Positions 1 to 64,000 of a stretch of DNA of 64,000 nucleotides are shown here, one piece after another. A program made the translations under genes and the position numbers. The stretch is from an uncultured Nitrososphaerales archaeon (GTDB taxonomy: Archaea > Thermoproteota > Nitrososphaeria > Nitrososphaerales > Gagatemarchaeaceae): assembly GCA_963706445.1 (NCBI GenBank), contig OY970160.1, positions 1,753,758-1,817,757 on the forward strand, given 5' to 3'. Under the pieces are notes generated by a model. The model worked only from the letters and a program-made list of their open reading frames with translations. It ran no database searches and was not told the DNA's origin. How positions within the stretch are numbered: the first letter of the stretch is position 1; every line of letters starts with the position of its first letter.

Positions 1-546
1 GACGACGGCGACGGCGGCCTGGGCCATGGCCACCCTGGCGACTTCGTAAGGGCACACGTAGGCTTCCTCCGACTTCCTGATTAGCTCGGAGTGGCGGGGG
101 GTCCTAAGGAGCGACTCCCCGACGAGTCGGCCGAAGTCTTCTGATAGGGTGACGTTGAGGAAGTATGAGCAGAGGTTGTTGCTGACATTGAATGAACAGT
201 ACCACCCGAAGGATTCCTGTGGGACGATCCTCTGACGGCGCAAGAGGCAGTAGTCGTACTTCGACAGCATCGGAGCGGCGCGGAAAGGGTGCCTCCCCTG
301 GAGCCTGGAAATCTCGTCGACCACCCGGAAGATCTGCCGTTTCGTCCTGCAAGTGTAGACAATCCTGCAGCCCGTCTCTTCGGCAGCTGACAGAGCTCCT
401 GCGAGCACGGCGGCAGTCTTGCCGAACCCGCTCATCGCCTCGGCGATGAGAATCTCCCCTTCGGCGCATGCGCGATACACGTGGTGGGCCAGCTCCTCCT
501 GACCCGGGCGAAAGGACTCGTAGGCGAACCTGCTCTGTATGTCCAC
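1..546 (-). CDS. xpd: XPD/Rad3/DinG-family Fe-S DNA helicase, N-terminal part (runs off window start; not in ORF track)
   Basis: Manual translation from GTG at 546: MDIQSRFAYESFRPGQ (Q motif), AEAMSGFGKT (Walker A), VYTCRTKRQ (motif Ia), four Fe-S Cys ending in VCPYE. Confidence 0.9.
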   Translation of the reverse strand, partial: MDIQSRFAYESFRPGQEELAHHVYRACAEGEILIAEAMSGFGKTAAVLAGALSAAEETGCRIVYTCRTKRQIFRVVDEISRLQGRHPFRAAPMLSKYDYCLLRRQRIVPQESFGWYCSFNVSNNLCSYFLNVTLSEDFGRLVGESLLRTPRHSELIRKSEEAYVCPYEVARVAMAQAAVAVV

Positions 547-582
547 AGGCTAGGAGTCGGGCCCGCTATTTTACTCCCCGTA

Positions 583-1872
583 TCAGATGCCGATGTGGGA
601 GGCGAAGGCTTCGTCCTTGAAGAGCAGGGATGTGGCCTTCTCGACGGCTGCCCTGTTCTCCGGTGTGGTGTACACGCGGAGGACGTCCATGAAGCCAGCG
701 ATGGAACCTACCAGGGGGAGCTTCTCCAAGGGCACCGCCTTGACGACCCGCCTGTTCCCCTCGGCCCTGAACAGCGCCACCGATGTGAGGACCTCTTTGG
801 TGTAGGTGTAGGGGACGGAGGGTGTCGTGGGGACGTCAAGGTATACGTGGTGGGAGTCGACCTTTGCTGTTTTCGCTATTTCAGAGACAGCTCGGGTCCG
901 CGCCCCCTCGTCGGCGAATATCCGTTCTACCATCCGGCCCTTCCTCTGGAGGACCTTCTCAAAGGCGCACTTGACCAGCCTTCTTTCTTGGAAGTCTATG
1001 GCTAGCTTCTTGGCCTCCTTTAGCTCAGATGTGGAGGCCTTCAGGTTGATGAGCCGGTGGATAACGACCTCGTCTGTGAGCTCCAAGTATCTCTCGATGT
1101 CGGACAGGTCGGTCAGCCCCAGAGAACTGTCTGCTAGCTTCATCGAGTGTGCCAGCATCAGCTCCGCTGCTCTGACCGTCCTGTGAAAGTAGACGGCCTT
1201 GAACATCTCGTAGCGGGCGAGGAGTAGAGCCTCGTAGGCGTAGAGGGCCGCGTCGTCTATCACCAGATGCCCACCGGCGACGTGGAGCGAGTTGATCACC
1301 CTCTGTGTGTCTACCTTGCCGTACTCCACCCCCGTGAAGTAAGAGTCCCGGGGGAGGTAGTCCATCATGTCAGCGCTCAGGCTTCCCGCTATGATCTCGT
1401 TCATGAACGGAGGCTTCGACTTCTGTCTGCCGACTGCGAAGTCGGACATCTTCTTGGAGGAGAATCCGTTCTTTTCGAGTATGTCGCTGATGGACGTCTC
1501 GAGGATGACCCGTTTAGAAATGTCTTCGTGCGACACCTCGCCGTTGTCAGAAAGGACCTCCTCGTACATGTGGGAGAAGGGCCCGTGACCCACGTCGTGC
1601 AGTAGGGCGGCGATCCTTGTCTCCTGGACGGCGTCCTTGTCCATTTCAGAGGCCAGAGACTCGGCTATCTGCCCGGCCACGTGCATCGCCCCGACGACGT
1701 GGTCGAATCGCGTGTGCGTCGCTCCCGGATAGACGAGGTATGAGCCTGCGAGTTGGTGTATGCGCCTGAGCCTCTGCAGGAACGGAGAGTCGATGAGCTG
1801 TCGTTCGACTTCGGTCATCCGGACGTATCCGTGGACTGGGTCCCTGATCTCTGCGACAGGAGAGAGCGCCAA
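583..1872 (-). CDS. HD-domain dNTP triphosphohydrolase-like protein (SAMHD1/YdhJ-like)
   Basis: IRDPVHG, LQRLRRIHQL, HTRFDH, LLHDVGHGPFSH, DMMDYL.RD motifs. Confidence 0.9.
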   Translation of the reverse strand: MALSPVAEIRDPVHGYVRMTEVERQLIDSPFLQRLRRIHQLAGSYLVYPGATHTRFDHVVGAMHVAGQIAESLASEMDKDAVQETRIAALLHDVGHGPFSHMYEEVLSDNGEVSHEDISKRVILETSISDILEKNGFSSKKMSDFAVGRQKSKPPFMNEIIAGSLSADMMDYLPRDSYFTGVEYGKVDTQRVINSLHVAGGHLVIDDAALYAYEALLLARYEMFKAVYFHRTVRAAELMLAHSMKLADSSLGLTDLSDIERYLELTDEVVIHRLINLKASTSELKEAKKLAIDFQERRLVKCAFEKVLQRKGRMVERIFADEGARTRAVSEIAKTAKVDSHHVYLDVPTTPSVPYTYTKEVLTSVALFRAEGNRRVVKAVPLEKLPLVGSIAGFMDVLRVYTTPENRAAVEKATSLLFKDEAFASHIGI

Positions 1873-1921
1873 CCCTGCTTTACGGGCCCCTCAGGCGTCT
1901 TAAACGGTTCTGTGTGTCAGG

Positions 1922-2527
1922 CTAGACCTTCGTTTCAAGGGCCTTCGAGACCGCCAGGGAGACCGACCTGCTGGTCTCTTCGATTCTCCCTCCGGCATCG
2001 ACCACCGTCCAGCCGAACTTCTCCGCCAGTTCAAGGTACGCTCCTCTCGCCTTCTCCTGGAGGCAGAGGTTCCTTTCATACGAATCCTTCCTGTCCCCCC
2101 TTCTTGGGATGAGTTTGGCGGGTTGGGCGTTTAGGAGGATGACTAGATCCGGCTCAGGGAGGCCTTCCTCAAGGTGCAGGAGCCACTCAAGCTGCAGTCC
2201 GCTGCTGACCCCGTAGGCGAGGTTGGATCCTGAGTACCTGTCCACTATGGTGGCGTCCGTGTCAGACAGGATTGCCTCCAGTTCCCCCTTCTTCTCCCAC
2301 CTGTTGGCAGCATAGAGCATCGCCCTCACTTCCGGGGGGTAGATGACTGTGCCCGCCAGGAATTTCCTAATCTCCTTCCCGATGGTGGTCTCGTACGCAG
2401 GGAAAGAAATCGTCCTCGTGGTCAGGTCCTTCGAGCCGAGCCAGGCCTTCAGGATGGAGGTCTGGGTCCTCTTGCCCACGGCGTCTATCCCCTCGATGGC
2501 GATGAAGAGTCCCCTCCTCCGGCTCAT
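1922..2527 (-). CDS. tmk: Thymidylate (dTMP) kinase
   Basis: FIAIEGIDAVGKRTQ P-loop, DRYSGS, PDLVILL. Confidence 0.93.
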   Translation of the reverse strand: MSRRRGLFIAIEGIDAVGKRTQTSILKAWLGSKDLTTRTISFPAYETTIGKEIRKFLAGTVIYPPEVRAMLYAANRWEKKGELEAILSDTDATIVDRYSGSNLAYGVSSGLQLEWLLHLEEGLPEPDLVILLNAQPAKLIPRRGDRKDSYERNLCLQEKARGAYLELAEKFGWTVVDAGGRIEETSRSVSLAVSKALETKV

Positions 2528-2563
2528 GGCCGCCGTCCTTGGTACAGCGTCTAAATCCGTTTC

Positions 2564-4348
2564 CTAGAAGAAGATGGATACCAGAAAGAGGCCTGCTACA
2601 GCGGCTGTTGCGAACCTGAAATAGCTCCTTGAGAACTTGGAGCTCTCTTGGGTTATTGAGGCGAATTCCTCGAGGGCCTTGGCACCGAAGACTCTGACCT
2701 TGCTATTCATCTTGGCAGAGCCGTATTCTGCCGGGGCGAGCCTCGTTTCCGCAAGTCTGGCGAGCTTCACGGTGGCCTCTGCTATGGCCGCGACAGGTGT
2801 CGACTCTCCCAGTGTCTTGTACCCGCGTTCTGCCGTCAACCCGCGGGCAGCGAGGTTGTGGCTGTCCGAAGTGCAGAACTCCACCAGGCTGTAGCCGGCC
2901 GAATTCAACGCCTTCTCTACCTCGGCGTGCAGGCTCGGAACGGAGTTGTTGGCATCTGCGAGGACTAGGACGGACTTCGGGCCCTCCGACTGCAGCATTA
3001 TCAGCCCGACGCCGTTCTCAGTGATGTCCCCGCTCCCTGAGAAACCGATTTCGTTTGAGTGGGAATAGGCGAAGGCGAAGCGATGGGGCTCGGCCTTGCT
3101 CATGGTTTCGAAGAGCTTCCTCCACCCGGGGTCGTCGGTCATAGGAGACTGCAGGCGGGGGTCGATCGAGTTGTGCGCGTCGACAATCGTCAGGTCCAAC
3201 CCCGCGTCGACCGCAGATCTAGAGAGCTGGTCCTCCACTGTTGCGTCTATGTCGTCAGACCCGAGCGGAGCGAACGACATTGTCATCATCAGGTCTTCGG
3301 AGAAAGCCAGAGCTGAGGCGACCGCGTTCCCGACCTGGGTGCGCGTCGGCCCGCGCATCAATGCGCCGCCCCCGGTGGGTTCAATGGAGAGCGCCAATTC
3401 TTTCACAGCTAGGGCATACTTCGAAGTGTCTGCCTTCGTGGCCAAATTCCGCTCGTGCCCTCCTGGCCTGTGGAGTGTCATCGCCGGGCCCAGTTCCCTG
3501 AACGCCACTGATACCACACCTGGGAGGTCGTAGCTGCCTATGGGATAGAACGGACCCGGATGGACACCAGGTAAAATCAAGAACGCGTCCCCTACCTTCG
3601 TCCTGAAGAGGAGGACCTTCGTGCTGACCTCCATCTCCTCGGAGTGGCCTGCTATCATCCCCTCCAGCTGGTCGGAGTCCTCGGTGGTCCAGGTCTTCAT
3701 GAACGCGTGGAAGAGGCTCAATGCGTCGTAGCCAAGACTCGTCTTCTTTCCTTTGAGGAGCAAGGGGAAGGCGACCAGGATAGCGAGGGCGAGAAATCCG
3801 CTCGAAAAGGCGACGACGTCGAGTCGGCCTGCAAGCTCAGGGAGCCTGACAATCAGTAGGGTGGAGATTGGGTGGATGGCGGCGAGCGACAGAGAGATTG
3901 ACGCACTGTTCTCGAAGGCACCGTGGATGACAAGGAACTCGAACCCGGCGCAGATGAAGGCCCCGAACAGGATTGCGTTGGTGAGGGCGCTGGTGGACCC
4001 CGAAGTCCAGGCGTAGACCGCACCTACGGCGGCGAAGACCAGCCATAGAATCTCTCCTGCAAGGATAGTGGCCTGCACCCGTCGGAACGTCGCGATGGTC
4101 TTCCTGTCCTTGATCCTGAGGGCGCTCGAGACGGCGGTCGCAGACAGTATCAGGACGACGAATGCCAGCACAAAGGTCGGTAGGCCCGAGGTTCCCCTCG
4201 ACAGGATGGAAAGGAGGAAAGCTGCGAGCCCCCCATAGACGACAAGGGAAAGGGTGGAAGGGAGGACGAAAAGATGCCTGTAGCGGCTTGCGAGGGATTC
4301 TGTGGCAGAACGGGTCTTGGGATTCTGCTCAGATGACGTTGATGACAA
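2564..4348 (-). CDS. DUF2070-family membrane protein
   Basis: Multi-TM N-terminal half; HPGPF, HERN, DAHNS, DANNS, TSDSH motifs; start approximate. Confidence 0.85.
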   Translation of the reverse strand: MSSTSSEQNPKTRSATESLASRYRHLFVLPSTLSLVVYGGLAAFLLSILSRGTSGLPTFVLAFVVLILSATAVSSALRIKDRKTIATFRRVQATILAGEILWLVFAAVGAVYAWTSGSTSALTNAILFGAFICAGFEFLVIHGAFENSASISLSLAAIHPISTLLIVRLPELAGRLDVVAFSSGFLALAILVAFPLLLKGKKTSLGYDALSLFHAFMKTWTTEDSDQLEGMIAGHSEEMEVSTKVLLFRTKVGDAFLILPGVHPGPFYPIGSYDLPGVVSVAFRELGPAMTLHRPGGHERNLATKADTSKYALAVKELALSIEPTGGGALMRGPTRTQVGNAVASALAFSEDLMMTMSFAPLGSDDIDATVEDQLSRSAVDAGLDLTIVDAHNSIDPRLQSPMTDDPGWRKLFETMSKAEPHRFAFAYSHSNEIGFSGSGDITENGVGLIMLQSEGPKSVLVLADANNSVPSLHAEVEKALNSAGYSLVEFCTSDSHNLAARGLTAERGYKTLGESTPVAAIAEATVKLARLAETRLAPAEYGSAKMNSKVRVFGAKALEEFASITQESSKFSRSYFRFATAAVAGLFLVSIFF

Positions 4349-4484
4349 TTGAGACGATGATCAGGGTGATGGACCCGATGAGGACGATCTCCGGCCTGAT
4401 CTTCACTCCCTGAGTCTCTTCGTTGAAGAACGTGAGCAGGCCTGCGCTCGACGCGGGCATAGGCGCGTTGTCTTTCTTGCTCAT
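4329..4484 (-). CDS. Preprotein translocase subunit Sec61beta (51 aa; not in ORF track)
   Basis: MSKKDNAPMPASSAGLLTFFNEETQGVKIRPEIVLIGSITLIIVSIVINVI; AGL..FF.EE...K+.P plus C-terminal TM. Confidence 0.92.
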   Translation of the reverse strand: MSKKDNAPMPASSAGLLTFFNEETQGVKIRPEIVLIGSITLIIVSIVINVI

Positions 4485-4544
4485 GCTGTTTCACGAGGCC
4501 CTTCGACAGTTCTTAAGGATAACGCCGCCACTGGTCGGTGTAGG

Positions 4545-5954
4545 CTACACGAATCCGTTTTCCGTGAGCTTGGTCAAGACCCTGCTCCAGAACCCACTGC
4601 TCAGGGTTAGGAAGGCCGAGATGGCGCAGATCAGCAGCCCTCCCACGATGGCGACCAGGGGGACGATCGACGCTATCGACACGAGGATTATCACCCCGCC
4701 GAGAGGCAGCGCAGTAGCCAACTGTCTAAGGCTGAATTGGGCGGCCATCATCATGTCGTCCCCCTTTATCTGAATGGGGGCGATGTAGGCAGCCCAGCAG
4801 ATCTCAAGGACGTATGCGCCGGGTATTACCGCCAGTATCACTCCAAGAGCCCCCAAAGAGGAACCGTATCCCAGGGCCAGGAGGATCGAGTTGGCGACCG
4901 CGAAGGGAGCAAGAATTAGCATGAGCGAGATGACTTTGGATGCGATAAGGTGCCTGAAGTAGGTGGAGGGAGGGAGAGACGTCAGAGACAACCAGATCCT
5001 TTCGTTCGTTATCGCCGATTGGGAAAGGAAGAAACTGACGAAAGTGAGGAGGACGGCAACGATGATCGCACCAGGAAAAGTGTCCGTTCCGCTCACCGCT
5101 TGTGCAGGCGAGCCTTGCAGGAGGGCGTAGGCGAAGTAGGCCGCCGCGGCCACTGTTGCGGTCACGAATACCCATCGGGTCTTCACGCGTCTGGAGACGT
5201 ATCGGGAAGTCCCCGCCATGTTCATCCTCCCGGCGAGGGACATGTTGCTGAGGTTCATCGAGTAGATGGCGCCGATGGGGCTTCGGCCGACGTAGCTGTT
5301 CTGTGATTTAATATCCGACGAGGTCGTCCTCACAAGGCTCCTCATCATATCTAGCTCAATCCGCGACAGTCCTCTGAAGGCCAGCGCGGTGGTGACAGCC
5401 GCCAGTGCGACTGTTGTAGCGGTCCCGCCCAATGGGTTCCCGTTGAACGCTGCGCCCGGCGACAGGGGAAATTTCGCAAGGCCGGCGACCGTCCAAAGCG
5501 CCAGACCTACTGACAGCGCGGCTCTGAGCTTGGTAGTCATCGAAGTCGCAATGATTCCGAGTGACGTGAACGTGAGGGCGAGAGCGACGAGATCAGCCAC
5601 TAGGAGAGGAGAGGCGAGGGTCTGGTCCAGATATCCGAATATGAACAGTATCGAGATTCCGAATGCGATGAATTGCGAGAAGAAGATGGCTATGGAAAGA
5701 TCTCTGGTGCTTAGCGGTAGGGCGAAGAGGTAGTCCCGGTCCGACTTGAATATCATGATTCCGCCTGTGGCCAGGGCCATGGCAAGAAAGAGCGCAACTA
5801 TTGCAGTCCCGTAGTAACCCAGGATGAGGTTCGCCTGTTGAGTGGGGATCAATGATGAAATGGCAGTGTAGTACACGAGCATGACCACGATGAGTATGAG
5901 GAGGGGCCTGGAGAAGCGGGTCCGGACGACGAACTTCAGAAGCTTACCTAGCAT
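4545..5954 (-). CDS. Putative ABC transporter permease
   Basis: About 12 TM segments; D.DYLF.LP motif; overlaps the ABC ATPase gene. Confidence 0.75.
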
Positions 5955-6666
5955 CTGTCATCATCCTCGCCACGACGCTTTCGATGGGCTCCTCCGGTGA
6001 TCCTTTCTTCCTGAGGTCGTCGATGGTGCCTTCCCATAGAAACATCCCCTTGGATATCATCACCACGCTGTCTGTCAGCCTGTGCGCAATCGCCATGATG
6101 TGCGTCGAGACCAGGTGCGTCCCTTCCATTCTATCCAGCATCGCGATGACCTTTTCCTGTGTTGGGATGTCAAGATAGTTCAGGGGCTCGTCCAATAGCA
6201 TGACCTTGGGAGAATGGACGATGGCCAGCGCGATGGCCAGCTTTTGCGTGTTCCCTCTGGAGAGCCGGCCGACGTTCGATTTCTCGTATTGTCTGAGGTC
6301 GAGCTCGTCGAGGAGGAAATCTGTCCTCCCCCTCACGTCTTGGACCCCTCTCAACGCCGCGATGTACTCGAGGTTCTCCCTCACCGATAGCATCCTATAT
6401 GGTAGGGCGTCCTCGGGGAGGTACCCCACGACTGTCTTCGATTCCTTACTCTCGGGCGCAGACCCGAGTATCTTCACTGAGCCTGTGTCGGCCCTCAAAG
6501 AACCGATGAGGAGCTTGAGGGTGGTAGACTTGCCGGCCCCATTGGGCCCCAGGAGTGCGAATCGTCCCCCCACGGGTATCTCGAAGCTCAGATCGTTCAA
6601 CGCGAGGACAGAACCGTAGGACTTGCTGACATGTTCCAGCTCGATCCCGTTTCTTACTCCGTTCAT
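5944..6666 (-). CDS. ABC transporter ATP-binding protein
   Basis: [17 protein letters not shown] signature, LLDEP, H-loop. Confidence 0.93.
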
Positions 6667-6793
6667 ACGAGATTCCAACTGGCTTCGGCTTCTTCCCCCG
6701 AATCGATGTCGTATTAAGCAACCTAGCGAACTGGCGAGGTTTCTGCGCCGGCCGCTCCAAACCTATAATTATCGTAAGGAAGCGCCGCGTCTC

Positions 6794-8083
6794 ATGCCTT
6801 CCTACGATTCTGAGTTCAAGTCCGTCCTGAGCAAGGTGCGCTCCCACGAGAAATGGTTCTCGGAAAGCCTGCCTATGATCGCGAGTGAGAACCTCACATC
6901 GGAGCCCGTCAGGAGGGTGCTCTCGTCGGACCTCGGGCACCGCTACGCCGAGGGGTGGCCTGGAGAGAGGGTCTACGCTGGGTGCAGGTACATCGACCAG
7001 ATTGAGCTACAGGCGATTGCGCTGGGCAAGAAATTGTTCAGGGCCGAACACATCGACGTGAGGCCCGTGTCGGGGGTCGTGGCGAACCTCGCGGTCTACG
7101 CTGCATGCACAAACCCCGGAGACACCATGATGGCGCTTTCGATACCGAATGGTGGGCACATCTCGCATGGCAAGAAGGACTTCGGTGGCTCGGCTGGCGC
7201 CATCCATGGGCTAGAAGTTTCCTACTTCGCCTTCGACAAGGAGGCGATGAACATCGACGTCGACGAGACGAAGAAGCGTATCGCCGCCCTCCCGTCTCTC
7301 AAACTCGCGATGTTCGGGTGCAGCCTGTTCCTGTTCCCGCACCCCATCAAGGAGCTGGAGCAGACAATCCACGACAAGGGAGGAGTCATCTGTTATGATG
7401 CCGCCCATGTCGCCGGGCTCATAGCAGGGGGCCAGTTCCAGGACCCGCTGAGGGAGGGAGCGCAGGTCATGACATTTAGCACCCACAAGGTCCTCTTCGG
7501 GCCGCAGGGCGGGGCCATCGCGTCCAAGGCGGAGTTGGCCGAGCCGCTGAAGAAGGCTGTCTTCCCCGGGATGACGAGCAACCATCACCTGAACAATGTG
7601 GCTGCGAAGGCGATGGTGTTCGCCGAGTTCCTTCAGTTCGGGCACAGGTACGCGAAGGATGTGGTGGTGAACGCTCAGACTCTGGCCGGAAGGCTGGCAG
7701 AGCTTGGAGAGAAAGTCCTCGGAGAGAAGGCTGGATACACAAAGTCCCATCAGGTGGCCCTTGACATCACAAAGTGTTCTGACGGCGGGGTCGTCGAAAA
7801 ACTTCTCGAAGACCAGAACATTATCTGCAACAGGGAGCCGATTCCCGGGGACCTGCAGGCCGGCAGGCACTACACCAATCCAGGAGGCATCCGCCTCGGG
7901 GTGTCGGAACTCACGCGCCTGGGCATGGGCAGGTCGGAGATGAAAGAGATAGCGGGAATAGTGCACCTCGCCCTCGGCGGGACGAAGAAGCGCGAGGTGG
8001 TTGCACAAATCAAGGAACTGCGTGGGGGTTTCCAGAAGGTCAAGTACTCCTTCAGGGACTCGCCGGCTTACTCATTCGGCTAG
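6794..8083 (+). CDS. glyA: Serine hydroxymethyltransferase (archaeal type)
   Basis: MIASEN, RYAEG, GGHISH, YDAAH, STHK (PLP Lys); start set at ATG 6794. Confidence 0.96.
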   Translation: MPSYDSEFKSVLSKVRSHEKWFSESLPMIASENLTSEPVRRVLSSDLGHRYAEGWPGERVYAGCRYIDQIELQAIALGKKLFRAEHIDVRPVSGVVANLAVYAACTNPGDTMMALSIPNGGHISHGKKDFGGSAGAIHGLEVSYFAFDKEAMNIDVDETKKRIAALPSLKLAMFGCSLFLFPHPIKELEQTIHDKGGVICYDAAHVAGLIAGGQFQDPLREGAQVMTFSTHKVLFGPQGGAIASKAELAEPLKKAVFPGMTSNHHLNNVAAKAMVFAEFLQFGHRYAKDVVVNAQTLAGRLAELGEKVLGEKAGYTKSHQVALDITKCSDGGVVEKLLEDQNIICNREPIPGDLQAGRHYTNPGGIRLGVSELTRLGMGRSEMKEIAGIVHLALGGTKKREVVAQIKELRGGFQKVKYSFRDSPAYSFG

Positions 8084-11000
8084 CGTAGGCTTCAGGAAAT
8101 CCGTCAACTCCAGCTGGTCCGCTTTCCTCGGTCCCTGGAACAGCTGGTCAAGCTCCCTCTGTAGCATGTCGAGGCGGCTCTTGAGATATGGGTCGACGTC
8201 GTAGTCGCGTGCGAGCTTCTGGGCGATGTAGAGGTACTTCTCCACCGAGGCCCTCGTCAGGGTCCCCCTGATCTCGCTCCCGCAGTTGGGGCACTTCCAT
8301 GAGAGGGGGGGCCTTCTCAGCGTCATCCCACACCCCTTGCACTTGAACGCCTGGGTCGCGTACTTCTTCGCGTTCCCCATTATGTCCCTGATCAAGTGCG
8401 TCTTGATTATCGATTCGACCACACCCCGGGTCGACACCGCCTCGATCAGCGAAGCGACTTCAATCTGCTTCGAGATCTTCTCGTTCAAAGTCCTCAGGGT
8501 CGAGTAGGAGCCTCTGGAGCGTTTGACCGTCAGCGCGCTCGTCCCGTGGGTGTATCCGTATCCGTAGAACTGGGTGTCCTTCTCGAGTCTTGATCCTATG
8601 GTTTCAATCAGGTCCACGACAGAGGAGGCTGGCGGCGCACTCTGTGTCTTTTCGTAGAACTCGAGCGGATAGGACGTTGCTATGTCGAAGTTGTGTGCCT
8701 GCTCGTCCACCTCCGAAGGCAAGATCACAGGCTGGATTAGCAGCGGCGTGTCCATGTATCCACCGATCTGTGCCGGGACGTACTCCAGCGAGAAGTTGAG
8801 GAAGGTGTCCATCAGAAGTAGGATTGAGTCTCCGTCCCCATCGCAGTCCCGCCTCTTCGCCGAGTGCCAGTATGGGTTTGCGAAGCACACCTGGGTCGCG
8901 GAGAATCCGACTATTCGCCCGCCCACGCCGACGGAAGTGTGCGGCGCCAATCCGATGACCAGCCTCCCCAGCAGGTCGGACGGCTCGTTGGCGTTGTAGA
9001 ATGGCGGGAGGCCGTAGAGGCTCTTCAGCTCGTCGTCGACGCACTGGGCCATCCTGACGAGGTCCTTCCCGATGTCCGCTGGTATAATGACATCCTGCGG
9101 CTTCAGCTCGAGTACCTGGTCGTCTCTCTCGAGTGGGACGCCGTCCTTGTCGTGGGAATACCCGAGGCGGACGAGCGTTCCAGTGTCAGATTTCACGTCC
9201 CTGGGCCTGAAGTGGGTCAGAGGCTCGTTGGTGGCGTCGATCCTCATGGTGCCGTCTTTGTAGACATAGGTGTCGTGCCTGCTTCTGATGATCCCCTTCT
9301 CCAGGGCCTCCGGCTGCTTCGACGCGCTGGTGAGTCCCCTGACGCCTTTGACAGGTTTGTTAGGGTTGTAGGGGATTTTGGCCCTGATGGCTTCGAGCCT
9401 CGACCGAAAGTCGAAATCCATTTTGGAGAAGTTCACAGTCTTCGTCCTACAGCTAGGGCAGGCATAGTCCTGGGTCGTCGCCCCACACCGTGGGCAGGCC
9501 CTGAATGACGTGGTAGGTCCCCCGCAAACCTCGCACTTCGGTGATGTGCGTCGCATGTTGCAGTTCGTGCAGTAGAGGTTCACCACCTCCATCTCCACCC
9601 TCCCCGCCTTCGCCGCCGCGGAAATGTCCCGCATCGCACCGCCTTCTTTGCCGACGGGGAAGAGGGTGTGGACCGGAGGCTTCATCCTCCTCACCATTGC
9701 TTTCTCCGGTCTTCCGACCCTGATGCCGATGGTCGTGGTGCTCTGGCGTCCCAGCTGAATCCCGGAAAGCCGCTTGATGTACTCGGGCTCCTCCGATGGG
9801 ATGACAAGCTCGGGCTCCTTCAGCCTGAGCAGGGCCCCCAGAACCAAAGCGCGGTCTCCGCTCACGACTGCCACGTCACCTTCTATCCTGTGCTCAATCA
9901 GGCAGGTGTTGAGGATCCAGCGTATCTGAGGGATGTTCGCGTTGACGATCACGTCGGAGCCTTCGAGGAGCGAGTACTTCCTCAGCTCCGCCAAATCCGA
10001 CGAGCCGACCCTGTCGAACCGAGGCGTATGGACAGGGTGGAGTGGGATACCCAGGGTCTGCGAGATCGAAATGGCCTCGGCGGCGCTGGGCACCGTTGTC
10101 GCAAAGGATTGCAGTTGGTTCGCTCTTTCCCTCGAGACGCCTGCTAAGGCGAGCATGTCGAGGGCCCCCGGGACGCTGTTGAGGGCGCGACCAAAGTCCT
10201 GTAACCACCACTCGGCGACATAGGGCGAAGGCGGGAGCGCCTTGTTGTTCTCTAGGAAATCCCCGTAACTGATGAGCACGTCCCCGAGATCTATGATCTT
10301 GCCGAGCACCCCGTGCATCTCCTCGGCCTGTGCGACGGTCGACACCTTGACCACGCTCCCATCCTTGGTCAGAATGGTCGGCCCCTCGATTGAGTCGACG
10401 AAGGCTATGGTCGCCGCCTTCCCGGGCAGGTCTACCTTTACTTGGGTCCCGGTGACGACAGGGTAGTCCAGAAGTATGGCCACCGCGGGGTGGATTCCGA
10501 TGGTCGAGAGTCCTGTGTTCATCGACCTGCCGTACCTGAGCCTGAAGCCCCCTTTGCTGCGAGGCATGGAGAGGACTGCCCTCCCGGAGATGACCTCCTC
10601 GAAGTGAGCACCGGCCTTCTCCGTCTCGTTGGTTGACTGCTGCGTGCCTCCCTTGAGCTGGTCGAGGAACTCCCACCCCGTGATGTTCAGGCTCGCCAGC
10701 TTCTTCGACAGTTTGTTGGCGCGGCCGATGACCCCATCGTTCAGCACTCTGAGTGCTCCGCCCCTCAGCCTGTCGGTGGAGACGCGCTTCAGGTTCCTGT
10801 GGACCACAACCTCGATGGGGTCGGTCTCTATCCCGTCTATCTCGACGGGTATGTTGGAGATGGCGCGCTTGATGTCGTCGTCAGTGACCTTGTACTGGAA
10901 ATTCCCGACCTCGCGCTCGTAGATTCTCAGCTCCTCCGCGAACCTGGCGATCTCTTCGCCCCGGGCCCTGTAGTTGCCGAGGCCCAGCTTCTTTGCGGTG

Positions 11001-11536
11001 AGGTCGGCGATGACCAGAGAAAACGCGGCTTCGGTCCCGCCCGCGGAGCGCATGGGACCAGCGTAGGCGACCGAGACATAATCCGAGTTGTCGTCGTTCT
11101 GTTTGATTTCAACCCTCGAAATTCCCTCGAGGGGGGCCACGGTGACCCCGTCGGTCATGACCGCCAGTCCGGCCCTGACCCCATAGTTTAGGGCCTCGTG
11201 CCTTTCTAGGGATCCGAACCTGCCGAGGGCTATCTCCTGGGATATTGAGAGTGCGGCCCGTTCCTTGGACGTCGTGTGGAGCAGCTCCCTGAGCCTGTCG
11301 ACGAGGCCCTCGAACTGGTCGAGTCGGAGCATCTTGTTGACCCTGTCGGCGAGGTCGAAGACGGTCTGGCTCTCGACGGTCTCCTTCGGATCGAAACCCT
11401 TCGACCTTGCTTCCGTGGCTAGGGTGTACGCGGCTTCGTATTGCGATAGTATGTCATGGTAGTAAGGCTCCAACCTTGGAGGGAAAGGGGCGAGAGTCTT
11501 GACGCGCTCCCATGCGAGGTCGGCAGAGAAGGACAA
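8072..11536 (-). CDS. polC: DNA polymerase D large subunit DP2, no intein
   Basis: GPMRSAGGT, GFRLRYGR, RVGRPEKA, KRRDCDGDGD catalytic motif, Zn fingers. Confidence 0.97.
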   Translation of the reverse strand: MSFSADLAWERVKTLAPFPPRLEPYYHDILSQYEAAYTLATEARSKGFDPKETVESQTVFDLADRVNKMLRLDQFEGLVDRLRELLHTTSKERAALSISQEIALGRFGSLERHEALNYGVRAGLAVMTDGVTVAPLEGISRVEIKQNDDNSDYVSVAYAGPMRSAGGTEAAFSLVIADLTAKKLGLGNYRARGEEIARFAEELRIYEREVGNFQYKVTDDDIKRAISNIPVEIDGIETDPIEVVVHRNLKRVSTDRLRGGALRVLNDGVIGRANKLSKKLASLNITGWEFLDQLKGGTQQSTNETEKAGAHFEEVISGRAVLSMPRSKGGFRLRYGRSMNTGLSTIGIHPAVAILLDYPVVTGTQVKVDLPGKAATIAFVDSIEGPTILTKDGSVVKVSTVAQAEEMHGVLGKIIDLGDVLISYGDFLENNKALPPSPYVAEWWLQDFGRALNSVPGALDMLALAGVSRERANQLQSFATTVPSAAEAISISQTLGIPLHPVHTPRFDRVGSSDLAELRKYSLLEGSDVIVNANIPQIRWILNTCLIEHRIEGDVAVVSGDRALVLGALLRLKEPELVIPSEEPEYIKRLSGIQLGRQSTTTIGIRVGRPEKAMVRRMKPPVHTLFPVGKEGGAMRDISAAAKAGRVEMEVVNLYCTNCNMRRTSPKCEVCGGPTTSFRACPRCGATTQDYACPSCRTKTVNFSKMDFDFRSRLEAIRAKIPYNPNKPVKGVRGLTSASKQPEALEKGIIRSRHDTYVYKDGTMRIDATNEPLTHFRPRDVKSDTGTLVRLGYSHDKDGVPLERDDQVLELKPQDVIIPADIGKDLVRMAQCVDDELKSLYGLPPFYNANEPSDLLGRLVIGLAPHTSVGVGGRIVGFSATQVCFANPYWHSAKRRDCDGDGDSILLLMDTFLNFSLEYVPAQIGGYMDTPLLIQPVILPSEVDEQAHNFDIATSYPLEFYEKTQSAPPASSVVDLIETIGSRLEKDTQFYGYGYTHGTSALTVKRSRGSYSTLRTLNEKISKQIEVASLIEAVSTRGVVESIIKTHLIRDIMGNAKKYATQAFKCKGCGMTLRRPPLSWKCPNCGSEIRGTLTRASVEKYLYIAQKLARDYDVDPYLKSRLDMLQRELDQLFQGPRKADQLELTDFLKPTLAE

Positions 11537-11563
11537 ACCTTCGCGTTCGGTTGGGAGAGGGAA

Positions 11564-12799
11564 TTAAGCACTACCTATCGTCGGCTCGTCCCGTTTTCGT
11601 TTTAGGTTCCTCATGACGAACAGGTAGAAGACGACGGCCAGAGGAATCCACATCAGGGCTTCATAGTAACCCGCGTAGATTCCGATTGTTTCGATCAAAC
11701 CTGCGACCAGCAGGATCAGCGCGACCCAGGCCATTGCGAGGACGAGTTTGGTCGAGCCGCGGTTGAGCCTTCGGGCGAAGGCATCAGGCGCGACGGTCCG
11801 CCACCTGGTTACCGCCAGGATTCCGGCCACGGCGGCGATTGGGTAGGCCGATTCTTCTATCCATGTATGAGGAAGGAGGTAGAGTGCGATGAGCACAAAG
11901 GAGGGCGAGACAGGATATGGCGTTGCGTTCATTGCTATGACTTGGATCACTCGGCCCGTGTTGTAGCTTGCCAACCCGAAGGCGAAGGTCCCGAAGAATG
12001 GGATGGCGCCTCCCCAGGCAACCTGTATGTTGTTCACGAAGATGTCCCGAAAATCTCCGATGAATGTCCCTCCTACCACCTGGGATTGCGTGTTGTTCAG
12101 AATGGTCGTGTACGTCTGTGCTTCGCCGGGGAAGAAAGGCAGGGTCGCGGCGAGGATTAGGATAGCTTGACTGGTGGCAAAAAGCAGGAGCGCGAGTGTG
12201 GAGAACTTCGTCAGGTACGGCGGAATCCTCGGCGGCCTCCACGAATACCGGACGCCCCAGGAAGCGATGCTCTGTTCCACGAGCGGCGCGTCCTTCTGGT
12301 TGAAAGTCACCGATGCCTTCCGCTTAGGGTTGACGGTCGAGAACCATAGGGTCCTTCCGTTCCAGTCTGCCATCCTTATTGAGCGCCAGCCGATTCGCCA
12401 GGACCGATGGTTGCTGTCAATGGTGCCGAGTTGGTTTCTTTGGATTTTCTGCAGGCCGCGCCATTTCAGTTCGTCATACAGGACGAGGGACGCGGCAATC
12501 CAGACGGTGATGTAGACGGCGAGGGCGCCCGCTTGAATCACGTAGTAAAGAATTGTAATTGGAATCGGCGGCAGAACGAAAGCGAGAAAGAGCCAGATGT
12601 CTGACTGAATCTGGGCGCCGGAGAGTCCGTCCTGAGTGAGATACACGACCGAGTTGCGGCCAAGACCCATAATCCCAGTGGTCGCCCATGGAGCGGCCGG
12701 CTGATTGGTCTGCAGGCGGGGCCTCGTGTCGAACCCGCATGACAGGCAAAAGTTGTCGGTCGGAAGGACCTCCTTCCCACAACTGGTGCAGAACGGCAT
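11564..12799 (-). CDS. Zinc-ribbon plus SpoIIM-like membrane protein
   Basis: N-terminal CxxC..CxxC; IF.NN, LPH..IE and AGLIE motifs of SpoIIM family. Confidence 0.75.
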   Translation of the reverse strand: MPFCTSCGKEVLPTDNFCLSCGFDTRPRLQTNQPAAPWATTGIMGLGRNSVVYLTQDGLSGAQIQSDIWLFLAFVLPPIPITILYYVIQAGALAVYITVWIAASLVLYDELKWRGLQKIQRNQLGTIDSNHRSWRIGWRSIRMADWNGRTLWFSTVNPKRKASVTFNQKDAPLVEQSIASWGVRYSWRPPRIPPYLTKFSTLALLLFATSQAILILAATLPFFPGEAQTYTTILNNTQSQVVGGTFIGDFRDIFVNNIQVAWGGAIPFFGTFAFGLASYNTGRVIQVIAMNATPYPVSPSFVLIALYLLPHTWIEESAYPIAAVAGILAVTRWRTVAPDAFARRLNRGSTKLVLAMAWVALILLVAGLIETIGIYAGYYEALMWIPLAVVFYLFVMRNLKRKRDEPTIGSA

Positions 12800-12865
12800 A
12801 GTGGGGTTCTGTTGCGTCGGTTTGTCTTTTATCCGCTTTGGCGGATTTCTACTATCCGAAGTGGG

Positions 12866-13663
12866 TCAGCTTTTCAGAGAGTTGGTAATCTGCTTGAGGA
12901 TTTTCTCGAAGCCGGACGTTTGAAGCAGGTTTCCAATCACGAGTATGTCGGCGCCTGCCTTGGCCGCTTTGCTCGCGATCTCGGGTGCTGTGATGCCACC
13001 GCCGACGATTACTAGTCCGTCATAGACTCGCCTCACGGCTCTGATTGTTTCTGGAGGAATGGGGTCGCCCGAGCCACTGCCCGCCTCCAGATAGATGGTT
13101 CTCATTCCGAGATATTTGGCGGCCAGAGCGTAGATCACTGCTAAGTTTGGCTTCGACGGCGGGATGCTGTTGACTTGGCCAATGAAACTGGTCGCGCTGC
13201 CGTTTCCGAAGACGAGGTAAGCCATCGGGACACTTTCGATCTTGCTCTTGTAGACCTCGATTGCTCCGAGGGCCTGGGCCCCTATGATGAAATAGGGATT
13301 TGTCGAGTTGAGAAGCGAACTGAAGAGGATGGCGTCGGCGAAGCGTGAGACGCCTGTGATATTCCCAGGGAAAAGAACCACGGGGACTTCTTGTGATTTG
13401 CTGTGACCAGATTGTGACCTAATATGATTCTTTACGGCTCTAACAACAGCGTCGAGCTTCCTTTGATTAGCCAAGGTGGATCCCCCAACTAGAATCAGCG
13501 AGGCCCCCGCCTGAACGGCTTTGGCCGCTGTGTCAGCGGCTTGCTTTGGAGAGAAGTCTTCCGGGTCGATCAGGGCGGCACAGATGGGGCCCTTCTTGGT
13601 CCTTTCATTGAGGTGTTTTTCGACTGGGCCGACTGCTATCAAATCATGCCCCGACTTTGGCAT
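12866..13663 (-). CDS. Geranylgeranylglyceryl phosphate synthase
   Basis: LIDPE, ILVGGST, LFPG, SLLNS, YLEAGSG, VGGGI motifs. Confidence 0.95.
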   Translation of the reverse strand: MPKSGHDLIAVGPVEKHLNERTKKGPICAALIDPEDFSPKQAADTAAKAVQAGASLILVGGSTLANQRKLDAVVRAVKNHIRSQSGHSKSQEVPVVLFPGNITGVSRFADAILFSSLLNSTNPYFIIGAQALGAIEVYKSKIESVPMAYLVFGNGSATSFIGQVNSIPPSKPNLAVIYALAAKYLGMRTIYLEAGSGSGDPIPPETIRAVRRVYDGLVIVGGGITAPEIASKAAKAGADILVIGNLLQTSGFEKILKQITNSLKS

Positions 13664-13904
13664 AATCGTCGACGAAGGTGTTGTAGACGTCTATGTCGGC
13701 CCGCTTGGTCGCGTACCGCATCTCTCTACCAGCATGGAGTGGACAGTTCGGGTTCCCACATGTGACTCGGAAGATGGTGTCTTGTGATGCCTCGTCCTGG
13801 TCAGATGTGATACGTATCGAGATCAAGCCACAGCGGGGACATGCAAAGACCTTTGGCAGCGTCCGGTGGACTACTCGAAGAGTTTTCTTACGTCTCCTAC
13901 CCAT
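13644..13904 (-). CDS. elf1: Transcription elongation factor Elf1
   Basis: MGRRRKK, LPKVFACPRCG, second Cys pair, IDVYNTFVD. Confidence 0.9.
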   Translation of the reverse strand: MGRRRKKTLRVVHRTLPKVFACPRCGLISIRITSDQDEASQDTIFRVTCGNPNCPLHAGREMRYATKRADIDVYNTFVDDYAKVGA

Positions 13905-14088
13905 CCTGTCTCGCCCGTTCGTCTGTTATCTGAACTAAATAAAGAGCGTCTCATGTAGCACTTTAGTCAATTCTGAGGATTTTGGTTATTTCGATTTAAA
14001 ATCACCGAATACTGATATTCTCTAACTGGTTCTTCGTATATATTGTAAAACAACTAGTGGTAACTCTTAATACAATATTGGCTCAACG

Positions 14089-14478
14089 ATGCCTGCTTTG
14101 AGCTTCCTCCAGAGACTTGTCAAACAGTCGTCGCTGACTCCGCGTCAGCTCGAGTCGTTATCTGCCTACATCAGGGTCGCGTCAGGTGAACTCAAGCTGA
14201 AAGAGGCAGCTTCAATCGCGTCTCAAGGAAAGACCAAAGGGACCAAGGAGAGACCACTTAGCATTGGATCATACTACCGGACGGTTTCCCAGGCTAGGTC
14301 AAACGTCAAGGAGGCCCTGGTTACCGTGGTCATTGCCATCTGGCTAGGACTGATCAAGAGTGAAGACGCCAGGCGCCTGTTCGAATTGGTGGGGGGTGGA
14401 GCGCGAGAGTTGTCGGATGAGGAGGCAGAGAGGTTCTTGCAACTCCTAGATGCTCTTGTACGCCGTATCGTAGTGTGA
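14089..14478 (+). CDS. Uncharacterised HTH protein
   Basis: SSLTPRQLE and SIGSYYRTVSQAR resemble a sigma4/LuxR-like HTH; AT-rich upstream region. Confidence 0.7.
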   Translation: MPALSFLQRLVKQSSLTPRQLESLSAYIRVASGELKLKEAASIASQGKTKGTKERPLSIGSYYRTVSQARSNVKEALVTVVIAIWLGLIKSEDARRLFELVGGGARELSDEEAERFLQLLDALVRRIVV

Positions 14479-14506
14479 CTGCATCACACTTATATCACGT
14501 TCTTGT

Positions 14507-15148
14507 GTGACCCGACGACAGATGATGCTGGCGGACGATTTGGTCACAGTTGCTCTCCTAGCGTCGGCCGCATTCTTCGTCGCTCTTTCTTTTGGGCTGA
14601 TGCTGAGATATAGGCAAGTCTCCCAGAGGATTACGACGTCCTCTGATCTTGGTCGGGACCTCTGGCAGGCGCTAGAGCAGAGAATGAGAAAACAGGACGA
14701 GCGCATCCTTGACATGATGGGTCGTCTGGAGGTAGTCCAGTCTCGGGTTATGGCGGCAGCGGTGGTGCAGGCCTCGGTCTCCGTCTCGCCTTCTCCTCCG
14801 GTCGTGCCTCGGTCCGTGGTTGAGGAAGAGGTGCACAGAGATGTGATGCCACAGGAAGCGGCTGTGGTCCAGCAAGAGTCACAGGCATCACGTGCAGAAT
14901 CACGTGAATCACAGGCGTTCCGAGATGGAATCCAATTGGATGAGACAAGGATGAAGGCGATTAAGTTGCTTGGTGCGAGTCCCAAGAACACGCGTCAGAT
15001 TACAGATGCGCTTGGTATGTCGCGGGAGCACACCGCGCGTATGATGAAAGAGTTGTTCGGCCTTGGCCTTGTGAAGCGGAATGATTCGACCAAACCTTTC
15101 GTCTACCAGCTAACCGATGAAGGGGATCGGTTATTGTCCGTGTCCTAA
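14507..15148 (+). CDS. Membrane-anchored coiled-coil plus C-terminal winged-helix protein
   Basis: N-terminal TM, heptad region, low-complexity linker, SREHTARMMKELF..GLV.R...KPFVYQLT winged helix. Confidence 0.8.
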   Translation: MTRRQMMLADDLVTVALLASAAFFVALSFGLMLRYRQVSQRITTSSDLGRDLWQALEQRMRKQDERILDMMGRLEVVQSRVMAAAVVQASVSVSPSPPVVPRSVVEEEVHRDVMPQEAAVVQQESQASRAESRESQAFRDGIQLDETRMKAIKLLGASPKNTRQITDALGMSREHTARMMKELFGLGLVKRNDSTKPFVYQLTDEGDRLLSVS

Positions 15149-15183
15149 GAGATTGTCTTTGCAGTTTGCCGCCCAAGATCAGG

Positions 15184-15552
15184 CTATGGTGGCCCTGCCA
15201 CATTGACCACTTGTGGTCCCTTGCCGAGAAAGATATTGATGATTAATGCTTCTTCTCTGTCGGGGTTCTCGTCGCGGTGAACTAGGCCAACGGGGATGTG
15301 GAAGAAGTCTCCCGCCTTCGTCTCGATGTGTCCCTTCCCACCCTCCCCAAAATCGAATAGGAGCCGGCCTGCCAGAACGAAGCCGTAGACCTCCTTTTCC
15401 CCGTGGTGATGCCACCCCGATTTGTTCCCGCCTGCAATTCGAGAGCGCGGGAAAAGGACATCCCCTTTCTCGAATGCGACGTCTCTTGTAATGCCTTCTG
15501 TGATTCCGCCCCTCTTCATTTCGTCGATTCTGATGGCTTCGATTGCGCTCAT
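15184..15552 (-). CDS. Cupin-domain protein
   Basis: GWHHHGE..E motif 1 and GDFFHIP.GLVH motif 2. Confidence 0.88.
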   Translation of the reverse strand: MSAIEAIRIDEMKRGGITEGITRDVAFEKGDVLFPRSRIAGGNKSGWHHHGEKEVYGFVLAGRLLFDFGEGGKGHIETKAGDFFHIPVGLVHRDENPDREEALIINIFLGKGPQVVNVAGPP

Positions 15553-15643
15553 GGTCCTGGAGCCTGGTGCTCGGTATATAGCCATGGGAATCGGTGGTGC
15601 CTAGGGCCAAATGGATATGTAATGCTGCGGGGGCGCCCAGCAT

Positions 15644-16549
15644 GTGTCCTCCGGTACAAGCATAACTCAAGAGTTGGGTCTGGGCGATGTGATTTCGAGG
15701 ACCTTCGAGCTCTACCGGCGGAACTTTGCGAAATACTTCGTCCTATTCGTTGTTGTTGAGGCAATAATCGGCGTCGTCAGCACCCTCGCAAGGGGGGCTT
15801 TTCCTCTTCCTACGCTGCCTGCCAATCCGACGAATCAGCAGGTCATCGATTGGGCGCCCGGTTTCTTCGGTACTCTGGTCGTGTATGTGGGCATAATCGG
15901 AATTGTGTCTTTGGTCGTTGGTACTATTGCTGCTGCTGGTACGATAAGGATGGCGTCGGAAGAGATCGAGGGCAGGCCAATCGGGCTTGGAGAAGCAGTC
16001 TCTTTTGCTGTTCGCAAGATGGTTTGGGTCTGGGTTCTTGGGTTAGTTGTTGGAATAATCGTTGGCCTGGGTTTGATTGCGCTGGTTGTCCCAGGGATAA
16101 TACTAGCCATCATGTTCTCAATGGCTCTGCCGTCTCTTCTCATAGAAAATACTGGGATCCTAGGGAGTATGAGTAGGAGCCGCGAGCTGGTGGGGCACAG
16201 GTGGGGGAAGACCTTCGCTACTTTCCTAGTCCTCGGCATAATAGTAGTGGTAATTGCCATAGTTCTCAGTCTGGTAGCCGCGGCTTTCGGGAGCGCCAGC
16301 ACGCTGGTCAGCGATGTTCTGTCGGCGTTCTACCAGCCGATTCTCCCTGTAGCTTCGGTGGTCTACTTCTACTCCAACAGGGCAAGGATAACCCCGACTC
16401 AGGCCGGGATGGGCGTGGGTCAGGGACCGGTGGGCCCCACAGCGATGCCAGCCCTTGGGATGAAGTTCTGTCCGAACTGTGGGACCCAGTTGGTCTCTTC
16501 GGCGACCTTCTGCTCGATGTGTGGAGCTAAGCAGCCGGTCCAGACCTGA
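15644..16549 (+). CDS. Multi-TM membrane protein with C-terminal zinc ribbon
   Basis: About 6 TM, S..RS.ELV.G.W motif, FCPNCG..FCSMCG. Confidence 0.8.
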   Translation: MSSGTSITQELGLGDVISRTFELYRRNFAKYFVLFVVVEAIIGVVSTLARGAFPLPTLPANPTNQQVIDWAPGFFGTLVVYVGIIGIVSLVVGTIAAAGTIRMASEEIEGRPIGLGEAVSFAVRKMVWVWVLGLVVGIIVGLGLIALVVPGIILAIMFSMALPSLLIENTGILGSMSRSRELVGHRWGKTFATFLVLGIIVVVIAIVLSLVAAAFGSASTLVSDVLSAFYQPILPVASVVYFYSNRARITPTQAGMGVGQGPVGPTAMPALGMKFCPNCGTQLVSSATFCSMCGAKQPVQT

Positions 16550-16554
16550 GGTTG

Positions 16555-17145
16555 TTAGTCGCCGGTTCTGGAAAGTAGTTTCTCCTTCACTTCCGGCCAC
16601 TTGCTTGCTATGATCGAGTAGACCATCGAGTCGCGGAGTGTGCCGTCCGGTCTAATCTTGTCGCTTCTCAGCTTCCCCTCGAGCTTGGCTCCCAGCTTAG
16701 CGATGGCTCGCTGAGAGTGGAGGTTGTTCGAGTCTGTGGTGAACTGGACCCTGACCGCGCCCCAGTCTTCGAAGGCGTGTTTGAGGAGGAGGTACTTGCA
16801 TTCCGGGTTGACATTGGTCCCCTGAACTTTTGAAGCATACCACGTCGAACCGATTTCCAGGTGTTTGTGTTCAGGTGCGATTTGGAAGTAAGAGGTGCTC
16901 CCAACGACCAAGCCGTCCTGTTTTGTCCGCACTACGAACGCGTAGCCCTCGCCCCTCTCCTCGGCTTTGAGCCCGTATTCGATCCGCCTCTCGACGTCCT
17001 CCTTGGTGCGAAGAGGCTTGAGGAACCAGCCCCAGTCGAGCTGCTGCGCGGCAGAGTAAAGGGCGTCGGCGTGTTCCTTTCTTAGGGGCTCAAGGCGCAC
17101 TACGTTCCCTTCAAGGACACATGGACCTAGTTCCGTTGCTGACAC
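16555..17145 (-). CDS. GNAT acetyltransferase, RimJ/RimL type
   Basis: VRLEPL, LEIGSTW, N..SQRAI.KLG...EG.LR; start set at GTG 17145. Confidence 0.9.
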   Translation of the reverse strand: MSATELGPCVLEGNVVRLEPLRKEHADALYSAAQQLDWGWFLKPLRTKEDVERRIEYGLKAEERGEGYAFVVRTKQDGLVVGSTSYFQIAPEHKHLEIGSTWYASKVQGTNVNPECKYLLLKHAFEDWGAVRVQFTTDSNNLHSQRAIAKLGAKLEGKLRSDKIRPDGTLRDSMVYSIIASKWPEVKEKLLSRTGD

Positions 17146-17327
17146 CCTCCCACCCCCGCTTTTCCTTTCTTTCCACTCCAAGAAGCTCCCATAGGTAGAA
17201 CAATCTTACGTAAGTAAAGAAGCCCGTTCTCGGTATGCAGTCTTTGGTGGATATGCCTTGGGGTCTAGAAGCGGGCTCCTTTTGTTGGTGATCGGTGCGG
17301 GCCAAGCACGATCAAACGGGGAAACCG

Positions 17328-17483
17328 ACTCCAGTGGAAAGGGTGGGGTGGGGGTGAGAAGTGAACACAGGTGAAGGGCAACCAGGTCCAGGCGGCTACT
17401 GCACCCCTGTGTTTCCACTGGAACCTGTCCAGGCCCTAATGCCGTGAAGCGCCAGAATCCAACCCCTTTGTTTCCATTGGAAC
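17328..17483. other. Probable replication origin oriC with three ORB boxes
   Basis: ORB1 (+) ACTCCAGTGGAAAGGGTGGGGTGGGGG 17328-17354; ORB2 (-) GTTCCAGTGGAAACACAGGGG 17404-17424; ORB3 (-) GTTCCAATGGAAACAAAGGGG 17463-17483; match the Orc1/Cdc6 ORB consensus with G-strings; intergenic; near DP2, cdc6 and DP1. Confidence 0.88.
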
Positions 17484-17637
17484 CCATCCAACGCCCGCCG
17501 TAATCACCATGTTGTGAACTTCAGTGAACAGCCACGCCGCTATCAATCCGTTGTCAAACTATCTGATACCACAGTTCACAAGTTCACACCAGACACGGCT
17601 TTATCGGGGCTGGCGGCCACGGGCGGGGGCCACAGCC

Positions 17638-18036
17638 TTGCGCAAACGGATTAGAATCGAGCTGGAGGACGAGGAAGGGACGAAGTACACACTCGCGCTC
17701 GAAGGCGTCGTCTCCAGGGACAAACTCATGAAGGCCATGGACATGCTGGAAGTCATGGATGTCCCATTGGAGCACTCCCCCAAGGCCCCAGACCAGGGGA
17801 CCTTCTTTGGCAAAGTTCAAACGCTATTGGAAACCACGTTTGCAGCCGGCGATTTCTCGTCATCCGACGTCGCCCGCGAGTTCGAGGACAAGTATAGCCA
17901 GCCGGTGAAGCTGAGCACGATTTCCACCTACTTGGCCCGCCTGGCGGACAAGCAGTACATCAAGCGGGAGCGGTTCGGTAACTCCTGGGTATACCGAAGG
18001 GTCTACCTGAAGCCGACCCAAGTTGCTGAAAGGTAA
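17638..18036 (+). CDS. Origin-adjacent winged-helix protein
   Basis: TTG start 17638; FSSSDV..EFED.Y..PVKLSTISTYLARL...I.R.R.G..W.Y winged helix. Confidence 0.8.
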   Translation: MRKRIRIELEDEEGTKYTLALEGVVSRDKLMKAMDMLEVMDVPLEHSPKAPDQGTFFGKVQTLLETTFAAGDFSSSDVAREFEDKYSQPVKLSTISTYLARLADKQYIKRERFGNSWVYRRVYLKPTQVAER

Positions 18037-18087
18037 GTTTCCCCGAAACGGAGACCAACCCCCCCTAGATAGTTTTCATAGCCGCAG

Positions 18088-18360
18088 TCACTCTTTCTGA
18101 GGAACCAACGAATTGACCAGGGCGTAGGCCCTAATGAAATCATACGCCCTCGGGGTCATCATATAGCTGACCCCCTCCCCCGAACTCTGGGTCACGAGCA
18201 GGCCCGCCTTGATCAAGAGGCCGAGATACTTCTTCGTCCTGTCCATAGGGGTGTTCGAAGCATAGGAGATGTGGGTTATCCTGCCGGCCCCGCCATAGGA
18301 ATCGATGGCGTTGAGGATCGTGTTGTAGATGTCCAGTTTGGAGCGTTTGACTTTCCTCAT
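18088..18360 (-). CDS. Small winged-helix transcriptional regulator
   Basis: KRSKLDIY..IL, ITHI.Y.SN, YL..L...GLL, Y..TP pattern. Confidence 0.85.
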   Translation of the reverse strand: MRKVKRSKLDIYNTILNAIDSYGGAGRITHISYASNTPMDRTKKYLGLLIKAGLLVTQSSGEGVSYMMTPRAYDFIRAYALVNSLVPQKE

Positions 18361-19571
18361 AGGGGCGGACCCGGCAGGCTGGACACCTTCTCAGGCTGGG
18401 ATGACAAATGGACGTTCCTCCCAATCCTAACATCATTGGTGTACAACAGCCTTCCGGCAATCCGGCAGCTGTCCCCGACCTCGGCGTTCGACGCATAGAT
18501 ACTCCCGACACTGCAGGACTCGCCGACCCTGACATCCTCTGCGTACACGTCCTCAACGGAGGAGCCGCTCTCTATCCGAATCTTCTCGCCGACCATCGGC
18601 CCGGTCACCCTGCCGTGCCTGCCCACAGAAACAAACGGTGCCTTGACCCCCTTGCCTGTGACCATGCTCCTCCCGACCTTAACGGCGTCGTGCGCCCTCA
18701 CCACATCGGCCTGAAGGTCTCCGCCCACGTCAATCGACCCCGCCTCGAGTTTCCCTCCGACCCGCGCCTCCCCTCCGACCGTCAGCCTGTCCGACAGGGT
18801 AAGGTCGTGCTGTACCTCAAGGACCCCTCCAACCCTCACGCTCTTTCCGATGCCAGAATCAAGCCGAAGTTTACCACCCACGTCCAGGTCCTCGAACTTC
18901 AATGGGCCCTCGCTTTCCATGGTCCCCCCTACCCTGGCGTCCTGCAGCGTGCCCTTCGCCACACGGGCGGTCCCGCCTACGTCGAGGTCCTCTATCGTGG
19001 CTTCGACAGTTATTGCGACCGTCCCCCCAACTTTGACGTCTTCTGCCTCTATACGCTCTGCCTTCAGGGTCCCTCCCACCTTCACGTCTTCGCACTTCAT
19101 TTCCTTGACTTCGATTGTCCCTCCTACCATGACGTCCTCGCCGGTGATCTTCCCCGCTGCCCTGAGCACCCCTCCGACATGGGCATCTTCGACTTCGGCG
19201 TCCCCCACAAACTCAGCCTCCCCGCCCACACGCAAATCCTCTATCTTGCTCTTCCCTCCGACCTTCAGCGACCGGGGTATGTCGACGGACTCGGAGTTCA
19301 GGTTCCCGCCAACTTCAAGACTAGCGCCGTCATCGAGGTGGATGTCCTCTGCCTCCAAGTCGCCTTCGATGGTCAGGGTCCCATCTCCCTTGATGTCCTC
19401 GGCCTTCAGGTTGCCCTTGACCACGCCCCTATGCCTGACGACGACCGCGCCTTTGACTTCGACCGTCCCTCCATCCGCTCCGACCGTGCCACCATCGATG
19501 AGCAAATCCCCGTCGACCACTGACATCGTCGCGGACTGTCCCCGATCAACTCTGGCAGTGAACCCGCTCAT
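18357..19571 (-). CDS. Long beta-helix, polymer-forming cytoskeletal (bactofilin-like) protein
   Basis: Many (E/D)D+.VGG.+ repeats across about 400 aa; ATG at 19571; 4-nt overlap with downstream regulator. Confidence 0.72.
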   Translation of the reverse strand: MSGFTARVDRGQSATMSVVDGDLLIDGGTVGADGGTVEVKGAVVVRHRGVVKGNLKAEDIKGDGTLTIEGDLEAEDIHLDDGASLEVGGNLNSESVDIPRSLKVGGKSKIEDLRVGGEAEFVGDAEVEDAHVGGVLRAAGKITGEDVMVGGTIEVKEMKCEDVKVGGTLKAERIEAEDVKVGGTVAITVEATIEDLDVGGTARVAKGTLQDARVGGTMESEGPLKFEDLDVGGKLRLDSGIGKSVRVGGVLEVQHDLTLSDRLTVGGEARVGGKLEAGSIDVGGDLQADVVRAHDAVKVGRSMVTGKGVKAPFVSVGRHGRVTGPMVGEKIRIESGSSVEDVYAEDVRVGESCSVGSIYASNAEVGDSCRIAGRLLYTNDVRIGRNVHLSSQPEKVSSLPGPPL

Positions 19572-19671
19572 GGACTCACCGTGGCCCTGGCCTCGATATA
19601 TAGCGACCTCACGTGAGGTGATTACCAAGCGTGCCCTGAGTATAATTGGAGGACGCCGACTCTTCGCTACC

Positions 19672-19767
19672 ATGAGCGAAGAACAGACGAAGGAAGCGCG
19701 CGAAGCCGCCCGACAGACCTACGAGGTGGCGAAGTACGCCTTCATCCAGAGAGCAAGAATCCGCTGA
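19672..19767 (+). CDS. Putative 31-aa small protein
   Basis: MSEEQTKEAREAARQTYEVAKYAFIQRARIR; TATAAT about 26-31 nt upstream; fills the intergenic gap. Confidence 0.45.
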   Translation: MSEEQTKEAREAARQTYEVAKYAFIQRARIR

Positions 19768-19770
19768 GCG

Positions 19771-20421
19771 TCAACGATGGCCCAGGAGGAATATCGTCAT
19801 TCCTTCAAGCCCCCCAAACAGATGGTCTGGTCTCTCAGCCCGAAGCCGTTCTTCTTGGATGGGCCCTCTTGCGATGGCGATTGAAGGGACACCAGCGTTC
19901 TTCGAGGCCTGGATGTCTGCCGGGGAGTCTCCGACGTAGAAGGCCCCCACGGGGTCAAGGCGAAGGGCAATGAGCGTCTTCTCCAACATCACCGGAGACG
20001 GTTTGAGTTCTTCCTTCCTCTCGCCGCAAAGGACCGAATCGAAAAACGACGCCAACTTGAACTCCGCTAACTCCCTTTCCACCCTGCCCTTTGATCCGTT
20101 CGACACCAGGGCCAACCCGAAGCCTTCACTCTTCAACGCCCCAAGACAATCCACGGCGTCTGGTTGGAGCTCAGGCCTTTCTTCCTCGTAGAGGCGCAAC
20201 CACTGCTCGTCCACCTGCTTCCACAGCGCCTTGGGAATCCCCGCTTTGACGTAGAAATCATACCAGTTGGGGCTCTGCAGGCGCAGGAACTCGTCCTTGG
20301 TGAGCGCCTTGGTCCCCAGTCCGGCGAAGATCTTGTTGTAGACGTTGAAAGCGGCGCCCAGCGAATCGAGAAGCACCCCGTCCCAGTCGAACATAACCCC
20401 CCGGGCCCTCCCCTCACTCAT
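19771..20421 (-). CDS. HAD-superfamily hydrolase (subfamily IA)
   Basis: FDWDGVL, VSN, KPSP, VGDS..D. Confidence 0.92.
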   Translation of the reverse strand: MSEGRARGVMFDWDGVLLDSLGAAFNVYNKIFAGLGTKALTKDEFLRLQSPNWYDFYVKAGIPKALWKQVDEQWLRLYEEERPELQPDAVDCLGALKSEGFGLALVSNGSKGRVERELAEFKLASFFDSVLCGERKEELKPSPVMLEKTLIALRLDPVGAFYVGDSPADIQASKNAGVPSIAIARGPIQEERLRAERPDHLFGGLEGMTIFLLGHR

Positions 20422-20564
20422 CGCGTTCACCCCGCAGCCTGAAAGCGACCAAAAGAATTGCGGTCGACGATACGAGAACGGTCGAGCGCCGTTCTACGCA
20501 TTGGAACGCTACGTTCTGCCCACTAGGGTTATCCAAGGTGCCCTCCAACCCGACCCCGAGAACC

Positions 20565-21770
20565 ATGTTTAGCGCTCAACCGAAGACCAAAGCCAGGGCC
20601 CTGGTCGTTTCAATGGCGCTCCTCTTCGCGGGGACCGCCTTCTTGATACAACCCGTCTCGGCCGCATCTTTCAACAACGTCCAGGTCTTCGCTACGACCA
20701 CCTCGTCACAAGCCTACGACTTCCAATTCGCCGCCTACAACCTTACAGGGAGCCTTGTTGCATCGACCCAGACCTCCTACCCTGCTGCCGCGTTCGAGCT
20801 CCCCACTGGAGGCTACCTCTTCACTGTCAGCGCGACCTACTACGACTACGGCATCGGCTACGCCTGCCCGGTCGCACAGGGAACCGCCACTTCAAGCTCG
20901 GGCAAGGCCCCGTCCACGGGCACCTCCCCACCTATGGTGCGGGCCAACGGCTCGGGCTCGTCGCCTGCCCAAATCTTGCCCCTCTGTTACCCTCCATCAT
21001 CTGAGTACGGCTACGCCACAGCGACCGTATCAGGGCCCCAACAGGTCAACGTCCAATTGCAGAACGTCACCACCATGCCAACGACCTCGGTCACCGTCAG
21101 GGTCTCCTATGTCAACGGGACAGCCGCGTCCGACGCCTCTGTGTACGCCTCCATCGTCGGCGAGTGGTACTACTGGTGGGGTCCGAACTCCAGCGTGACG
21201 ATGTCGGGGCAGACGGACAGCAACGGTGTCGCGCATCTCGTCCTCCCAGAAGCACCGACAGTCGTCACAGCTTGGATGTGGGTACCGATCATCTCGAACA
21301 CCAACGGGACCATCCAGACCACCATCGGCGGCCAGAAGACCAACATCACCGTCTACTGGCAGCCCACATACGTCGGCCTCTCTGGTTCGGGCCTGCTGCT
21401 CCCTCCGCAGAGCAGCATTGACTTGACCCTCCGATACCAGCAGCCTGACAACTGGGTTATGCCGGGTGGGGTCCTTTCACAGGGCGCCTACGCAGGAGCC
21501 GCATCCGCGGGGACGGTGGCAAGCCAGCCGTCCGGAGTGCCTGCTTTGGCATCGGGCAGCTCTGGCACCCAAAGCTCCAGCCAGCCATACCTCCCGTCGC
21601 AAATCCCTTCGATCCAGCAAGCCGCCGGCGCCCCAACCAGCGGACAAGCAGGACTCCTGGGAGCGGGCACGCTGACCTTGGCTTCAGCGGCGTTCGCCAT
21701 CACAGCGTTGGCAGTGGTCTTCGTAGCAGTTAGACATCGCATGAAAAGGCCGTCGACTCCAGTCGGATAG
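20565..21770 (+). CDS. Secreted, C-terminally anchored Ser/Thr-rich surface protein
   Basis: Signal peptide, beta-rich core with many N-x-S/T sequons, C-terminal TM and basic tail. Confidence 0.75.
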   Translation: MFSAQPKTKARALVVSMALLFAGTAFLIQPVSAASFNNVQVFATTTSSQAYDFQFAAYNLTGSLVASTQTSYPAAAFELPTGGYLFTVSATYYDYGIGYACPVAQGTATSSSGKAPSTGTSPPMVRANGSGSSPAQILPLCYPPSSEYGYATATVSGPQQVNVQLQNVTTMPTTSVTVRVSYVNGTAASDASVYASIVGEWYYWWGPNSSVTMSGQTDSNGVAHLVLPEAPTVVTAWMWVPIISNTNGTIQTTIGGQKTNITVYWQPTYVGLSGSGLLLPPQSSIDLTLRYQQPDNWVMPGGVLSQGAYAGAASAGTVASQPSGVPALASGSSGTQSSSQPYLPSQIPSIQQAAGAPTSGQAGLLGAGTLTLASAAFAITALAVVFVAVRHRMKRPSTPVG

Positions 21771-21842
21771 GCGGCCCTCCCCCCTTTACCATAACCGTAA
21801 ACTTGCACTCCTTATCTACTCGATTTTGCTTAGGCGGACTGT

Positions 21843-22973
21843 TTGTCGCGCTCGAAGTCTGTCCAAACCATCAGAGCCGAATCTCCCGACCTGGAAGCTA
21901 GGATAATCACCGCCATCGGGACAGCCGGCCCAAGGAACGTGGCCCAGATTTCGAGGATGACCGGAGCGCATCAGGAGACGATTAGGTACAAGATCAAGAA
22001 GCGGTTCGGCCGCCTCGGTTTCAGGTTCCACGCCGAGGTCGACGTCGAAAAGCTGGGGCTCTCTCTGCACTGGGCTGCACTGGATTTCGCTAAGGCCTAC
22101 TACGGCATGGCTCCACAGATACTCAGGGCCCTGAACCAGGTGGGATACCTCACCTACTTCGCGAAGGTCGTACCGCAGGGCAACTACGTCGCGCTCTTTG
22201 CCCTGCCGGCGAACACCTCGGACCAATACGTGGAGTTCCTCAACAAGCTGAGGGAGGAGGGAGTTCTCGCTGGCTTCACATTGGACAAGGTCAACGTCAG
22301 CAGGCACAAGACCATGGACCCGCGGTTCTTCAACTTCAGGTCAGGGAAGTGGGAGATCGAATGGGACAAGGTCGCGGAGCAAAAGCCGATCCCTTTGTCG
22401 ACAGTAGGAAGGCCGCACGCGGAGGACTTCGACTACTATGACCTTTTGGTGATAAAGGAACTCGAAAAGGACTCACTGCAGCACTTGACCGGAATCGCGA
22501 AGAAGCTGAAGGTCCACCAGAAGACACTGGAGTATCACTACAGGACCCACGTCCAGAAGTGGAAGCTAATTCCCTCTTACCGCATACGATGGACCCAGGA
22601 CACGACAAAACGCCTCATCCACTCTGTGGCCACCACGATAGTTACTTTCCGCAACCTGAGTAACTTGGAGTTCACCGAAGTCCAGGCGGCCATGAGCAAA
22701 ATCCCATTCCTGTGGACCGAAGACCTGATTGAAGGAGGGACATACATCGCCCTGCTCTACGTACCGGTCACCGACATGATCAACATGACAAGCTACATCA
22801 GCAAAGTGCTTCCAAACCTCGCGTCAAGGGTTGAGGTAGGGTTCGTCGAACCGGCCAACTCCACGTCTTTTACCATCCCCTACAACATGTACCAGGGGGA
22901 CAGCTGGAGATTCGACCTGAATCAGATGGAGAAATCACTCCGAAAGGAATCCGTCATCGCCCTCAAAAAATAG
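21843..22973 (+). CDS. Tandem (duplicated) Lrp/AsnC-like winged-helix regulator
   Basis: HTH1 PRNVAQISRMTGAHQETIRY; HTH2 FDYYDLLVIKELEKD..LTGIAKKLKVHQKTLEYH; each followed by an alpha/beta domain. Confidence 0.78.
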   Translation: MSRSKSVQTIRAESPDLEARIITAIGTAGPRNVAQISRMTGAHQETIRYKIKKRFGRLGFRFHAEVDVEKLGLSLHWAALDFAKAYYGMAPQILRALNQVGYLTYFAKVVPQGNYVALFALPANTSDQYVEFLNKLREEGVLAGFTLDKVNVSRHKTMDPRFFNFRSGKWEIEWDKVAEQKPIPLSTVGRPHAEDFDYYDLLVIKELEKDSLQHLTGIAKKLKVHQKTLEYHYRTHVQKWKLIPSYRIRWTQDTTKRLIHSVATTIVTFRNLSNLEFTEVQAAMSKIPFLWTEDLIEGGTYIALLYVPVTDMINMTSYISKVLPNLASRVEVGFVEPANSTSFTIPYNMYQGDSWRFDLNQMEKSLRKESVIALKK

Positions 22974-22980
22974 GACAGAA

Positions 22981-23000
22981 CGACCCCGTCTAGGGGGTCG
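22981..23000. terminator. GC-rich hairpin between convergent genes
   Basis: CGACCCC-gtctag-GGGGTCG inverted repeat just after the regulator stop, overlapping the peptide-gene stop. Confidence 0.5.
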
Positions 23001-23121
23001 TCCCGCCGATCTCGTCCAAGAGTCCCACGGACAATCCATGGGCCGAGGCCAGGGCCGCGAACGCGGTAATGGCCAGGGAGACGAAGAGCAGTCCGAGACG
23101 GATCTTTGTGTCGACGCTCAT
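22990..23121 (-). CDS. 43-aa secreted pro-peptide (not in ORF track)
   Basis: MSVDTKIRLGLLFVSLAITAFAALASA|HGLSVGLLDEIGGTTP: basic n-region, h-region, A-x-A cleavage site; GC3-rich codons; TTTATTGA box upstream. Confidence 0.72.
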   Translation of the reverse strand: MSVDTKIRLGLLFVSLAITAFAALASAHGLSVGLLDEIGGTTP

Positions 23122-23274
23122 GTTCGTGAGGAACGCAGGGAGACCCCACTAGTTCCCCATTTCCATCAATAAATGAAGATAATCTTGTGGAAAGCATCAA
23201 CCAGAGGCGCATAATTTCTATCAGAAAGAGGGGCTGAGCGGGGGAGCCCCCGCCAAAGACTAATCTAGACCAGT

Positions 23275-23292
23275 GTTTCCACTGTTTCCAGT
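23275..23292. promoter_or_regulatory. Mini-ORB elements at the cdc6 start
   Basis: GTTTCCACTG (23275-23284) is identical to the ORB2 core, followed by GTTTCCAGT. Confidence 0.55.
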
Positions 23293-24485
23293 TGTCCGAC
23301 GGCATAGACGAAATCTTCCGCAGAGCGAAGGAGGGGAAGCCCCTCTTCATCAACAGGGACGCCCTCAGCCCAGACTATGTCCCGGCCCGCCTTCCCTTCC
23401 GCGACTCCCAGACGAACCAGGTGGCGCAGATACTCGCCCCAATACTGAGAGGCTCGAAGCCGTCCAACCTCCTGCTCTATGGGAAGACAGGCACAGGCAA
23501 GACGGCCGTTACGAACTACGTGCTTTCGAAACTCAAGGCGGAGGCCAACAACCCGAACCTAGTCCTGGCATATGTCAACACCCGACTCGCAGACGGCGAG
23601 TACAGGACTCTGGCCGATTTCGCAAGGTCCCTGGACCTCAAGAAGGAGAAGCAGATTCCGCTCACGGGGCTCGCCATAGGCGAGGTGGTCGACCGCATAT
23701 CAGAGAACATCAAATCGAACAAGAAGAAAGTGGTCCTCGTGCTAGACGAAATCGATTACCTGGTCAAGCTCTTCGGGGACGACATCCTCTACTCTTTCAC
23801 AAGATCTGGCGAGAAGTTGTCCCCGGGCTTCCTGGCCATCGTCGGAATCTCGAACGACCTCAAGTTCAAGGAGGGCCTCGACCCGAGAGTCCTCAGCAGC
23901 CTAAGCGAGGAAGAGCTGGTCTTCCCTCCATACTCTGTCGAGGAGCTCAGAGAGATACTTACAGAACGGGCGAGGGTGGCGTTCATGCCTTCTGTCGCCT
24001 CTCCCGCGGCCATCAACCTTTGCGCAGCCATGGCAGGGTCGGAGCACGGAGACGCCAGACGGGCCATCGACCTGCTCCGGATCGCAGGAGAGGTCGCCGA
24101 GCGCGAGGGCCTAAAGCAGATCGACGAATCCTGCATCAGAAAGGCGTCAGACAAGATGGAGGTCGACAGGGTGGACGAAGCCATCCAGTCCTTGCCCGTC
24201 CAGAACAAGGCCATCCTCGCCGCGGTGTCGAGGTTCGACGGAGGAACGAACACCGGGGAGCTCTATCTGGCATACGCGAACCTTTGCAAGAGGATGGGGA
24301 TCGAGACCCTGACCCAGAGGCGCCTGAGCGGGATACTAGGGGACCTCGACCTACTGGGCCTGGTGGAGGCCTCAGTGGTCAGCAAGGGGAGGCGCGGGCG
24401 GACGAAGAGGATCCAACTCCTGATCGGGAAGGACACCCTCGAGAAGACTCTGTCAGAGGACCCCGCCTTCGGGGCGGCTGCCTAG
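23292..24485 (+). CDS. cdc6: Orc1/Cdc6 replication initiator
   Basis: L.PDYVP..LPFR, YGKTGTGKT, VLDEID, FPPYS, GDARRAIDLL, C-terminal winged helix GRRGRT. Confidence 0.97.
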   Translation: MSDGIDEIFRRAKEGKPLFINRDALSPDYVPARLPFRDSQTNQVAQILAPILRGSKPSNLLLYGKTGTGKTAVTNYVLSKLKAEANNPNLVLAYVNTRLADGEYRTLADFARSLDLKKEKQIPLTGLAIGEVVDRISENIKSNKKKVVLVLDEIDYLVKLFGDDILYSFTRSGEKLSPGFLAIVGISNDLKFKEGLDPRVLSSLSEEELVFPPYSVEELREILTERARVAFMPSVASPAAINLCAAMAGSEHGDARRAIDLLRIAGEVAEREGLKQIDESCIRKASDKMEVDRVDEAIQSLPVQNKAILAAVSRFDGGTNTGELYLAYANLCKRMGIETLTQRRLSGILGDLDLLGLVEASVVSKGRRGRTKRIQLLIGKDTLEKTLSEDPAFGAAA

Positions 24486-25954
24486 GCAGCCTGGAAACCG
24501 GCGGCGCCGAAGTTGCGCCTGACTGTCTTCAGAGTCGACAGGTCGACGATTGGGACTATGCTAGGTGTGGGCTCCATCCCCATGTTTGACTGGAACTGTG
24601 TCTGGGCCTGCCAGGTTCCCGAGTTCAATAAAAGCGTCCCCCTGTATGACAACTCCCCATAGGTGTGCACGTGACCAACATGGAACACATCGGGGACCTG
24701 GTCGACGACCATGTAGTCGCGGAGCTCCGGCGACAGGGCCGTCCGCTTGCCATAGGTCGGCGCGAGATGCCTCGCCCTTAGGAGCAGCTTCATCGCATCC
24801 GTCGGCCTATCGTAGGCCAGGTTCGGGGTGGTGGCGATTACGTCGTCCAGGCTCTTGCCGTGGTAAACAAGGAACGTCACACCATGCAACTTGATGTATG
24901 CAGGGTCTCCTACCCAGCGGACGTTGTCCATGGCGTAGAGCGACTCGGCCATGTCCACCGCCACCGCGGGCTGAGGGAGTGCCTGTCTGACGGCATCATG
25001 GTTGCCCGGAGAAAGGACGATCTGTATGTGCCCCGGCACCTGCTTGAGCAGGTCGGCCGCCATCTCATACTGCTTCTTCGGGTCCCTTTCGGCGAGCTGG
25101 AACTCCTGGCCCGGGTACACCCCCACCCCATCGACGAGGTCCCCCGCTATGACCAGGTACTTCACCCTGCTAACCAAATCTTTGTCCCCGAAGTTACCGT
25201 TCAGCCACTGGAGGAACCGGGCGAAGTCGTCCGAGAGGAACATCCTGCTACCTATGTGGAGGTCGGACAGGAGGATTGCATACACGCGGTGGGAAGACGA
25301 CGCGGCCCTGCGACCTGGCACGTCCGGGAGGACCACCGAGTCGGTGAACAGCTGCCCGGACTTTGACTTCCCGACGTCCACCACGATCATACTGTCAAGC
25401 GGCGCTTCGAGGGCTGCCTTCTCCGCGGGCCCGTCTTGGCAGACCACCTTCAACCACCCGCTCGGGTCGTCGATCCTGAGCTCGACGCTCCCCTTCCTGC
25501 TCGAGCGTTCGGCCAGCAGCCCGGCGACCTTGACCTTCTTCCCTGGGGCCAGCCCCTTCGCGGCAGAGACCGAGGCGGTGTTCTTGGTGTCCAGCCTCTC
25601 TCTGACGATGGAGAAGAGGCGCTGATACCTGTCATTGAACAGCCTTCCATACCCCTCTGCTCCTTCAGCAGGAGCGATGGCCTGTGTAGGGTCAGAGAGG
25701 ACCTCGAGCTCCACCGAGTCCCGGAGAGGGGCTCTCTCCTGCTCCACTGGCACGTCTTTCGAAATTAGCTTGGCTACGTCCCACTCTGTGATTACCTTCG
25801 CCTCGCCGAACGAGCCGGCCTTCGACTCGAGGAGCCTCTCCACCAGCACCTCGACGTCCGCGCCGGCCGGAAGGCCGTTGATCATCTCGAAGGCCTTGGC
25901 ATCCAACATGTAGCCTGACGCGAGGACCCTTGCGATGGCCTTCGATTCCTGCAT
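24482..25954 (-). CDS. polB: DNA polymerase D small subunit DP1 (proofreading exonuclease)
   Basis: OB fold, SDLHIGS, AGDLVDGVGVYPGQ, PGNHD, HG.S.DD, GHVH. Confidence 0.96.
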   Translation of the reverse strand: MQESKAIARVLASGYMLDAKAFEMINGLPAGADVEVLVERLLESKAGSFGEAKVITEWDVAKLISKDVPVEQERAPLRDSVELEVLSDPTQAIAPAEGAEGYGRLFNDRYQRLFSIVRERLDTKNTASVSAAKGLAPGKKVKVAGLLAERSSRKGSVELRIDDPSGWLKVVCQDGPAEKAALEAPLDSMIVVDVGKSKSGQLFTDSVVLPDVPGRRAASSSHRVYAILLSDLHIGSRMFLSDDFARFLQWLNGNFGDKDLVSRVKYLVIAGDLVDGVGVYPGQEFQLAERDPKKQYEMAADLLKQVPGHIQIVLSPGNHDAVRQALPQPAVAVDMAESLYAMDNVRWVGDPAYIKLHGVTFLVYHGKSLDDVIATTPNLAYDRPTDAMKLLLRARHLAPTYGKRTALSPELRDYMVVDQVPDVFHVGHVHTYGELSYRGTLLLNSGTWQAQTQFQSNMGMEPTPSIVPIVDLSTLKTVRRNFGAAGFQAA

Positions 25955-25970
25955 CAGACCCCCGAACCTC

Positions 25971-27302
25971 CTACGATGTATTAGAAGCTTCGACGCATTG
26001 GATCCCCATCTGCGTCAGGGCCTCCAGTTGCTGGGCATCCCTCGATTCGCAGTAGACCCTGGTGATGGGCTCCGTTCCCGAAGGCCGGAACATCACCCAC
26101 GACCCATCTGTGAACACCAGCTTCAGCCCATCGAGGGTCCGCTCTTCGGCGATCTTGAGCTTCTTGAAGGACTCGCGGGCCCTGGCTGTCAGGGCGTCCA
26201 TCCTCACGGCGACCTTGAGGTTGGTCTGTCTGTACTTCCATTGGACCTCCTGCATGACCCGCCCGAGCACGCTGCGGTCGACCGACAGGAGGCTCGAGAC
26301 CAGGGCCGACGCGTTGATTCCATCTTCCCAGAGGCCCCACCCGGGATCTACCACCTTGCTCGGCTCGGAGGCGAACACTCCTCCCTCTGCCTCCAGCACT
26401 GCGAATGTCTTGCCGACCCGGCTCCTCTTGACGGCGAGTCCTAGCCTTTCGGCTTCCTCTGCTATGGCGCTCGAGGAGTTCTCCGAGACAACAGCCGTCC
26501 CCTCACTAAGCCCGAGCCCTTTGAGGGCGAGTATGGTGAGAATCGCATCCGGGACCACGTTCCCGAGGGGGCCCACCATCACCAATCTGTCGGCGTCCCC
26601 ATCGTGGGCGAGGCCGAAGTCCACCCCAAGGGTGGGCACCATCTTGGCGAAATCGGAGAGGTTGGTCGCTGTTGGCTCCGGGGGCCTGGCAGGGAAGCGC
26701 CAGGAGACCTGGGCGTTCACAGGTATCACCCGGTGCCCGAGCCGTCTGAGTATCTCAGGGGTCACCAACCCTCCCGGTCCGCTGGCGCAGTCCACAGCTA
26801 TGGCCAGAGGCTGGGCGGCTCTGGGGTAGCGGGCTACGACGGCCTGGACGTACTCGTCTATCACACCCTCGTCCGGGATCGCCTGGCCGAAGACTCCGGA
26901 CGGCTTCATCACGTCGACTCCCATGGCCCTCTCGATTCTTTCTTCATCCGCTTTGGGGAGCTCCATCCCATTGCGGTTGAACACCTTGACCCCGGAGAAT
27001 TCTGGAGGGTTGTGAGAAGCCGTGACGGAGAAACCCGCAATGCACCCCCTCGACCTCGTCCCGAAGGCAAGCACGGGAGTAGGCACCATGCCGAAGACGC
27101 TGGCGTCGCTCCCCACAGCGTTGATCGCCGAGACCACCGTCCTGGCGAGAAGCGCTGAGACCTTGCGTCCGTCCCACCCGACCCCGTACCGCCCCCTCCC
27201 CGACGCGAATGCAATCGTCTCGACCAATTTGTAGACCTGCTCGGGGGTCTGGGTCAGGTTGAAGACTCCTCTTACCCCAGCGGTACCGAAGGCTTTGACC
27301 AA
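25971..27302 (-). CDS. Phosphohexomutase (phosphoglucomutase/phosphomannomutase/GlmM family)
   Basis: FGTAGVRG, TASHNP, DGDADR, RPSGTEP. Confidence 0.93.
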   Translation of the reverse strand: MVKAFGTAGVRGVFNLTQTPEQVYKLVETIAFASGRGRYGVGWDGRKVSALLARTVVSAINAVGSDASVFGMVPTPVLAFGTRSRGCIAGFSVTASHNPPEFSGVKVFNRNGMELPKADEERIERAMGVDVMKPSGVFGQAIPDEGVIDEYVQAVVARYPRAAQPLAIAVDCASGPGGLVTPEILRRLGHRVIPVNAQVSWRFPARPPEPTATNLSDFAKMVPTLGVDFGLAHDGDADRLVMVGPLGNVVPDAILTILALKGLGLSEGTAVVSENSSSAIAEEAERLGLAVKRSRVGKTFAVLEAEGGVFASEPSKVVDPGWGLWEDGINASALVSSLLSVDRSVLGRVMQEVQWKYRQTNLKVAVRMDALTARARESFKKLKIAEERTLDGLKLVFTDGSWVMFRPSGTEPITRVYCESRDAQQLEALTQMGIQCVEASNTS

Positions 27303-27305
27303 GCG

Positions 27306-27836
27306 TTATCTCTCTATGATTTTGGTCCAGAGCTCGGGCGTGGCTTCCTGGGCCAGAAGGTGAAGCGTGGTAGCTAGCTCTCTGATTTCCCATTGGGCCT
27401 GGAGGGCAGTCCTCTGCCAGACCAGGTGCATGAGGCTCCTTGCGTTCAGGGTCATCACTAGCTTCGTCTTGATCGCGCTCGGGAGGATGTACCTTGCGTC
27501 CTCCTTGGGGACCCCTGCCGCGACCATCTTCTCGTAGGCCGCGTACACCATCTTGAGGGCCTCGTCGTAGGCCTTGTAGGCCGCCTCGTTTGTTTTGATG
27601 CTCGAGGGCATGACGACCCCCTCCTTGGTGGCCGCTGAGAACCGCTGCGACTCTTGGTCGTACGACACCGCCCTGTGTCTCACCAACTGGTGCGTGGTGA
27701 CCCTGCTGCAATCCTCAATCTCGAACATGTAGTTGACGTGATCCATCATGGCCTCCGGGTCGAACTGGACCCCTTCCCTGGCCAGCACCGACTTGATGGC
27801 GCCGAGATCAGTGTGATAGAGGAGCTTAACTCGCAT
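27306..27836 (-). CDS. thyX: FAD-dependent thymidylate synthase ThyX with shortened N-terminus
   Basis: SR...HQLVRHR..SYDQESQR, EDARYILP, NARSL, AQWEIR; ATG at 27836. Confidence 0.92.
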   Translation of the reverse strand: MRVKLLYHTDLGAIKSVLAREGVQFDPEAMMDHVNYMFEIEDCSRVTTHQLVRHRAVSYDQESQRFSAATKEGVVMPSSIKTNEAAYKAYDEALKMVYAAYEKMVAAGVPKEDARYILPSAIKTKLVMTLNARSLMHLVWQRTALQAQWEIRELATTLHLLAQEATPELWTKIIER

Positions 27837-28269
27837 TGACCCTCTCTCCGAAAGCAAGCTCGCTGAAGATTGGACAGACGGCCCTGCCTTCAAGCTCGTT
27901 CACGACCATCCCTGCAAACGACCTGCCCCTGGAATCCCTCCAGAGCTCCACAAGGGTCCTGGCGTTCATGGTCACCAGCCAGTCCGCCTCCTTGAGGCGG
28001 GTCACGCGCAGGTAGGGGAAGTTCCGGACGAGCCCGCTTACTTCCGCCTCCCCCGCCCCCTCGACCAGCAGGGTCAGAGTGAAGTGCTCGAGGACGTCGA
28101 GGGACTTGTCCTGCATGGCCTTCGTCAGCAGGTACCTCCAGTACTCGGCTCCCTTCTGCTCCAGCTCCGCCTCGATTTCCTCGATTGGCTTGGTGCTGTA
28201 GCACCTCCTCATGGCGACGGCGATGGTGCGCTCCGGGTTCGGACTGGTCCAGACCAGTATGACTTTCAT
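27826..28269 (-). CDS. Degenerate ThyX paralog lacking the RHR motif
   Basis: MKVILVWTSPNPERTIAVAMRRCYS, SLDVLEH, TMNARTL; overlaps the thyX start by 11 nt. Confidence 0.75.
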   Translation of the reverse strand: MKVILVWTSPNPERTIAVAMRRCYSTKPIEEIEAELEQKGAEYWRYLLTKAMQDKSLDVLEHFTLTLLVEGAGEAEVSGLVRNFPYLRVTRLKEADWLVTMNARTLVELWRDSRGRSFAGMVVNELEGRAVCPIFSELAFGERVNAS

Positions 28270-28328
28270 CCTGTCTTTGCTTCCTGACAGCGCATTCGAT
28301 TTAAACGTGGGCTCCGAAAAGCCGGGTC

Positions 28329-29096
28329 GTGGCAAGACGAACTAGGCCCACTGTGGGGGCTGGATTCAACGTTGGGCCGAAAGGAGCCACGGGCTGCGTA
28401 ATCGTCTTTCACGAAGTGTGGGGCCTAGTGGAGCACACCGAGGACGTCTGCAAACGGCTCGGTAAACTGGGGTTTGCAGCCACCGCGCCCAACCTGTACA
28501 AGGAGCACAGAGACCTGCTGACTCCGGACAACATCCAGAAGGCGATGGAGGCGCTCTGGGAGCTTTCTCTGGAGGAGAGGAGGGACAGGGCCAAGGTGCA
28601 GCAGGCTCTGGACAAGAAGCATGCCAGTGGGGAGGTGAGGCAGACTGCTGCTACGATCTACGAGCCGACCTTCAGGGACAGGATGCTGGACGACGCCGTG
28701 GCCGAGGTGGAGCGGGCGCATTCGAAGTTTGCCAGAGTCGCGACGCTGGGTTTCTGCCTTGGCGGAGGCCTGTCCCTCAAGTGTGCCACCAGGAGCCGGC
28801 ACATGACGTCAGCAATCAGCTTCTACGGCATGCCTCCGGCCACGGAGGACGTCCCGAAGATATCCATCCCGATTCTTGACATCCACGCATACCAGGATGA
28901 GCTCATCAACAAGAGCGTCCCCGCCTGGGTGGGCGCGATGCTCGACGGAGGGAAGGACCTGACACTGAAGACATATCCGCGGACCGCCCACGGCTTCTTC
29001 AACGACACCAGAAAGGAGGTGTACAACCACTCCGCCGCGAGCGAGGCCTGGGGCATCACGAGGTGGTTCCTTGAAAGAACACTCGCAAGACACTGA
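28329..29096 (+). CDS. Dienelactone hydrolase family protein
   Basis: HEVWGL, GFCLGG, FYG, D, HGFFND. Confidence 0.92.
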   Translation: MARRTRPTVGAGFNVGPKGATGCVIVFHEVWGLVEHTEDVCKRLGKLGFAATAPNLYKEHRDLLTPDNIQKAMEALWELSLEERRDRAKVQQALDKKHASGEVRQTAATIYEPTFRDRMLDDAVAEVERAHSKFARVATLGFCLGGGLSLKCATRSRHMTSAISFYGMPPATEDVPKISIPILDIHAYQDELINKSVPAWVGAMLDGGKDLTLKTYPRTAHGFFNDTRKEVYNHSAASEAWGITRWFLERTLARH

Positions 29097-29196
29097 GCTG
29101 ATTGACTGCTTCGTCACCTGGAGCTACATCGTGGAGCGCTCCAAGAAGAAGACCCCCTCAAAGGAATAAATCCTGTAGAGGGTGGGCACTCCTCGG

Positions 29197-29326
29197 GCCG
29201 GGGTGGCAGAGTGGTTAATGCGCGGGCAACCCGCCAGGTTGCGAAGCGGGTCCGCAACTCGAGATCAAAGACCAGTCAGCCCGTGACCTTCGGGTCGCGT
29301 GGGTTCGAATCCTACCCCCGGCGCCA
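29197..29326 (+). tRNA. tRNA-Ser(CGA), two introns (31/32: 29228-29257; 37/38: 29264-29277), encoded CCA
   Basis: Acceptor GCCGGGG/CCCCGGC, G73, long variable arm, anticodon CGA at 29260-29262, BHB-type motifs. Confidence 0.88.
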
Positions 29327-29533
29327 CGATAACTCGCCGATCGGAGGCCAGTAGGTTGCCCATCGAAGAAGACGCCAAATATCCGAGGCTCGTCAGACTC
29401 CTCAACATCGGAGTCCTGGTCGGAGGGGATTTGACCAGAGTCACCGCGGACATGGGAGGAGAGACCACCGTTCTTCGCGTGGGGCTCTACATAGCTTGGA
29501 GATACAGATAGTGACGGGGACTAGATTGGTCGC

Positions 29534-29890
29534 TTAGGCAGTCTTGAACGACTCGCCGCATCCACAGGTAGAAACCGCATTGGGATTGTCCACGACGAAC
29601 CCCCCACCCATCAACTTCTCAGACCTGTAGTCCAAGATAGACCCGGCGATGAACGGCGCACTAGACCTGTCCACGACTACCTTCGCGCCGCCTACGTCGA
29701 TCACAAAATCATCATCCGAGACCTTCTCGTCCACGACCATCCCATAGGACAGCCCCGAGCACCCACCCGCAGTGACGAAGATCCTGAGCGCTGCGCCTGG
29801 CTTCCCCTGCCTTTGGAGATAGAGCCTGAGCTCACCCGTGGCCTTCTCGGTGAGCTGTACTATCGGCTTGATCTCCGTGCCCTGGCTCAT
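29534..29890 (-). CDS. HesB/IscA-family Fe-S assembly protein
   Basis: GGCSGLSY, NPNA.STCGCGESF. Confidence 0.94.
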   Translation of the reverse strand: MSQGTEIKPIVQLTEKATGELRLYLQRQGKPGAALRIFVTAGGCSGLSYGMVVDEKVSDDDFVIDVGGAKVVVDRSSAPFIAGSILDYRSEKLMGGGFVVDNPNAVSTCGCGESFKTA

Positions 29891-29932
29891 TTGCAATGAG
29901 ACAACCTCTTCTCCCGTATAAAAACTAACACT

Positions 29933-30412
29933 TCAGACGACGAGCTTCTGGGCCGCTTTCATGACCTCCGCATATGGAGGCTCTTCCGAGGGCGCATCGG
30001 TGACCCACCTGTACCTGAGCATCCCCCTTCTGTCCACGACAAAGACCGCCCGCTTGGCCACTCCCTTGTAGCCCAGGTCCACCCACGGGTCCTGCAGGAC
30101 CCCGTACAGCTTCGTTGTCTTCTTGTTGAAGTCGCTCAGGAGTGGGAACTGTAGATTGTAGGTCTGGGTGAAGGCCATCAAAGAATAGGAGCTGTCGACG
30201 CTTATGCCGACCACTTGGACCCCTGCGCCCTGCAACTGTCCGAACCCATCCCTGAAGGCGCACATTTCCTTGTCACACGGCCCGGAGAACGCGAACGGGA
30301 AGAATGCGATGATCACGGGCCCCTGCCTGATGAACTCCCCCAGCGAGCGCATCTTTTGGTCGGCATCAGGGAGGGCGAACTCAGGGACCTTCTGGCCCAG
30401 CCTAAGCGCCAC
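29933..30412 (-). CDS. Peroxiredoxin (BCP/AhpE-like)
   Basis: FFPFAFSGPCDKEMC, GISVDS, LLSDF, RAVFVVD. Confidence 0.92.
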   Translation of the reverse strand: MALRLGQKVPEFALPDADQKMRSLGEFIRQGPVIIAFFPFAFSGPCDKEMCAFRDGFGQLQGAGVQVVGISVDSSYSLMAFTQTYNLQFPLLSDFNKKTTKLYGVLQDPWVDLGYKGVAKRAVFVVDRRGMLRYRWVTDAPSEEPPYAEVMKAAQKLVV

Positions 30413-30443
30413 GAACGCGAAACATCGAGGTTCCGATTTAAGG

Positions 30444-30779
30444 CTACTTCTGTGGAATCTTCTGCAGCAGTTCGAAATATCTCGCGGCGAGGGACACCAG
30501 CTGTTCCTGCTTCGCGACGTCCTTCTCTGCCCCTAAGGCCGTAATGGTTTCGTTGAGCCTGGCCAGGAGGACGTCCCTCATGTGAGCGACCACAGTATCA
30601 AACGACACGGTCGCAACTGTCATGATCGAGGAAAGGTCGTCGTGGCTGGTGCAGTAAATCTTCCCGCGGTACCTGACCTGGATGCCGCCATCCTGGGGGC
30701 ACGGTTCTGCCAGCACGGTCGCACCCCTGCTCACAAGCTCAGCTGCCAGCTTCATCTTGTTTCTAGAGGCGCCGCTCAA
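30444..30779 (-). CDS. UPF0148/SSSCA1-family zinc-finger protein
   Basis: AAELVSRGATVLAEPCP..G..C..H plus helical C-terminus; start approximate. Confidence 0.8.
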   Translation of the reverse strand: MSGASRNKMKLAAELVSRGATVLAEPCPQDGGIQVRYRGKIYCTSHDDLSSIMTVATVSFDTVVAHMRDVLLARLNETITALGAEKDVAKQEQLVSLAARYFELLQKIPQK

Positions 30780-30877
30780 TGGCCCGGCCACCGGTCCGGT
30801 CGTATAAAAGACGGCTCGCTGCGAAAACCACTTAATACCACGAAATTGAAGTACCATTTCGTACCGGGGTTATCTCA

Positions 30878-31162
30878 ATGAGCGCTAAACTCAAGAAGCA
30901 GCAGGAGAACGATGCGAAGCTCGCGAAGGCGGTATTGAGCCTCCAACAGATCTCCGACTCGAACATCACCCCACGCAACATCAGGAAGATTGTGAAGGAT
31001 TCGGTCATGATGCTCCAGGACGCCAAGCAGAGCGTCGCCGTCAGGGCTGCAAACGCTATCAGCCTCCTCGACGACGTCGCCCAGGACCCGAACATGCCCT
31101 CGTTCGCAAGGGTCACGCTCTGGTCGGCGGTCTCTGAGTTGGAATCGATTCGCGAACAATAG
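30878..31162 (+). CDS. UPF0147-family protein
   Basis: DSNITPRNIRK, RAANAIS.LD...DPNMP..R..LW..S.LE. Confidence 0.92.
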   Translation: MSAKLKKQQENDAKLAKAVLSLQQISDSNITPRNIRKIVKDSVMMLQDAKQSVAVRAANAISLLDDVAQDPNMPSFARVTLWSAVSELESIREQ

Positions 31163-31232
31163 GCTCTCCGCCGAAGTTTCTGTCCTAGCCCGGGCAAAGC
31201 TTTAACACATTCTCACGAGCCGCACGAGGCGA

Positions 31233-31658
31233 TTGCCAAACTGCCCGAAATGCGGGAATAAGGAATCTATGCCCACAAGGACATTCAACGTGATCGTCGA
31301 GCCCTCCAAAGGGGAGCGCGGGATGACGGAGCGCAGGGTGGGGATGTACACCTGCGAGAAGTGCGGGACGAAGTTCCCGACTGTGATAAGCAAACAGAGG
31401 TACCTCATAGTCGCAGAAGAGCAGCTGAAATCGATTCAGGAGGAGCTCAGCTCGGTGAAGAAGGGGAACGAGGACCTGAACACGAAGGTCCAGGGGATGG
31501 CGCAGCAGCAGAGGGAGCTTGAGGGCGCCATGGACAGGGCGGCGAAGGAAAACGAACTCAAACGCCTGCAGGCAAAGCTAGCTGAGCTGGAGGATTTCGT
31601 GGGTTACCTAAGAAAAGAAAAGGGCGAACTCGAGCAGAAGGCTTCCAGGCTCCGGTAG
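31233..31658 (+). CDS. Zn-ribbon (Cren7-like) domain plus coiled-coil protein
   Basis: CPKCG..P..TF...P..G.....VG.Y.CEKCG.KF, then an approximately 80-aa heptad region. Confidence 0.7.
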   Translation: MPNCPKCGNKESMPTRTFNVIVEPSKGERGMTERRVGMYTCEKCGTKFPTVISKQRYLIVAEEQLKSIQEELSSVKKGNEDLNTKVQGMAQQQRELEGAMDRAAKENELKRLQAKLAELEDFVGYLRKEKGELEQKASRLR

Positions 31659-31660
31659 AC

Positions 31661-31942
31661 CTAGATACCTTCGGTCCCAGCAGGCGGAAGAGTGTAGCCC
31701 GCCTCGGCTTCGTAAGACGCGGCCTTCTCTTCCAACACAGCCTTCTCCGTGCGGAGCGCCTGCACTTCGCTTTCTAGGGCCTTGGCAGACTTCTCCAACT
31801 CGAAGTTGGCTATTTTTTCCTTCAGGGATGCGACGTCGGCAAGGAGCGAGGCCTTCTCGGCCTCGAACGACCTTATCTTCTCCTCGAGTTCTGTCCTCTG
31901 GTCAGCGTATTCAGTAACCACTTCCATGGTTGTCGAGGTCAC
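31661..31942 (-). CDS. Small coiled-coil protein
   Basis: Continuous heptads with an internal repeat (FEAEKASL / LRTEKAVL). Confidence 0.7.
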   Translation of the reverse strand: MTSTTMEVVTEYADQRTELEEKIRSFEAEKASLLADVASLKEKIANFELEKSAKALESEVQALRTEKAVLEEKAASYEAEAGYTLPPAGTEGI

Positions 31943-32053
31943 AGGTTCTGGGCGTCTAATTCTCTGACAAAACTAAAAACAACTGACAACATCGTAAACG
32001 CGATTAAATCGCGACACGCAGGATTTATGAATCGAGTTCAATCTACCCGAATC

Positions 32054-32455
32054 ATGAACAAGGGGCTCTGGGTCTGGCCTTCCGACCCCAGAGGGCAGAG
32101 GAGGACCCTGTGGCTGGTCGCATCCTCTCCACATCTGATGGCGGGTCTGATTGCCCTCGGTAAGAGCAAAGAGGGGATGAGCAACGCAGAGGTGGACGAG
32201 GCGATCAAAGACAACTCAGAATGGACCACCCTCTGGGTGATCAGGCAGCTCACCTCACTTGGTTTCGTAGAGTTCAAAGTTGATTTCTTCGGGAACCCTG
32301 CTAGGTATCAGTTAAACGAAGCCGGCCGCTCGGCCCTGGCGACGCTGACGGGCCAGCCGCCTCCGAAGCCTCCAGCCCCAGCGGCCCAACCTGCTCCAGC
32401 TCCGGCGCCCGCACCGGCTTCTGTGCCCCAACAGGCTCCTCCGAAGCCTCTCTGA
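32054..32455 (+). CDS. Winged-helix protein with Pro/Ala-rich tail
   Basis: RQLTSLGFVE...YQLNEAGR winged-helix end; PAPA tail. Confidence 0.7.
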   Translation: MNKGLWVWPSDPRGQRRTLWLVASSPHLMAGLIALGKSKEGMSNAEVDEAIKDNSEWTTLWVIRQLTSLGFVEFKVDFFGNPARYQLNEAGRSALATLTGQPPPKPPAPAAQPAPAPAPAPASVPQQAPPKPL

Positions 32456-32608
32456 CTCCCAGTAGATTCACTACGCGGTCTTGTATCCCAAAGGGCGATT
32501 ACGCCCTCATGATGGCCATCGAGACCATTCATGTCCCTGAAGCATGCAATTCTCAGATTGTCAAACTAGGGGAAGCCATTCTTCTGCGAAGTCTGCAACT
32601 ACGCTTTT

Positions 32609-32696
32609 TGGTGCGGGGGGAGGGATTCGAACCCTCGAACCCCTAAGGGATGAGGTCCTGAGCCTCACGCCGTTGACCAGGCTGGGCGACCCCCGC
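32609..32696 (-). tRNA. tRNA-Leu(CAG), no intron, encoded CCA
   Basis: GCGGGGG acceptor, TGAGG-CTCAGGA-CCTCA anticodon arm, long variable arm, GGTTCGAATCC. Confidence 0.95.
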
Positions 32697-32830
32697 GTCG
32701 TCCCCGCGAACCCAAACTTCGGTTTAAGAACATTGAACCGTCTCATCACTTTCGCCCGCCTCTCTCTTGTCCAAAGCCGTCCCTCGTCCATCCCGCGTTA
32801 AATTGCCGCAAAAGATGATGCGCCCATACA

Positions 32831-33775
32831 ATGGCCAGACTGCATTATCTCTACGAACAGGCGGAAGAAGGGGCGACGAAATTCGTCTACTACTGCTCGA
32901 GCTGCAACTGCGTCCTGCGGGTCAGGCGGGACCTCGGGCCAGCCAGCGAGACCATCAACTCGCTCAGCGGACGCTGCAAGGGGTGCGGACGCCCCCTCGA
33001 AGGGAGCATCGAGTGCAGGCTCGCCCCCGTCCCCGAGGACTGGTCTGACGTCTTCCTGAACACCGCTCTGCCGCAGACGAAGAAGGTGGTGTTCCAGCGG
33101 GCATCGTCGATTCCACACTTCTCCCTGGGGTTCCCCAGGCTCGACTCCCTGCTGCGGCCCTTCTCTGAGGGACGCATGATCATGCTCAGCGGAGCGACGT
33201 CGTCGGTGGTCGCCGAGCTGGCGGCCTTCAGGGCCCAGCTCCCCATCGAAGCGGGGGGCCTCGATTCGGTGGTGCTTTTCATCGACGGCGGGAACCGCTC
33301 CGACCCGTATCTCTTTTCCTCCTTCGCAAGGCAGAGGGGCCTCAAACCGATGGTGGCGATGCGGCGCGTGGCTTCTTGCCGGGTCTTCACCTTCTACCAG
33401 CTCGCAGCCCTCGTCTCCGAGCACCTGGTGCGCGCGGTCCAGGACTACGGGACGAGGCTGGTCGTCATCAGCGACATCCTCGGCACCTTCAACGAGCCGG
33501 AACTTGAGGAAAGGGAGGCGAGGCGGGTCCTGGGGGCCGTCGAGGAGGGGATCGAGAAGGTCAAGAGGCACGCGCTCGTGATGGTGACCCAGGCGTCCCC
33601 CAACAAGTACGACGGCGCAGTGGCTTCCTGGGCCGACGCCATCGTCCGTCTCTCTCCCGACGGGGACAGGGTCAGGGCCGAGGTCACCAGCCACAGGAAC
33701 AGGCTTCCGGGGGAGACGACCTTCAAGCTCAAACAGCTCCTCAGGGCCACCAGCACCACCGGGGCGTCCCACTGA
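32831..33775 (+). CDS. Zn-ribbon plus probably inactive RadA/RecA-fold protein (ImuA-like)
   Basis: CxxC..CxxC; SLGFPRLDSLL, AQLP...GGL...VLFIDGGN; Walker A degenerate (SGATSSV). Confidence 0.85.
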   Translation: MARLHYLYEQAEEGATKFVYYCSSCNCVLRVRRDLGPASETINSLSGRCKGCGRPLEGSIECRLAPVPEDWSDVFLNTALPQTKKVVFQRASSIPHFSLGFPRLDSLLRPFSEGRMIMLSGATSSVVAELAAFRAQLPIEAGGLDSVVLFIDGGNRSDPYLFSSFARQRGLKPMVAMRRVASCRVFTFYQLAALVSEHLVRAVQDYGTRLVVISDILGTFNEPELEEREARRVLGAVEEGIEKVKRHALVMVTQASPNKYDGAVASWADAIVRLSPDGDRVRAEVTSHRNRLPGETTFKLKQLLRATSTTGASH

Positions 33776-34044
33776 TGGGGAGGACCATACCTTCTTTCAG
33801 GATAGCCGAAGCCCAGGAGGTCGCCGAATGGCGGATGTTCAGGAAGGCCCTCCCGAAGGACGACCGAGCGGCCTTCGACGAAATGCTCAGCTCCGCGAGG
33901 CTCTACACATCTGCGTCCTCTTCCGCCGTCAGGGCTTCGAGGTTCGAAGGGATGGCCATGGCGATAATCTTCCACCACTACAGGAGGCTCATGCGGTCCG
34001 TGGGCGCGGCATCCCAGATCAGGCGCAGAGGGGAAACCCCATGA
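33775..34044 (+). CDS. PolB2-associated small helical protein, copy 1
   Basis: MGRTIPSFR...EW..FRKAL..DR..FDEM; translationally coupled. Confidence 0.82.
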   Translation: MGRTIPSFRIAEAQEVAEWRMFRKALPKDDRAAFDEMLSSARLYTSASSSAVRASRFEGMAMAIIFHHYRRLMRSVGAASQIRRRGETP

Positions 34045-34307
34045 CCCTCTCGGACGGGGAGATTATAGAGGAGCTCGACAGCTGGGAGCGCTTCGCCGAC
34101 GCCCTCCGGGCCGAGGACAGGGCGCTCTTCAAAGAGATGATGCGGCTCTGCTACGAGTACTTCCCCGCCATCCAGGCCAGGGACTCCCCCTTCCTGGCCG
34201 AGGCCCTCTTCATGGCCCTGCTGCTGGTGCAGCACAAGACCATAGTCTGGCTGGCGTCCGAAGTCGAGAGACTGAAGGCCGAAAGCGATGCACGGCTGGA
34301 TACTTGA
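34041..34307 (+). CDS. PolB2-associated small helical protein, copy 2
   Basis: E...W..F..ALRAEDRALFKEM...LFMALLL.QHK; ATGA overlap with copy 1. Confidence 0.8.
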   Translation: MTLSDGEIIEELDSWERFADALRAEDRALFKEMMRLCYEYFPAIQARDSPFLAEALFMALLLVQHKTIVWLASEVERLKAESDARLDT

Positions 34308-36543
34308 CCTCTATCCGGGGAACCCCGGGGAGATGGTCGTCTGGCTCAAGCTCCAGAGCGGCGAGGCGGTGCGGCTCGTCGACCGCTGGTCCCCGTCGAT
34401 ATACATAGGGACTGACACAAGATCGGACTTCGACGTCCCTCTGCAGACGCTCCGCAACGAGTTCCTCTGGACCAGGGCGGTCCAGAAGCGCGAAAGGGTC
34501 ACCGACCCGGGCCTGTCCTATGTCGTCGAAGCGAAGCTCAAGGACGCTAGGAGGGTCCAGCAGGTCGCCGGGCGGATAGAACGCCTCGGCCCCTTCGGGA
34601 CGTTCAGGCTGTACAACGCCGACGTCCTCCCGGCCCAGAGCTATCTCTACGAGAGGGACCTCTTCCCGCTCGCCCTCTGCAACGTGGAGCAGGACGGGGA
34701 CAGGCTGAGGTGGGAACTCAAGGACGACGCCTGGGAATACGACTACACCCTCCCTGAATTCAGGCAGGTGAAGCTCGAGGTCGAGGTGGCCAAGGCAGGG
34801 AAGCTCCCGCGCCCGACCGACAGGATCGAGTCAGTCACGCTCGAGAGCGGCAGCGGGAAGATCACCATCGACGGGCGCAGCGAGGCGGACAAGCTGCTCG
34901 GCCTCGTGCAGGCGGTGCGGGAGGCTGACCCTGATTTCATCCTCACGAACGACGGGGACACATTCCTGTTCCCATACTTGGTCAGGCGCGCCGAAGCCAA
35001 CGGGGTGGCCGCAAAGCTCGTCCTCGACAGGGACGGGACGGTGCTGAAGCTCCCGTCGAAGGCTGGGACCTCCTACTTCAGCTACGGGCGCATCCACTAC
35101 AAGCCTTCAGCCATGAAGCTCTGCGGCAGGATACACATCGACGTCAACACATCCTTCGCCTACTCGGAGGCGGGGTTCGAGGGACTCTTCGAGCTGAGCA
35201 GGGTATGCCGCATGCCCATGCACACGTCTAGCAGGGCCAGCATCGGGAAGGCCCTCTCCAGCCTCCAGTTCTACCACGCCTCGAAGATAGACCTGCTAGT
35301 CCCGTGGAAGCCGACCCTGGTGGAGAGCTTCAAGGACAGGAACGAGCTGCTGATGGCGGACCGGGGGGGCTTCATCTTCGAGCCCAAGGTCGGGGTGCAC
35401 GAGAACGTCGGGGAGCTAGACTTCTACGCTCTCTACCCGAACATAATGTACAGGAAGAATATCTCGGCCGAGACCGTCAGGTGCGCCTGCTGCCCGGACT
35501 CGGATAACCGCGTCCCCGAGCTCGACTGGAACGTCTGCAAAAAACGGGACGGCATCGTCCCCCTCGCCATCAAGATCATAGTGGAGAAGAGGCTACACTA
35601 CAAGGAGCTCAAGCGGACGGCGAAGGGGGCCGACTACGACAGGTACAACGCCCGCCAGGCGGCGCTCAAGTGGCTGGGGGTCACCACGTTCGGCTATCTG
35701 GGGTTCAACAACGCGAAGTTCGGCCGCATCGACGCCCACATAGCTGTCTGCGCCTGGGACAGGCGGATACTCCTCGACACGGCGAGGATTGCCGAAAGGC
35801 AATCCTTCGAGGTCATGCACGGGATCGTGGATTCGCTCTGGGTCCAGAAGGCCGGGGCCTCCAAGGACGACTACCTCAGGCTCAAAGCTGACATCGAATC
35901 TGAGACGGGCTTCGCCCTTTCATTCGAGGGGGTCTACAAGTGGGTGGCCTTCCTCCCTTCGAAGGTCGAGCCTGGGATACCGGTGCTCAACAGGTACTTC
36001 GGGGCCTACCAGAGCGGAGAGCTGAAGGTCCGCGGGATAGAGGCCCGGCGCCACGACACCCCCCTGGCCTTCGCCAGATGTCAAATGGAAATCCTGAGGG
36101 TCCTCGCCGAGGCTGACACGGTGGCGGCCGCGAAGACGAAGGTCCCTCAATGCATCGAGGTCTTCCTCAGGCACGCCGAAATACTGGCGCGCCACGAAAT
36201 CCCCGCCTCCGAGCTGACATTCAGCACCAACCTCTCCAAGGCCCCCGACGAATACACCACGATGACGGTCCAGCACGCGGCCATCAAGCAGCTCGTCGGG
36301 GAAGGGGCGACTCTGCACGCCGGGGAGGGGATCAGATACGTCATCACCGACTACAAGGGCAAGGACTCGAAGCGTTCGACCCCCCTGGACGTGGTCAAGG
36401 ACCAGACGAAATACGACTCGGAGCGCTACATCGTGCTTTTGGCCGAGACCTGCTCTTCTGTCCTCGAGCCATTCGACCCTGGGTGCACGGCCGCTGGCCT
36501 GCTGTCGTCATACGAGGCCCGCAGGAGCGGACCCCTGACGTGA
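34288..36543 (+). CDS. polB2: Family B DNA polymerase, PolB2 group
   Basis: DRGG, LDFYALYPNIM, RQAALK..FGY.G, HGIVDSLW (PolB2-type variant of YGDTDS), RGIE.RRHD. Confidence 0.92.
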   Translation: MHGWILDLYPGNPGEMVVWLKLQSGEAVRLVDRWSPSIYIGTDTRSDFDVPLQTLRNEFLWTRAVQKRERVTDPGLSYVVEAKLKDARRVQQVAGRIERLGPFGTFRLYNADVLPAQSYLYERDLFPLALCNVEQDGDRLRWELKDDAWEYDYTLPEFRQVKLEVEVAKAGKLPRPTDRIESVTLESGSGKITIDGRSEADKLLGLVQAVREADPDFILTNDGDTFLFPYLVRRAEANGVAAKLVLDRDGTVLKLPSKAGTSYFSYGRIHYKPSAMKLCGRIHIDVNTSFAYSEAGFEGLFELSRVCRMPMHTSSRASIGKALSSLQFYHASKIDLLVPWKPTLVESFKDRNELLMADRGGFIFEPKVGVHENVGELDFYALYPNIMYRKNISAETVRCACCPDSDNRVPELDWNVCKKRDGIVPLAIKIIVEKRLHYKELKRTAKGADYDRYNARQAALKWLGVTTFGYLGFNNAKFGRIDAHIAVCAWDRRILLDTARIAERQSFEVMHGIVDSLWVQKAGASKDDYLRLKADIESETGFALSFEGVYKWVAFLPSKVEPGIPVLNRYFGAYQSGELKVRGIEARRHDTPLAFARCQMEILRVLAEADTVAAAKTKVPQCIEVFLRHAEILARHEIPASELTFSTNLSKAPDEYTTMTVQHAAIKQLVGEGATLHAGEGIRYVITDYKGKDSKRSTPLDVVKDQTKYDSERYIVLLAETCSSVLEPFDPGCTAAGLLSSYEARRSGPLT

Positions 36544-36546
36544 CGG

Positions 36547-36933
36547 CTACCAGGAGACGGCCTTGGTCGGCTTGACCTTCAGGATGGGGGACTCCCCTTC
36601 GCCCCAGGGGTGCTTCCTGTAGGTCTCGAAGGTGTCGAAGAGGAGTTTCAGCAGCCTGACGTACTCCTTTCCTCTCTCGAGGATTTCGCAGTCTCCTTCT
36701 ACCATCACTGCATGGTTGGGGTGATAGTCGTCCACCACCAGGGCGACCCTGTTATTCTCCATCAGATTCTTCAGCTTCTTTGTACCATAGTCGATAGCGA
36801 TTACAATGTCTACCCCGTCAAGGGCGTAGATCACCGGGACCACGTGGGGCCTGGCGTCCTTCGAGGCTGTGGCCAGCCTGCAGACCTCATGGCCCCTGAG
36901 GAACTTCAACTGATTCGGGGACAGGATTCCCAT
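36547..36933 (-). CDS. Pyridoxamine 5'-phosphate oxidase-family (PPOX, probably F420-binding) protein
   Basis: RLATAS..RPHVVPV, KLKNL..N.RVAL.VD; ATG at 36933. Confidence 0.88.
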   Translation of the reverse strand: MGILSPNQLKFLRGHEVCRLATASKDARPHVVPVIYALDGVDIVIAIDYGTKKLKNLMENNRVALVVDDYHPNHAVMVEGDCEILERGKEYVRLLKLLFDTFETYRKHPWGEGESPILKVKPTKAVSW

Positions 36934-37011
36934 GCGATAGCCGTTCCATTCACCTTGGGATAAGATTGCTGACCAACTCTTTAACCAAAGACATCGAAGG
37001 CACGGCTCGGG

Positions 37012-37992
37012 ATGAGATACACAGTCTTGGGACGGACGGGACTGAAGGTCTCCAGGCTCTGCATAGGGTGTATGAGCTTCGGCGGCCCCGACGCGAAGGG
37101 GTTCGAGTGGACGCTCGGCTACGACGACTCGAAGAAGATCATAGACAGGGCCTTCGACCTGGGCATCAACTTCTTCGACACGGCGGACGTGTATTCGGAC
37201 GGGAAGTCGGAACAGATAGTCGGCAGGGCCCTGCAGGGGCGGAGGAACCAGGTCGTCATCGCGACGAAGGTCGGCCTCCCGACGGGGGAGGGCCCGGAAG
37301 AGAGGGGCTTGGGGAGGAAACACGTCAAGAGGAACCTGAAGAGGTCTCTGGCCAACCTGAAGATCGACAGGGTGAACCTGTATCAGATACACAGGTGGGA
37401 CTACGAGACTCCCATCGAGGAGGTCCTCGAGACCCTGACGGAGGCGGTCAAGGAAGGGAAGGTCGACCACATCGGGGGGTCGAGCATGTGGGCCTGGCAG
37501 TTCGCCAAGGCTCTGTACGCCAGCGACAGGCTCGAACTCGAGCGCTTCAAGACAATGCAGGATCACTACAACCTCGCCTACAGGGAGGAGGAAAGGGAGA
37601 TGATTCCATTATGCAGAGCCGAAGGGATTCCAATCCTGCCATGGAGCCCTCTGGGGAGGGGGTTCCTGACCGGTAAGTACAAGCGGAAGGAGAAGCCGAG
37701 GAGCATCAGGTACAAGATAGACGTTCATCTCGGCAAGAGGTACTTCAGACCCGAGGACTTCGACGTGGTGGAGCGCCTGGAAGAGGTGGCGAAAGGGAAG
37801 GGGGTCAAGCCCGCCCAGCTGGCTCTCGCCTGGCTGATCAACAAGGACGCGGTCGCGTCCCCCATAGTGGGCCCCACGAGGATGGAGCAGCTCGAGGAGC
37901 TGGTCGAAGCCGCGGACATCCGCCTGAAACCCTCGGAGACGAAGCGCCTAGAGGAACCGTACCGACCCCACCCGGTCCTCGGACACGAGTAG
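37012..37992 (+). CDS. Aldo/keto reductase
   Basis: LGRTGLKVSRL, FDTADVY, IATK, LYQIHRWD, PWSPL. Confidence 0.94.
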   Translation: MRYTVLGRTGLKVSRLCIGCMSFGGPDAKGFEWTLGYDDSKKIIDRAFDLGINFFDTADVYSDGKSEQIVGRALQGRRNQVVIATKVGLPTGEGPEERGLGRKHVKRNLKRSLANLKIDRVNLYQIHRWDYETPIEEVLETLTEAVKEGKVDHIGGSSMWAWQFAKALYASDRLELERFKTMQDHYNLAYREEEREMIPLCRAEGIPILPWSPLGRGFLTGKYKRKEKPRSIRYKIDVHLGKRYFRPEDFDVVERLEEVAKGKGVKPAQLALAWLINKDAVASPIVGPTRMEQLEELVEAADIRLKPSETKRLEEPYRPHPVLGHE

Positions 37993-37995
37993 GCT

Positions 37996-39951
37996 TCAGC
38001 TGGGGAGCTGCACGGTCGCCACCGTCGAGAAGGACGAGAGGTTGCTCACCATCACTTCTGACTGCGATATCGTGTAGAGGTAGTCCCCTATGATTACGCT
38101 CCTGTCGATCTGGAGCCCCCCGTTGGCCGAGTCCCCGAAGTTCTGTCCCGCAGGATACTGGGACACCATCCCGAGGATATTGAAACCCGAGGGCGTCACC
38201 TGTATCACATACACTCCCTGCCAGACTGGGTCCCCATCGGCGGGGATGCCCCCACTGTAGGTCTGGTTCCCGCTCACCTTGTAGAGGGTCAGGGGTATGA
38301 CCGTGATGTTGCGGGTCGGGTCGTAGGTGAACGCCAGGTGGTCGCTCAGGACGGGCGAGTCGGTCCCCCTGTCTCCGATGTCCAGCTTGGCCACCTGAAC
38401 AGAGGTGCCGTTGTCATAGACTCTGAAGAGTGAGACCTTCAACCCCAGATAGTAACTGTAGTTCCCATCCGAAGCCTGGATGGTCTCCTTCCCAACCCCG
38501 ATGAGGTATCCGCCGTAGAGTGGTTGCAGATAGTCGGAGTATCCCGAGACCTGCAGGGCGCCAAGGATCACAGGGTCTGCAATGTTGCTGAAGGATATGA
38601 CGAAGAGTGGGTCGACCTGCTCGTAGGTGACCACATACCCCATGGCGCCGACGAAGCGGACAGCATAGATGTTCTCCCCTGGAGCGATGTCCACCAGGGA
38701 CGAGACCTGTTTCATGTTCTGGTCCAGCACATAGACGTCGTCGCTCCGCGTGGCAACGCCGTTGATCGTAGCGTACCGGCTCGTCGCGACTCTGAAGTAT
38801 CCGTCGTACTCGTCCATCGAGAACTGGTTCAGCGTCGTCCCGGGGACTACGCCCGCCTTTGCCACTATGACGACTCCGTTGGAGTATGCGGCCCTCAGGA
38901 TGGTGCTGTTCTGGGCTTGGAGGACCAGCTGGGGAGTTATCACCCCTCCGGTCCAAGCGTTTCCTGGTATGCCGTCGACGTCGTACAGGTCAAGGTAGTT
39001 GGTGTAGACCACATAGATGTTCGCCGTCGAAACATAGACGGTGGCTGAGGGCCCAGTGAGGGTGGACACCACGCTCTCCCTTCCACTCGACATATTGACG
39101 CTAGGTATCATCGTATAGTAGCTGATCTGGGCCGTGTTGTTGGTGTAGTACACCGAGGAGGGCGCCAGCTGGGATTCCACCCCGCCCACCGAGGTCACGG
39201 GCAAGACAGCAGTCGCATTGCCCTGGCCGTCGAAGACATAGGAGGGCTGCTGGATGACAGCGTACACGAACCCATCCGCCATCCGGGCGGCCACATAATC
39301 CCCTGGGATGGTCACGTTCTGGATTATCATCGGCGACGAAAGGCTAGTTGTGTCATAGAGGAGAAGCTCCACCGAGGAGTTCCCCTGGCTCTTCTGGTCG
39401 AGCACCATCAAGCGGTCGGGGGCGATTTCAAGGCCGAGCACTTGGGTGTTGGGGAAGGACAGCGTGGAAAGGGTGGCCGTGGAGTTCGGGGGATAGGCGT
39501 TGATTATCGCGACGGAATCCTGGGTCGAAACGAACAGGTGGGTACCATCAGTCTTCACGCGGTCAGGCTCGTCAACCCCCTGGACCTGGATGTTGGTCCC
39601 CGTGAACGAGGGGGTGGAACTCGCAGCGGACTCGGTCGCAAGAGGGGTCGCCACCCCGCCGAACTCGACGGGGAGGTTGATTCCTACTCCAATGGGGCCT
39701 CCGAAGCCAACGCCCCACCTGTCATACTGCTGTGCGCTCTTGGCGTTGGCGTTGAGGTACTGCTGCATCTGGGAGTAGCTTTCGAATGAGCTCAGGCCCT
39801 GGGGGGCGGCCTGTGTAGAACCCTTGGTAGGTTGAAGGGGTTGAGGAGCAGAGAGCGCGAAGACAGCGACGACGGCTGATATCCCGATCATCACAGCGAT
39901 GAACACCGCAGCTTCACGATGCTTCATCCTCATGTCCGGCGACGCGCTCAT
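37996..39951 (-). CDS. Secreted beta-propeller domain protein
   Basis: TN.QV.GVDE.D.VKTDG, LNQFSMDEY, GE.IYAVRF, DPLFVI, GYSDYL. Confidence 0.88.
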   Translation of the reverse strand: MSASPDMRMKHREAAVFIAVMIGISAVVAVFALSAPQPLQPTKGSTQAAPQGLSSFESYSQMQQYLNANAKSAQQYDRWGVGFGGPIGVGINLPVEFGGVATPLATESAASSTPSFTGTNIQVQGVDEPDRVKTDGTHLFVSTQDSVAIINAYPPNSTATLSTLSFPNTQVLGLEIAPDRLMVLDQKSQGNSSVELLLYDTTSLSSPMIIQNVTIPGDYVAARMADGFVYAVIQQPSYVFDGQGNATAVLPVTSVGGVESQLAPSSVYYTNNTAQISYYTMIPSVNMSSGRESVVSTLTGPSATVYVSTANIYVVYTNYLDLYDVDGIPGNAWTGGVITPQLVLQAQNSTILRAAYSNGVVIVAKAGVVPGTTLNQFSMDEYDGYFRVATSRYATINGVATRSDDVYVLDQNMKQVSSLVDIAPGENIYAVRFVGAMGYVVTYEQVDPLFVISFSNIADPVILGALQVSGYSDYLQPLYGGYLIGVGKETIQASDGNYSYYLGLKVSLFRVYDNGTSVQVAKLDIGDRGTDSPVLSDHLAFTYDPTRNITVIPLTLYKVSGNQTYSGGIPADGDPVWQGVYVIQVTPSGFNILGMVSQYPAGQNFGDSANGGLQIDRSVIIGDYLYTISQSEVMVSNLSSFSTVATVQLPS

Positions 39952-40024
39952 GGCACAAGGTTCGGCGGGAGCCGAGTAAAGCCTAGAGCACAGAACGGAC
40001 GTTCTTAGACTGCGAACAGGGATC

Positions 40025-40492
40025 TCACTGGTGCTCGGGGTGCCCCTTCATCCACATCTTCTCTTCCTTTGTCGGGGTCAGATGGTAGCCGACCATCCAG
40101 AGGAACGTCCGGGAGGTCGAAGGGCCCAGGTGTTCGAATCTCCTCTGGAGGTCTTCCTGCAGTTTGTCCTCCTTCTTCCCGAAGCTGTCGATGTACCCCT
40201 TCATCGAGCCGAACTCCTTCCTCAGTCCTAGGATTGACTTCGCGTTCTGAATCGTCGCCCGAATCTTCCTCTCGTTTCTGACTATGCCCACATCGTTCAT
40301 TAGAGCCTTCACGTCCTGTTCCGAGAGCTTGGCTACCTTCTCCGGGGAGAACCCCACGAACGACTTCCTGAAGTTGGGCCATTTCTTCTCGACCACGGTC
40401 CAGTTCAACCCAGCGGTGAATATCGCCCTCGACATCAGGTCGAAGTAGCCCCGGTCATCCTTCGGCGGGTCGGCACCCATCATCGGGGCCAT
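40025..40492 (-). CDS. tag: DNA-3-methyladenine glycosylase I family protein
   Basis: F.AGLNW..V.KKW..FR..F..F.P, IVRNERKIRATIQNA, F..LGP. Confidence 0.85.
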   Translation of the reverse strand: MAPMMGADPPKDDRGYFDLMSRAIFTAGLNWTVVEKKWPNFRKSFVGFSPEKVAKLSEQDVKALMNDVGIVRNERKIRATIQNAKSILGLRKEFGSMKGYIDSFGKKEDKLQEDLQRRFEHLGPSTSRTFLWMVGYHLTPTKEEKMWMKGHPEHQ

Positions 40493-40568
40493 CAATATGC
40501 CGCCAACCCACGTTCTATTTATCTTCACCAAGGATTAAAAATCGAGTTCAGGCGGTGCGCCCTCGAGC

Positions 40569-40655
40569 GCCACGGTGGCTCAGTGGCTAGAGCGCCACCT
40601 TGGTACGCACTGCCCAAAGAGGTGGATGTCGTGGGTCCGAATCCCACCCGTGGCT
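40569..40655 (+). tRNA. tRNA-Thr(GGT), intron at 37/38 (40606-40619)
   Basis: GCCACGG/CCGTGGC acceptor; perfect BHB (TTGG/CCAA); T-loop TCCGAAT. Confidence 0.9.
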
Positions 40656-40683
40656 CTCATCAAGATTCTACGTACGAAGGTGA

Positions 40684-40820
40684 TGGTGCCGAGGGAGGGA
40701 GTCGCGCCTCCGAAGAGGCTTCGCACCCTCGACCCCCAGATTTCTTATCCCAGCCCGGGATTATGAGTTTCACCCTGTCGGGTGTAGCCTGGTGCCATAA
40801 CTAGGCTAGGCCACCTCGGC
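40684..40820 (-). tRNA. tRNA-Met(CAT), elongator type, three introns (30/31: 40769-40788; 37/38: 40742-40761; 58/59: 40702-40720), encoded CCA
   Basis: Splicing restores a perfect CCAGA/TCTGG anticodon stem, CTCATAA loop and 7-nt T-loop; mature length 78 nt. Confidence 0.85.
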
Positions 40821-40948
40821 ACTGGGTGCACGGTCTAAACTTGGGATTAAAAGACTCACCATGAAAGAATAGACGAACCTCAGTCTCGATGTGCCAGTAA
40901 CGCTTATTATCGGAAGCCAAGGTCACAGCCTCTGAATTGCACCTGCCG

Positions 40949-41068
40949 ATGCTCGACATCAACGGCTACTACAGCTTCCTGAGCACGACTATGATCTCCC
41001 TTTTTATCATCGGCCTGGTGATAGTCTTCGTCTACGAGTACGAGGCCCTCAGGCGCTCGAAGACCTAG
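40949..41068 (+). CDS. Putative 39-aa single-TM small protein
   Basis: MLDINGYYSFLSTTMISLFIIGLVIVFVYEYEALRRSKT; GC3-rich codons; TTATTAT box upstream. Confidence 0.55.
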   Translation: MLDINGYYSFLSTTMISLFIIGLVIVFVYEYEALRRSKT

Positions 41069-42465
41069 TCGCGCCCCCCGAGCCTTTCTATGACGCTGAA
41101 GTTCGAAAGTTGCAGCACCCAGGCACCCATCTTGGTCGACTTCGAAGCGACCCCGACCAGCTTCAGTCTCTCTCCGGGCTGAATCCCTGACACTCTCCCG
41201 GCCAGGTCTCTCCAGGCCACGAGCTTCATCTCCCCGGTGTCGTCCCCTACGATCAGCTCTCCCTTCTTCGCAGTCGTCCCATCCCTCAGGTTCACGTCGT
41301 CGACGCTGCCATGGGAGAGGGCGATGACCTCCACCATGATTTCTGCATCCTCGTCTTTCACTTCGCGGATCTTGGTAGACAGATCGTCGAGGCCAGGGAC
41401 GGACCCATCCGCCGCCTTCTGAATAGATCCCTGGCTCCTGCAGTAAAGCTTTCCCCCAGTCGACTGGTCAGGCGCCACGGCGACCACTTCGTCCTTGGAC
41501 GGCTCCTCCACCCCCCTCCCCACTTCGATGAACTTCACCCTGCGGTCCGTGCCGATCCCTAAAATCACCTTCGCAGACTGGCTCGCGCTTGTCGCCGCGA
41601 CCCTGAGGACGAGCTTCTCTGCAGCCGGACCTACGACGATGGAGCTCCCGGAATCCCCATGGACTTCGTAGTCTCCACTATTCGAGCGGCGGGCCCTGAC
41701 GTTGGTGACCATGACCTTCTGACCCCTCTTGAGCTCAGGCTTCTCGGTGGGGCTCCAGATGACGACCCTCGTCTCCTTGGTACCGTCGTGGGCCACCCCG
41801 AACTGGAAGAGCGACCCCTCCGACCCGTCCGAGCGGACGAATTCGCTGTACCTGGGCTCCGAGCTGACCACAGACTCCAATGCGACGAACTGCTCCTCCT
41901 TCGTCAAATTGGGAAGCTTCTGGACCGCCGCAGAGATCGAGGGGAACTTCGACGCGACCTTCTCGTCGGTGACCACCTCCATCTTCCCTCGCTTTCCGAG
42001 GTTCAGGTTCGGCTTACCGTCCAGGCCCTGCTTGACGTAGGCATTGGCCACCCTGACCGGTGCGTCGACCTTGAGCCCCAGCGCGTCAACACCCTCCAGG
42101 GCCTCCTCCCAGACCGTCAGCCTTGCGGAGTTCTTCCCATCGAAGAGAGCGAAACGCCTGTACTTTCCGGTCCCTCCATCTTTCTTGTTGAATGTGGCTA
42201 CTGGATAGACCGCCAGCACCCTCGCCACTACGGTGACGCCGTTCGCTCCGATGTAGAGGTCCTTGATCGTCATATCGGAAGAAGCGTCGTCCTTGCGGAG
42301 GGAGACCCCGAGCTCCCCGGCCACCAGGAAGAGTGCCCCCTGGTCGGTCAGGTATCCTGCCCCCACCGTCTTCTTTTTCTCTTCGATCCGTCGAAGGATT
42401 TCGTCCCGTTTCAGTTCCGGTTTTGCCTGCAGAAGCTCCCCCAGGAGGGTCTCAAAGTCGTACAT
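41065..42465 (-). CDS. Replication protein A (multi-OB-fold SSB)
   Basis: GAGYLTDQGALFLVA N-terminus; repeated OB folds (F.+.DG..G, GD.TG.++LV.W). Confidence 0.88.
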   Translation of the reverse strand: MYDFETLLGELLQAKPELKRDEILRRIEEKKKTVGAGYLTDQGALFLVAGELGVSLRKDDASSDMTIKDLYIGANGVTVVARVLAVYPVATFNKKDGGTGKYRRFALFDGKNSARLTVWEEALEGVDALGLKVDAPVRVANAYVKQGLDGKPNLNLGKRGKMEVVTDEKVASKFPSISAAVQKLPNLTKEEQFVALESVVSSEPRYSEFVRSDGSEGSLFQFGVAHDGTKETRVVIWSPTEKPELKRGQKVMVTNVRARRSNSGDYEVHGDSGSSIVVGPAAEKLVLRVAATSASQSAKVILGIGTDRRVKFIEVGRGVEEPSKDEVVAVAPDQSTGGKLYCRSQGSIQKAADGSVPGLDDLSTKIREVKDEDAEIMVEVIALSHGSVDDVNLRDGTTAKKGELIVGDDTGEMKLVAWRDLAGRVSGIQPGERLKLVGVASKSTKMGAWVLQLSNFSVIERLGGRD

Positions 42466-42468
42466 GGT

Positions 42469-43821
42469 CTACGCTTTGACTGCGGCCGAATTGACAGCGG
42501 CTATGGCTTCTTCCAGTATGTCGAGGCCTTCCTCCATCACATCCTCGGTGATATTCAGCGGAGGGACGACCCGGAGGACGTTCCTTCCGGCCATGATCGC
42601 AAGTAGGCCGTGGTGGAAGCAGTAGTCCATCACCTGTCTCGCCTCCTCCTCGCCCCGGGTCTTACTGCGCTTGTCCTTGACTATCTCCACCCCGATGAAG
42701 AGCCCCATCCCTCTGACATCTCCTATGATCTCGTACTTCTCCTTCATTTCAAGGAGCCTCTTCTTTGCCTTTCCACCGACGTTCCTGGCATTCTGCATCA
42801 GGTTCTCGGTCTTTATCACATCAAGCGTCGCCAAGGCCGCTTCAACCGCCACCGGGTTGGCCCCGAAGGTGGACGCGTGCTGTCCCGGCTTCCAGCTCTC
42901 CATGACCTCCGCCTTGGCAATGGTCGCGCTCAACGGGAGCCCAGAAGCGATCCCCTTTGCAATCGCAACTACGTCTGGGAAGATCCCATAGTGCTCTACT
43001 CCGAGGAACTTGCCTGTCCTCCCGACCCCCGTCTGGATCTCGTCCGAGACGAAGAGGACCCCAGACTTGCGCATGAACTCCATCTTCTTGAAGTAGTCAG
43101 GCGGGGCTGGGACGTAACCCCCCTCTCCCTGGATTGGTTCGAAGAAATACGCAGCCACGTCGTCCAATGGGACGAACTTCTCCAGATACTGCTCCTTGAA
43201 GTAATCCACACAATAGTAGTCACATTCAGGGAAAGTCTGCTTCCAAGGGCACCGGTAGCAGTATGGGAACGGGAAGTGCACCACGTCGGGGACAAGAGGC
43301 AGAGAGCCCTTCCTCTGCATCGGCTTGCTCGCCGTCAGGCTCAGAGCGCCCATGGTCCGCCCGTGAAACGCCCCCGAATGGGCCAGCCAGATCGGCCGTT
43401 TGGTCGAGTTCCGGGTGAGCTTCATGGCCGCTTCTATGGCCTCGGTCCCGCTGTTGCCGTAGTAGACCATCTTCGGGAAGTCTCCTGGTATCAGTGGGAG
43501 GAGCTTCTCTGAAAGCTCGATTATGTTGTCGTAGTAGAAGTCAGTGTATGAGAAGTGGACGAACTTCTCTGCCTGATTCTTTATGGCCTGGACCACCTTC
43601 GGGTGGGTCGACCCCGTGCTGAGCACCGCAATCCCGGCGGCGAAGTCGATGAACTGGTTCCCGTCGACGTCCTTTACCAATGACCCATGGGCAGACTTCA
43701 CGACCAGCGGATAGAACCGTGAGAACGAAGGGGAGACGTACTTGGCAGTCTTGCTGACTATCGCCGCTCCCTTCGCGCCCGGGAGCTTGCCATTAACCTT
43801 GGCGAACTTTCTGGCTTTCAT
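42469..43821 (-). CDS. Class III aminotransferase (acetylornithine/GABA-AT-like)
   Basis: DVDGN.FIDF, NSGTEA, AFHGRT, EPIQGEGG, DEIQTG.GRTG, AKGIASG. Confidence 0.92.
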   Translation of the reverse strand: MKARKFAKVNGKLPGAKGAAIVSKTAKYVSPSFSRFYPLVVKSAHGSLVKDVDGNQFIDFAAGIAVLSTGSTHPKVVQAIKNQAEKFVHFSYTDFYYDNIIELSEKLLPLIPGDFPKMVYYGNSGTEAIEAAMKLTRNSTKRPIWLAHSGAFHGRTMGALSLTASKPMQRKGSLPLVPDVVHFPFPYCYRCPWKQTFPECDYYCVDYFKEQYLEKFVPLDDVAAYFFEPIQGEGGYVPAPPDYFKKMEFMRKSGVLFVSDEIQTGVGRTGKFLGVEHYGIFPDVVAIAKGIASGLPLSATIAKAEVMESWKPGQHASTFGANPVAVEAALATLDVIKTENLMQNARNVGGKAKKRLLEMKEKYEIIGDVRGMGLFIGVEIVKDKRSKTRGEEEARQVMDYCFHHGLLAIMAGRNVLRVVPPLNITEDVMEEGLDILEEAIAAVNSAAVKA

Positions 43822-43911
43822 GAGAATCGAGCCTCGCCCCGCACTTGGGGCTAAAATTCCTTTGCCCGAACCTGCGATGAAACCCCATGTTTATGGCGGT
43901 GAAACTGTTCC

Positions 43912-44196
43912 TTACACTGGAACCGAGAGCTCTATCTCAAGCACTGGGAGGTTGAGCTGCCTCCCGTCCCGCGAAGTGACGTTCTCACCGTCGATGGTTA
44001 TGTTGGAGATCTGGACGTTGCTCATGAAGCGCTTCCTGAGTACCTGAGCGACCTCCACTGACATGTTGATTGCCTCTCCCCTTGCGCGGAGGACTACCTG
44101 TTTGGCGCCCCCGTTGAACATGGTGATGCACGCGGTCACATAATTCAGGAGGGGTTTGCTCTGGCCGACGATGACGGTCTTTCTCTCTTCAGACAT
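43912..44196 (-). CDS. albA: DNA/RNA-binding protein Alba
   Basis: KP+.NYV.A, V.L+ARG.AI...V.VA, IEL. Confidence 0.9.
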   Translation of the reverse strand: MSEERKTVIVGQSKPLLNYVTACITMFNGGAKQVVLRARGEAINMSVEVAQVLRKRFMSNVQISNITIDGENVTSRDGRQLNLPVLEIELSVPV

Positions 44197-44235
44197 GAGA
44201 CGTTTGGCCTCCTACTCCGCCTATAAATCCTCGCT

Positions 44236-44301
44236 TTACAGCCCCATCTGTTTCTCGTCGCCGCAGCAGCCTGAGCCGCAACAGCAGCAACAACACGCCA
44301 T
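44236..44301 (-). CDS. Cys-rich 21-aa micropeptide (metallothionein-like; not in ORF track)
   Basis: MACCCCCCGSGCCGDEKQMGL; GGGGTGA Shine-Dalgarno 5 nt before ATG. Confidence 0.65.
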   Translation of the reverse strand: MACCCCCCGSGCCGDEKQMGL

Positions 44302-44339
44302 TCAGTTCACCCCAGGCAGAATAATACCCCAGAGGGTAA

Positions 44340-44576
44340 TTATTGACTGACCCGTCTGTATTTTCCTTTGAACTTCTCTATGGCTCCGTGGTTCGCAAGG
44401 CGCTTCAGGATCCTGGAGATTACTTCCTGGTGGTATCCGAGCCTCTCCTTCAGGACTGAGAATACGACCGGCCGATCGCTCGAGCAGATGGCCATGCAGA
44501 CTTGCGCTTCCCTTTCGGTGAGCTGCAGGCAATCGGGACTATCGCATACGGCCACGGGGCAGCAGGAGAGCGACAT
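44340..44576 (-). CDS. Small winged-helix regulator with Cys-rich N-terminus
   Basis: MSLSCCPVAVCDSPDC, then LTEREAQ..F..LK..LG.HQE..SRILKRL...G.IEK..G.Y. Confidence 0.8.
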   Translation of the reverse strand: MSLSCCPVAVCDSPDCLQLTEREAQVCMAICSSDRPVVFSVLKERLGYHQEVISRILKRLANHGAIEKFKGKYRRVSQ

Positions 44577-44666
44577 GGCTTCCACAATTATTTCGCGGAG
44601 CTATTTATTGACCAACGTGAGAGCCCGCCGATAGGATATAAACAGAGGTTGGAGAGCCGCGAAATA

Positions 44667-44745
44667 GGGGTCGTCGGCTAGTCTGGTCTAGGCTTCAAGC
44701 CTCGGGCGCTTGAGATCGCTGGTTCAAATCCGGCCGACCCCATCC
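44667..44745 (+). tRNA. tRNA-Pro(CGG), no intron, encoded CCA
   Basis: GGGGTCG/CGACCCC acceptor; CAAGC-CTCGGGC-GCTTG arm; GGTTCAAATCC. Confidence 0.93.
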
Positions 44746-44753
44746 ATTCTCAA

Positions 44754-45167
44754 TCATCTCCACCGCTTTACTGACGTCCACTCCTTTCCCTTGGGTTGCT
44801 CGATTCCCCAGGTCACGGAGATCGTGGGGCTGATTCGGATGTATTTCCCCGCTCCAAAAATCCCATCATGCTCTTTGACTTCGGCCATTCCATTCACCTT
44901 TACCCCACGGGGTCTCCAGGGATTCACAGAGACAAGGTCATCGACCACGATGGAAACCCGATTGTTGCCGCCAGCGATGTTCCTGTACCTCCTTGTCGTG
45001 GGGAAGATGTCTTGGCTGTGGCTCCCCACCCAGAAGTACTTCCCATCGAACTCGAAACCCACTGGCGAGACTTCTGGGGTTCCCTTCGGAGATGCAGTGG
45101 CAATTCTTGCCAGCCTCTGTGTCTTTAGATAGTTCACCTCTGCCTTAGAGAACAAGCCGTCAGTCAC
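44754..45167 (-). CDS. PPOX-class F420-dependent oxidoreductase
   Basis: YL..QRLARIAT...G.P.V.PVGF, RNI....RVS.VVDDL...PW.PRG. Confidence 0.88.
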   Translation of the reverse strand: MTDGLFSKAEVNYLKTQRLARIATASPKGTPEVSPVGFEFDGKYFWVGSHSQDIFPTTRRYRNIAGGNNRVSIVVDDLVSVNPWRPRGVKVNGMAEVKEHDGIFGAGKYIRISPTISVTWGIEQPKGKEWTSVKRWR

Positions 45168-45301
45168 TCCATCTCGCTCCGTATAAGTTGACCAGCTCGG
45201 ACCAAACCAAGTCATCGTAGATGCGGAATAGGCGAATCGGAGCCCTCTCCGATTGAGACCCACAACTCATAATATCCCAAGAGAGTGCCAAATCGGAGAA
45301 C

Positions 45302-46069
45302 TTGAATCAGAAAGGGTCGGTCGAGCGTTTCTTCAGCCAACACGCAGTAGACTACTCCAAGAGCCGAAGCCACGCCTCTGGCTCCGACCTCACGGCTCTG
45401 CTGGAGGCCCTGAAACCATCGAAGTCAGAAGTGGCTCTGGACGTGGCGACCGGGACAGGGTTCACAGCCGTCGCGCTCGCAAGGCTCGTGGGACATGTCA
45501 CAGGCATCGACGTGACAGATGAAATGTTGGGGCAGGCGAGGATGCTCGCCACCAAAGAGGACGCTCCCAACGTCAGGTTCGAGCTGGGGGACGCGATGAA
45601 GATCGACTATTCTGGCGCCACCTTCGACATCGTCACGACGAGGAGAGCCGCCCATCATTTCGAGAACGTACCCAGGTTCCTGAGAGAAGCGAAGAGGGTC
45701 CTGAGACCTGGAGGCCGTCTTGGGGTTGTCGACATGTCCCCCCCAGAAGGAGCGGAGGTCTTCTCCAACAAAATCGAACGGCTCCGCGACAAGAGTCACA
45801 CTGGGGCCTTCACCCCGAGCGCCTGGAAGTCCATTGTGTCACGTGCCGGCTTCCACATCCTGTCTGCCGACGTGCTCGGCGAAGCTGTTACCTTCCAAAG
45901 ATGGCTCTACCCGGTCGAGCCGGGGGGCCCCGAGGAGAAGGTCATCAGCTCAGCTTGGGGTTCGGCTCCGCCTCGCGTGAAGTCACTCCTCGAGGCGAAG
46001 TTCGAAGGAGAGAATGTTAAGGGATGGACGAAGAACAGAATCGTCCTTGTCGCTTCAAAAACCCAATAA
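45302..46069 (+). CDS. Class I SAM-dependent methyltransferase
   Basis: LDVATGTG, GID, FDIV, AHHF, RVLRPGG. Confidence 0.92.
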   Translation: MNQKGSVERFFSQHAVDYSKSRSHASGSDLTALLEALKPSKSEVALDVATGTGFTAVALARLVGHVTGIDVTDEMLGQARMLATKEDAPNVRFELGDAMKIDYSGATFDIVTTRRAAHHFENVPRFLREAKRVLRPGGRLGVVDMSPPEGAEVFSNKIERLRDKSHTGAFTPSAWKSIVSRAGFHILSADVLGEAVTFQRWLYPVEPGGPEEKVISSAWGSAPPRVKSLLEAKFEGENVKGWTKNRIVLVASKTQ

Positions 46070-46082
46070 ACCGAATCTCTCG

Positions 46083-47195
46083 ATGGATAACGCCTTGTCC
46101 CGGGTCATCGGCCACCTAGACCTCGACTACTTCTATGCCCAAGTAGAGGAGGTGGAAAACCCATCTCTCAAGGGGCGCCCGGTGATCATATGCGTCTTCT
46201 CAGGGAGGACTGAAGACAGCGGGGTGGTGAGCACGGCGAACTATGTAGCAAGGGGGCTCGGGGTCCACTCCGCCATGCCAATCACTCTGGCCAAGAAGAA
46301 GCTCGAAGGAAAGGACCCTGCGATATTCCGGATGGAGCACGAGAAGTACGAGGTCGTGTCCAGCAGAATAATGGAGGACCTCGAGAAAAGGGTCGACGTC
46401 CTGGAGCCTTCGGGCATCGACGAGGCCTTCTTCGACCTCAGCGCCTCGACCAAAGGGGACTTCGCAAGGGCCCGCGACTCGGCCCAAGTGTTGAAGGAAT
46501 CGCTTCTGAGAAACGAAGGGTTGACCTGCTCCATCGGCCTGGGGAGGAGCAAGGTGGTGGCCAAGCTCGCTTCTGACCTTGCCAAGCCGGCTGGCTTGAA
46601 GGTGGTCGCGCCCGAGACCACTCCAGAATTCCTCTCATCTCTCCCAGTCTCGAAGCTCTATGGCGTGGGTCCAAAGACCACCACATCTCTCGAAGAGATG
46701 GGCATCACGACGGTCGGAGAGCTCGCACGTTCCAACCCCGTCGAGCTCGAGAGCCACTTCGGGCGGAAATTCGGAGCATACCTGCTGGCTGCGGCGAACG
46801 GGAACGACGACGACCCCGTAGTCGCAGGCCATGAACCTACTCAGTTCAGTCGAATACTCACGCTAAAGCGGGACACACGAGACCCTGCGGAGATCTATGG
46901 CCAGCTAAAAGAGGGGATTGGATACATCCACGAAAAGCTGGTTTCATCGGGCAGGTCTTCCAGGACAGTCACGGCCATCGGGATTTTGACCGACCTTTCA
47001 ACTAAGACGAAGAGCAAGACCTTCGAGACTCCGATAAACGATCTGACATCGATTAACGAGGCGACCCTGGGGCTTTTCGAGGATTTGAAATCGGCCGTGG
47101 ACAAGGATATCAGGCGAGCCGGCGTCAGAGTCTCTGGGCTAGAGAAAACGGAAGACCAGACTTCGCTCTCCGAGTTCGTACGTCCAACAGGTTGA
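46083..47195 (+). CDS. dinB: Y-family DNA polymerase IV (Dpo4/DinB)
   Basis: HLDLDYFYAQVEE, STANY.AR..G, GIDEAFFD, KP.G, GVG; C-terminal PIP box QTSLSEF. Confidence 0.95.
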   Translation: MDNALSRVIGHLDLDYFYAQVEEVENPSLKGRPVIICVFSGRTEDSGVVSTANYVARGLGVHSAMPITLAKKKLEGKDPAIFRMEHEKYEVVSSRIMEDLEKRVDVLEPSGIDEAFFDLSASTKGDFARARDSAQVLKESLLRNEGLTCSIGLGRSKVVAKLASDLAKPAGLKVVAPETTPEFLSSLPVSKLYGVGPKTTTSLEEMGITTVGELARSNPVELESHFGRKFGAYLLAAANGNDDDPVVAGHEPTQFSRILTLKRDTRDPAEIYGQLKEGIGYIHEKLVSSGRSSRTVTAIGILTDLSTKTKSKTFETPINDLTSINEATLGLFEDLKSAVDKDIRRAGVRVSGLEKTEDQTSLSEFVRPTG

Positions 47196-47584
47196 GAGAG
47201 ACGAGCGAGCAAATCGACGCGATCAAAGGGAAGTTCCCCGAGCTTCAGAAGCACGGGTCCAAGCTGGACCGGGCCGTCGACGCGGTCCTCGCCGGAGCGG
47301 TGAAAGAGAGCGTCTTCCTCCCGAGCGGCCGCAAGGTGATCACCATGGTGGGTCGCCTCGGAGACGAGTTCATGGACCCAGACAAGCCCTACTGCTCCTG
47401 CAGCAACTTCTACTTCCGCGTCCTCGGAGGGAGGGAGGAGATCTGCTACCACCTCCTGAGCTACGGGATCGCCTCCAAGACCGGCAGGATTGATACAGTA
47501 AAGTTCAGCGACGAGGAATACGGGGGATACCTCGCAGCGACTGTTCGGGATGTCTTCGAAGTCCTGCGGCGAAGCGGCCACTAG
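47192..47584 (+). CDS. SWIM zinc-finger protein
   Basis: YCSC.NFYF...CYHL; 4-nt overlap with dinB. Confidence 0.85.
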   Translation: MRETSEQIDAIKGKFPELQKHGSKLDRAVDAVLAGAVKESVFLPSGRKVITMVGRLGDEFMDPDKPYCSCSNFYFRVLGGREEICYHLLSYGIASKTGRIDTVKFSDEEYGGYLAATVRDVFEVLRRSGH

Positions 47585-47596
47585 CTAGGTTGGAAG

Positions 47597-47707
47597 AGCC
47601 GCGGGAGGGCCTTCCGTGCCCTGGCGGGCATTTCGATCCCTCGACCTTGTGCTCTCTTGACTTTCGCTTACAAGGCACACGCTCTAGCCAGGCTGAGCTA
47701 CCGCGGC
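47597..47707 (-). tRNA. tRNA-Thr(TGT), two introns (37/38: 47654-47668; 59/60: 47611-47631)
   Basis: GCCGCGG acceptor; perfect BHB CTTG/CAAG; T-loop hairpin TGCCC/GGGCA; mature length 75 nt without CCA. Confidence 0.87.
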
Positions 47708-47788
47708 ACGCCCCTGCTCGCTCCGAACTCACTTTATCTCCTTTTGTCGCCCTGATATCCCTAAAGCCAAGGGCCCTCGGGCCACGCC

Positions 47789-48592
47789 ATGGAATACCGC
47801 CAGCTCGGCCGCACAGGGGAGAATGTCTCCACAATCGGAATGGGGGCCTGGCACATGGGCTCCTTGGGGACCCGCGAGGAACACGACAGGGAAGTGAGGG
47901 CGCTCAAGAGGGGCATCGAGCTGGGCATAACCATGATCGACACAGCTGAGCTCTACTCTTCAGGAAGGTCCGAGGAGATTGTCGGCGACGCCATCAAGGG
48001 AGTGCGGGAGCGGGTCTTTGTCGCTACGAAGGTGGCCCCGCCACATCTGCACCACGACGACGTCATAGGTTCGTGCAAAGCAAGCCTGAAGCGCCTGGGG
48101 GTCCCGTACATCGACCTCTACCAGGTCCACTGGCCCGACCCCAAGGTCCCAGTCAAGGAGACAATGTCGGCCATGGAGGAGCTGGTGAAGGAGGGACTGG
48201 TTAGATACATCGGGGTCAGCAACTTCAGCGTCTCACAGACGGAGGAGGCCAGGGGAGCCTTGGCAAGAAATGAAATCGCCTCCAATCAAGTCGAATACTC
48301 TGTCAGGAACAGGGACGTCGAACCTGAGATACTCCCCTATTGCGGGAAGGAGAAGATCACGCTGATCGCCTACAGTCCCCTCGCATTGGGGAACATAGCG
48401 AAGTCGATGCCTAAGCCTCTGCTCCAGAAGTACAAGATGACCCCAGCTCAGGTCATGCTCAACTGGGTGACCCGCCACCAGCAGGTGGTGGCGATCCCGA
48501 AGGCGGCTGACATCGGTCATGTGGAAGAGAACGCGTCGTCGGTCTCCGTAAGATTCGAGCCTTCGGAATACGAGCAGATCGGCGTGGACTAG
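47789..48592 (+). CDS. Aldo/keto reductase
   Basis: IDTAELY, VATK, DLYQVHWP, IGVSNF, AYSPL. Confidence 0.93.
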   Translation: MEYRQLGRTGENVSTIGMGAWHMGSLGTREEHDREVRALKRGIELGITMIDTAELYSSGRSEEIVGDAIKGVRERVFVATKVAPPHLHHDDVIGSCKASLKRLGVPYIDLYQVHWPDPKVPVKETMSAMEELVKEGLVRYIGVSNFSVSQTEEARGALARNEIASNQVEYSVRNRDVEPEILPYCGKEKITLIAYSPLALGNIAKSMPKPLLQKYKMTPAQVMLNWVTRHQQVVAIPKAADIGHVEENASSVSVRFEPSEYEQIGVD

Positions 48593-48599
48593 CGGTCGT

Positions 48600-48722
48600 C
48601 TACTCCGTCGGGAGAGGGTAAAGGCAGTTAGAGCAACAATCGTAGGACATTTCCAAGGAGTTAGTGGGGTCGAGGTACCGATTGCACCAGATGCACCGAT
48701 ATGGGGAGACGTAGGCTTGCAT
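48600..48722 (-). CDS. Putative 40-aa CxxC..CxxC zinc-finger microprotein (not in ORF track)
   Basis: MQAYVSPYRCIWCNRYLDPTNSLEMSYDCCSNCLYPLPTE; TTAAATA box 24-30 nt upstream. Confidence 0.55.
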   Translation of the reverse strand: MQAYVSPYRCIWCNRYLDPTNSLEMSYDCCSNCLYPLPTE

Positions 48723-48792
48723 TATCCGATGACGAGACGTTTGACTATTTAAGATACAGCAAACGACTATCACATGTTCTGCAAAAAGCGAA

Positions 48793-51135
48793 TTACTTGG
48801 TGATGTGATGCATGCGGACCAGGTCCTTCTCGAACTGCTTGAGGTTCGAAGGTATTCTGGTGTTGATCGAATCCTTGAGCGCGAGCCCCTTGTCCCTCTT
48901 TGTCTTCCAGACCTGGGCGTTGAACTCCATTATGCTCTGGCTGACTTTCTCGCTCACGTCGAACCTCTGCGCCTTGGGGAATGGCTGCAGATGGATGCTC
49001 TGGGTGCCGTACTGCTTCCTCCACACGTAGTCCGTCATGTACGGGGTGATTGGTGCCACCAGCAGCAGCATGCTCTTCACGACAGTATGGAGAGTGTACC
49101 ACGCAGCCTCCTGCTCTCCTTTGGTCGTGCCGTCGCCGTACGCCCTCCCCTTCGCCATCTCGAGGTAATTGGAGGCGAAGACGTTCCAGAGGAACTCCCG
49201 CACCTTCGTTGCCACGGTGAATACATCGAACCGCTCGTACGCTTCCACACAGTCCTGCGTCAGCTTGCCCAGCTCGTTGAGCATCCACTTGTCAGTCCAG
49301 GTGAGCTCAGCCTTCTCGGGCATGGGGAACGAGCTGATGAACCTGCAGGTGTTCCAGAACTTGGTGAGGAACTTCCCCGCACCCGCGATTCTCTCCTCGC
49401 TGAATCTGAAGTCGTACCCCAGGCCCGCCTCCGATGCACCCCAGAACCTGAAGGCGTCAGCTCCGAACCGGACCAGGACCGGCTCCGGGTCGACGAAGTT
49501 CCCCAGGCTCTTCCTCATGGCCCTCCCCTGCGAGTCCTGGCCAAGCCCGCCGATCCAGGCGTGCTTGAACGGCTCCCTCCCCGTCAGCTGGTAGCTCTTC
49601 AGCAGCGTGTAGTACAGCCACGTCCTAACGATGTCCTTCCCCTGCATCCTGAGTGTCGCGGGGTAGGTTAGGCTCCGGAACTTGCCGTTCTTCGTATATT
49701 TCGAAATGTAAAGGGGGGAGAGGCTCGAGTCCATCCAGGTATCGAACGTCCTGGTCTCCCCGATGAACCTCGTGTTCCCACACTTCTTGCACTTCTTGAA
49801 GGGCGCTTCATCCCTCCACGGCCTGTAGTACACCCCAGGCTTCGGGAGGTGCGGGGTGTTGCATTTGCTGCAGTACCAGACGGGTATCTCTGTCGAGTAG
49901 TACCTGCGCCTAGATATCGGATAGTCTGTCGTCAGCACGTCTATCCAGTCGAGCAGTATCTGGCGGTGCATCGCCGGGTGGAACTCTATCTTCTTGGCGA
50001 TTTTCTTCAGCGCCGGCTTGAAGTCTAGCTGCTTCAGGTAATACTCCTCCATGGGGATGATCTCGATGGGGGTGTGGCTCCGCTCGCAGAGCGGGGTCCT
50101 ATGCTGGATCTGCTCCACCTTGGTGGCTACCCCAATCTCCTGCAGGTCCTGGATTATCTGGGACCGGGCGTCCTTGATGGAGACGCCGGCGTACTTGCCT
50201 GCCGCCGAGGTCATCTTCCCGTCCATGTCGACGGCCACGACCTCCTTCAGCTTGAACTCCCTGAACAACATCACGTCGTTGTAGTCCCCATAGCTGCACA
50301 CCATCACCACTCCGCTCCCGAACTTGGGGTCTACGCTCTTGTGGGCCCTGATGGGGACTTCCCTGTTGTAAATCGGAACCGTCGCGGTCTTGCCTATGTG
50401 CTTCCTGTACCTCGCATCAGACGGGTTCACCACCAGCATCTGACAGGCACACAGGAGCTCTGGCCTGGTAGTCGCCACCGGGAGCTCGGCCTTGCTGTCC
50501 TTCACCCTGAAGGTGTTCGTCACCAGGAACGTGGGGAGCTCCTCGTACTCGATTTCAGCGTCGGCGATGGTGGTGTTGCAGTCCACGCAGTAGTTGTTCG
50601 GCCTGTTGGCGAGGTACACCAGTCCCTTCTTCCAGAGCTCGATGAAAGACCACTGGGTGAGCTTCCTGTACTCCTCCGAGTCTGTCCTGTACTTGTTGTA
50701 GTAGTCCCCCGAAATCCCGAGGGTCTTCAGGAGGCCGACCATGTAGGTCTCTAGGTCGTCAAGGGCATGCTTGCAGAGATTGATGAACTCCTCCCGGGGG
50801 GTCTTCCTCATCTGGACCCTGTACTTCCTCTCGGCGAAGATCTCCACAGGGAGGCCGTTCCTGTCAATCCCGATCGGATACAGGACGCTGAACCCCCTCA
50901 TCCTCGCGGCCCTGGCCGTCATGTCAATCTGGGTGTACTGAGTGAGGGCACCCGGGTGCCACGGCTTCCCGGAGGGGTACGGGGGCGGGGTATCTATCAC
51001 AAAGTTGCGATTCTTGCTATTCGAAGGCTTGAACTCGAAAATTCTTCTCTCCATATCCCAAATTTGTCGCATTTCGGCCTCAAGTTTTGGGTCCCAAGAA
51101 GTCGCTTCAAGCTTCGCTGAGAACTGTGGCCGCAA
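48793..51135 (-). CDS. valS: Valine--tRNA ligase (archaeal type)
   Basis: IDTPPPYPSG, HPGA (HIGH), ATTRPE, FDTWMDSS, QGKDI, AMRKS (KMSKS). Confidence 0.93.
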   Translation of the reverse strand: MRPQFSAKLEATSWDPKLEAEMRQIWDMERRIFEFKPSNSKNRNFVIDTPPPYPSGKPWHPGALTQYTQIDMTARAARMRGFSVLYPIGIDRNGLPVEIFAERKYRVQMRKTPREEFINLCKHALDDLETYMVGLLKTLGISGDYYNKYRTDSEEYRKLTQWSFIELWKKGLVYLANRPNNYCVDCNTTIADAEIEYEELPTFLVTNTFRVKDSKAELPVATTRPELLCACQMLVVNPSDARYRKHIGKTATVPIYNREVPIRAHKSVDPKFGSGVVMVCSYGDYNDVMLFREFKLKEVVAVDMDGKMTSAAGKYAGVSIKDARSQIIQDLQEIGVATKVEQIQHRTPLCERSHTPIEIIPMEEYYLKQLDFKPALKKIAKKIEFHPAMHRQILLDWIDVLTTDYPISRRRYYSTEIPVWYCSKCNTPHLPKPGVYYRPWRDEAPFKKCKKCGNTRFIGETRTFDTWMDSSLSPLYISKYTKNGKFRSLTYPATLRMQGKDIVRTWLYYTLLKSYQLTGREPFKHAWIGGLGQDSQGRAMRKSLGNFVDPEPVLVRFGADAFRFWGASEAGLGYDFRFSEERIAGAGKFLTKFWNTCRFISSFPMPEKAELTWTDKWMLNELGKLTQDCVEAYERFDVFTVATKVREFLWNVFASNYLEMAKGRAYGDGTTKGEQEAAWYTLHTVVKSMLLLVAPITPYMTDYVWRKQYGTQSIHLQPFPKAQRFDVSEKVSQSIMEFNAQVWKTKRDKGLALKDSINTRIPSNLKQFEKDLVRMHHITK

Positions 51136-51171
51136 ACGTATGCAGGCTGTCCCATGAGAGAGTATATGAAG

Positions 51172-51750
51172 TTAAGAGGGGTTTTTGGTCCCCAAAACGG
51201 CGTTTCTCTGAGTTGCCCTGGCCACCCCTTTGAGGAGAGGGTACCCAAGAATCCCTATCGCAAGGACCTCGCTTCCAAGGAATTCGGCCCAGCCGACCCA
51301 CAGGGGGACGCCAGGGGCAGCTGCCCAGGCGACCAGGTAGCTTCCCACCACAATCGTCACCACGGCTATCTCGATTCCAACTGCCAGCAGCCAGCTGCCT
51401 GGGAACTTCTTCCTCGTGATAGCCCAGGCCAGGGTCGCAGCCACGAAGTTCGCCACCGGTCCTCCGATTATGTCGACGATTCCGATGGGGCTCCCAAGGA
51501 GGTTTCCAATGAAGCACCCAATCGTCACGCCGATGATCGCCGGAGGGCCGAACAAGATCGAGAGGGGCAGGAGGGCATCGACCACCCTGACCTGCAGGGG
51601 GCCAAAGCTGGTGACTGCGAAATAGAAGACGTAGGCTCCATAGAGCGCCGCCAGCACGGCCGCAAGTGCTACACTACGCGTGTTCCAGATTCTCTTTGTG
51701 TCCAATTCCTCCCACACCGGGATTTGTAAGGCGGATCGGGTGGAAGTCAC
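51172..51750 (-). CDS. QueT-family transporter
   Basis: AALY...SFGPLQVRV.DAL, G..IGC.I.N, DI.GG. Confidence 0.85.
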   Translation of the reverse strand: MTSTRSALQIPVWEELDTKRIWNTRSVALAAVLAALYGAYVFYFAVTSFGPLQVRVVDALLPLSILFGPPAIIGVTIGCFIGNLLGSPIGIVDIIGGPVANFVAATLAWAITRKKFPGSWLLAVGIEIAVVTIVVGSYLVAWAAAPGVPLWVGWAEFLGSEVLAIGILGYPLLKGVARATQRNAVLGTKNPS

Positions 51751-51794
51751 TCACCCGCCAATCTCGACGTCGCCCCCCAGGTCGATTTAAGGCA

Positions 51795-52619
51795 TTACCG
51801 GTATGTCAGGTCCAGCTCTGACCTGTCATTGTCCGTGAGCTGAAATTCACCTGCCCCTGCGTTCTCTCGGACATGCTCCGGAGTGGAGGCGCGAGGGATA
51901 GGAAACACGCTGGGCTTCCCAGCCAGCCACTGTAGTGCTACCTGCGCCCTCGTCTTCCCCAGGCGCGAGCTGGCCGAATCGAGCCTCCGGTCAGACGGAA
52001 GCTTCCCATGGCCGAGAGGGTAATACGCAAGCAGCGCGATCTTCTCCTTTTCACAATATGGGAGGATATCCCCTTCCACATTCCTGTGGATGAGGCTGTA
52101 ATCCAGCTGGACCGAGCTCAGTTCTGACTTTGGAAGGGCCGACTGCGCTTCCTGCAATTGAGATAGGTTGAAGTTGCTCACCCCTACGTGCCTGAGCTTC
52201 CCCTGAGCCACGAGCTCCTCCATGGCCCCCATGCTCTCTTGGATGGGGACCCTCGGGTTTGGCCAGTGCACCTGGTACAGGTCGATGTAAGATGTCCCGA
52301 GCCTGCTCAGGCTGTGTTCGAACGCCCTGACAAGAGCGTCTCTGTGGAGGTGGTTCGGCCAGACCTTCGTCGCGAGGAAGATCTCATCTCTCTTCCTTTC
52401 TGCCAGCGCCTTCGCCACCAGCGGTTCGGACCGATAAATCTCTGCCGTGTCGACGAGCGTGATCCCAGAATCGAGCCCCGCATCTATTGCGCTGACCTTC
52501 GTATCCGCTCCACGTCTCCATCCGGCGAATGCCGTCGCTATCCACTGTGGATCGTAGTAGGTCCCCATCCCGACCTCGGAGACCATGCGCCCAGTCTTGG
52601 CGAACTCCTTGAGATGCAC
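51795..52619 (-). CDS. Aldo/keto reductase
   Basis: VDTAEIY, LATK, DLYQVHWP, VGVSNF. Confidence 0.93.
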   Translation of the reverse strand: MHLKEFAKTGRMVSEVGMGTYYDPQWIATAFAGWRRGADTKVSAIDAGLDSGITLVDTAEIYRSEPLVAKALAERKRDEIFLATKVWPNHLHRDALVRAFEHSLSRLGTSYIDLYQVHWPNPRVPIQESMGAMEELVAQGKLRHVGVSNFNLSQLQEAQSALPKSELSSVQLDYSLIHRNVEGDILPYCEKEKIALLAYYPLGHGKLPSDRRLDSASSRLGKTRAQVALQWLAGKPSVFPIPRASTPEHVRENAGAGEFQLTDNDRSELDLTYR

Positions 52620-52681
52620 AGTCTCCTAGAGGCTAGAACACCAATTAAAAGAAAACGGCGGGGCTTGGCTACAATGTATTG

Positions 52682-53659
52682 TTACGAAGAGCCCTTCCCC
52701 TTGGCTGTCTCTGCCTCTATCACCTCCTTCGGGAGAAGCCAGTAGATGTCAGGGTGCTCCGCCTTGAGTGTGGCGAAGGTCGGGGGGAGGAGGCCATTCC
52801 TGCGGGCCCTGCGGACGTTGTACTCGACGAAACGCCTCATCGCGCTCGTCTCTCCGCCCGCGGCTACGAACGCCCTGATCTTCTCTATGGCAATCTCGTC
52901 GTCGACCTTCTTGATGTTGACAAGATACGGAGCTAGGACCAGCCAGACCAGCCTGTGCCGGCCGTCTGACACAGGATGTGCCAGAAGGTCCTCGACGTAG
53001 AGGTACCCCTTGTTCGACTTCGGTCTTGGGGTAGGGACATACTGGATGACATCCGCCTTGACCCCTGCGAGCCGCTTGGGGAATGCACCTTTCCTGAGGT
53101 TCCTGACGCCATCCGCTATGGCCGCCAAGGCGCAGGCTCCGAAGAAGTCGTTCAGCAGGTTGTCACTGACACGGACAAGCCCCTTGTCGAGCTCCTGTCT
53201 GGAGAGCTTCCACTTGGGGTCCTTGGAAAGCTCGTACTTCGCCACCAAGGAGAGATACCCCTCGAACGGCATGATGTAGCTCGCCCTTTCATCTGTGACC
53301 TCCAATCGGAGCGAGAGCCCGAAGCACTCGGAGATGATCTCCACCTTAGCCTTCGGCTCTTCTTTGACGAAGAATTCCTTCGCCCTTTCCCCCTCCTTTT
53401 TCGAGAACCTCGATGTCAGCACAGGGTCCTGGCTTGCCACGAGAGCGGCTGCGAAGAAGCTTGAGAACTCGACCAGTTCGGACATGCTCGGCTCGTACTT
53501 CACCCTCCCCAGCGAGCTTAGGAGTCTGCTCTGCGTCTGCTCTACGACTTCTCTGCTGGCGAGCCCGTCCTCAACCGGTATGGATTCGAAGAACTTCCTC
53601 GACCTGGGTGCGAACGGGTATCTCAGCTCGAGGTCTGACAGCAGCGGGCCGTAGGGCAA
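52682..53659 (-). CDS. Primase non-catalytic subunit: PriL-like N-terminal domain plus PriX-like C-terminal domain
   Basis: DL..RYPF...R N-terminus, W+L....L..G.V, C-terminal Y+E.LL.HP+.DGRHR...LVLAPYLVN+K; no Fe-S Cys cluster. Confidence 0.78.
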   Translation of the reverse strand: MPYGPLLSDLELRYPFAPRSRKFFESIPVEDGLASREVVEQTQSRLLSSLGRVKYEPSMSELVEFSSFFAAALVASQDPVLTSRFSKKEGERAKEFFVKEEPKAKVEIISECFGLSLRLEVTDERASYIMPFEGYLSLVAKYELSKDPKWKLSRQELDKGLVRVSDNLLNDFFGACALAAIADGVRNLRKGAFPKRLAGVKADVIQYVPTPRPKSNKGYLYVEDLLAHPVSDGRHRLVWLVLAPYLVNIKKVDDEIAIEKIRAFVAAGGETSAMRRFVEYNVRRARRNGLLPPTFATLKAEHPDIYWLLPKEVIEAETAKGKGSS

Positions 53660-53697
53660 CTAGCTACACCGATGGTTCCAGCTGTTCAGGGTGCTTC

Positions 53698-54915
53698 TCA
53701 GCCTTCCTTGGCCGTGGAGACGATCGAAAGAACGTCCCGGTCCCTGAGGACATAGTTCGTCGGCAGGTGCAGGCCAGTCCGGACGTCTATGGCGTACAGC
53801 AACCCTTTGACAAGGTCAGTGTGTATGTCCTTGGTGAGGTCCTCGACCGTCGACCCGCTCGGGAGAAGGTACACGTCAGGTAGGATGCGCCCGTTCTTGT
53901 CGGAGAGCTTCTGAGGGTCGTGCACAGGGTAGACTGCGTTCTCCTTGAGCAGCTTGAATGTGACGGAGTTGAGCGCGAACTGCACCCCGGTCCTTAGGTA
54001 CTCCCCGAAGACCTTCCTCCTGATATATGCCAGGGCGCTCTTCTGCGCATCGTTGAGGTCCTGGGGCTTCAGAATCTCGAACCTCTCCTCCCCGGGGACA
54101 TACTTGATGAGCCCCTTGGCCTCGGCCCTCCTAAGGGTCAGCTCAGCTTCCCCGCTCGTCGGGACAACTATGAGCCCCTTGATCTTCTCCCGCAGCTTCT
54201 GGAAGTTCTCCGCCGCGTAGGGGAGGTCCATCTTGTTGGCGATCAGAAGCGTCGGCTTCGAGTACTCCCTGAGCGACCAGCAGAAGCTCTGGATGTCCTT
54301 CTCGTTCCACGAGTCGAACTGCTTGTCCTCCAGCAGCGTGTCCTTCATCGCCAGGACGACGTGCTCCTTCCTGACCCCGATCCCATGCATTACTTCCTCC
54401 ACCGCGTTGGGGATCCCATACCCCGGGGTCTTCGACAGCTTCGAAATCTTGGGAAGGTTCTGGTTGAACAGCTTGGTGTACCAGAGGACGAGCTCCAGCT
54501 CGACGTCTGCAAAATCAGCCATGGGGTCCCCGGTGCCAGGCTCGGAGATCTTCCCGTCCTTGTCCACGCTCCCCGATGCGTCCACCACGTGCATCAGCGC
54601 GTCTGACTGGGCTGCCACGCTGAGGAACTGGTTCCCCAGCCCCTTCCCCGTCCAGGCTCCCTTGATCAGCCCCGGCAGGTCTGTGACCTCCACGGGAATG
54701 AACCTCCATCCGTCTTCGCACTTCGAGTTTGTCGGGGTATCGGTCACTCCGAATTCCTTGTGCACGCAGAGGGTGACGACGTTAGCCACCCCTGTCTCCG
54801 GAGATTTCGTGGTGAAGGGGTAGTTGGAGACCTCTCCCGCGAGCAGCGTCATCGAGTTGAACAGAGTAGTCTTTCCCGCGTTGGTTTTTCCAATGAGCCC
54901 TATCCGAATCGGCGC
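53698..54915 (-). CDS. ychF: Obg-family ATPase/GTPase YchF (archaeal type)
   Basis: IGLIGKTNAGKTT upstream of the ORF-track start, NYPFTT, D.PGL..GA..GKGLGNQFL, ANKMD, TGS domain; expected start codon reads GCG. Confidence 0.9.
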   Translation of the reverse strand, partial: APIRIGLIGKTNAGKTTLFNSMTLLAGEVSNYPFTTKSPETGVANVVTLCVHKEFGVTDTPTNSKCEDGWRFIPVEVTDLPGLIKGAWTGKGLGNQFLSVAAQSDALMHVVDASGSVDKDGKISEPGTGDPMADFADVELELVLWYTKLFNQNLPKISKLSKTPGYGIPNAVEEVMHGIGVRKEHVVLAMKDTLLEDKQFDSWNEKDIQSFCWSLREYSKPTLLIANKMDLPYAAENFQKLREKIKGLIVVPTSGEAELTLRRAEAKGLIKYVPGEERFEILKPQDLNDAQKSALAYIRRKVFGEYLRTGVQFALNSVTFKLLKENAVYPVHDPQKLSDKNGRILPDVYLLPSGSTVEDLTKDIHTDLVKGLLYAIDVRTGLHLPTNYVLRDRDVLSIVSTAKEG

Positions 54916-54977
54916 CTCAGGTCACCATCTGTCGAGGTTCCGCGACCGAATAAAAACAGTTGGGCCGGCGAAGAACG

Positions 54978-55466
54978 TCAGGGGGAGGGGGCAGAGCGCC
55001 AGGCTCTGACCGCCTCATACCAAAAGACGGCGGCCGCGACGGCCAGGGCTACCGAGAACCACTCGACCACGGGGACTATCCCGATGTACGGGTATCCCAC
55101 ATAGCCCAGGTAGCCCGCGAAAACCGTGAAAACCACCGCGTAGAAGATGAACCTCGGAACGATTAGGGTCCCGACGCGCAGGAAGTCCCTCATCACGTCG
55201 ACCTTCACCTCCCCCACCACTTCATACTCTCCATTGTTCTCTGCTACGAGCCCCAGGTCCTTCAGCTTGTTCAGGTGATACTGGGCCAGGGACGGGTTGG
55301 ACATGAGGAGGGCCCTCTGGACCTCCCTGACCCCCACCCTCCGCTTCTTGAGAGCGTAAACGTAGACCCTGAGGGTGTTCCCCTTGAGCTCCGCGTCGAC
55401 CATCCCCCTGGTCCGCTTTTCGGCTTGTGGAGGCTGGCCCGTAGGCTGTTTAACTGGTTCACTCAC
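54978..55466 (-). CDS. Winged-helix regulator with two C-terminal TM helices
   Basis: LKGNTLRVY..GVREVQRAL.MS.PSLAQYHL.KL..LGLV; 2 TM. Confidence 0.85.
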   Translation of the reverse strand: MSEPVKQPTGQPPQAEKRTRGMVDAELKGNTLRVYVYALKKRRVGVREVQRALLMSNPSLAQYHLNKLKDLGLVAENNGEYEVVGEVKVDVMRDFLRVGTLIVPRFIFYAVVFTVFAGYLGYVGYPYIGIVPVVEWFSVALAVAAAVFWYEAVRAWRSAPSP

Positions 55467-55568
55467 GAAGGCCCTGCTCGAACCATCGTTCCGGCGCCAC
55501 GTTCAAAAACATTGGTTGATAATGGCGGTGCGGACTGCGTCTCATATGGACGGACAGGCGGACTTCTG

Positions 55569-56621
55569 TTGAAGCTCCAGACCCGGGCTGCCGCCTACGG
55601 CCTCGCCGGCCTGGTACTTGCCGGAGTTGTAATCTTCTCAGGATCCGAGCTGGGGCTCCTCAGCACTAGTTCCTCAGGCGTCCTGTCTCTACTGCTTACA
55701 GACCCGCCCTCGGTGTCCAACGGGGTCACGGCCGTATTTGTCACCTATTCGGGCATCCAGATCCATGCCACCGGGCTCAACGACTCTGGTTGGGTGTCCT
55801 TCCCCGGTCAGGGGACCATCGACACTCTGAAGCTGGTTAACCTCAGTCAGACAATCTCCAGCGGGTCTCTGCCGAGCCTGACATACAACATGGTGCAGTT
55901 CGAAATAACGAATGTCACGGTGACCTACATGGGCGCGAACTATTCGGCTACCATCGCCTCGGACAAACTCGTCGTCCCGATAGTGGGTGGAGTGAAGGTA
56001 AGCTCCTCCAACCCTGCCGCTGCCCTGGTCGACATCCAGCCAACGATCCTCAACCTGGGTAACGAGACCAGCCCCAGCTTCACCATGGCGACGGGGGCGA
56101 GGGCCCTGCAGGTCCCCGCCGACGAGGTGAGCGACTCCATGCGCGAGGTCGGCAACAGCTACTCACTGCAGGGACATTCGTGGTACCAGGACTTCAGCCA
56201 CCACCAGCAGATCGACAACCTGACTGTGTCAGGGCTCATGCTTACCACGAATTCATTCTCGTTCTCCGCGGCAAACACCGATTCCGACGCTCTAACTCTG
56301 AGAATGGTGATCCTGTCACCTGTGGGCCAGAATGAAAATGGCGCATCGGGGATGGGGATGCTTTCCGGCTCTATGGCCAACTCCGTGATCTTCGTCGTGC
56401 AGTCTGATGGGTCGCTGAAGCTGGTGAACAGTAGCCCCAACGCCTTAGGGCTTCTGCTTCAAACTGACGGGTACACCATAGCGGGCGGCGAGTCACACTC
56501 GTTCATCTTCACCGGGACCATGACCCTCCTCGTCAAGCACATGATCACCAGCGATTCTACGTACAACGCGGTCTTCCTGGGTTCGGACGTGCTTGGCACG
56601 CAGACTGTAGTAGCTTCCTAG
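55569..56621 (+). CDS. DUF4382-like membrane-anchored surface protein
   Basis: N-terminal TM then LLLTDPP...V.VTYS.I..H...W; N-x-S/T sequons. Confidence 0.72.
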   Translation: MKLQTRAAAYGLAGLVLAGVVIFSGSELGLLSTSSSGVLSLLLTDPPSVSNGVTAVFVTYSGIQIHATGLNDSGWVSFPGQGTIDTLKLVNLSQTISSGSLPSLTYNMVQFEITNVTVTYMGANYSATIASDKLVVPIVGGVKVSSSNPAAALVDIQPTILNLGNETSPSFTMATGARALQVPADEVSDSMREVGNSYSLQGHSWYQDFSHHQQIDNLTVSGLMLTTNSFSFSAANTDSDALTLRMVILSPVGQNENGASGMGMLSGSMANSVIFVVQSDGSLKLVNSSPNALGLLLQTDGYTIAGGESHSFIFTGTMTLLVKHMITSDSTYNAVFLGSDVLGTQTVVAS

Positions 56622-57865
56622 CTTCTGTACCTTAGCAGCGCGCCTACGCCGCCGAACGACTTGAACATGCTCCCATCCTCCGTCCCCGACGAGATCACCT
56701 CGACCTTCGAGCCCACCTGGAACGCCATCTCCTCGAGCACGTCCACAATGTCCTTCACGATCACATCGTAGTCCGTGGCCCCGCACTTCGTGCAGGGGGT
56801 TGAAGCGATCTCCTGACGCTGCTGGATCTTCTTCGCCCCGATGACGGTCTCCGTCTTGACGGTCCCGCACTTCTTACAGGTGGCGTCAATCCTCACCGTG
56901 TCGAGGTCGTCGGAGACGAGGACCACTTCGGTGCTCGCCTTATGCAGGGCCTCGATTACCCTGGGGAGCCCATAGACCACCAGCCCGCCCTGCCTGTTCA
57001 CCTCGCCGAGGAACTTCTGGACCAGCCGCTTCTCTTCGACGAGCCTGACATCCTTCAGTATGTCCCCAGCCTTCTCGACGAGCTCCCTGACCCCCTCCCT
57101 CCCCGAGTACCCCAGGTCGAGGACCCCGACTATCTTCTTCTGCAGCTCGTAGTGCAGGTATCCATCTTTGAGGAACTCCTCCTTCGTCGGCCCAGGCCCT
57201 CCGACCAGGAGCCCTGTGATCTTGTTGCTATCTATGAACACCCTGGTGGCATGCTCCGCGACCCTGTGGAAGTAGTAGGTCATCTCCATCTCCCTTCCCC
57301 GCTCGTACCTCCTTGCCGACTGGCCCCCCTTCCTCGTCTTGCCAGAGATCCCGGAAGTCAGCACGTCAACTATCTCCAGGCTGTCCCCGCTGAGTATCCC
57401 CATCCCGACATCGCTCGAATCGATGGTAAGGATCCCGTACACCTTCGCCTCCCTCAGCATGTCCTTCAGCCATTCGACGTGGAAGTGGTCATCGCACTGG
57501 TAGAGGTACTGGGTCACAGGCTTTGGGGGGATTATCTCGTAGACATTGACGACTTCGCTCCCCGGGCCGTTGGTGGGTAGAGCCCCTGAGAAGATCACCA
57601 GGCCGGTGTCCGGCGGGGTCCTGTAGAGCTTGAGCCTCTGCATGGTCTTGGTGAGGGCGTCCTGGACGTGGTTCCTCGTGGTGTCCGACTTGATGTTCCC
57701 GGCGGTCCCCCACTCCTCTCGGAGGTTGGCTATCGCTTCGTGGATTGCCTTCTTGGGAGGTATGTACAGGGAGACGAGCTCGGTCCCCCTCCCTTCCTTG
57801 TTGCTGAGCTCTGAGATGAGCTTCCTTACCTTGTATAGCCTAACAGAGTCGGTCTTTGTCGACAT
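56618..57865 (-). CDS. prf1: Peptide chain release factor aRF1
   Basis: GRGTELVSLYIP, NIKS, YQCDDHF, GGQSARRY. Confidence 0.97.
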   Translation of the reverse strand: MSTKTDSVRLYKVRKLISELSNKEGRGTELVSLYIPPKKAIHEAIANLREEWGTAGNIKSDTTRNHVQDALTKTMQRLKLYRTPPDTGLVIFSGALPTNGPGSEVVNVYEIIPPKPVTQYLYQCDDHFHVEWLKDMLREAKVYGILTIDSSDVGMGILSGDSLEIVDVLTSGISGKTRKGGQSARRYERGREMEMTYYFHRVAEHATRVFIDSNKITGLLVGGPGPTKEEFLKDGYLHYELQKKIVGVLDLGYSGREGVRELVEKAGDILKDVRLVEEKRLVQKFLGEVNRQGGLVVYGLPRVIEALHKASTEVVLVSDDLDTVRIDATCKKCGTVKTETVIGAKKIQQRQEIASTPCTKCGATDYDVIVKDIVDVLEEMAFQVGSKVEVISSGTEDGSMFKSFGGVGALLRYRS

Positions 57866-58001
57866 TGCAGAGCTACCGCTTCGTCAGGACGAAGAAACTG
57901 AACTCGGTACCGGAGGCGACTGTCATTAGAATACTCAAAATGTTCCTTACCCATTTATAAAACCTTGGACTCCGTAAACCTGCTAGGGAGGATTTGGAAC
58001 A

Positions 58002-58668
58002 TTGAAAGCAGTGCTGAGAATAGGGGGATCGGTACTCGGCTCGCCGCCGTCGGCGAAGGTAGTCAACGCCTATGCCGACGTGATTTCTGACCTCAACTAC
58101 GAAGGGCATTCAGTCGCAGTGATAGTAGGGGGAGGGCAGGTCTCGCGTGAGTACATCAAATCGGCCGCCGAGATGGGCCTTTCATCCTATCAGCAGGACA
58201 CGGTCGCGATCCACGCCTCCAGGTTCAACGCCCGCCTGGTGGCCATGAAGCTCGGAGGGGTGAGCAGCGTCCCCACCTCGATTGATGGGATGCTACAGCG
58301 GCTCTCGCAGGAACAGGGTCGCCGTCATGGGGGGCCTGAAGCCTGGGATAACGACCGACACCGTGGCTGCCATTGTCGCCCAGAGATGGAGGGCCGACAT
58401 CATGGTGAAGGCCTCCGACCAGAACGGCATCTACACCGAAGACCCGCGGATCAACAAGAAGGCGAAGAAGCTCGACAAGATCACCTACGAGAAGATGAAG
58501 CAGATACTCGGCGGCTCCCACAGGCCAGGGATCCACAGCATCGTCGACCCTGTGGCGGTCGACCAACTGGTCGAATCCAGGATAAGGCTTGTCGTGCTGA
58601 ACGGCTCCGACGCCAAGGGCGTCGTCAAGGCGATTCACGGCGAGAAGATAGGCACGGTCGTCAGCTGA
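58002..58668 (+). CDS. pyrH: UMP kinase with a +1 frameshift near 58313 (likely sequence error)
   Basis: LRIGGSV and VGGG..SR.YI in one frame; GG..PG.TTD..AA, GIY..DP, IVDP in another. Confidence 0.88.
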
Positions 58669-58699
58669 GCGGAGAAGTGGGAGTGAAGAGCAACCGGAA

Positions 58700-59677
58700 T
58701 TGGTCTCTGTAGTAGTCTACATCGCCCTTCTCGCTACAGTCTTAGTCGCCTTCTGGTCGTCCTTGGTGGAGGCGACCTATCTGACCCTTCGGCCCTTCTC
58801 CCTGAGCTCCTCCATCGCGAGCGGCTCGACCAACGCGGCCACCGCACTCGAGATCGTGAGCGAGAAGACGAGGCTCGTCAGCGTCACCACCTTCGTCGAC
58901 ACGATCTCCAACGTCGTCCTCGCCAGCACCATAGGGCTGATACTTTCGGACTACTTCGGCCCGATAGGGTGGGTGTACAGCGCGGTCGGGGGCTCCTTCG
59001 TGATAATGACCCTCATCTACCTCCTCCCGAAGGCCATAGGGATCGAAAACGCCCTGAGGATGTCCATCGTCCTCGCCCCCTCGACCAAGGTGGTCATGTC
59101 GGTCCTCGCGCCGATGGCCGTCCCTCTGACTAACTTCGCCCGCTCCCTCTCCGAAAGGCTCGTCGGGAAGCCGGGGTACAAGGAGGTAGACCTGGCGGCC
59201 GAGTTCGAGGACGTCGTCACCATGCTCGAGAAGGCAGGGCACATCGAGCCGGACGCAGGGAGGCTGCTGAGGACTCCAGCTGGCCTCTTCAAAGAACACC
59301 GCCGGAGCAGTCCTCACACCAATCGGACGAGATAGTGTCCATCGACAGCGACGCGACGGTCCTTGAAGCGCTGAGGAGCATGGGTCAGACCAACCACCCC
59401 CGGATGCCCGTCTACGACTCCAAAGAGGAAGATGTACATCGGCGCGGTCACTTCGAGGACAATCTCCAAGGCCGTTTCAAGGGACCACATCGACTACGGT
59501 ATCCACGACTACATGATCCAGCCCGCGAGGGTTTCCAGGGACGACGGCCTTCCCACGGTCATCGACAAGATGCAGGACGCAGCCACCACCATAGCCTTCG
59601 TCTTCGACGGGGACAAGATGGTGGGGATGATCACTCTCTCGGATATACTCGAGAGGCTGCTTGGAGTGAAAGTCTAG
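58700..59677 (+). CDS. CNNM/DUF21 plus CBS-domain protein, frameshifted
   Basis: AFWS..E, LLPK..G TM domain; CBS pieces in different frames (HPRMPVYD; VGMITLSDILE.L.G). Confidence 0.8.
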
Positions 59678-59691
59678 AGTCGGTTATCTTT

Positions 59692-60546
59692 CTAGCCCAA
59701 AGTCTTTTTCGGCACGGCGAGGGAGTTGAGCTCGTCGAACGTTATCGCGCCTTCCACTAGCGCCCCGTAGGTCCCCTTCTCCCGCACTTCCCTCGAGGCG
59801 CGCCTAAGCAGTCCCATGGCCGCGTAGGAGGCACTCGGACCGAAGCTGACCCTCGCGACCCCCAGCCGCTTCCAGCTCGGCACCGGCGGGAGGCCCTTCC
59901 TGACCATGACGTTGATCGGGAAATCCAGAGCCTTCGACGAACCTGGAAATCGACGCAGCGTCGGTCAGGCCCATCGGGTAGACGCAGTCTGCGCCCAGGT
60001 CTCGAAATTCCTTGGCTCTCCGGATCGCCTCGTCCAGCTTCGCATCCTCATCTCCAGATGCCGAACCTGAAGGCATCGGTCCGCGCGTTGATGACGAAAG
60101 GCACGCTCAGGGACTCCCTGAGCCGGACGAGTGCGTGGAGACTCGCCAGCTGCTTCTCCAGCGGCAGGAGTTTCTTGGTGCTGTGCGCGAAATCCTCGAT
60201 GTTGATGCCGACCGCGCCGGCAGCGACGACCGCCCTGACGCTCTTCGCTACACCATCCGGAGTGTTTCCGAACCCTGCCGACGACGTCGGCGCTCAGGGG
60301 GACCGAAGCACGCTGGCGATCCTCTCATCGCCGACGAATTCCTTCGTGGGAATCTCCTCGCCGTCAGGATAACCGAGCGACACCATCATCCCCGCGCTCG
60401 ACGTCGCCACGGCTGGGAAGCCCTCATCTTCGAAGACGCGGGCGCTGGGGACGTCCCAGGCGTTGGGGAGGACGAGTACCTTCTCTCCTATCGTGAAGCC
60501 GGCGGAGTGCCTCCGCTTTCTCCGACTGCGAATTCGCCGAGGGCAA
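59692..60546 (-). CDS. Isocitrate lyase/PEP mutase family protein, frameshifted
   Basis: VLPNAWD, ATSSAG, GAVGINIED, INARTD, GADCVY, GVARVSFG spread over several frames. Confidence 0.82.
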
Positions 60547-60600
60547 TTCCAGAACCTAGAGTCCCCTAGGAGTACTAAATTCTTTACGAGAGACTCGAAT

Positions 60601-60720
60601 CTATTGGGTGACGCTCATCGGAGGGCTGTGGGCCTTGTTGTGCTCTGCTAGCTTCTCCTGCGAGTCGAACTTCGCCCCACAGGTGTTGCAGGCGTATTCC
60701 TTCTTTCCGAACCACTTCAT
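60601..60720 (-). CDS. 39-aa C2H2 zinc-finger microprotein (not in ORF track)
   Basis: MKWFGKKEYACNTCGAKFDSQEKLAEHNKAHSPPMSVTQ: canonical C-x2-C-x3-F-x5-L-x2-H-x3-H. Confidence 0.8.
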   Translation of the reverse strand: MKWFGKKEYACNTCGAKFDSQEKLAEHNKAHSPPMSVTQ

Positions 60721-60822
60721 TGCTGTCACGAAATCCCCTAGCGGCCATTTAGCCGTCTCGGGGAGAATCTTCCTGAAAGCAACTATAGGAGACTGTACTT
60801 GGTGTGACCGGATCCTAGCGGC

Positions 60823-61341
60823 TCAGTCGCCGGCCAGGGTCAGTTCCATCTCGTCCTCGACCGGCAGGCTCACCGAGCTCACGAATACGCTGCACTCCCC
60901 GTGGTCGGGGAGCTCTGCAGAGTATATGGTCTGTCGATGGCTCTGACACCACATGAAGTCCAAGCCGTCGAGCGACCTGTCCACATAGCACTCCTCGGTC
61001 GGCTTGTCCGAGAAGGTAGGCCTCCCGAAGAGCCTGCCGGTTGGGTTGTCACACTGGCCCAGATGAGGCATCATCTCGTAGGGAAGCCAGTAATGGCATT
61101 TGACGCATGTGGTCGTACCACGACGCGGCGCCTTCGACTTCACGCCTCTGATCCTGTGCCGGCCGAAGCGCCCGGGCACTCCAGAGTCAGCGTAGTACTC
61201 GCAGGGCCCCACCGTCCCGATTGTCATGCGGTCGTAGGATCGGCTCAAGGTGTTATCACACGTGCCGACCCCTTTCCACTTCGGATATGGTTGATAATAG
61301 GCGCAGGCGTTGCACGGCCACCCTTGGTTGGCCGCATGCAT
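60823..61341 (-). CDS. Cys-rich protein with two CxxC-x14-C-x18/20-C repeats
   Basis: CNACAYY..GTCDN..C and CVKCHYW..GQCDN..C, plus a C-x2-H..H-x2-C module. Confidence 0.7.
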   Translation of the reverse strand: MHAANQGWPCNACAYYQPYPKWKGVGTCDNTLSRSYDRMTIGTVGPCEYYADSGVPGRFGRHRIRGVKSKAPRRGTTTCVKCHYWLPYEMMPHLGQCDNPTGRLFGRPTFSDKPTEECYVDRSLDGLDFMWCQSHRQTIYSAELPDHGECSVFVSSVSLPVEDEMELTLAGD

Positions 61342-61416
61342 CGCGTAAAATACACGGAGGAAATTATTGAAGGTTTGCTATGTTGTAAGAAGGCTAATAT
61401 TCGAGTGAGAACCTGT

Positions 61417-62193
61417 CTAAGCTCTGACAATCTGCCCAAGCCGTCTCGCCACTTCCTCTTCCGTCCCTTGAATGAGCTCCCTCTTCCGCTCCGGACTGCG
61501 CATCCTGCTCAGCCCAGTCACTTCCGTCCGCGACCCCTGTAGCCCCACATCCTCGGGGGCGAAACCCAAGTCCTCCATGTTCATAATCTTGAGCTTGAAC
61601 TCCTGGTCGGCCCACCTCTTCCTCCTGAAGTCTGGGAACCTCGGCGAATTGCAGCCGAGCTGCACGCTCGCAAGGAACGGAGGCCTGACCTCGACTATCT
61701 CGTGCCCGTCGGTGATTTCACGCCTGGCGCGCATCTTGTCCCCCGCCGCCTCGATGGAGCTGACATAGCTGACGTGGGGGATGCCCAGCCACCCTGCTAT
61801 GCTGGGCGGGACCTGCTCTGTGCTCCCATCCGAAGACGCTTCACCGCAGAAGACGACGTCGTAGGGTTTCAGCTTCTCGATCCCGGCGGCTATGACCCGC
61901 GACGTGGCGTATGTGTCCGCCCCGCCGAACGCCCTATCGCTGAGCAGGATTGCGTCGTCGGCCCCCATGGCCACGGCAAGCTTGAGGAACGGCTCGAACG
62001 ACGGCGGACCCATGGAAAGGACGACGACCTTCCCTCCCAGGGAATCCTTGAGCTTGAGGGCCGCTTCGAGGGCGTTCTTGTCGGCATCGTTGATCTCGTT
62101 CTCAACCCCTTCCCTGACTATGGTCTTCTTCTGCTCGTCGAACCTGATCTGCTCGATCTTGGGGGTGACCTTCAGGCAGACTATCTGGTTCAT
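61417..62193 (-). CDS. etfB: Electron transfer flavoprotein subunit beta
   Basis: IVCLK, N..D.NALE.AL, SMGP, GADT.ATS, G..SSDG.T.QV. Confidence 0.94.
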   Translation of the reverse strand: MNQIVCLKVTPKIEQIRFDEQKKTIVREGVENEINDADKNALEAALKLKDSLGGKVVVLSMGPPSFEPFLKLAVAMGADDAILLSDRAFGGADTYATSRVIAAGIEKLKPYDVVFCGEASSDGSTEQVPPSIAGWLGIPHVSYVSSIEAAGDKMRARREITDGHEIVEVRPPFLASVQLGCNSPRFPDFRRKRWADQEFKLKIMNMEDLGFAPEDVGLQGSRTEVTGLSRMRSPERKRELIQGTEEEVARRLGQIVRA

Positions 62194-63171
62194 TTTCTAT
62201 CGGCTCCTAGCTCTGAAATCAGCCTAGGAACTATCTTCGACGCGTCCCCTACCACGCAATAGTCCGCATGCTTGAATATCTCCGCGTTGGGGTCTGAGTT
62301 AACCGCCACCACCGTCTCGACGTTCCTCAACCCTGAGGTGAAGTGTGCCGCGCCGCTGACCCCCACCACGACGGCCAGCTTCGCGTTGAGGCTCGACCCT
62401 GTCGAACCAATGACCAGGTTCTTGGGGGCCATCCCCTTGTCTGCCACCGGCCTGGACACCCCGAACGAGGAGCCGGTCGCTTCGGCCAGTCTCTTGGGCA
62501 GCGACAGGTCGTCCTTGCAGCCGAGCCCCGCCACCACGACCCTCTGGGCCTTGCTCACGCTGGCCCCGTGCTGGACCACCCTTTCGACAACCTGGCATCT
62601 GACGTCCTCAGGCTTGAGGTCTACGACGAAGGACTCGACGGTCCCAGCCTGTTCCGTCGGCGAGGGGGCGGTGAACACTCCGGGCCTTACCGTCGCCATC
62701 TGAGGCCTCCCCTTCTTGCACTTGCAGACCGCCACAATGCTTCCACCGAAACCAGGGACCGACCCCGAGCATCCCCGTCCCAGCCTCAACCTCCAGGTCG
62801 ACAACATGCGCCATCAGCCCCGTCCCTAGCCGGACTGCAAGCATCCCTCCTAGGGCGGTACCGTTGTGAGTAGCTCCTATCAGGAGCATATCGGGGTCTC
62901 CGACTTCACCATCTTCGTCAACCGCGTCGACCGTACGCCTCTGCTTGAAATCCTTTAGGAGCGGAAGTCGGCGACCATTACAAGGTGAGCGCCTCTGCGG
63001 GCACACTGCTCAGCGAGCCCAACGACGCCTTCGCCGAGGATGGCTCCGGTCACAGGGACGCCCAACCCGTCTGCGATCTCCCTGCCCTTGCCAAGGACCT
63101 CCATCGAAGCGTCCTCGAGGACCCCCTCTATCTGCTCCAAGAAGACGAACACTCCGCCGGTCTTCGGTCAT
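62190..63171 (-). CDS. etfA: Electron transfer flavoprotein subunit alpha, frameshifted
   Basis: VFVFLEQ, PQMATVRPG, VVVAG.G, SRP, GVSGA.H, AVN.D..A.IF..ADY..VGD over several frames. Confidence 0.88.
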
Positions 63172-64000
63172 GGAACCGTTCCCCCTTTCCCCGACAGCAT
63201 CTGCGAAGATTTCAGCCACATCCCTAATCTTGATGTTTGACCCCGCCGTCTTGACCCCATCCTCGAAGTTCAGGACGCAGAATGGGCACGCCGTCGCCAT
63301 AACCGACGCCCCGGACTCCTCTGCCTGCGCGACCCTCTTGTGGCTCGGCCGCACCCCTTCGAACTCGACGAACATCCCGCCCCCTCCGCCCCCGCAGCAC
63401 AGGGCGTTGCTCTTGTTGTCTGTCCCATCTCGCTTAGCTTCACCCCAGGGATGCTCTTGCAGGAGCTTCCTCGGCTCCTCGTACACCCCACCATATCTCC
63501 GAGATAGCACGGGTCGTGGGTGGCGTCAGGTGAGGCCCTCCCCACCATTGGCGTTTACAGCTTCACCATGATCGTGGTCCACGAGGGGTTGAGAGGAATT
63601 CGGTGTAGTGGAAGACCGGCGGGAGGGTCGCCGTACTTCGGGTACACGTCTCTGAAGACCCCATTGCTGTGCGGCGAGACTGTGATTACGTCCTCGGCCC
63701 CTGTCCCTCTGAATGCTTCGATGTTCGACTGCGCCAGCTCTTCGAGGAACCCGTCTTCACCCATCTGATACACCTCGTCCCCAGAGCTCTTCTCCTTCTC
63801 CCCGAGGATTGCGAAGTCTACCCCGGCCACGTCGAAATACTCGACGAGGGACCGGGCGATGCGCTGCAGGCGGGGGTCGAACGACGCTGCGTCGTCCAGG
63901 TAGAACAAGTGCTTGGCCGGCTTCCCCACCTTGACGTTAAGGCCTTCGGCCCACTTCCCCCTTTCATTCTTCTTCCCATCCCACGCAGTCCCCTCTTCGT
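63168..64000 (-). CDS. (Fe-S)-binding CCG-domain oxidoreductase (GlpC/HdrD-like), C-terminal part, frameshifted, runs off window end
   Basis: THDPCYL, CCGGGGG, TACPFC; ATGA overlap with etfA. Confidence 0.82.

Follow-up and report, generated by a model that had tools for sequence, protein, structure and literature searches.

The window, a stretch of 64,000 nucleotides from a genome that forms a single contig of 1.82 Mb, was placed in the Nitrososphaerales by database names and holds a predicted replication origin (oriC) consisting of three ORB boxes at positions 17330 to 17490, with the cumulative GC-skew extreme at window position ~16900. The surrounding genes include those of GGGP synthase (GGGPS, PcrB family, 12866 to 13663, reverse strand) and Elf1 (13644 to 13904, reverse strand), followed on the forward strand by two small genes: A (14089 to 14478), which encodes a protein of 129 aa with an HTH and C-terminal helices and is a conserved neighbor, and B (14522 to 15148), which encodes a protein of 208 aa with a TM-coiled-coil-winged-helix architecture. 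Closer to the ORB boxes is wH170 (17524 to 18036, forward strand; probable start TTG 17638), a BlaI/CopY-like winged-helix gene, and further on is orc1/cdc6 (23292 to 24485, forward strand). Gene B had previously been started at GTG 14507; judged from the starts of its homologues, ATG 14522 is the most likely start codon. RNA contigs from two peat metatranscriptomes were found to cover Elf1/GGGPS and not A/B, and are uninformative on A/B.

An earlier note, made from the letters of the window alone, had described 14 exact TGTGAY/RTCACA hexamers within 1.56 kb, and all were recovered (13355, 13392, 13402, 13413, 13761, 13783, 13806, 14474, 14483, 14506, 14543, 14842, 14878, and 14908). These sites were grouped into four clusters: (i) four sites inside the GGGPS gene (13355 to 13418); (ii) three sites spaced 22 to 23 bp inside Elf1 (13761 to 13811); (iii) four sites and one CGTGAT covering the A stop codon, the A-B gap, and the start of B (14472 to 14548); and (iv) three sites and two CGTGAT in the DNA encoding the variable, low-confidence linker of B (14842 to 14913). 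Because B most likely starts at ATG 14522, the site at 14506 is taken as intergenic. The third cluster is the most conserved and holds an N5 palindrome (14472 to 14490) that is exact, has 7-bp arms, and overlaps the A stop codon, as the note had reported, but is not conserved, occurring in two families only; the palindrome is incidental to the array. Likewise, the one-strand bias noted to the left of the palindrome is real in this genome but not conserved, with both strands used equally across relatives (383/400). When single-base variants were examined, the word was defined as (T>C)GTGA(T>C), in which substitutions at G, G, and A are not tolerated. The spacings preferred by family were direct repeats of 10 to 12 and 21 to 23 bp and abutting inverted repeats of 6 bp (15 families). 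Counts by family led us to reject the N5 palindrome (2 families), the CRP-type N6 spacing (0), and the TGM geometry (1) as the unit of the array.

The density of TGTGAY was scanned across the whole genome, which has 1039 sites (a background of 0.57 per kb), and the best 1600-bp window was found to be the present locus with 14 sites, followed by a runner-up with 8. Among 6144 comparable degenerate hexamers the TGTGAY peak ranked 5th (Poisson 1e-11.9), and the competing top peaks fell in Thr/Val/Ser-rich ORFs at 668 to 728 kb; an excess of TGTGAY itself at 650 to 750 kb was set aside as codon-driven by Thr/Val-rich ORFs. With the looser word YGTGAY the peak at the locus was no longer unique (17 versus 16). 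Genome-wide, TGTGAY was neither over- nor underrepresented, its frequency in intergenic DNA of the whole genome was at chance level, and an origin-proximal scatter as broad as that of ram, ricS, or parS was not found in the genome, the density being flat beyond 4.5 kb from oriC. No clustered sites elsewhere and no intergenic enrichment pointed to a wider TGTGAY regulon, and single weak sites may still occur.

The sites were further examined for selection on the DNA by use of a synonymous null, in which protein sequences were fixed and synonymous codons redrawn. In the present genome, the observed versus expected counts were 4 versus 0.55 for B, 3 versus 0.17 for Elf1, and 5 versus 0.49 for GGGPS; over six genomes of the genus, they were 21/3.4, 17/1.6, and 25/3.0, respectively; and in other families of the order, they were 34/7.9 for B and 26/7.2 for GGGPS. 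Gene A displayed a small excess only, at its stop, and no excess of TGTGAY was detected in wH170 or cdc6. Thus, codon usage, which the note had named as a possible source of the density, fails the synonymous-codon shuffle test, and the TGTGAY sites are selected as DNA even within GGGPS, Elf1, and the gene at 14522. Where hypF is the neighbor, it was found to carry 31 sites compared with 15.4 expected under the same null. The phased sites at 13392/13402/13413 (to 13418) sit in a 10- to 11-residue loop insertion of GGGPS that is genus-specific among the sequences aligned, and the Elf1 sites sit in a loop ~5 residues longer than in most relatives. The Shine-Dalgarno-like word GGTGAT was not enriched (0.7×) and both strands were used equally, and we rejected a Shine-Dalgarno explanation; a sigma-70 promoter scan gave chance-level results. 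In a separate genome (G211), a spread of clusters over 7 kb was attributed to local duplications rather than to selection at the level of the locus.

Gene order at the locus, DP2-GGGPS-Elf1-A-B-wH170-ORBs-cdc6-DP1, is maintained from family to family within the order, apart from genes that have been lost or relocated locally. Linkage of the module to oriC and cdc6 and enrichment of the motif, which the note had left to be sought in relatives, were both found to recur across Nitrososphaerales and Bathyarchaeia. In the segment that runs between the ends of A and B, 19 genomes displayed 107 TGTGAY sites against 9.9 expected, while seven control words were at 0.4 to 2.1 times expectation. Nitrosopumilus maritimus has all three small genes (A, ABX13692.1; B, ABX13693.1; wH170, ABX13695.1) and 16 sites in 3.3 kb. 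The Bathyarchaeia-type genomes have the same layout with denser, intergenic clusters, and in one complete genome of this type 10 of the 11 triple-site matches fell at the module locus. The clusters flank A on both sides, inverted A included. The array spans ~2 to 2.5 kb and, in Nitrososphaerales, ends sharply on the origin side at the B stop codon, where an array of a related word, (T)GTGAA, starts. This second array (17361 to 17587, five copies here) lies between the ORBs and wH170, a location at which 261 copies of TGTGAA were counted in the order against 21 expected; in Nitrososphaerales, neither the ORB region nor wH170/cdc6 was found to contain TGTGAY. Among relatives, wH170 stands nearly always between B and the ORBs, and most genomes with B have it adjoining wH170/ORBs/cdc6. 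In most relatives orc1/cdc6 adjoins wH170/ORBs, and inserted genes part them here; in addition, three inserted genes (a cupin, a membrane protein, and a GNAT gene) stand between B and wH170 in this genome and have moved the array 2.4 to 4 kb from the ORBs, the array having remained with B. In the Caldarchaeales-type families f25 and f31, A-B is 15 to 150 kb away from cdc6-1.

The architecture proposed for B by the note was borne out, with an N-out/C-in orientation: a TM helix (residues 10 to 28), a long helix/coiled coil to residue 86, a flexible, low-confidence linker, and a winged helix (132 to 208). About nine residues precede the TM helix and positive charge follows it on the inside, leaving no ectodomain or sensor domain, and no second TM helix was found among 74 orthologues. 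The distance from the TM to the helix ranges from 56 to 219 residues, which fits a spacer arm rather than a sensor. A TM-bearing B was identified in the present genome and 26 families, the anchor being missing in 13 other families. The invariant residues of the winged helix are R168, E169, H170, R173, R186, and Y195. The fold is MarR/ArsR/PadR-like (Z 11 to 13), with the winged helices of AspA and TubR among the tied matches; RacA and RicO were not among the fold matches listed, and a match to TrmB was below the cut-off and confined to the wHTH. Comparison of the B profile with Vfr/CAP gave an ungapped match of 30 columns that is weak (E 0.04 to 0.2); counted along this printed profile, the R-E-x-x-x-R of B falls on Arg180/Glu181/Arg185 of CRP, the residues that read TGTGA (PMC2677863). 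A profile of the wHTH of B by itself did not recover CRP at E < 0.01, and the similarity is probably convergent.

Which protein reads the array was examined across the phylum, where A was detected in 154 and the B winged helix in 169 of 301 genomes, both essentially single-copy; A and B were not found in several whole families of this sample, and B has been lost in several lineages. The two genes were found to be separable. A without detectable B occurs in four families (two with Bathyarchaeia names and two with Nitrososphaerota names, Calditenuis among the latter), which fall at three distinct points of the A tree and have 0.1 to 0.9 sites per kb; B without detectable A occurs in eight families (Verstraetearchaeota, Culexarchaeum, Culexmicrobium, and Nezhaarchaeales), usually beside wH170 and ORBs, with 2.0 to 6.0 sites per kb around B; and where B bears a TM helix, in 26 families, the median is 2.9 sites per kb. 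The stretches used for counting were slightly different, at A ± 1.5 kb for one set and B −2 kb/+0.3 kb for the other. In the families with B and no A, the sites are partly inside hypF. Changes in the B helix point the same way: in f22, where the helix arginine is K or P, there is no array (0.5 per kb), and f20, with an altered B helix, has none either; the exception is f29, which kept the triad and has a weak array (1.1 per kb). The conserved helix of A is unchanged in families that have no array, and wH170, together with its own array, is retained where B is missing. No other protein with the triad helix of B was found in the genome. Given this distribution, and because the invariant recognition helix of B bears the R-E-x-x-x-R triad used by CRP for reading TGTGA, B is very probably the reader of the TGTGAY array. 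Related genomes are not independent, and this assignment rests on the reciprocal losses and not on P-values. The suggestion that A and B bind the array as a pair was not upheld, as A occurs without the array and the array without A, A has an upstream motif of its own, and only B tracks the array. This motif, ATACAA (14070 to 14075, forward strand), is a candidate A site or promoter element and is enriched upstream of A, B-less cases included. The fold of A is sigma4/LuxR/Tfx-like (Z 5 to 7, not decisive), and no significant relative of A was found in PDB sequence searches.

A ParA-type motor was also sought. Consistent with the note, which had seen no ParA or SegA gene in the window, none was identified in the conserved neighborhood and no full match was found genome-wide; the sole AAA_31 match is a 48-residue, N-terminal one in a 360-aa ORF 800 kb away. 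ParB_N matches exist in the genome, with neither A nor B among them. SMC is present in the genome studied, and the idea that B loads SMC was rejected, the SMC hinge and B being uncorrelated (SMC without B in f35 and f57; B but no SMC detected in f23, f25, f40, and f42).

With confidence that is about evenly balanced, we suggest that B and the array form a centromere-like handle on the origin, which in the present lineage would be tethered to the membrane. In this model, B would read (T/C)GTGAY half-sites, and the array would be its only clustered target; since the winged-helix heads are on a long flexible linker, half-sites would be taken in either orientation and with loose spacing, and since a 6-bp word is too common, specificity would come from 10 to 20 sites in one place. 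We infer that B may oligomerise via its coiled coil, such that B and the array would make a nucleoprotein patch of ~2 kb on one flank of oriC, with selection maintaining the sites inside whatever genes are there. The complex may mark and organize the origin region for positioning or segregation, and autoregulation of B would be a likely side effect. In Nitrososphaeria and Bathyarchaeia, the N-terminal TM helix would make B a direct membrane tether, while the soluble B of the Methanomethylicia type would have to rely on a partner or on an amphipathic terminus. The membrane tether put forward by the note would apply where B has a TM helix, as in the present lineage, but B is soluble in ten families that bear the array, namely f2, f48, and the eight without A; because these families keep the array, membrane anchoring is regarded as a lineage feature. 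Counter to a centromere are these families, the lack of a motor, the presence of SMC not being tracked by B, the losses of B, the weak array of f29, and the distance from cdc6-1 in the Caldarchaeales-type families. Nonetheless, B looks more like a centromere-binding protein than a regulator: it is single-copy and deeply conserved, and its sites cluster only near the origin, in the surroundings of the B gene, irrespective of which genes occupy that DNA.

The alternative that B is a transcription factor, membrane-bound in some lineages (ArnR or ToxR-type), with the clusters serving as looping or roadblock operators for B, A, and the divergent Elf1-GGGPS-PolD operon, is considered unlikely. Operators usually need far fewer sites than the 10 to 20 present; furthermore, the divergent A/Elf1 promoter region has no sites here, no regulon was found elsewhere, B has no sensor domain outside the membrane, and the neighbors that carry sites vary by lineage (GGGPS/Elf1, hypF, or intergenic DNA), such that no target is conserved except B. 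These observations have to be set against the most conserved cluster being at the B start/A stop, the clusters on both sides of A (even when inverted), the MarR/ArsR regulator fold of B, the movement of the array with B when B leaves the origin, and the frequent occurrence of single-pass membrane regulators among Thermoproteota (PMC10269533). A role of B on the array in controlling replication initiation, by sequestering or licensing oriC, perhaps with wH170 and the TGTGAA array and with the TM form coupling firing to membrane state, is regarded as about equally unlikely. SeqA and CtrA are models for such a function, and the deeply conserved linkage to the ORBs, cdc6, and both PolD genes, the direct contact of the two arrays, which meet sharply at the B stop codon, the soluble B directly beside wH170 and ORBs, and the single origin of N. 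maritimus (PMC4010727) are all consistent with it; however, TGTGAY is missing from the ORB region and wH170/cdc6 of the order, the array stayed with B when inserted genes moved it 2.4 to 4 kb from the ORBs, and it is 15 to 150 kb from cdc6-1 in f25/f31. It is very improbable that A, wH170, or another protein is the reader, or that start/stop overlaps, Shine-Dalgarno words, or codon choice gave rise to the array as a by-product, for although sites at the junction of A and B run across TGA and GTG/ATG codons and A is an HTH protein flanked by clusters, GGTGAT is not enriched, the strands are equal, the synonymous null is exceeded, the A helix is unchanged where the array is gone, wH170 keeps its own array without B, and no second triad-helix protein was found in the genome.

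The centromere-like origin handle was compared with known systems. The closest in parts are RicO/ricS of Staphylococcus aureus (bioRxiv 10.64898/2026.03.06.710092), RocS of Streptococcus, and RacA/ram of Bacillus, which share with B a DNA-binding domain, a coiled coil, and a membrane anchor; RicO binds specific origin-proximal sites, one of them at its own gene, and functions without ParA (bioRxiv 10.64898/2026.03.06.710092). The domain order of B is opposite to that of RicO, its anchor is a true TM helix and not an amphipathic helix, and its winged helix is MarR-like, while RicO has a RacA-type HTH; homology was not detected. In addition, the array here is a 6-bp word in one ~2-kb array, compared with nine 18-bp ricS sites over ~700 kb. 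The plasmid centromeres of omega/parS of pSM19035 (PMC9499535), AspA of pNOB8 (PMC5120986), and TubR resemble the array in having short direct or inverted repeats beside the gene of the reader, with autoregulation, which is likely for B too, and the omega heptad WATCACW overlaps the TGTGAY word, a 7-bp spacing being frequent in Bathyarchaeia. Unlike these, the B module is chromosomal, has no adjacent NTPase, and has noncontiguous sites that are often inside genes; omega, moreover, is a ribbon-helix-helix protein, unlike B. In SegAB of Sulfolobales (PMC11381335, PMC5120986), an archaeal protein binds specific sites near its own gene as a proposed centromere, much as is proposed for B, but B has no SegA/ParA partner and its sites are not palindromes upstream of an ATPase gene. 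Thus, repeated cis sites near the origin are common to the module, ParABS, and SegAB, while the ParA/SegA ATPase and the ParB-N (CTPase) domain were not found in it. CRP/Vfr (PMC2677863) has the R-E-x-x-x-R recognition helix and the TGTGA half-site in common with B and its array, yet B lacks a cNMP domain, TGTGA-N6-TCACA was found in 0 families, and the likeness covers ~30 residues. TrmBL1/Tgr, with its TGM TATCAC-N5-GTGATA (PMC4158304), is like B an archaeal winged-helix protein with a related half-site, but B has no sugar-binding domain, the TGM geometry occurs in 1 family, and no regulon was found. As in the ArnR/ToxR-type membrane regulators, a TM helix and a DNA-binding domain are present in one chain, and the TM-bearing B resembles the ArnR type in its membrane anchoring. 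The module falls outside ParABS, SegAB, CRP, and TrmB.

No published description of the module was found when searching by locus tag, accession, or topic, with subscription journals outside the coverage; the module is real and conserved, and apparently undescribed in print, with a function that we infer. Chromosome segregation in archaea is largely open, and reviews mention no such module (PMC7617429, PMC5120986). SegAB is the best-studied archaeal segregation system, and no ParA-type counterpart is present in the genome studied. The finding names one protein, three residues, and a 6-bp site and makes the question directly testable, and N. maritimus, which is cultured and monoploid, has one origin, and carries the whole module. 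Even if B were found to act in replication control or autoregulation, it and the array would still make up an origin-located protein-DNA pair that spans classes and of which no description was found, and the host genes clearly illustrate how cis sites shape protein loops. Overall, and more tentatively than the reading of the present locus, the module may be an ancient ParA-independent chromosomal centromere and origin anchor of single-origin, PolD-type TACK archaea (Nitrososphaeria including the ammonia oxidizers, Bathyarchaeia, and Methanomethylicia), which would have been written into neighboring coding sequences, even lengthening housekeeping proteins, would have gained or lost its TM helix by lineage, and would constitute an undescribed origin-organizing module together with wH170 and its own array.

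Upstream of gene A, which encodes the HTH protein, a (G/T)ATACAA motif was found (window 14040-14075) whose conservation extends to cases without gene B, the gene for the TM-coiled-coil-winged-helix protein; the motif is a candidate operator of A or, alternatively, a candidate promoter element. In two families (f30, L088; f39, L092), A is inverted relative to B, and clusters of the TGTGAY hexamer were nonetheless detected on both sides of A. The arrangement of the sites also varied among other relatives, including: (i) G211, in which the array is spread over 7 kb because the A-B junction has been duplicated, with several copies (sites included) of 74-89% identity located around hypF (L099:3700-11200); and (ii) G016, which has an additional site cluster within the PolD DP2 gene (L032:6472-6500), about 3 kb from A.

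Three families (f22, L083; f29, L087; and f20, L082) were found to have a B without the TM, an altered or weakly supported recognition helix, and a slight or absent array; when their hexamers were checked for a motif replacing TGTGAY, none was evident. Some Bathyarchaeia encode a small (~93 aa) winged-helix protein immediately after DP2 (L091:14459-14740; L099:16041-16322), which is weakly similar to the domain of B and lacks the R-E-H-x-x-R helix. No SMC hinge was detected in the Methanomethylicia-type and most Caldarchaeales-type genomes searched in the phylum sample, though B and the array are present there. Outside the window, at G000:C1:668000-728000 of the genome under study, long Thr/Ser/Gly/Val-rich ORFs that probably encode surface proteins give rise to codon-driven hexamer peaks.

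At the predicted origin (window ~16900; G000:1770653), the cumulative G-C skew reached a maximum rather than a minimum, the inverse of the usual bacterial pattern. B is separated from wH170/oriC by three inserted genes (window 15184-17181), which encode a cupin, a membrane protein with a zinc ribbon, and a GNAT protein; further intervening genes place cdc6 5.8 kb from oriC, an arrangement that most relatives do not share. Also beside oriC (window 18088-19673), a gene for a bactofilin-like VGG-repeat protein of ~400 aa overlaps one for a small winged-helix protein, a pair not seen within the conserved synteny examined.

A second origin array, composed of (T)GTGAA, was identified at window 17361-17587, with the ORBs (window 17330-17490) on one side and wH170, a BlaI/CopY-like winged-helix gene (window 17524-18036, + strand), on the other. 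Across the phylum sample this motif was strongly enriched (261 observed vs 21 expected), independently of B, and wH170 is the candidate for its reader.

Follow-up and report, generated by a model that had tools for sequence, protein, structure and literature searches.

How does an archaeon make thymidylate when its only matches to flavin-dependent thymidylate synthase (ThyX), an essential enzyme and drug target, are two short overlapping genes, each lacking parts that the other retains? The two genes, here called P1 and P2, lie in the window, i.e. the whole stretch of 64,000 nucleotides that was analysed, and from this sequence alone a duplication had been proposed that led by subfunctionalisation to a heteromeric enzyme or, alternatively, to a catalytic plus regulatory pair. 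The heteromeric proposal is supported computationally: the genes are inherited together with a conserved overlap and are under purifying selection, they are the only such enzyme of the genome, their active-site roles are reciprocal, fused relatives exist and a heterodimer is predicted. We consider it probable that both proteins are subunits of a single flavin-dependent thymidylate synthase, assembled as an obligate P1-P2 heterotetramer in which two active sites are complete.

The host is an uncultured member of the Nitrososphaerales, a soil and peat archaeon, with a genome of one contig of 1.82 Mb that is rated 95% complete. P1 and P2 account for all Thy1 matches of this genome, no match to ThyA (PF00303) was found in its 1.82 Mb, and the pair is its sole thymidylate synthase. 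Judged from its motifs and the lack of any other Thy1 or ThyA match, the pair would synthesize dTMP from dUMP using FAD, NADPH and CH2H4folate.

Table 1. Features in and around the thyX pair, in window coordinates.
Feature	Positions	Strand	Description
P1	27826-28269	-	147 aa, start MKVILVW; non-catalytic ThyX paralog
P2	27306-27836	-	176 aa, start MRVKLLY; catalytic ThyX paralog
P1/P2 overlap ATGCGAGTTAA	27826-27836	-	11 nt, including the P1 stop, with the P2 start
Shine-Dalgarno-like purine-rich stretch GGAGAGAGGG	27840-27849	-	3 nt 5' of the P2 ATG, within the end of P1
Archaeal TATA-like box GTTTAAATCGAAT	28294-28306	-	about 30 nt 5' of the P1 ATG
P1 region covered by metatranscriptome contigs	27959-28265
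Phosphoglucomutase/phosphomannomutase-family gene	25971-27302	-	begins 3 nt past the P2 stop
tRNA-like sequence	29197-29323	+	127-nt match to the Rfam tRNA model, 42 bits; not called by ARAGORN

Reciprocal losses in P1 and P2

Both proteins pass the gathering score of the Pfam family Thy1 (PF02511; 24.8 bits), P1 with residues 5-75 aligned to profile positions 2-69 (35.1 bits) and P2 with residues 27-168 aligned to positions 50-191 (161.9 bits). Only P2 of the pair exceeds the cut-off of the equivalog model TIGR02170 (133.2 bits; cut-off 87.9), and P1, scoring 28.2 bits, should therefore not be named thymidylate synthase by itself. P1-type genes are currently labelled either 'FAD-dependent thymidylate synthase' or 'hypothetical protein', and neither annotation is right.

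P1 retains strand β1, helices α1/α2 (AVAMRRCYS), the KSLDVLEH loop and the NAR strand (TMNAR) and is devoid of RHR, the S..S.R dUMP loop, the helical insertion and an equivalent of R174. More precisely, a variable R-N-F stands in place of RHR and the S..S.R loop is deleted, and, aligned with the single-gene ThyX of sister families, P1 corresponds to a canonical ThyX lacking a stretch of about 63 residues (RHR to ARxxL) and roughly 10 others. In the same alignment P2 is a canonical ThyX minus 18 and 11 residues (about 29), the missing parts being helices α1/α2, which are kept in every canonical ThyX compared. P2 retains R53-H54-R55, S58..S63-x-R65-F66, R115 (ARYILP), R133 (NAR), R142 and AQWEIRE, and its ThyX signature RHRxxSxxxxSxR, reading R53-H54-R55-A-V-S58-Y-D-Q-E-S63-Q-R65, is invariant in 18 orthologs. 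The P2 loop of residues 27-31 and N131 vary among these orthologs; R133 is present in 17 of the 18, and D32-H33 are also kept. All motifs named by the sequence-only reading could be read in the translations, for P1 (AVAMRRCYS, SLDVLEH and TMNAR kept; RHR, S..S.R and the insertion lost) as well as for P2 (RHR..SYDQESQRF, ARYILP, LNARS and AQWEIR kept; the A.R.CY segment lost).

Do both proteins still have the ThyX fold? An AlphaFold2 (AF2) model of P1 based on 49 sequences reached a pLDDT of 92.4, and its residues 1-146 superimpose on residues 9-219 of T. maritima ThyX with a Z-score of 14.4 and an rmsd of 2.4 Å over 131 aligned residues. ThyX structures occupy all top ranks of the structure comparison (1o26/8reo), the next unrelated fold following at Z 5.4. 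P1 is thus predicted with high confidence to have the whole α/β core of ThyX with its own four strands. For the C-terminal third of P1 homology to ThyX is weak by sequence and rests on this structure model: of the C-terminal part only LVTMNARTLVELW, the NAR motif, matches the HMM of single-gene ThyX (about 2 bits), a search of PDB sequences with the P1 profile found no ThyX match, and hhalign of P1 orthologs against P2 orthologs gave a probability of 3.9%, both alignments being shallow. The AF2 model of P2 alone (18 sequences) was all-helical with a pLDDT of 52.6 and was discarded. Its sequence matches ThyX chains in the PDB (E 5e-15) and within the complex run described below its pLDDT is 87-88, and on these grounds P2 can be taken to have the ThyX fold.

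A proposed shared active site and the predicted P1-P2 complex

How could two such proteins constitute one enzyme? The active site of ThyX is built from three subunits (PMC6514825, section 3.1). From subunit A come RHR and Arg199 (M. tuberculosis, Mtb)/Arg174 (T. maritima, Tm), which serve FAD and dUMP. Subunit B serves the FAD phosphates with two residues, Ser71 (Mtb)/Thr55 (Tm) in the H.S..EH loop and Arg190 (Mtb)/Arg165 (Tm) in the NAR motif, and subunit C contributes the S..S.RY loop, which serves dUMP (PMC6514825). These residues were mapped onto P1 and P2 via alignments with T. maritima ThyX and the ThyX of sister families. The residues of roles A and C are invariant in P2 (R53-H54-R55, R142, S63, R65 and F66, plus R115). 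The role-B equivalents D58 and R104 are invariant in the 18 orthologs of P1, in addition to N102, E61 and H62; an aspartate is also found at position 58 in the canonical ThyX of sister family f7. P1 furthermore retains α1/α2 and has no role-A or role-C residue at all.

The consequences can be derived from the description of the roles in the review (PMC6514825) and from symmetry reasoning. In a tetramer of 222 symmetry the sites, written in the order of the three roles, would be (A,B,C), (B,A,D), (C,D,A) and (D,C,B), and only an arrangement in which A and C are P2 and B and D are P1 would complete any of them, namely two. The losses in each protein would then be the parts serving the two dead sites, which would explain the reciprocal pattern. 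It is probable that a ThyX gene was first duplicated in tandem, that P2 then kept roles A and C and shed the role-B elements, and that P1 kept role B alone, together with helices α1/α2 leading into its loop, and shed everything else. The resulting 222-symmetric tetramer would have two P2 on one diagonal and two P1 on the other and two of the usual four sites complete. One promoter and translational coupling of the two genes would suit a 1:1 ratio. Accordingly worded for the cell, P1 and P2 would bind each other in a 2:2 stoichiometry with two live sites, and P2 alone would be insufficient; the sequence pattern argues against a homotetramer as the working form. The invariant residues of P1 belong to the FAD site and do not form a new surface, which makes a catalytic plus regulatory pair less likely.

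Direct contact between the two proteins is also predicted. Complex prediction of P1 and P2 with an alignment as input for each yielded ipSAE values of 0.89, 0.88 and 0.89, the best of three controls reaching 0.00; 58 of 80 solved complexes attain the mark for this score, against 2 of 110 mismatched pairs. At least 96% of the contacts agree between runs, and the partner pLDDT is at least 89. In the confidently predicted heterodimer the subunits meet sheet to sheet in an interface that includes P1 residues 58-62 and 100-102, and helix α1 of P1 (residues 15-29) lies against the dUMP loop of P2 (residues 58-70). Since ThyX homotetramers are solved, the score may reflect likeness to these structures, and a prediction for one P1 and one P2 does not discriminate between 2:2 and 4:0 complexes.

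Could P2 be sufficient by itself? P2 might be a minimal homotetrameric ThyX, with P1 as an accessory protein, such as a stabiliser, regulator or assembly factor, or with P1 serving an unrelated linked function. P2 does pass the TIGR02170 cut-off alone and keeps all motifs that bind dUMP and the FAD phosphates, and as R133 and D32-H33 are among them, a P2 homotetramer with weaker FAD contacts could form; moreover, P1-like genes occur without an adjacent thyX in the Thermovibrio-like contigs described below. This explanation is nevertheless unlikely in our view: the invariant residues of P1 are those that a ThyX subunit lends to the FAD site of its neighbour, the matching loop of P2 is free to vary, α1/α2 are missing from P2, and in relatives both modules are fused in one chain. 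Still less probable is a split gene acting in cis-like fashion, in which the N-terminal helices of P1 insert into P2 to make one protomer, four such units form an octamer-like assembly and the rest of P1 is a vestigial scaffold. The complementary stretches of the Pfam profile covered by P1 and P2 do resemble two pieces of one gene, and α1 of P1 touches the dUMP loop of P2 in the predicted complex. However, P1 is predicted to be a compact and complete ThyX core, its predicted pairing with P2 is that of ThyX subunits, and its strand plus NAR motif is conserved, with W97, N102, R104, T105 and L106 invariant, unlike what would be expected of a vestige.

If P1 and P2 are the subunits of one enzyme, this natural two-subunit ThyX singles out those parts of a subunit that are required in trans alone and predicts two sites instead of four. 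With the roles placed on separate genes it would also offer a simple system for the mutational dissection of a shared site.

The locus and its conservation

The two genes occupy different frames of the minus strand and are thus two open reading frames, not a fused two-domain ThyX. Their overlap, given as 11 nt by the sequence-only reading, holds when checked on the sequence, and the arrangement of P1 stop and P2 start implies translational coupling. Judged from its position, GGAGAGAGGG could act as a Shine-Dalgarno-like element for P2; a related GG[AT]G-rich stretch is found at the matching position in orthologous loci. The TTTAAA core of the TATA-like box is present in all 18 loci compared (the window and 17 relatives), and the complete 13-mer is exact in nine of them and has one to three differences in eight more, L016 alone departing from it. 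No comparable element was found between P1 and P2 in these 18 loci, and GTTTAAATCGAAT is likely the single promoter of the pair, one that would likely yield a leaderless mRNA or one with a very short leader. A scan for sigma-70 promoters and terminators returned nothing, the sigma-70 model being inapplicable to archaea. As a weak sign of expression, three metatranscriptome contigs from peat (three runs of one study, 177-307 nt) are 100% identical to P1; they cover 27959-28265 only, and none falls on P2.

Downstream on the same strand, the phosphoglucomutase/phosphomannomutase-family gene may be co-transcribed with the thyX pair. On the other side, the tRNA-like sequence is probably an intron-containing archaeal tRNA; several related loci conserve it in the vicinity of their thyX pair.

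Checked for co-occurrence in related genomes, as the sequence-only reading had suggested, the P1/P2 pair was intact in all 17 that were fetched, which represent four genera of the family, and 16 of them share the identical 11-nt overlap RTGCGNGTTAR; L016 has a 4-nt gap instead. The two-gene form is also found in a second order of the class (L063-L066). Orthologs are 51-79% identical for P1 and 68-89% for P2, with a median dN/dS of 0.14 and 0.087, respectively. Within P1 dN/dS is 0.08 for codons 1-63 and 0.34 for codons 64-96, and within P2 it is 0.25 for codons 1-31 and 0.065 for codons 32-176. Both genes are under purifying selection, and their relaxed stretches are complementary. Homologs of P1 with similar length number 564 in metagenomes. 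P1 is 78% identical to its counterpart in the related metagenome-assembled genome (MAG) SubAcS15-57, which has been placed in the Gagatemarchaeaceae (Group I.1c, GTDB f_UBA183); the paper on Gagatemarchaeaceae genomes makes no mention of thymidylate synthase (PMC10640624). Genome annotation should credit members of the Group I.1c Thaumarchaeota, and soil archaea related to them, with a ThyX encoded by two genes.

Two short overlapping frames may at first suggest that P1 is a pseudogene in decay, or that an assembly error or a frameshift has broken up a single thyX. This is so improbable that we reject it: the reading frames stay open and keep their length across 18 genomes, the overlap is conserved, dN/dS of P1 is low, homologs of like length abound in metagenomes and a frameshift cannot account for DNA that encodes about 320 residues, some 115 more than the 204-205-residue single-gene ThyX of sister families. 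The earlier claim of a duplication and not a frameshift is equally borne out by the AF2 model, in which P1 comprises a whole ThyX core.

Five genomes with the window's genus code (G015, G102, G110, G123 and G002; 88-94% complete) contained neither a Thy1 nor a ThyA match. In the first four of them the best match to the window's phosphoglucomutase-family gene is only 33-34% identical. Either the locus is unassembled in the Thy1-less genomes or thymidylate is made or obtained in another way. The tally of Thy1 among genomes includes G127, which is unpublished and has a canonical single-gene ThyX; none of the specific claims made here depends on it.

Fused relatives, origins and known forms of ThyX

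Are there relatives in which the two modules are physically joined? Exhaustive searching with a profile, together with a genome search across the class, revealed fused proteins of about 330-420 residues with a P1-like N-terminal and a P2-like C-terminal half (P0133, P0134, P0137, P0155 and L067-L074) in other families of the Nitrososphaeria. A word-based search for longer P1 homologs had found none, which marks a limit of its sensitivity since the exhaustive search found the fused forms. Each half shows the losses of the corresponding P1 or P2, and the fused relatives support binding between P1 and P2 independently of the complex prediction.

In a tree built from 148 columns of the catalytic module, the split forms from the two orders group in a single clade (99/99), with the canonical f7 type as its sister (91/84). 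The f21/f23 fusions constitute another clade (99/98), and the f25 fusions fall among a different canonical type (SQQSQRH) across a branch supported by 100/99. A single clade of all P2-like modules, a group defined by architecture and chosen after inspection of the tree, was rejected by the AU test (p 0.0003); split forms together with the f21/f23 fusions were not rejected (p 0.15). The N-modules resemble the N-termini of their own canonical relatives. Taken together, tree placement, AU rejection and the likeness of the N-modules indicate that the partition into P1 and P2 arose at least twice. Within one lineage, either two genes have fused or one gene has split. It is conceivable that a canonical gene was restored by recombination between P1 and P2, and such reversion would blur the count of origins. 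The occurrence of the pair beyond the window's lineage, the existence of a fused form and the apparent repetition of the partition add to what had been read from the window itself.

A wider statement may tentatively be made as a serious possibility: that ThyX in these archaea is an obligate α2β2 enzyme with two complete sites in which one paralog is a pure trans-acting donor to the cofactor site, and that this partition evolved independently at least twice in the Nitrososphaeria, as two genes and as fusions. If true, this would suggest a predisposition of the ThyX tetramer to lose half of its sites, for instance because the canonical enzyme shows half-of-the-sites reactivity. The pair would also be a clean case in which reciprocal degeneration after duplication has turned a homomer irreversibly into a heteromer, and this seems to have happened repeatedly.

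P1-like stand-alone paralogs of 133-134 residues are also encoded on metagenome contigs of Thermovibrio-like bacteria (L079:2001-2405, L083:1995-2396), in a cluster that includes WP_456341791.1 of Thermovibrio sp. They have the architecture of P1, with no RHR and no insertion and with the NLR strand kept. No thyX lies beside these genes, whose neighbours encode a DedA-like membrane protein and cysteine synthase. Judged from this neighbourhood, a P1-like protein does not necessarily depend on a partner encoded next to it, and a partner of the Thermovibrio-like protein, if any, would be encoded elsewhere in the genome. An intein-like insertion appears to interrupt the ThyX signature region of two further metagenomic proteins, P0144 (489 residues) and P0156 (405 residues). 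That of P0144, which apart from this is a P1-like/P2-like fusion, lies between SYDQE and SQRFS with flanks C... and ...GN, and that of P0156 follows RHR with flanks C... and ...HN.

How does the pair compare with known forms of ThyX? ThyX has been described as a homotetramer only (PMC5954106, PMC6514825); duplicated ThyX has been noted in Chloroflexi and is uncharacterised (PMC3224940), and among open papers and preprints we found no description of a heteromeric, two-gene, paralogous or two-domain ThyX enzyme. The canonical enzyme (T. maritima TM0449, PDB 1O26; M. tuberculosis ThyX, 2AF6/3GWC; PF02511, TIGR02170) has the fold common to P1 and P2 and the full signature found in P2, its three-subunit site logic is borrowed here to explain the pair, and its subunits make contact sheet to sheet as in the predicted P1-P2 complex. 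In contrast to its four identical subunits, the pair provides two unlike ones, P1 without RHR, dUMP loop and helical insertion and P2 without α1/α2, and no more than two of the four sites could be complete.

Closest to both genes is the single-gene ThyX of 204-205 residues in sister families of the Nitrososphaerales (L021, L022, L035-L045), the N-terminus of which is 57% identical to residues 1-83 of P1 and the rest 45-49% identical to P2; it is one complete gene with no second copy, whereas there are two here. The fused ThyX has the same two modules as P1/P2, in the same order and with the same losses per module, but on one polypeptide instead of two, and at least the f25 type stems from a different canonical ThyX lineage. 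Ammonia-oxidising Nitrososphaerales (L026-L030) have a tandem two-domain ThyX of about 520-580 residues that is likewise duplicated, with part of the signature lost from each copy, and that would act as a pseudo-heterotetramer. Its partition differs from that of P1 and P2: the N-domain keeps S..S.RY, with RHR changed to DRR or HTH, the C-domain keeps RHR and the equivalent of R174 and is without S..S.R, the insertion is present in both domains, and the sequences are very divergent.

What the first reader, a model, noticed from the sequence alone, without database searches (positions are those of the whole stretch)
44236..44576. Cys-rich regulator plus 8-Cys micropeptide: candidate minimal metallothionein module
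Seen: MACCCCCCGSGCCGDEKQMGL uses mixed TGT/TGC codons, so it is not a simple microsatellite, and has a strong GGGGTGA Shine-Dalgarno. It lies 38 bp downstream of a winged-helix gene with six Cys in its N-terminal half. A near-palindrome (AATAATACCCC-AGA-GGGTAATTATT, 44320-44344) sits between them, and alba follows. Established: SmtB/SmtA and CsoR-family/MymT pair metal sensors with Cys-rich chelators in bacteria; archaeal metallothioneins are poorly characterised. Inference: a metal-sensing and sequestration module, or a Cys-sensing leader peptide.
Basis: partly seen in the sequence, partly recalled or inferred. Interest (0 to 1): 0.7.

Follow-up and report, generated by a model that had tools for sequence, protein, structure and literature searches.

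The report
Poly-cysteine micropeptide in arsenic regulon
A real but unannotated 21-residue gene made mostly of cysteine sits behind a small cysteine-rich DNA-binding protein in soil and peat archaea, and both share a promoter signature with arsenic-detoxification genes, so the pair is probably a minimal sensor-plus-chelator for arsenite, a kind not described before in archaea.

Summary
The 21-codon ORF MACCCCCCGSGCCGDEKQMGL (44301-44236, minus) lies 38 nt behind a 78-aa winged-helix gene with six N-terminal Cys.

It is a conserved gene. 42 of 71 unique homologous loci, in Gagatemarchaeaceae (Group I.1c) and a sister family, with single MAGs labelled Thermoprotei, Thermoplasmataceae and Calditenuaceae, carry a 14-33-aa ORF with 5-12 Cys at the same place. 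It keeps a GAGGTGA ribosome site, and Cys persists while TGT/TGC codons vary.

Of the 29 loci without it, 20 have arsenic genes beside the regulator (aquaglyceroporin-ArsC, ArsM or ACR3).

A 12-nt box, GTCAATAAATAG, precedes the regulator gene in 62 of 66 unique loci examined. A second copy overlaps its stop codon and precedes the micro-ORF. Further copies precede arsM or the aquaglyceroporin gene. In this genome the 16-mer GGTCAATAAATAGCTC occurs twice: before the regulator and before arsM, 715 kb away.

Best reading: an arsenite-responsive regulon whose first product is a metallothionein-like thiol peptide. Metal binding, and that this regulator reads the box, remain untested. No paper found in the held library describes this pairing.

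The parts
44598..44613 (-). Box 1: GGTCAATAAATAGCTC. The core GTCAATAAATAG (44612-44601) contains the TATA-like ATAAATAG 24 nt before the regulator ATG. This is the putative promoter/operator of the regulator gene; the mRNA is inferred to be leaderless.
   Evidence: Read directly. The core is found at the same place in 62 unique loci. The identical 16-mer occurs only once more in the genome, before arsM at G000:C1:1083107.
44340..44576 (-). 78-aa mini winged-helix regulator. It has a disordered N-terminal Cys arm (C5, C6, C11, C16) and two Cys in helix 1 (C27 invariant, C31).
   Evidence: Weak, below-cut-off Pfam hits to TrmB/MarR/HTH_27 and to NCBIfam Lrs14 (21.6 bits against a cut-off of 90). 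AF2 model: residues 1-20 at low pLDDT, then H21-31, H39-46, H50-63 and a wing at 66-75. Conserved Cys columns in alignments A1 and A2. About 30 cluster representatives at E<=1e-10 among 1.84 billion proteins.
44334..44347 (-). Box 2: GTCAATAATTACCC, overlapping the regulator's last codons and stop (..Q* = CAA TAA). This is the putative promoter/operator of the micro-ORF.
   Evidence: 35 unique loci carry GTCAATAA(C/T)TA at this exact position. The spacing of about 24 nt to the GGTGA ribosome site is constant while the sequence in between is not conserved.
44320..44344 (.). One arm is part of box 2; the other arm is specific to this genome.
   Evidence: the repeat finder I1. It is not present in relatives. 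No consensus structure.
44307..44313 (-). Shine-Dalgarno GGGGTGA, 5 nt before the ATG.
   Evidence: Complementary to the 16S 3' end GGATCACCTCCT. G(A/G)GGTGA is conserved in relatives.
44236..44301 (-). Poly-Cys micro-ORF of 21 codons plus stop: MACCCCCCGSGCCGDEKQMGL.
   Evidence: Orthologous ORFs in 42 of 71 unique loci. Amino-acid-level selection: 48% of aligned Cys-Cys pairs use different codons. No Pfam family.
44221..44228 (-). alba's own TATA box ATTTATAG, 24 nt before the alba ATG (44196). alba is therefore an independent, probably leaderless unit and not a target of the micro-ORF.
   Evidence: Read directly. GCGA(G/C)C-TTTATA(G/A)G is conserved at the same distance in relatives. RNA contigs from four peat metatranscriptomes (one study) cover alba only.
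43912..44196 (-). alba chromatin protein gene. It is a neighbour and not part of the module.
   Evidence: Pfam Alba 62 bits.

Best explanation
The regulator and the poly-Cys ORF form a two-gene cassette that belongs to an arsenite (soft-metalloid) response.

Shown:
- The cassette is conserved as a unit.
- It carries a 12-nt box, GTCAATAAATAG, that includes the TATA element. One copy precedes the regulator gene and one precedes the micro-ORF.
- The same box precedes arsM, aquaglyceroporin and ACR3 genes.
- In relatives, arsenic genes take the micro-ORF's position directly behind the regulator.

Inferred:
- The mini winged-helix protein binds the box over BRE/TATA and represses its own gene, the micro-ORF and arsM.
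- As(III) is captured by the flexible N-terminal thiol arm (C5/C6-x4-C11-x4-C16). This has the CC-x4-C spacing reported for the ArsD site and resembles the CC-containing ArsR sites. Capture releases the protein from DNA.
- The induced 21-aa peptide (8 thiols, Gly/Ser turn, acidic tail) binds As(III), or MAs(III) made by ArsM, as a gene-encoded metallothionein- or phytochelatin-like buffer or carrier. This also damps induction.
- In genomes that have the cassette but neither ArsM nor ACR3, it would act alone as sensor plus chelator.
For: - Conservation: 42 of 71 unique loci have a 14-33-aa ORF with 5-12 Cys starting about 40 nt after the regulator stop. It has a GAGGTGA ribosome site and an ATG, GTG or TTG start, in all three frames relative to the regulator.
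- Protein-level selection: TGC 198 / TGT 116. 48% of aligned Cys pairs differ in codon. The remaining residues are mostly S, G, E, P, K, A, D, T; L, I, F, W, Y, M and H are each at or below 1.2%.
- Arsenic link by position: 20 of the 29 loci without the ORF have MIP-ArsC, ArsM or ACR3 within 1.5 kb, mostly directly behind the regulator. Three loci have both, including L074 with regulator, polyCys, MIP and ArsC in a row. ACR3 scores 410 bits against a cut-off of 283 and ArsM 275 against 263.
- Arsenic link by box: in G000 the 16-mer occurs only before the regulator and before arsM. With up to 1 mismatch the genome has 7 sites, and 3 of them are these promoters.
- In other genomes, 14 of 20 extra exact copies lie roughly 30-40 nt before arsM, and others precede the aquaglyceroporin gene.
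- The cassette is present or absent as a unit between the same flanking genes.
- Two in-frame regulator-polyCys fusions exist among cluster representatives.
- The N-terminal arm has 3-4 Cys in 49 of 54 members.
- Known three-Cys As(III) sites use vicinal Cys: ArsD C12-C13-C18, AfArsR C95-C96-C102, CgArsR C15-C16 plus C55' (PMC11868830; PMC10820871 ref. 48).
Against: - No binding, expression or translation data exist. RNA contigs of four peat metatranscriptomes covered only alba, which is uninformative for a repressed gene.
- That this regulator reads the box is not shown. G014 (100% complete), G025, G033 and G247 keep the box before arsM but have no detectable regulator homolog. There another factor may read it, or it may simply serve as the promoter.
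- The box is asymmetric, which is unusual for a dimeric winged-helix protein.
- G011, G006, G004 and G156 have the cassette but no ArsM over cut-off and no ACR3, so the effector could be another thiophilic metal.
- Contexts outside Nitrososphaerales are not arsenic-specific.
- Neighbour counts are not phylogenetically independent.
Confidence: 0.55

Rival explanations
1. The same sensor-plus-thiol-peptide module, but tuned to another soft metal (Cu(I), Cd, Hg, Zn) or to thiol/redox stress in general. On this reading the arsenic genes are only one of several outputs.
For: Four high-quality genomes have the cassette without ArsM or ACR3. Thermoplasmata and Thermoprotei loci show no ars neighbours; one has ChrB_C plus an MFS transporter. 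Poly-Cys peptides are chemically promiscuous (established metallothionein chemistry).
Against: Every identifiable regulated neighbour in Nitrososphaerales is an arsenic gene (MIP-ArsC, ArsM, ACR3). No copA, czc, mer or zinc genes were seen. The box links the cassette to arsM even in the poly-Cys clade.
Confidence: 0.17
2. Split sensor. The micropeptide is the detached Cys tail of the regulator. The metalloid-loaded peptide docks on the regulator's N-terminal thiol arm through a shared As-S3 site and acts as co-effector, setting the threshold or shut-off, rather than as a bulk chelator.
For: Regulators without a downstream poly-Cys ORF more often carry Cys in their own C-terminal tail: 16 of 23 against 7 of 31. 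L014 ends in ..SLCLCCCC. Natural in-frame fusions P0121 and P0123 exist. The cassette is gained and lost as a unit. CgArsR builds its As site from two chains (PMC11868830).
Against: The tail/ORF association is confounded by phylogeny. The fusions may be assembly frameshifts. No interaction could be modelled with the tools at hand.
Confidence: 0.13
3. A cysteine-responsive leader or attenuator. Ribosome pausing on the Cys codons, rather than the peptide, controls a downstream gene, as in the mycobacterial polycysteine sORFs.
For: Runs of 4-10 Cys codons are exactly what such sensors use (bioRxiv 10.1101/834739). In L074 the ORF overlaps the start of the aquaglyceroporin gene by 4 nt. Arsenite stress raises thiol demand (general knowledge).
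Against: There is no constant downstream target: alba with its own TATA and leaderless spacing, an opposite-strand cyclophilin-type isomerase gene in L009, L011 and L012, or MIP. No cysteine-metabolism genes lie nearby. No conserved RNA structure was found upstream of the ORF. The constant partner is the upstream regulator. The spacing C-run, then a Gly/Pro turn, then CC (32 of 42 peptides) and the hydrophilic acidic tail are conserved, which a pausing device does not need. The ORF has an SD-led start and is not leaderless.
Confidence: 0.08
4. Not a functional gene: either a DNA-level element or a chance ORF.
For: It is too short for gene callers, lacks any family and lacks expression evidence. 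29 of 42 starts are GTG or TTG.
Against: Cys is kept through near-saturated synonymous change. Indels come in whole codons. SD, start and stop are conserved in lineages labelled as three phyla.
Confidence: 0.03

Closest known systems
SmtB/SmtA (cyanobacterial metal sensor plus bacterial metallothionein) and the mycobacterial metallothionein MymT with its copper-responsive control
   Same: A thiol-rich small chelator gene placed under a winged-helix metal sensor encoded beside it. The peptide has metallothionein-type composition.
   Different: No sequence relation: no Pfam metallothionein hit. The peptide is two to three times shorter (21 aa against more than 50 aa, from general knowledge). It contains true Cys runs. 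The regulator is not ArsR/SmtB or CsoR. The host is archaeal. The regulon points to arsenic rather than Zn, Cd or Cu.
ArsR repressors (types 1-3 and ArArsR) and the ArsD metallochaperone of bacterial ars operons
   Same: As(III) sensing or handling through three-Cys sites that include vicinal Cys. The regulator's C5-C6-x4-C11 has the spacing reported for ArsD C12-C13-C18. The autoregulated repressor logic with an operator over the promoter is the same. ArsD was likewise first seen as a second, small, Cys-rich regulatory product (PMC11868830; PMC10820871 refs 47, 48).
   Different: The regulator gives no hit to the ArsR/SmtB models, and the model shows no helix after the wing (ArsR/SmtB proteins dimerise partly through a C-terminal helix; general knowledge). 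It is a 78-aa minimal winged helix whose nearest fold neighbours are generic, with archaeal AbfR2/Lrs14 among them. The peptide is not ArsD (about 120 aa, thioredoxin-like fold; general knowledge). A canonical ArsR/SmtB gene coexists in the genome's ars cluster.
Mycobacterial polycysteine leaderless sORF attenuators (Canestrari et al., bioRxiv 10.1101/834739)
   Same: Unannotated micro-ORFs with consecutive Cys codons, conserved across species.
   Different: Those lie 5' of cysteine-metabolism operons, are leaderless, and act through an RNA duplex that hides the next gene's ribosome site. Here the ORF follows a regulator, has an SD, has no fixed downstream gene, shows no conserved structure in the region tested, and sits in arsenic context.
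Phytochelatins, the enzymatically made (gamma-Glu-Cys)n-Gly peptides of plants and fungi
   Same: Short poly-thiol peptides induced by arsenic or cadmium that sequester As(III) (general knowledge).
   Different: They are made by an enzyme and not by the ribosome. No phytochelatin synthase is involved here; the peptide is gene-encoded.

Membership tests
Metallothionein (operational class) | Low molecular mass and high Cys content (about 30%) in C-C, C-x-C and C-x-x-C arrangements | tested here: met
   The window peptide is 21 aa with 8 Cys (38%). The family median is 25 aa with 8 Cys, 32% Cys overall.
Metallothionein (operational class) | Near absence of aromatic residues and His | tested here: met
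   F, W, Y and H are each at or below 0.7% of residues across 42 peptides.
Metallothionein (operational class) | Forms metal-thiolate clusters; expression induced by metal | not testable with these tools
   Only indirect support: a promoter box shared with arsM, MIP and ACR3.
Known metallothionein sequence families (Pfam) | Significant match to a family model | tested here: not met
   No metallothionein family at E up to 10 for 8 peptides.
ArsR/SmtB metalloregulators | Match to the HTH_5 / HTH_metalloreg models | tested here: not met
   The Pfam list contains TrmB, MarR_2, HTH_27 and others, all below cut-off, and no HTH_5/HTH_20. The NCBIfam HTH_metalloreg model is hit by the neighbouring true ArsR (84.7 bits) but not by this protein. 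The AF2 model shows three helices plus a wing only.
ArsR/SmtB metalloregulators | Three-Cys As(III) site | tested here: inconclusive
   A conserved (C)C-x4-5-C-x3-4-C arm is present in 49 of 54 members. Binding was not measured.
Lrs14 / AbfR archaeal regulators | Score over the NCBIfam cut-off | tested here: not met
   21.6 bits against a cut-off of 90. Foldseek to AbfR2: E 0.04, 29-30% identity.
ArsD metallochaperone | Homology to ArsD; CC-x4-C site | tested here: not met
   No family hit for peptide or regulator. Only the Cys spacing is shared (reference cited within PMC10820871).
Polycysteine leader attenuators | sORF lies 5' of, and co-transcribed with, cysteine-metabolism genes | tested here: not met
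   Downstream genes are alba (own TATA), an opposite-strand cyclophilin-type isomerase gene, or MIP.
Polycysteine leader attenuators | RNA duplex that sequesters the next gene's ribosome site | tested here: inconclusive
   No consensus structure in the box-to-start region. The ORF-to-next-gene region was not folded, because that gene is not constant and alba appears leaderless.

The most novel reading that the evidence does not exclude
Archaea encode a ribosomally made 'phytochelatin': a 14-33-residue poly-cysteine peptide that is the primary output of a previously unrecognised family of arsenite-sensing mini winged-helix regulators with its own invariant promoter box. The peptide may also work as the regulator's detachable sensory tail, with an As(III)-bridged peptide-regulator complex. 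The cassette appears in lineages labelled as different archaeal phyla and can confer metalloid tolerance on its own, without efflux or methylation genes.
Probability: 0.4. Interest if true: 0.85.

Novelty: new variant of a known kind. Interest (0 to 1): 0.77.

Why it matters
- I found no paper in the held library describing a metallothionein or any gene-encoded thiol chelator in archaea.
- All As(III)-responsive regulators named in the paper read here are ArsR/SmtB-type (PMC11868830).
- This cassette would add a new sensor family, a defined 12-nt cis-element, and one of the smallest metal(loid)-binding gene products I know of. The gene is invisible to standard gene callers: 21 codons, and 29 of 42 homologues start with GTG or TTG.
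- It makes arsenic handling testable in the abundant but uncultured acid-soil and peat Group I.1c Thaumarchaeota.
- It offers very small parts (a 78-aa sensor, a 12-bp box, a 21-aa binder) for arsenic biosensing or sequestration.
- It is a clean example of a functional micro-ORF found by synteny.

Tried and rejected
- **Palindrome as operator or hairpin, and an anti-SD hairpin (TACCCTC pairing with GAGGGGTGA).** The second arm is not conserved, and RNAalifold gives 0 pairs on 20 loci.
- **Programmed read-through or frameshift from the regulator into the poly-Cys frame.** All three relative frames occur.
- **Leader peptide for alba.** alba has its own conserved BRE/TATA at leaderless spacing, and in L009, L011 and L012 a cyclophilin-type isomerase gene on the other strand lies in between.
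- **RiPP precursor.** No modifying enzymes lie in any neighbourhood.
- **Known RNA family.** Only tRNA-Pro is found.
- **Expression.** Four peat metatranscriptome contig sets (one study) cover alba only; nothing is learned about the micro-ORF.
- **Solved structures.** The sequence search gave nothing below E 0.07. Foldseek gave only generic winged helices.
- **Earlier scan notes by sequence.** None.
- **Box as a genome-wide promoter type.** Rejected: 3 sites in G000, and 0-1 per genome for the reversed control.
- **Test of whether box and regulator always co-occur.** Failed in part: arsM keeps the box in at least four genomes without the regulator.
- **The roughly 200-aa proteins hit across Thermoproteota.** These are a different, Cys-free family with neither box nor poly-Cys ORF.

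Full report
**1. Observation**

On the minus strand the window reads, in order:
- tRNA-Pro (44667-44742, plus strand);
- a 78-aa ORF (ATG 44576, TAA 44342-44340);
- 38 nt of spacer;
- a 21-codon ORF (44301-44236) encoding MACCCCCCGSGCCGDEKQMGL;
- 39 nt of spacer;
- alba (44196-43912).

The Cys codons are mixed TGT/TGC. GGGGTGA (44313-44307) lies 5 nt before the ATG and pairs with the organism's own 16S 3' end, GGATCACCTCCT. The regulator has Cys at 5, 6, 11, 16, 27 and 31. The inverted repeat at 44320-44344 exists, with 11-nt arms that are 82% complementary. No other ORF in the 1.82-Mb genome has this Cys density.

**2. The micro-ORF is a conserved gene**

I searched relatives with the regulator and fetched the loci. 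This gave 71 unique loci.
- 42 of them have an ORF with at least 5 Cys in 12 residues starting about 40 nt after the regulator's stop. It is preceded by G(A/G)GGTGA and begins with ATG (13), GTG (18) or TTG (11).
- Examples with ATG starts: MACCGCGCCEGCCNEEKKEE (L004), MACCCCCSPGCCGDEKKGGI (L006), MPCCNCCCCCCCGCCSEVRSIEQKSAEHAEG (L081), MQIEYGPGCCEECECCC (L115, a Thermoplasmataceae MAG).
- The peptides are 14-33 aa (median 25) with 5-12 Cys (median 8). They are 32% Cys; most of the rest is S, G, E, P, K, A, D and T.
- L, I, F, W, Y, M and H are each at or below 1.2%.
- 32 of 42 follow the pattern Cys run, then a 1-4-residue Gly/Pro/Ser turn, then CC, followed by a hydrophilic, often acidic tail.
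- Codon usage is TGC 198 / TGT 116. 48% of aligned Cys-Cys pairs use different codons, so Cys is held by selection on the protein and not on the DNA.
- The ORF lies in all three frames relative to the regulator, which excludes recoding.
- It matches no Pfam family.

**3. The organism**

Relatives are MAGs labelled Thaumarchaeota or Nitrososphaerales from acid soil, peat and groundwater. One of them, SubAcS15-57, comes from the study that defined the Group I.1c family Gagatemarchaeaceae (GTDB f_UBA183; PMC10640624).
- Strong regulator hits occur in that family (50 of 96 genomes sampled) and in one sister family (10 of 13). They were not found in 112 sampled genomes of another family of the order.
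- Single divergent homologues followed by Cys-rich micro-ORFs occur in one MAG labelled Thermoprotei, two labelled Thermoplasmataceae and one labelled Calditenuaceae.
- The family is small: 30 cluster representatives at E<=1e-10 among 1.84 billion proteins.
- Sources name the protein only generically, as MarR, HxlR or predicted regulator.

**4. The regulator**

- Pfam and NCBIfam give only sub-threshold generic winged-helix hits: TrmB 23 bits, Lrs14 21.6 bits against a cut-off of 90. There is no ArsR/SmtB hit.
- The PDB sequence search finds nothing below E 0.07.
- The AF2 model has mean pLDDT 77. Residues 1-20 are a low-confidence arm, followed by H21-31, H39-46, H50-63 and a β-wing at 66-75.
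- Foldseek finds only generic winged helices; the best archaeal match is AbfR2.
- C27 is invariant, and C5, C6, C16 and C31 are at least 90% conserved.
- The arm reads (C)C-x4-5-C-x3-4-C and has 3-4 Cys in 49 of 54 members.

**5. Arsenic link by position**

Of the 29 loci without the micro-ORF, 20 have arsenic genes within 1.5 kb, mostly directly behind the regulator. The neighbours include:
- aquaglyceroporin (Pfam MIP) followed by, or fused to, an LMW-phosphatase-type ArsC (L088 has MIP plus LMWPc in one ORF);
- ArsM (NF008823, 275 bits against a cut-off of 263);
- ACR3 (TIGR00832, 410 bits against a cut-off of 283), followed by ArsR/SmtB, ArsC and ArsM in L109, a genome of the same genus.

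Three loci have both. In L074 the order is regulator, poly-Cys ORF, MIP, ArsC, with the micro-ORF stop overlapping the MIP start. The full table is: poly-Cys only 39, ars only 20, both 3, neither 9. On a regulator tree the two neighbour types interchange at least five to six times, and the divergent outlying branches also carry poly-Cys ORFs. The micro-ORF therefore occupies the regulatory slot that arsenic genes occupy elsewhere.

**6. Arsenic link by a shared cis-element**

- GTCAATAAATA(G/C) lies about 30 nt before the regulator start in 62 of the 66 unique loci examined. These include Thermoplasmata and Thermoprotei MAGs.
- A second copy, GTCAATAA(C/T)TA(C/G), overlaps the regulator's last codons and stop (..GQ* = GGT CAA TAA) in 35 loci. 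It sits about 24 nt before the micro-ORF's ribosome site, and the intervening sequence is not conserved.
- The box contains a TATA-like ATAAATAG. Its distance to the regulator ATG (24 nt) equals that of alba's ATTTATAG to its ATG. I therefore read it as BRE/TATA plus operator, with leaderless regulator and arsM mRNAs and a roughly 10-nt leader for the micro-ORF. This is inference.
- In G000 the 16-mer GGTCAATAAATAGCTC occurs exactly twice: before the regulator and before arsM at C1:1083107, 715 kb away in the arsM / acr3-arsC-arsR cluster.
- With up to 1 mismatch to the 11-mer there are 7 sites in the genome, and three are these promoters.
- In five other genomes the 11-mer occurs 2-4 times, against 0-1 for a reversed control. 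The extra copies precede arsM or the aquaglyceroporin gene.
- Of 20 further extra copies fetched, 14 lie roughly 30-40 nt before arsM.
- Across the family, regulator-positive genomes carry 124 copies in 51 genomes and all have at least one. Regulator-negative genomes carry 28 in 46, and 27 of them have none. The control gives 28 in 97.

**7. Caveats**

- Two box copies are physically part of the cassette, so much of that co-occurrence is trivial.
- G014 (100% complete), G025, G033 and G247 keep the box before arsM but have no regulator homolog, even at E 0.1. In them the cassette is cleanly absent between the same flanking genes. Either the box is simply retained as arsM's promoter after loss of the regulator, or another factor reads it.
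- Conversely, G011 (100% complete, one contig), G006, G004 and G156 have the cassette but no ArsM over cut-off and no ACR3. The cassette can therefore stand alone.
- Five box-free genomes of the genus have neither regulator nor arsM.
- Kin are not independent, so the counts describe the data and do not test it.

**8. Mechanism proposed**

Shown: a conserved cassette, a shared box, replacement by arsenic genes, and metallothionein-type composition.

Inferred:
- The regulator binds the box over BRE/TATA and represses itself, the micro-ORF and arsM.
- As(III) binds the N-terminal thiol arm and releases it. Known As(III) sites are three-Cys sites that often include a vicinal pair: R773 ArsR C32/34/37, AfArsR C95/96/102, CgArsR C15/16 plus C55' (PMC11868830), and ArsD C12/13/18 (cited in PMC10820871). 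The spacing C5-C6-x4-C11 equals that of ArsD.
- The induced peptide chelates As(III) or the methylated product of ArsM, which buffers the cell and damps induction.

Further hints of physical coupling:
- L014 ends in ..SLCLCCCC.
- Regulators that lack the micro-ORF more often have their own C-terminal Cys: 16 of 23 against 7 of 31 (not corrected for phylogeny).
- Two representatives are in-frame regulator-polyCys fusions (P0121 and P0123). In P0121 the box is read as VNNY after a one-base loss. These may be real fusions or assembly errors.

**9. Rivals**

- The mycobacterial polycysteine sORFs (bioRxiv 10.1101/834739) are the only described poly-Cys micro-ORFs I found. They are leaderless sensors placed 5' of cysteine-metabolism operons and act through an RNA duplex.
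- Here the constant partner is upstream. The downstream gene varies, and alba has its own promoter. No consensus structure exists in the region tested, and residues beyond the Cys run are constrained.
- I rate this rival low, but it is not excluded where the aquaglyceroporin gene follows directly.
- A different metal specificity and a co-effector role for the peptide remain open.

**10. Comparison and novelty**

- In function the cassette resembles SmtB/SmtA and ArsR/ArsD. By the tests run it is a member of neither family.
- No paper in the held library describes an archaeal metallothionein or this regulator, box or peptide. Absence from that library is not proof of novelty.
- I file it as a new variant of a known kind (metal sensor plus thiol chelator), with a new regulator family, a new cis-element and a new micropeptide family.

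**11. Expression**

Four peat metatranscriptome contig sets from one study match alba at 100% identity but do not reach the cassette. Contigs cannot show absence, and a repressed regulon would be silent without arsenic.

Noticed in passing
L035 / L092 (relatives G222, REEA66), about +1 to +1350 after the regulator stop: A 484-aa TnpB/IS605-OrfB-like gene on the opposite strand is inserted between the regulator and the displaced box copy. The insertion has split the cassette in that genome.
   Followed up: partly
L158 (G029), between tRNA-Pro and alba: The cassette is missing and only about 150 nt remain. They include a tiny ATG..TGC TGC TGA ORF (MSAMCC*) that may be a deletion scar.
   Followed up: no
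G000:C1:1083145-1085837 (outside the window): This is the genome's own ars cluster: arsM on the plus strand, and acr3, arsC and an ArsR/SmtB gene on the minus strand. The arsR promoter contains GTCAAT between its TATA and the start codon.
   Followed up: partly
P0121, P0123 (metagenomic proteins): These are in-frame fusions of the regulator with a poly-Cys tail. In P0121 the box GTCAATAACTAC is translated as VNNY after a 1-nt loss.
   Followed up: partly
L046-L048, L052, L005 (relatives): At the position homologous to the micro-ORF start there is ATA, ACG or a similar codon, and the only canonical start is the GTG inside the GAGGTGA ribosome site. Near-cognate initiation is possible.
   Followed up: no
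window 44221-44228 and 44196; RNA contigs ending at 44176: alba has a BRE/TATA 24 nt before its ATG, the spacing expected for a leaderless mRNA. It is the only part of the region covered by peat metatranscriptome contigs.
   Followed up: partly
L164-L191 (other Thermoproteota): A roughly 200-aa Cys-free protein family shares the LHQEKLSRIL recognition helix but has neither the box nor a poly-Cys neighbour.
   Followed up: partly
L014 / L016 (relatives), just after the regulator on the opposite strand: A 123-aa ORF begins MATTKSTIPLL...; from memory it resembles the YbjQ/DUF74 'putative heavy-metal-binding' family. It was not scanned.
   Followed up: no
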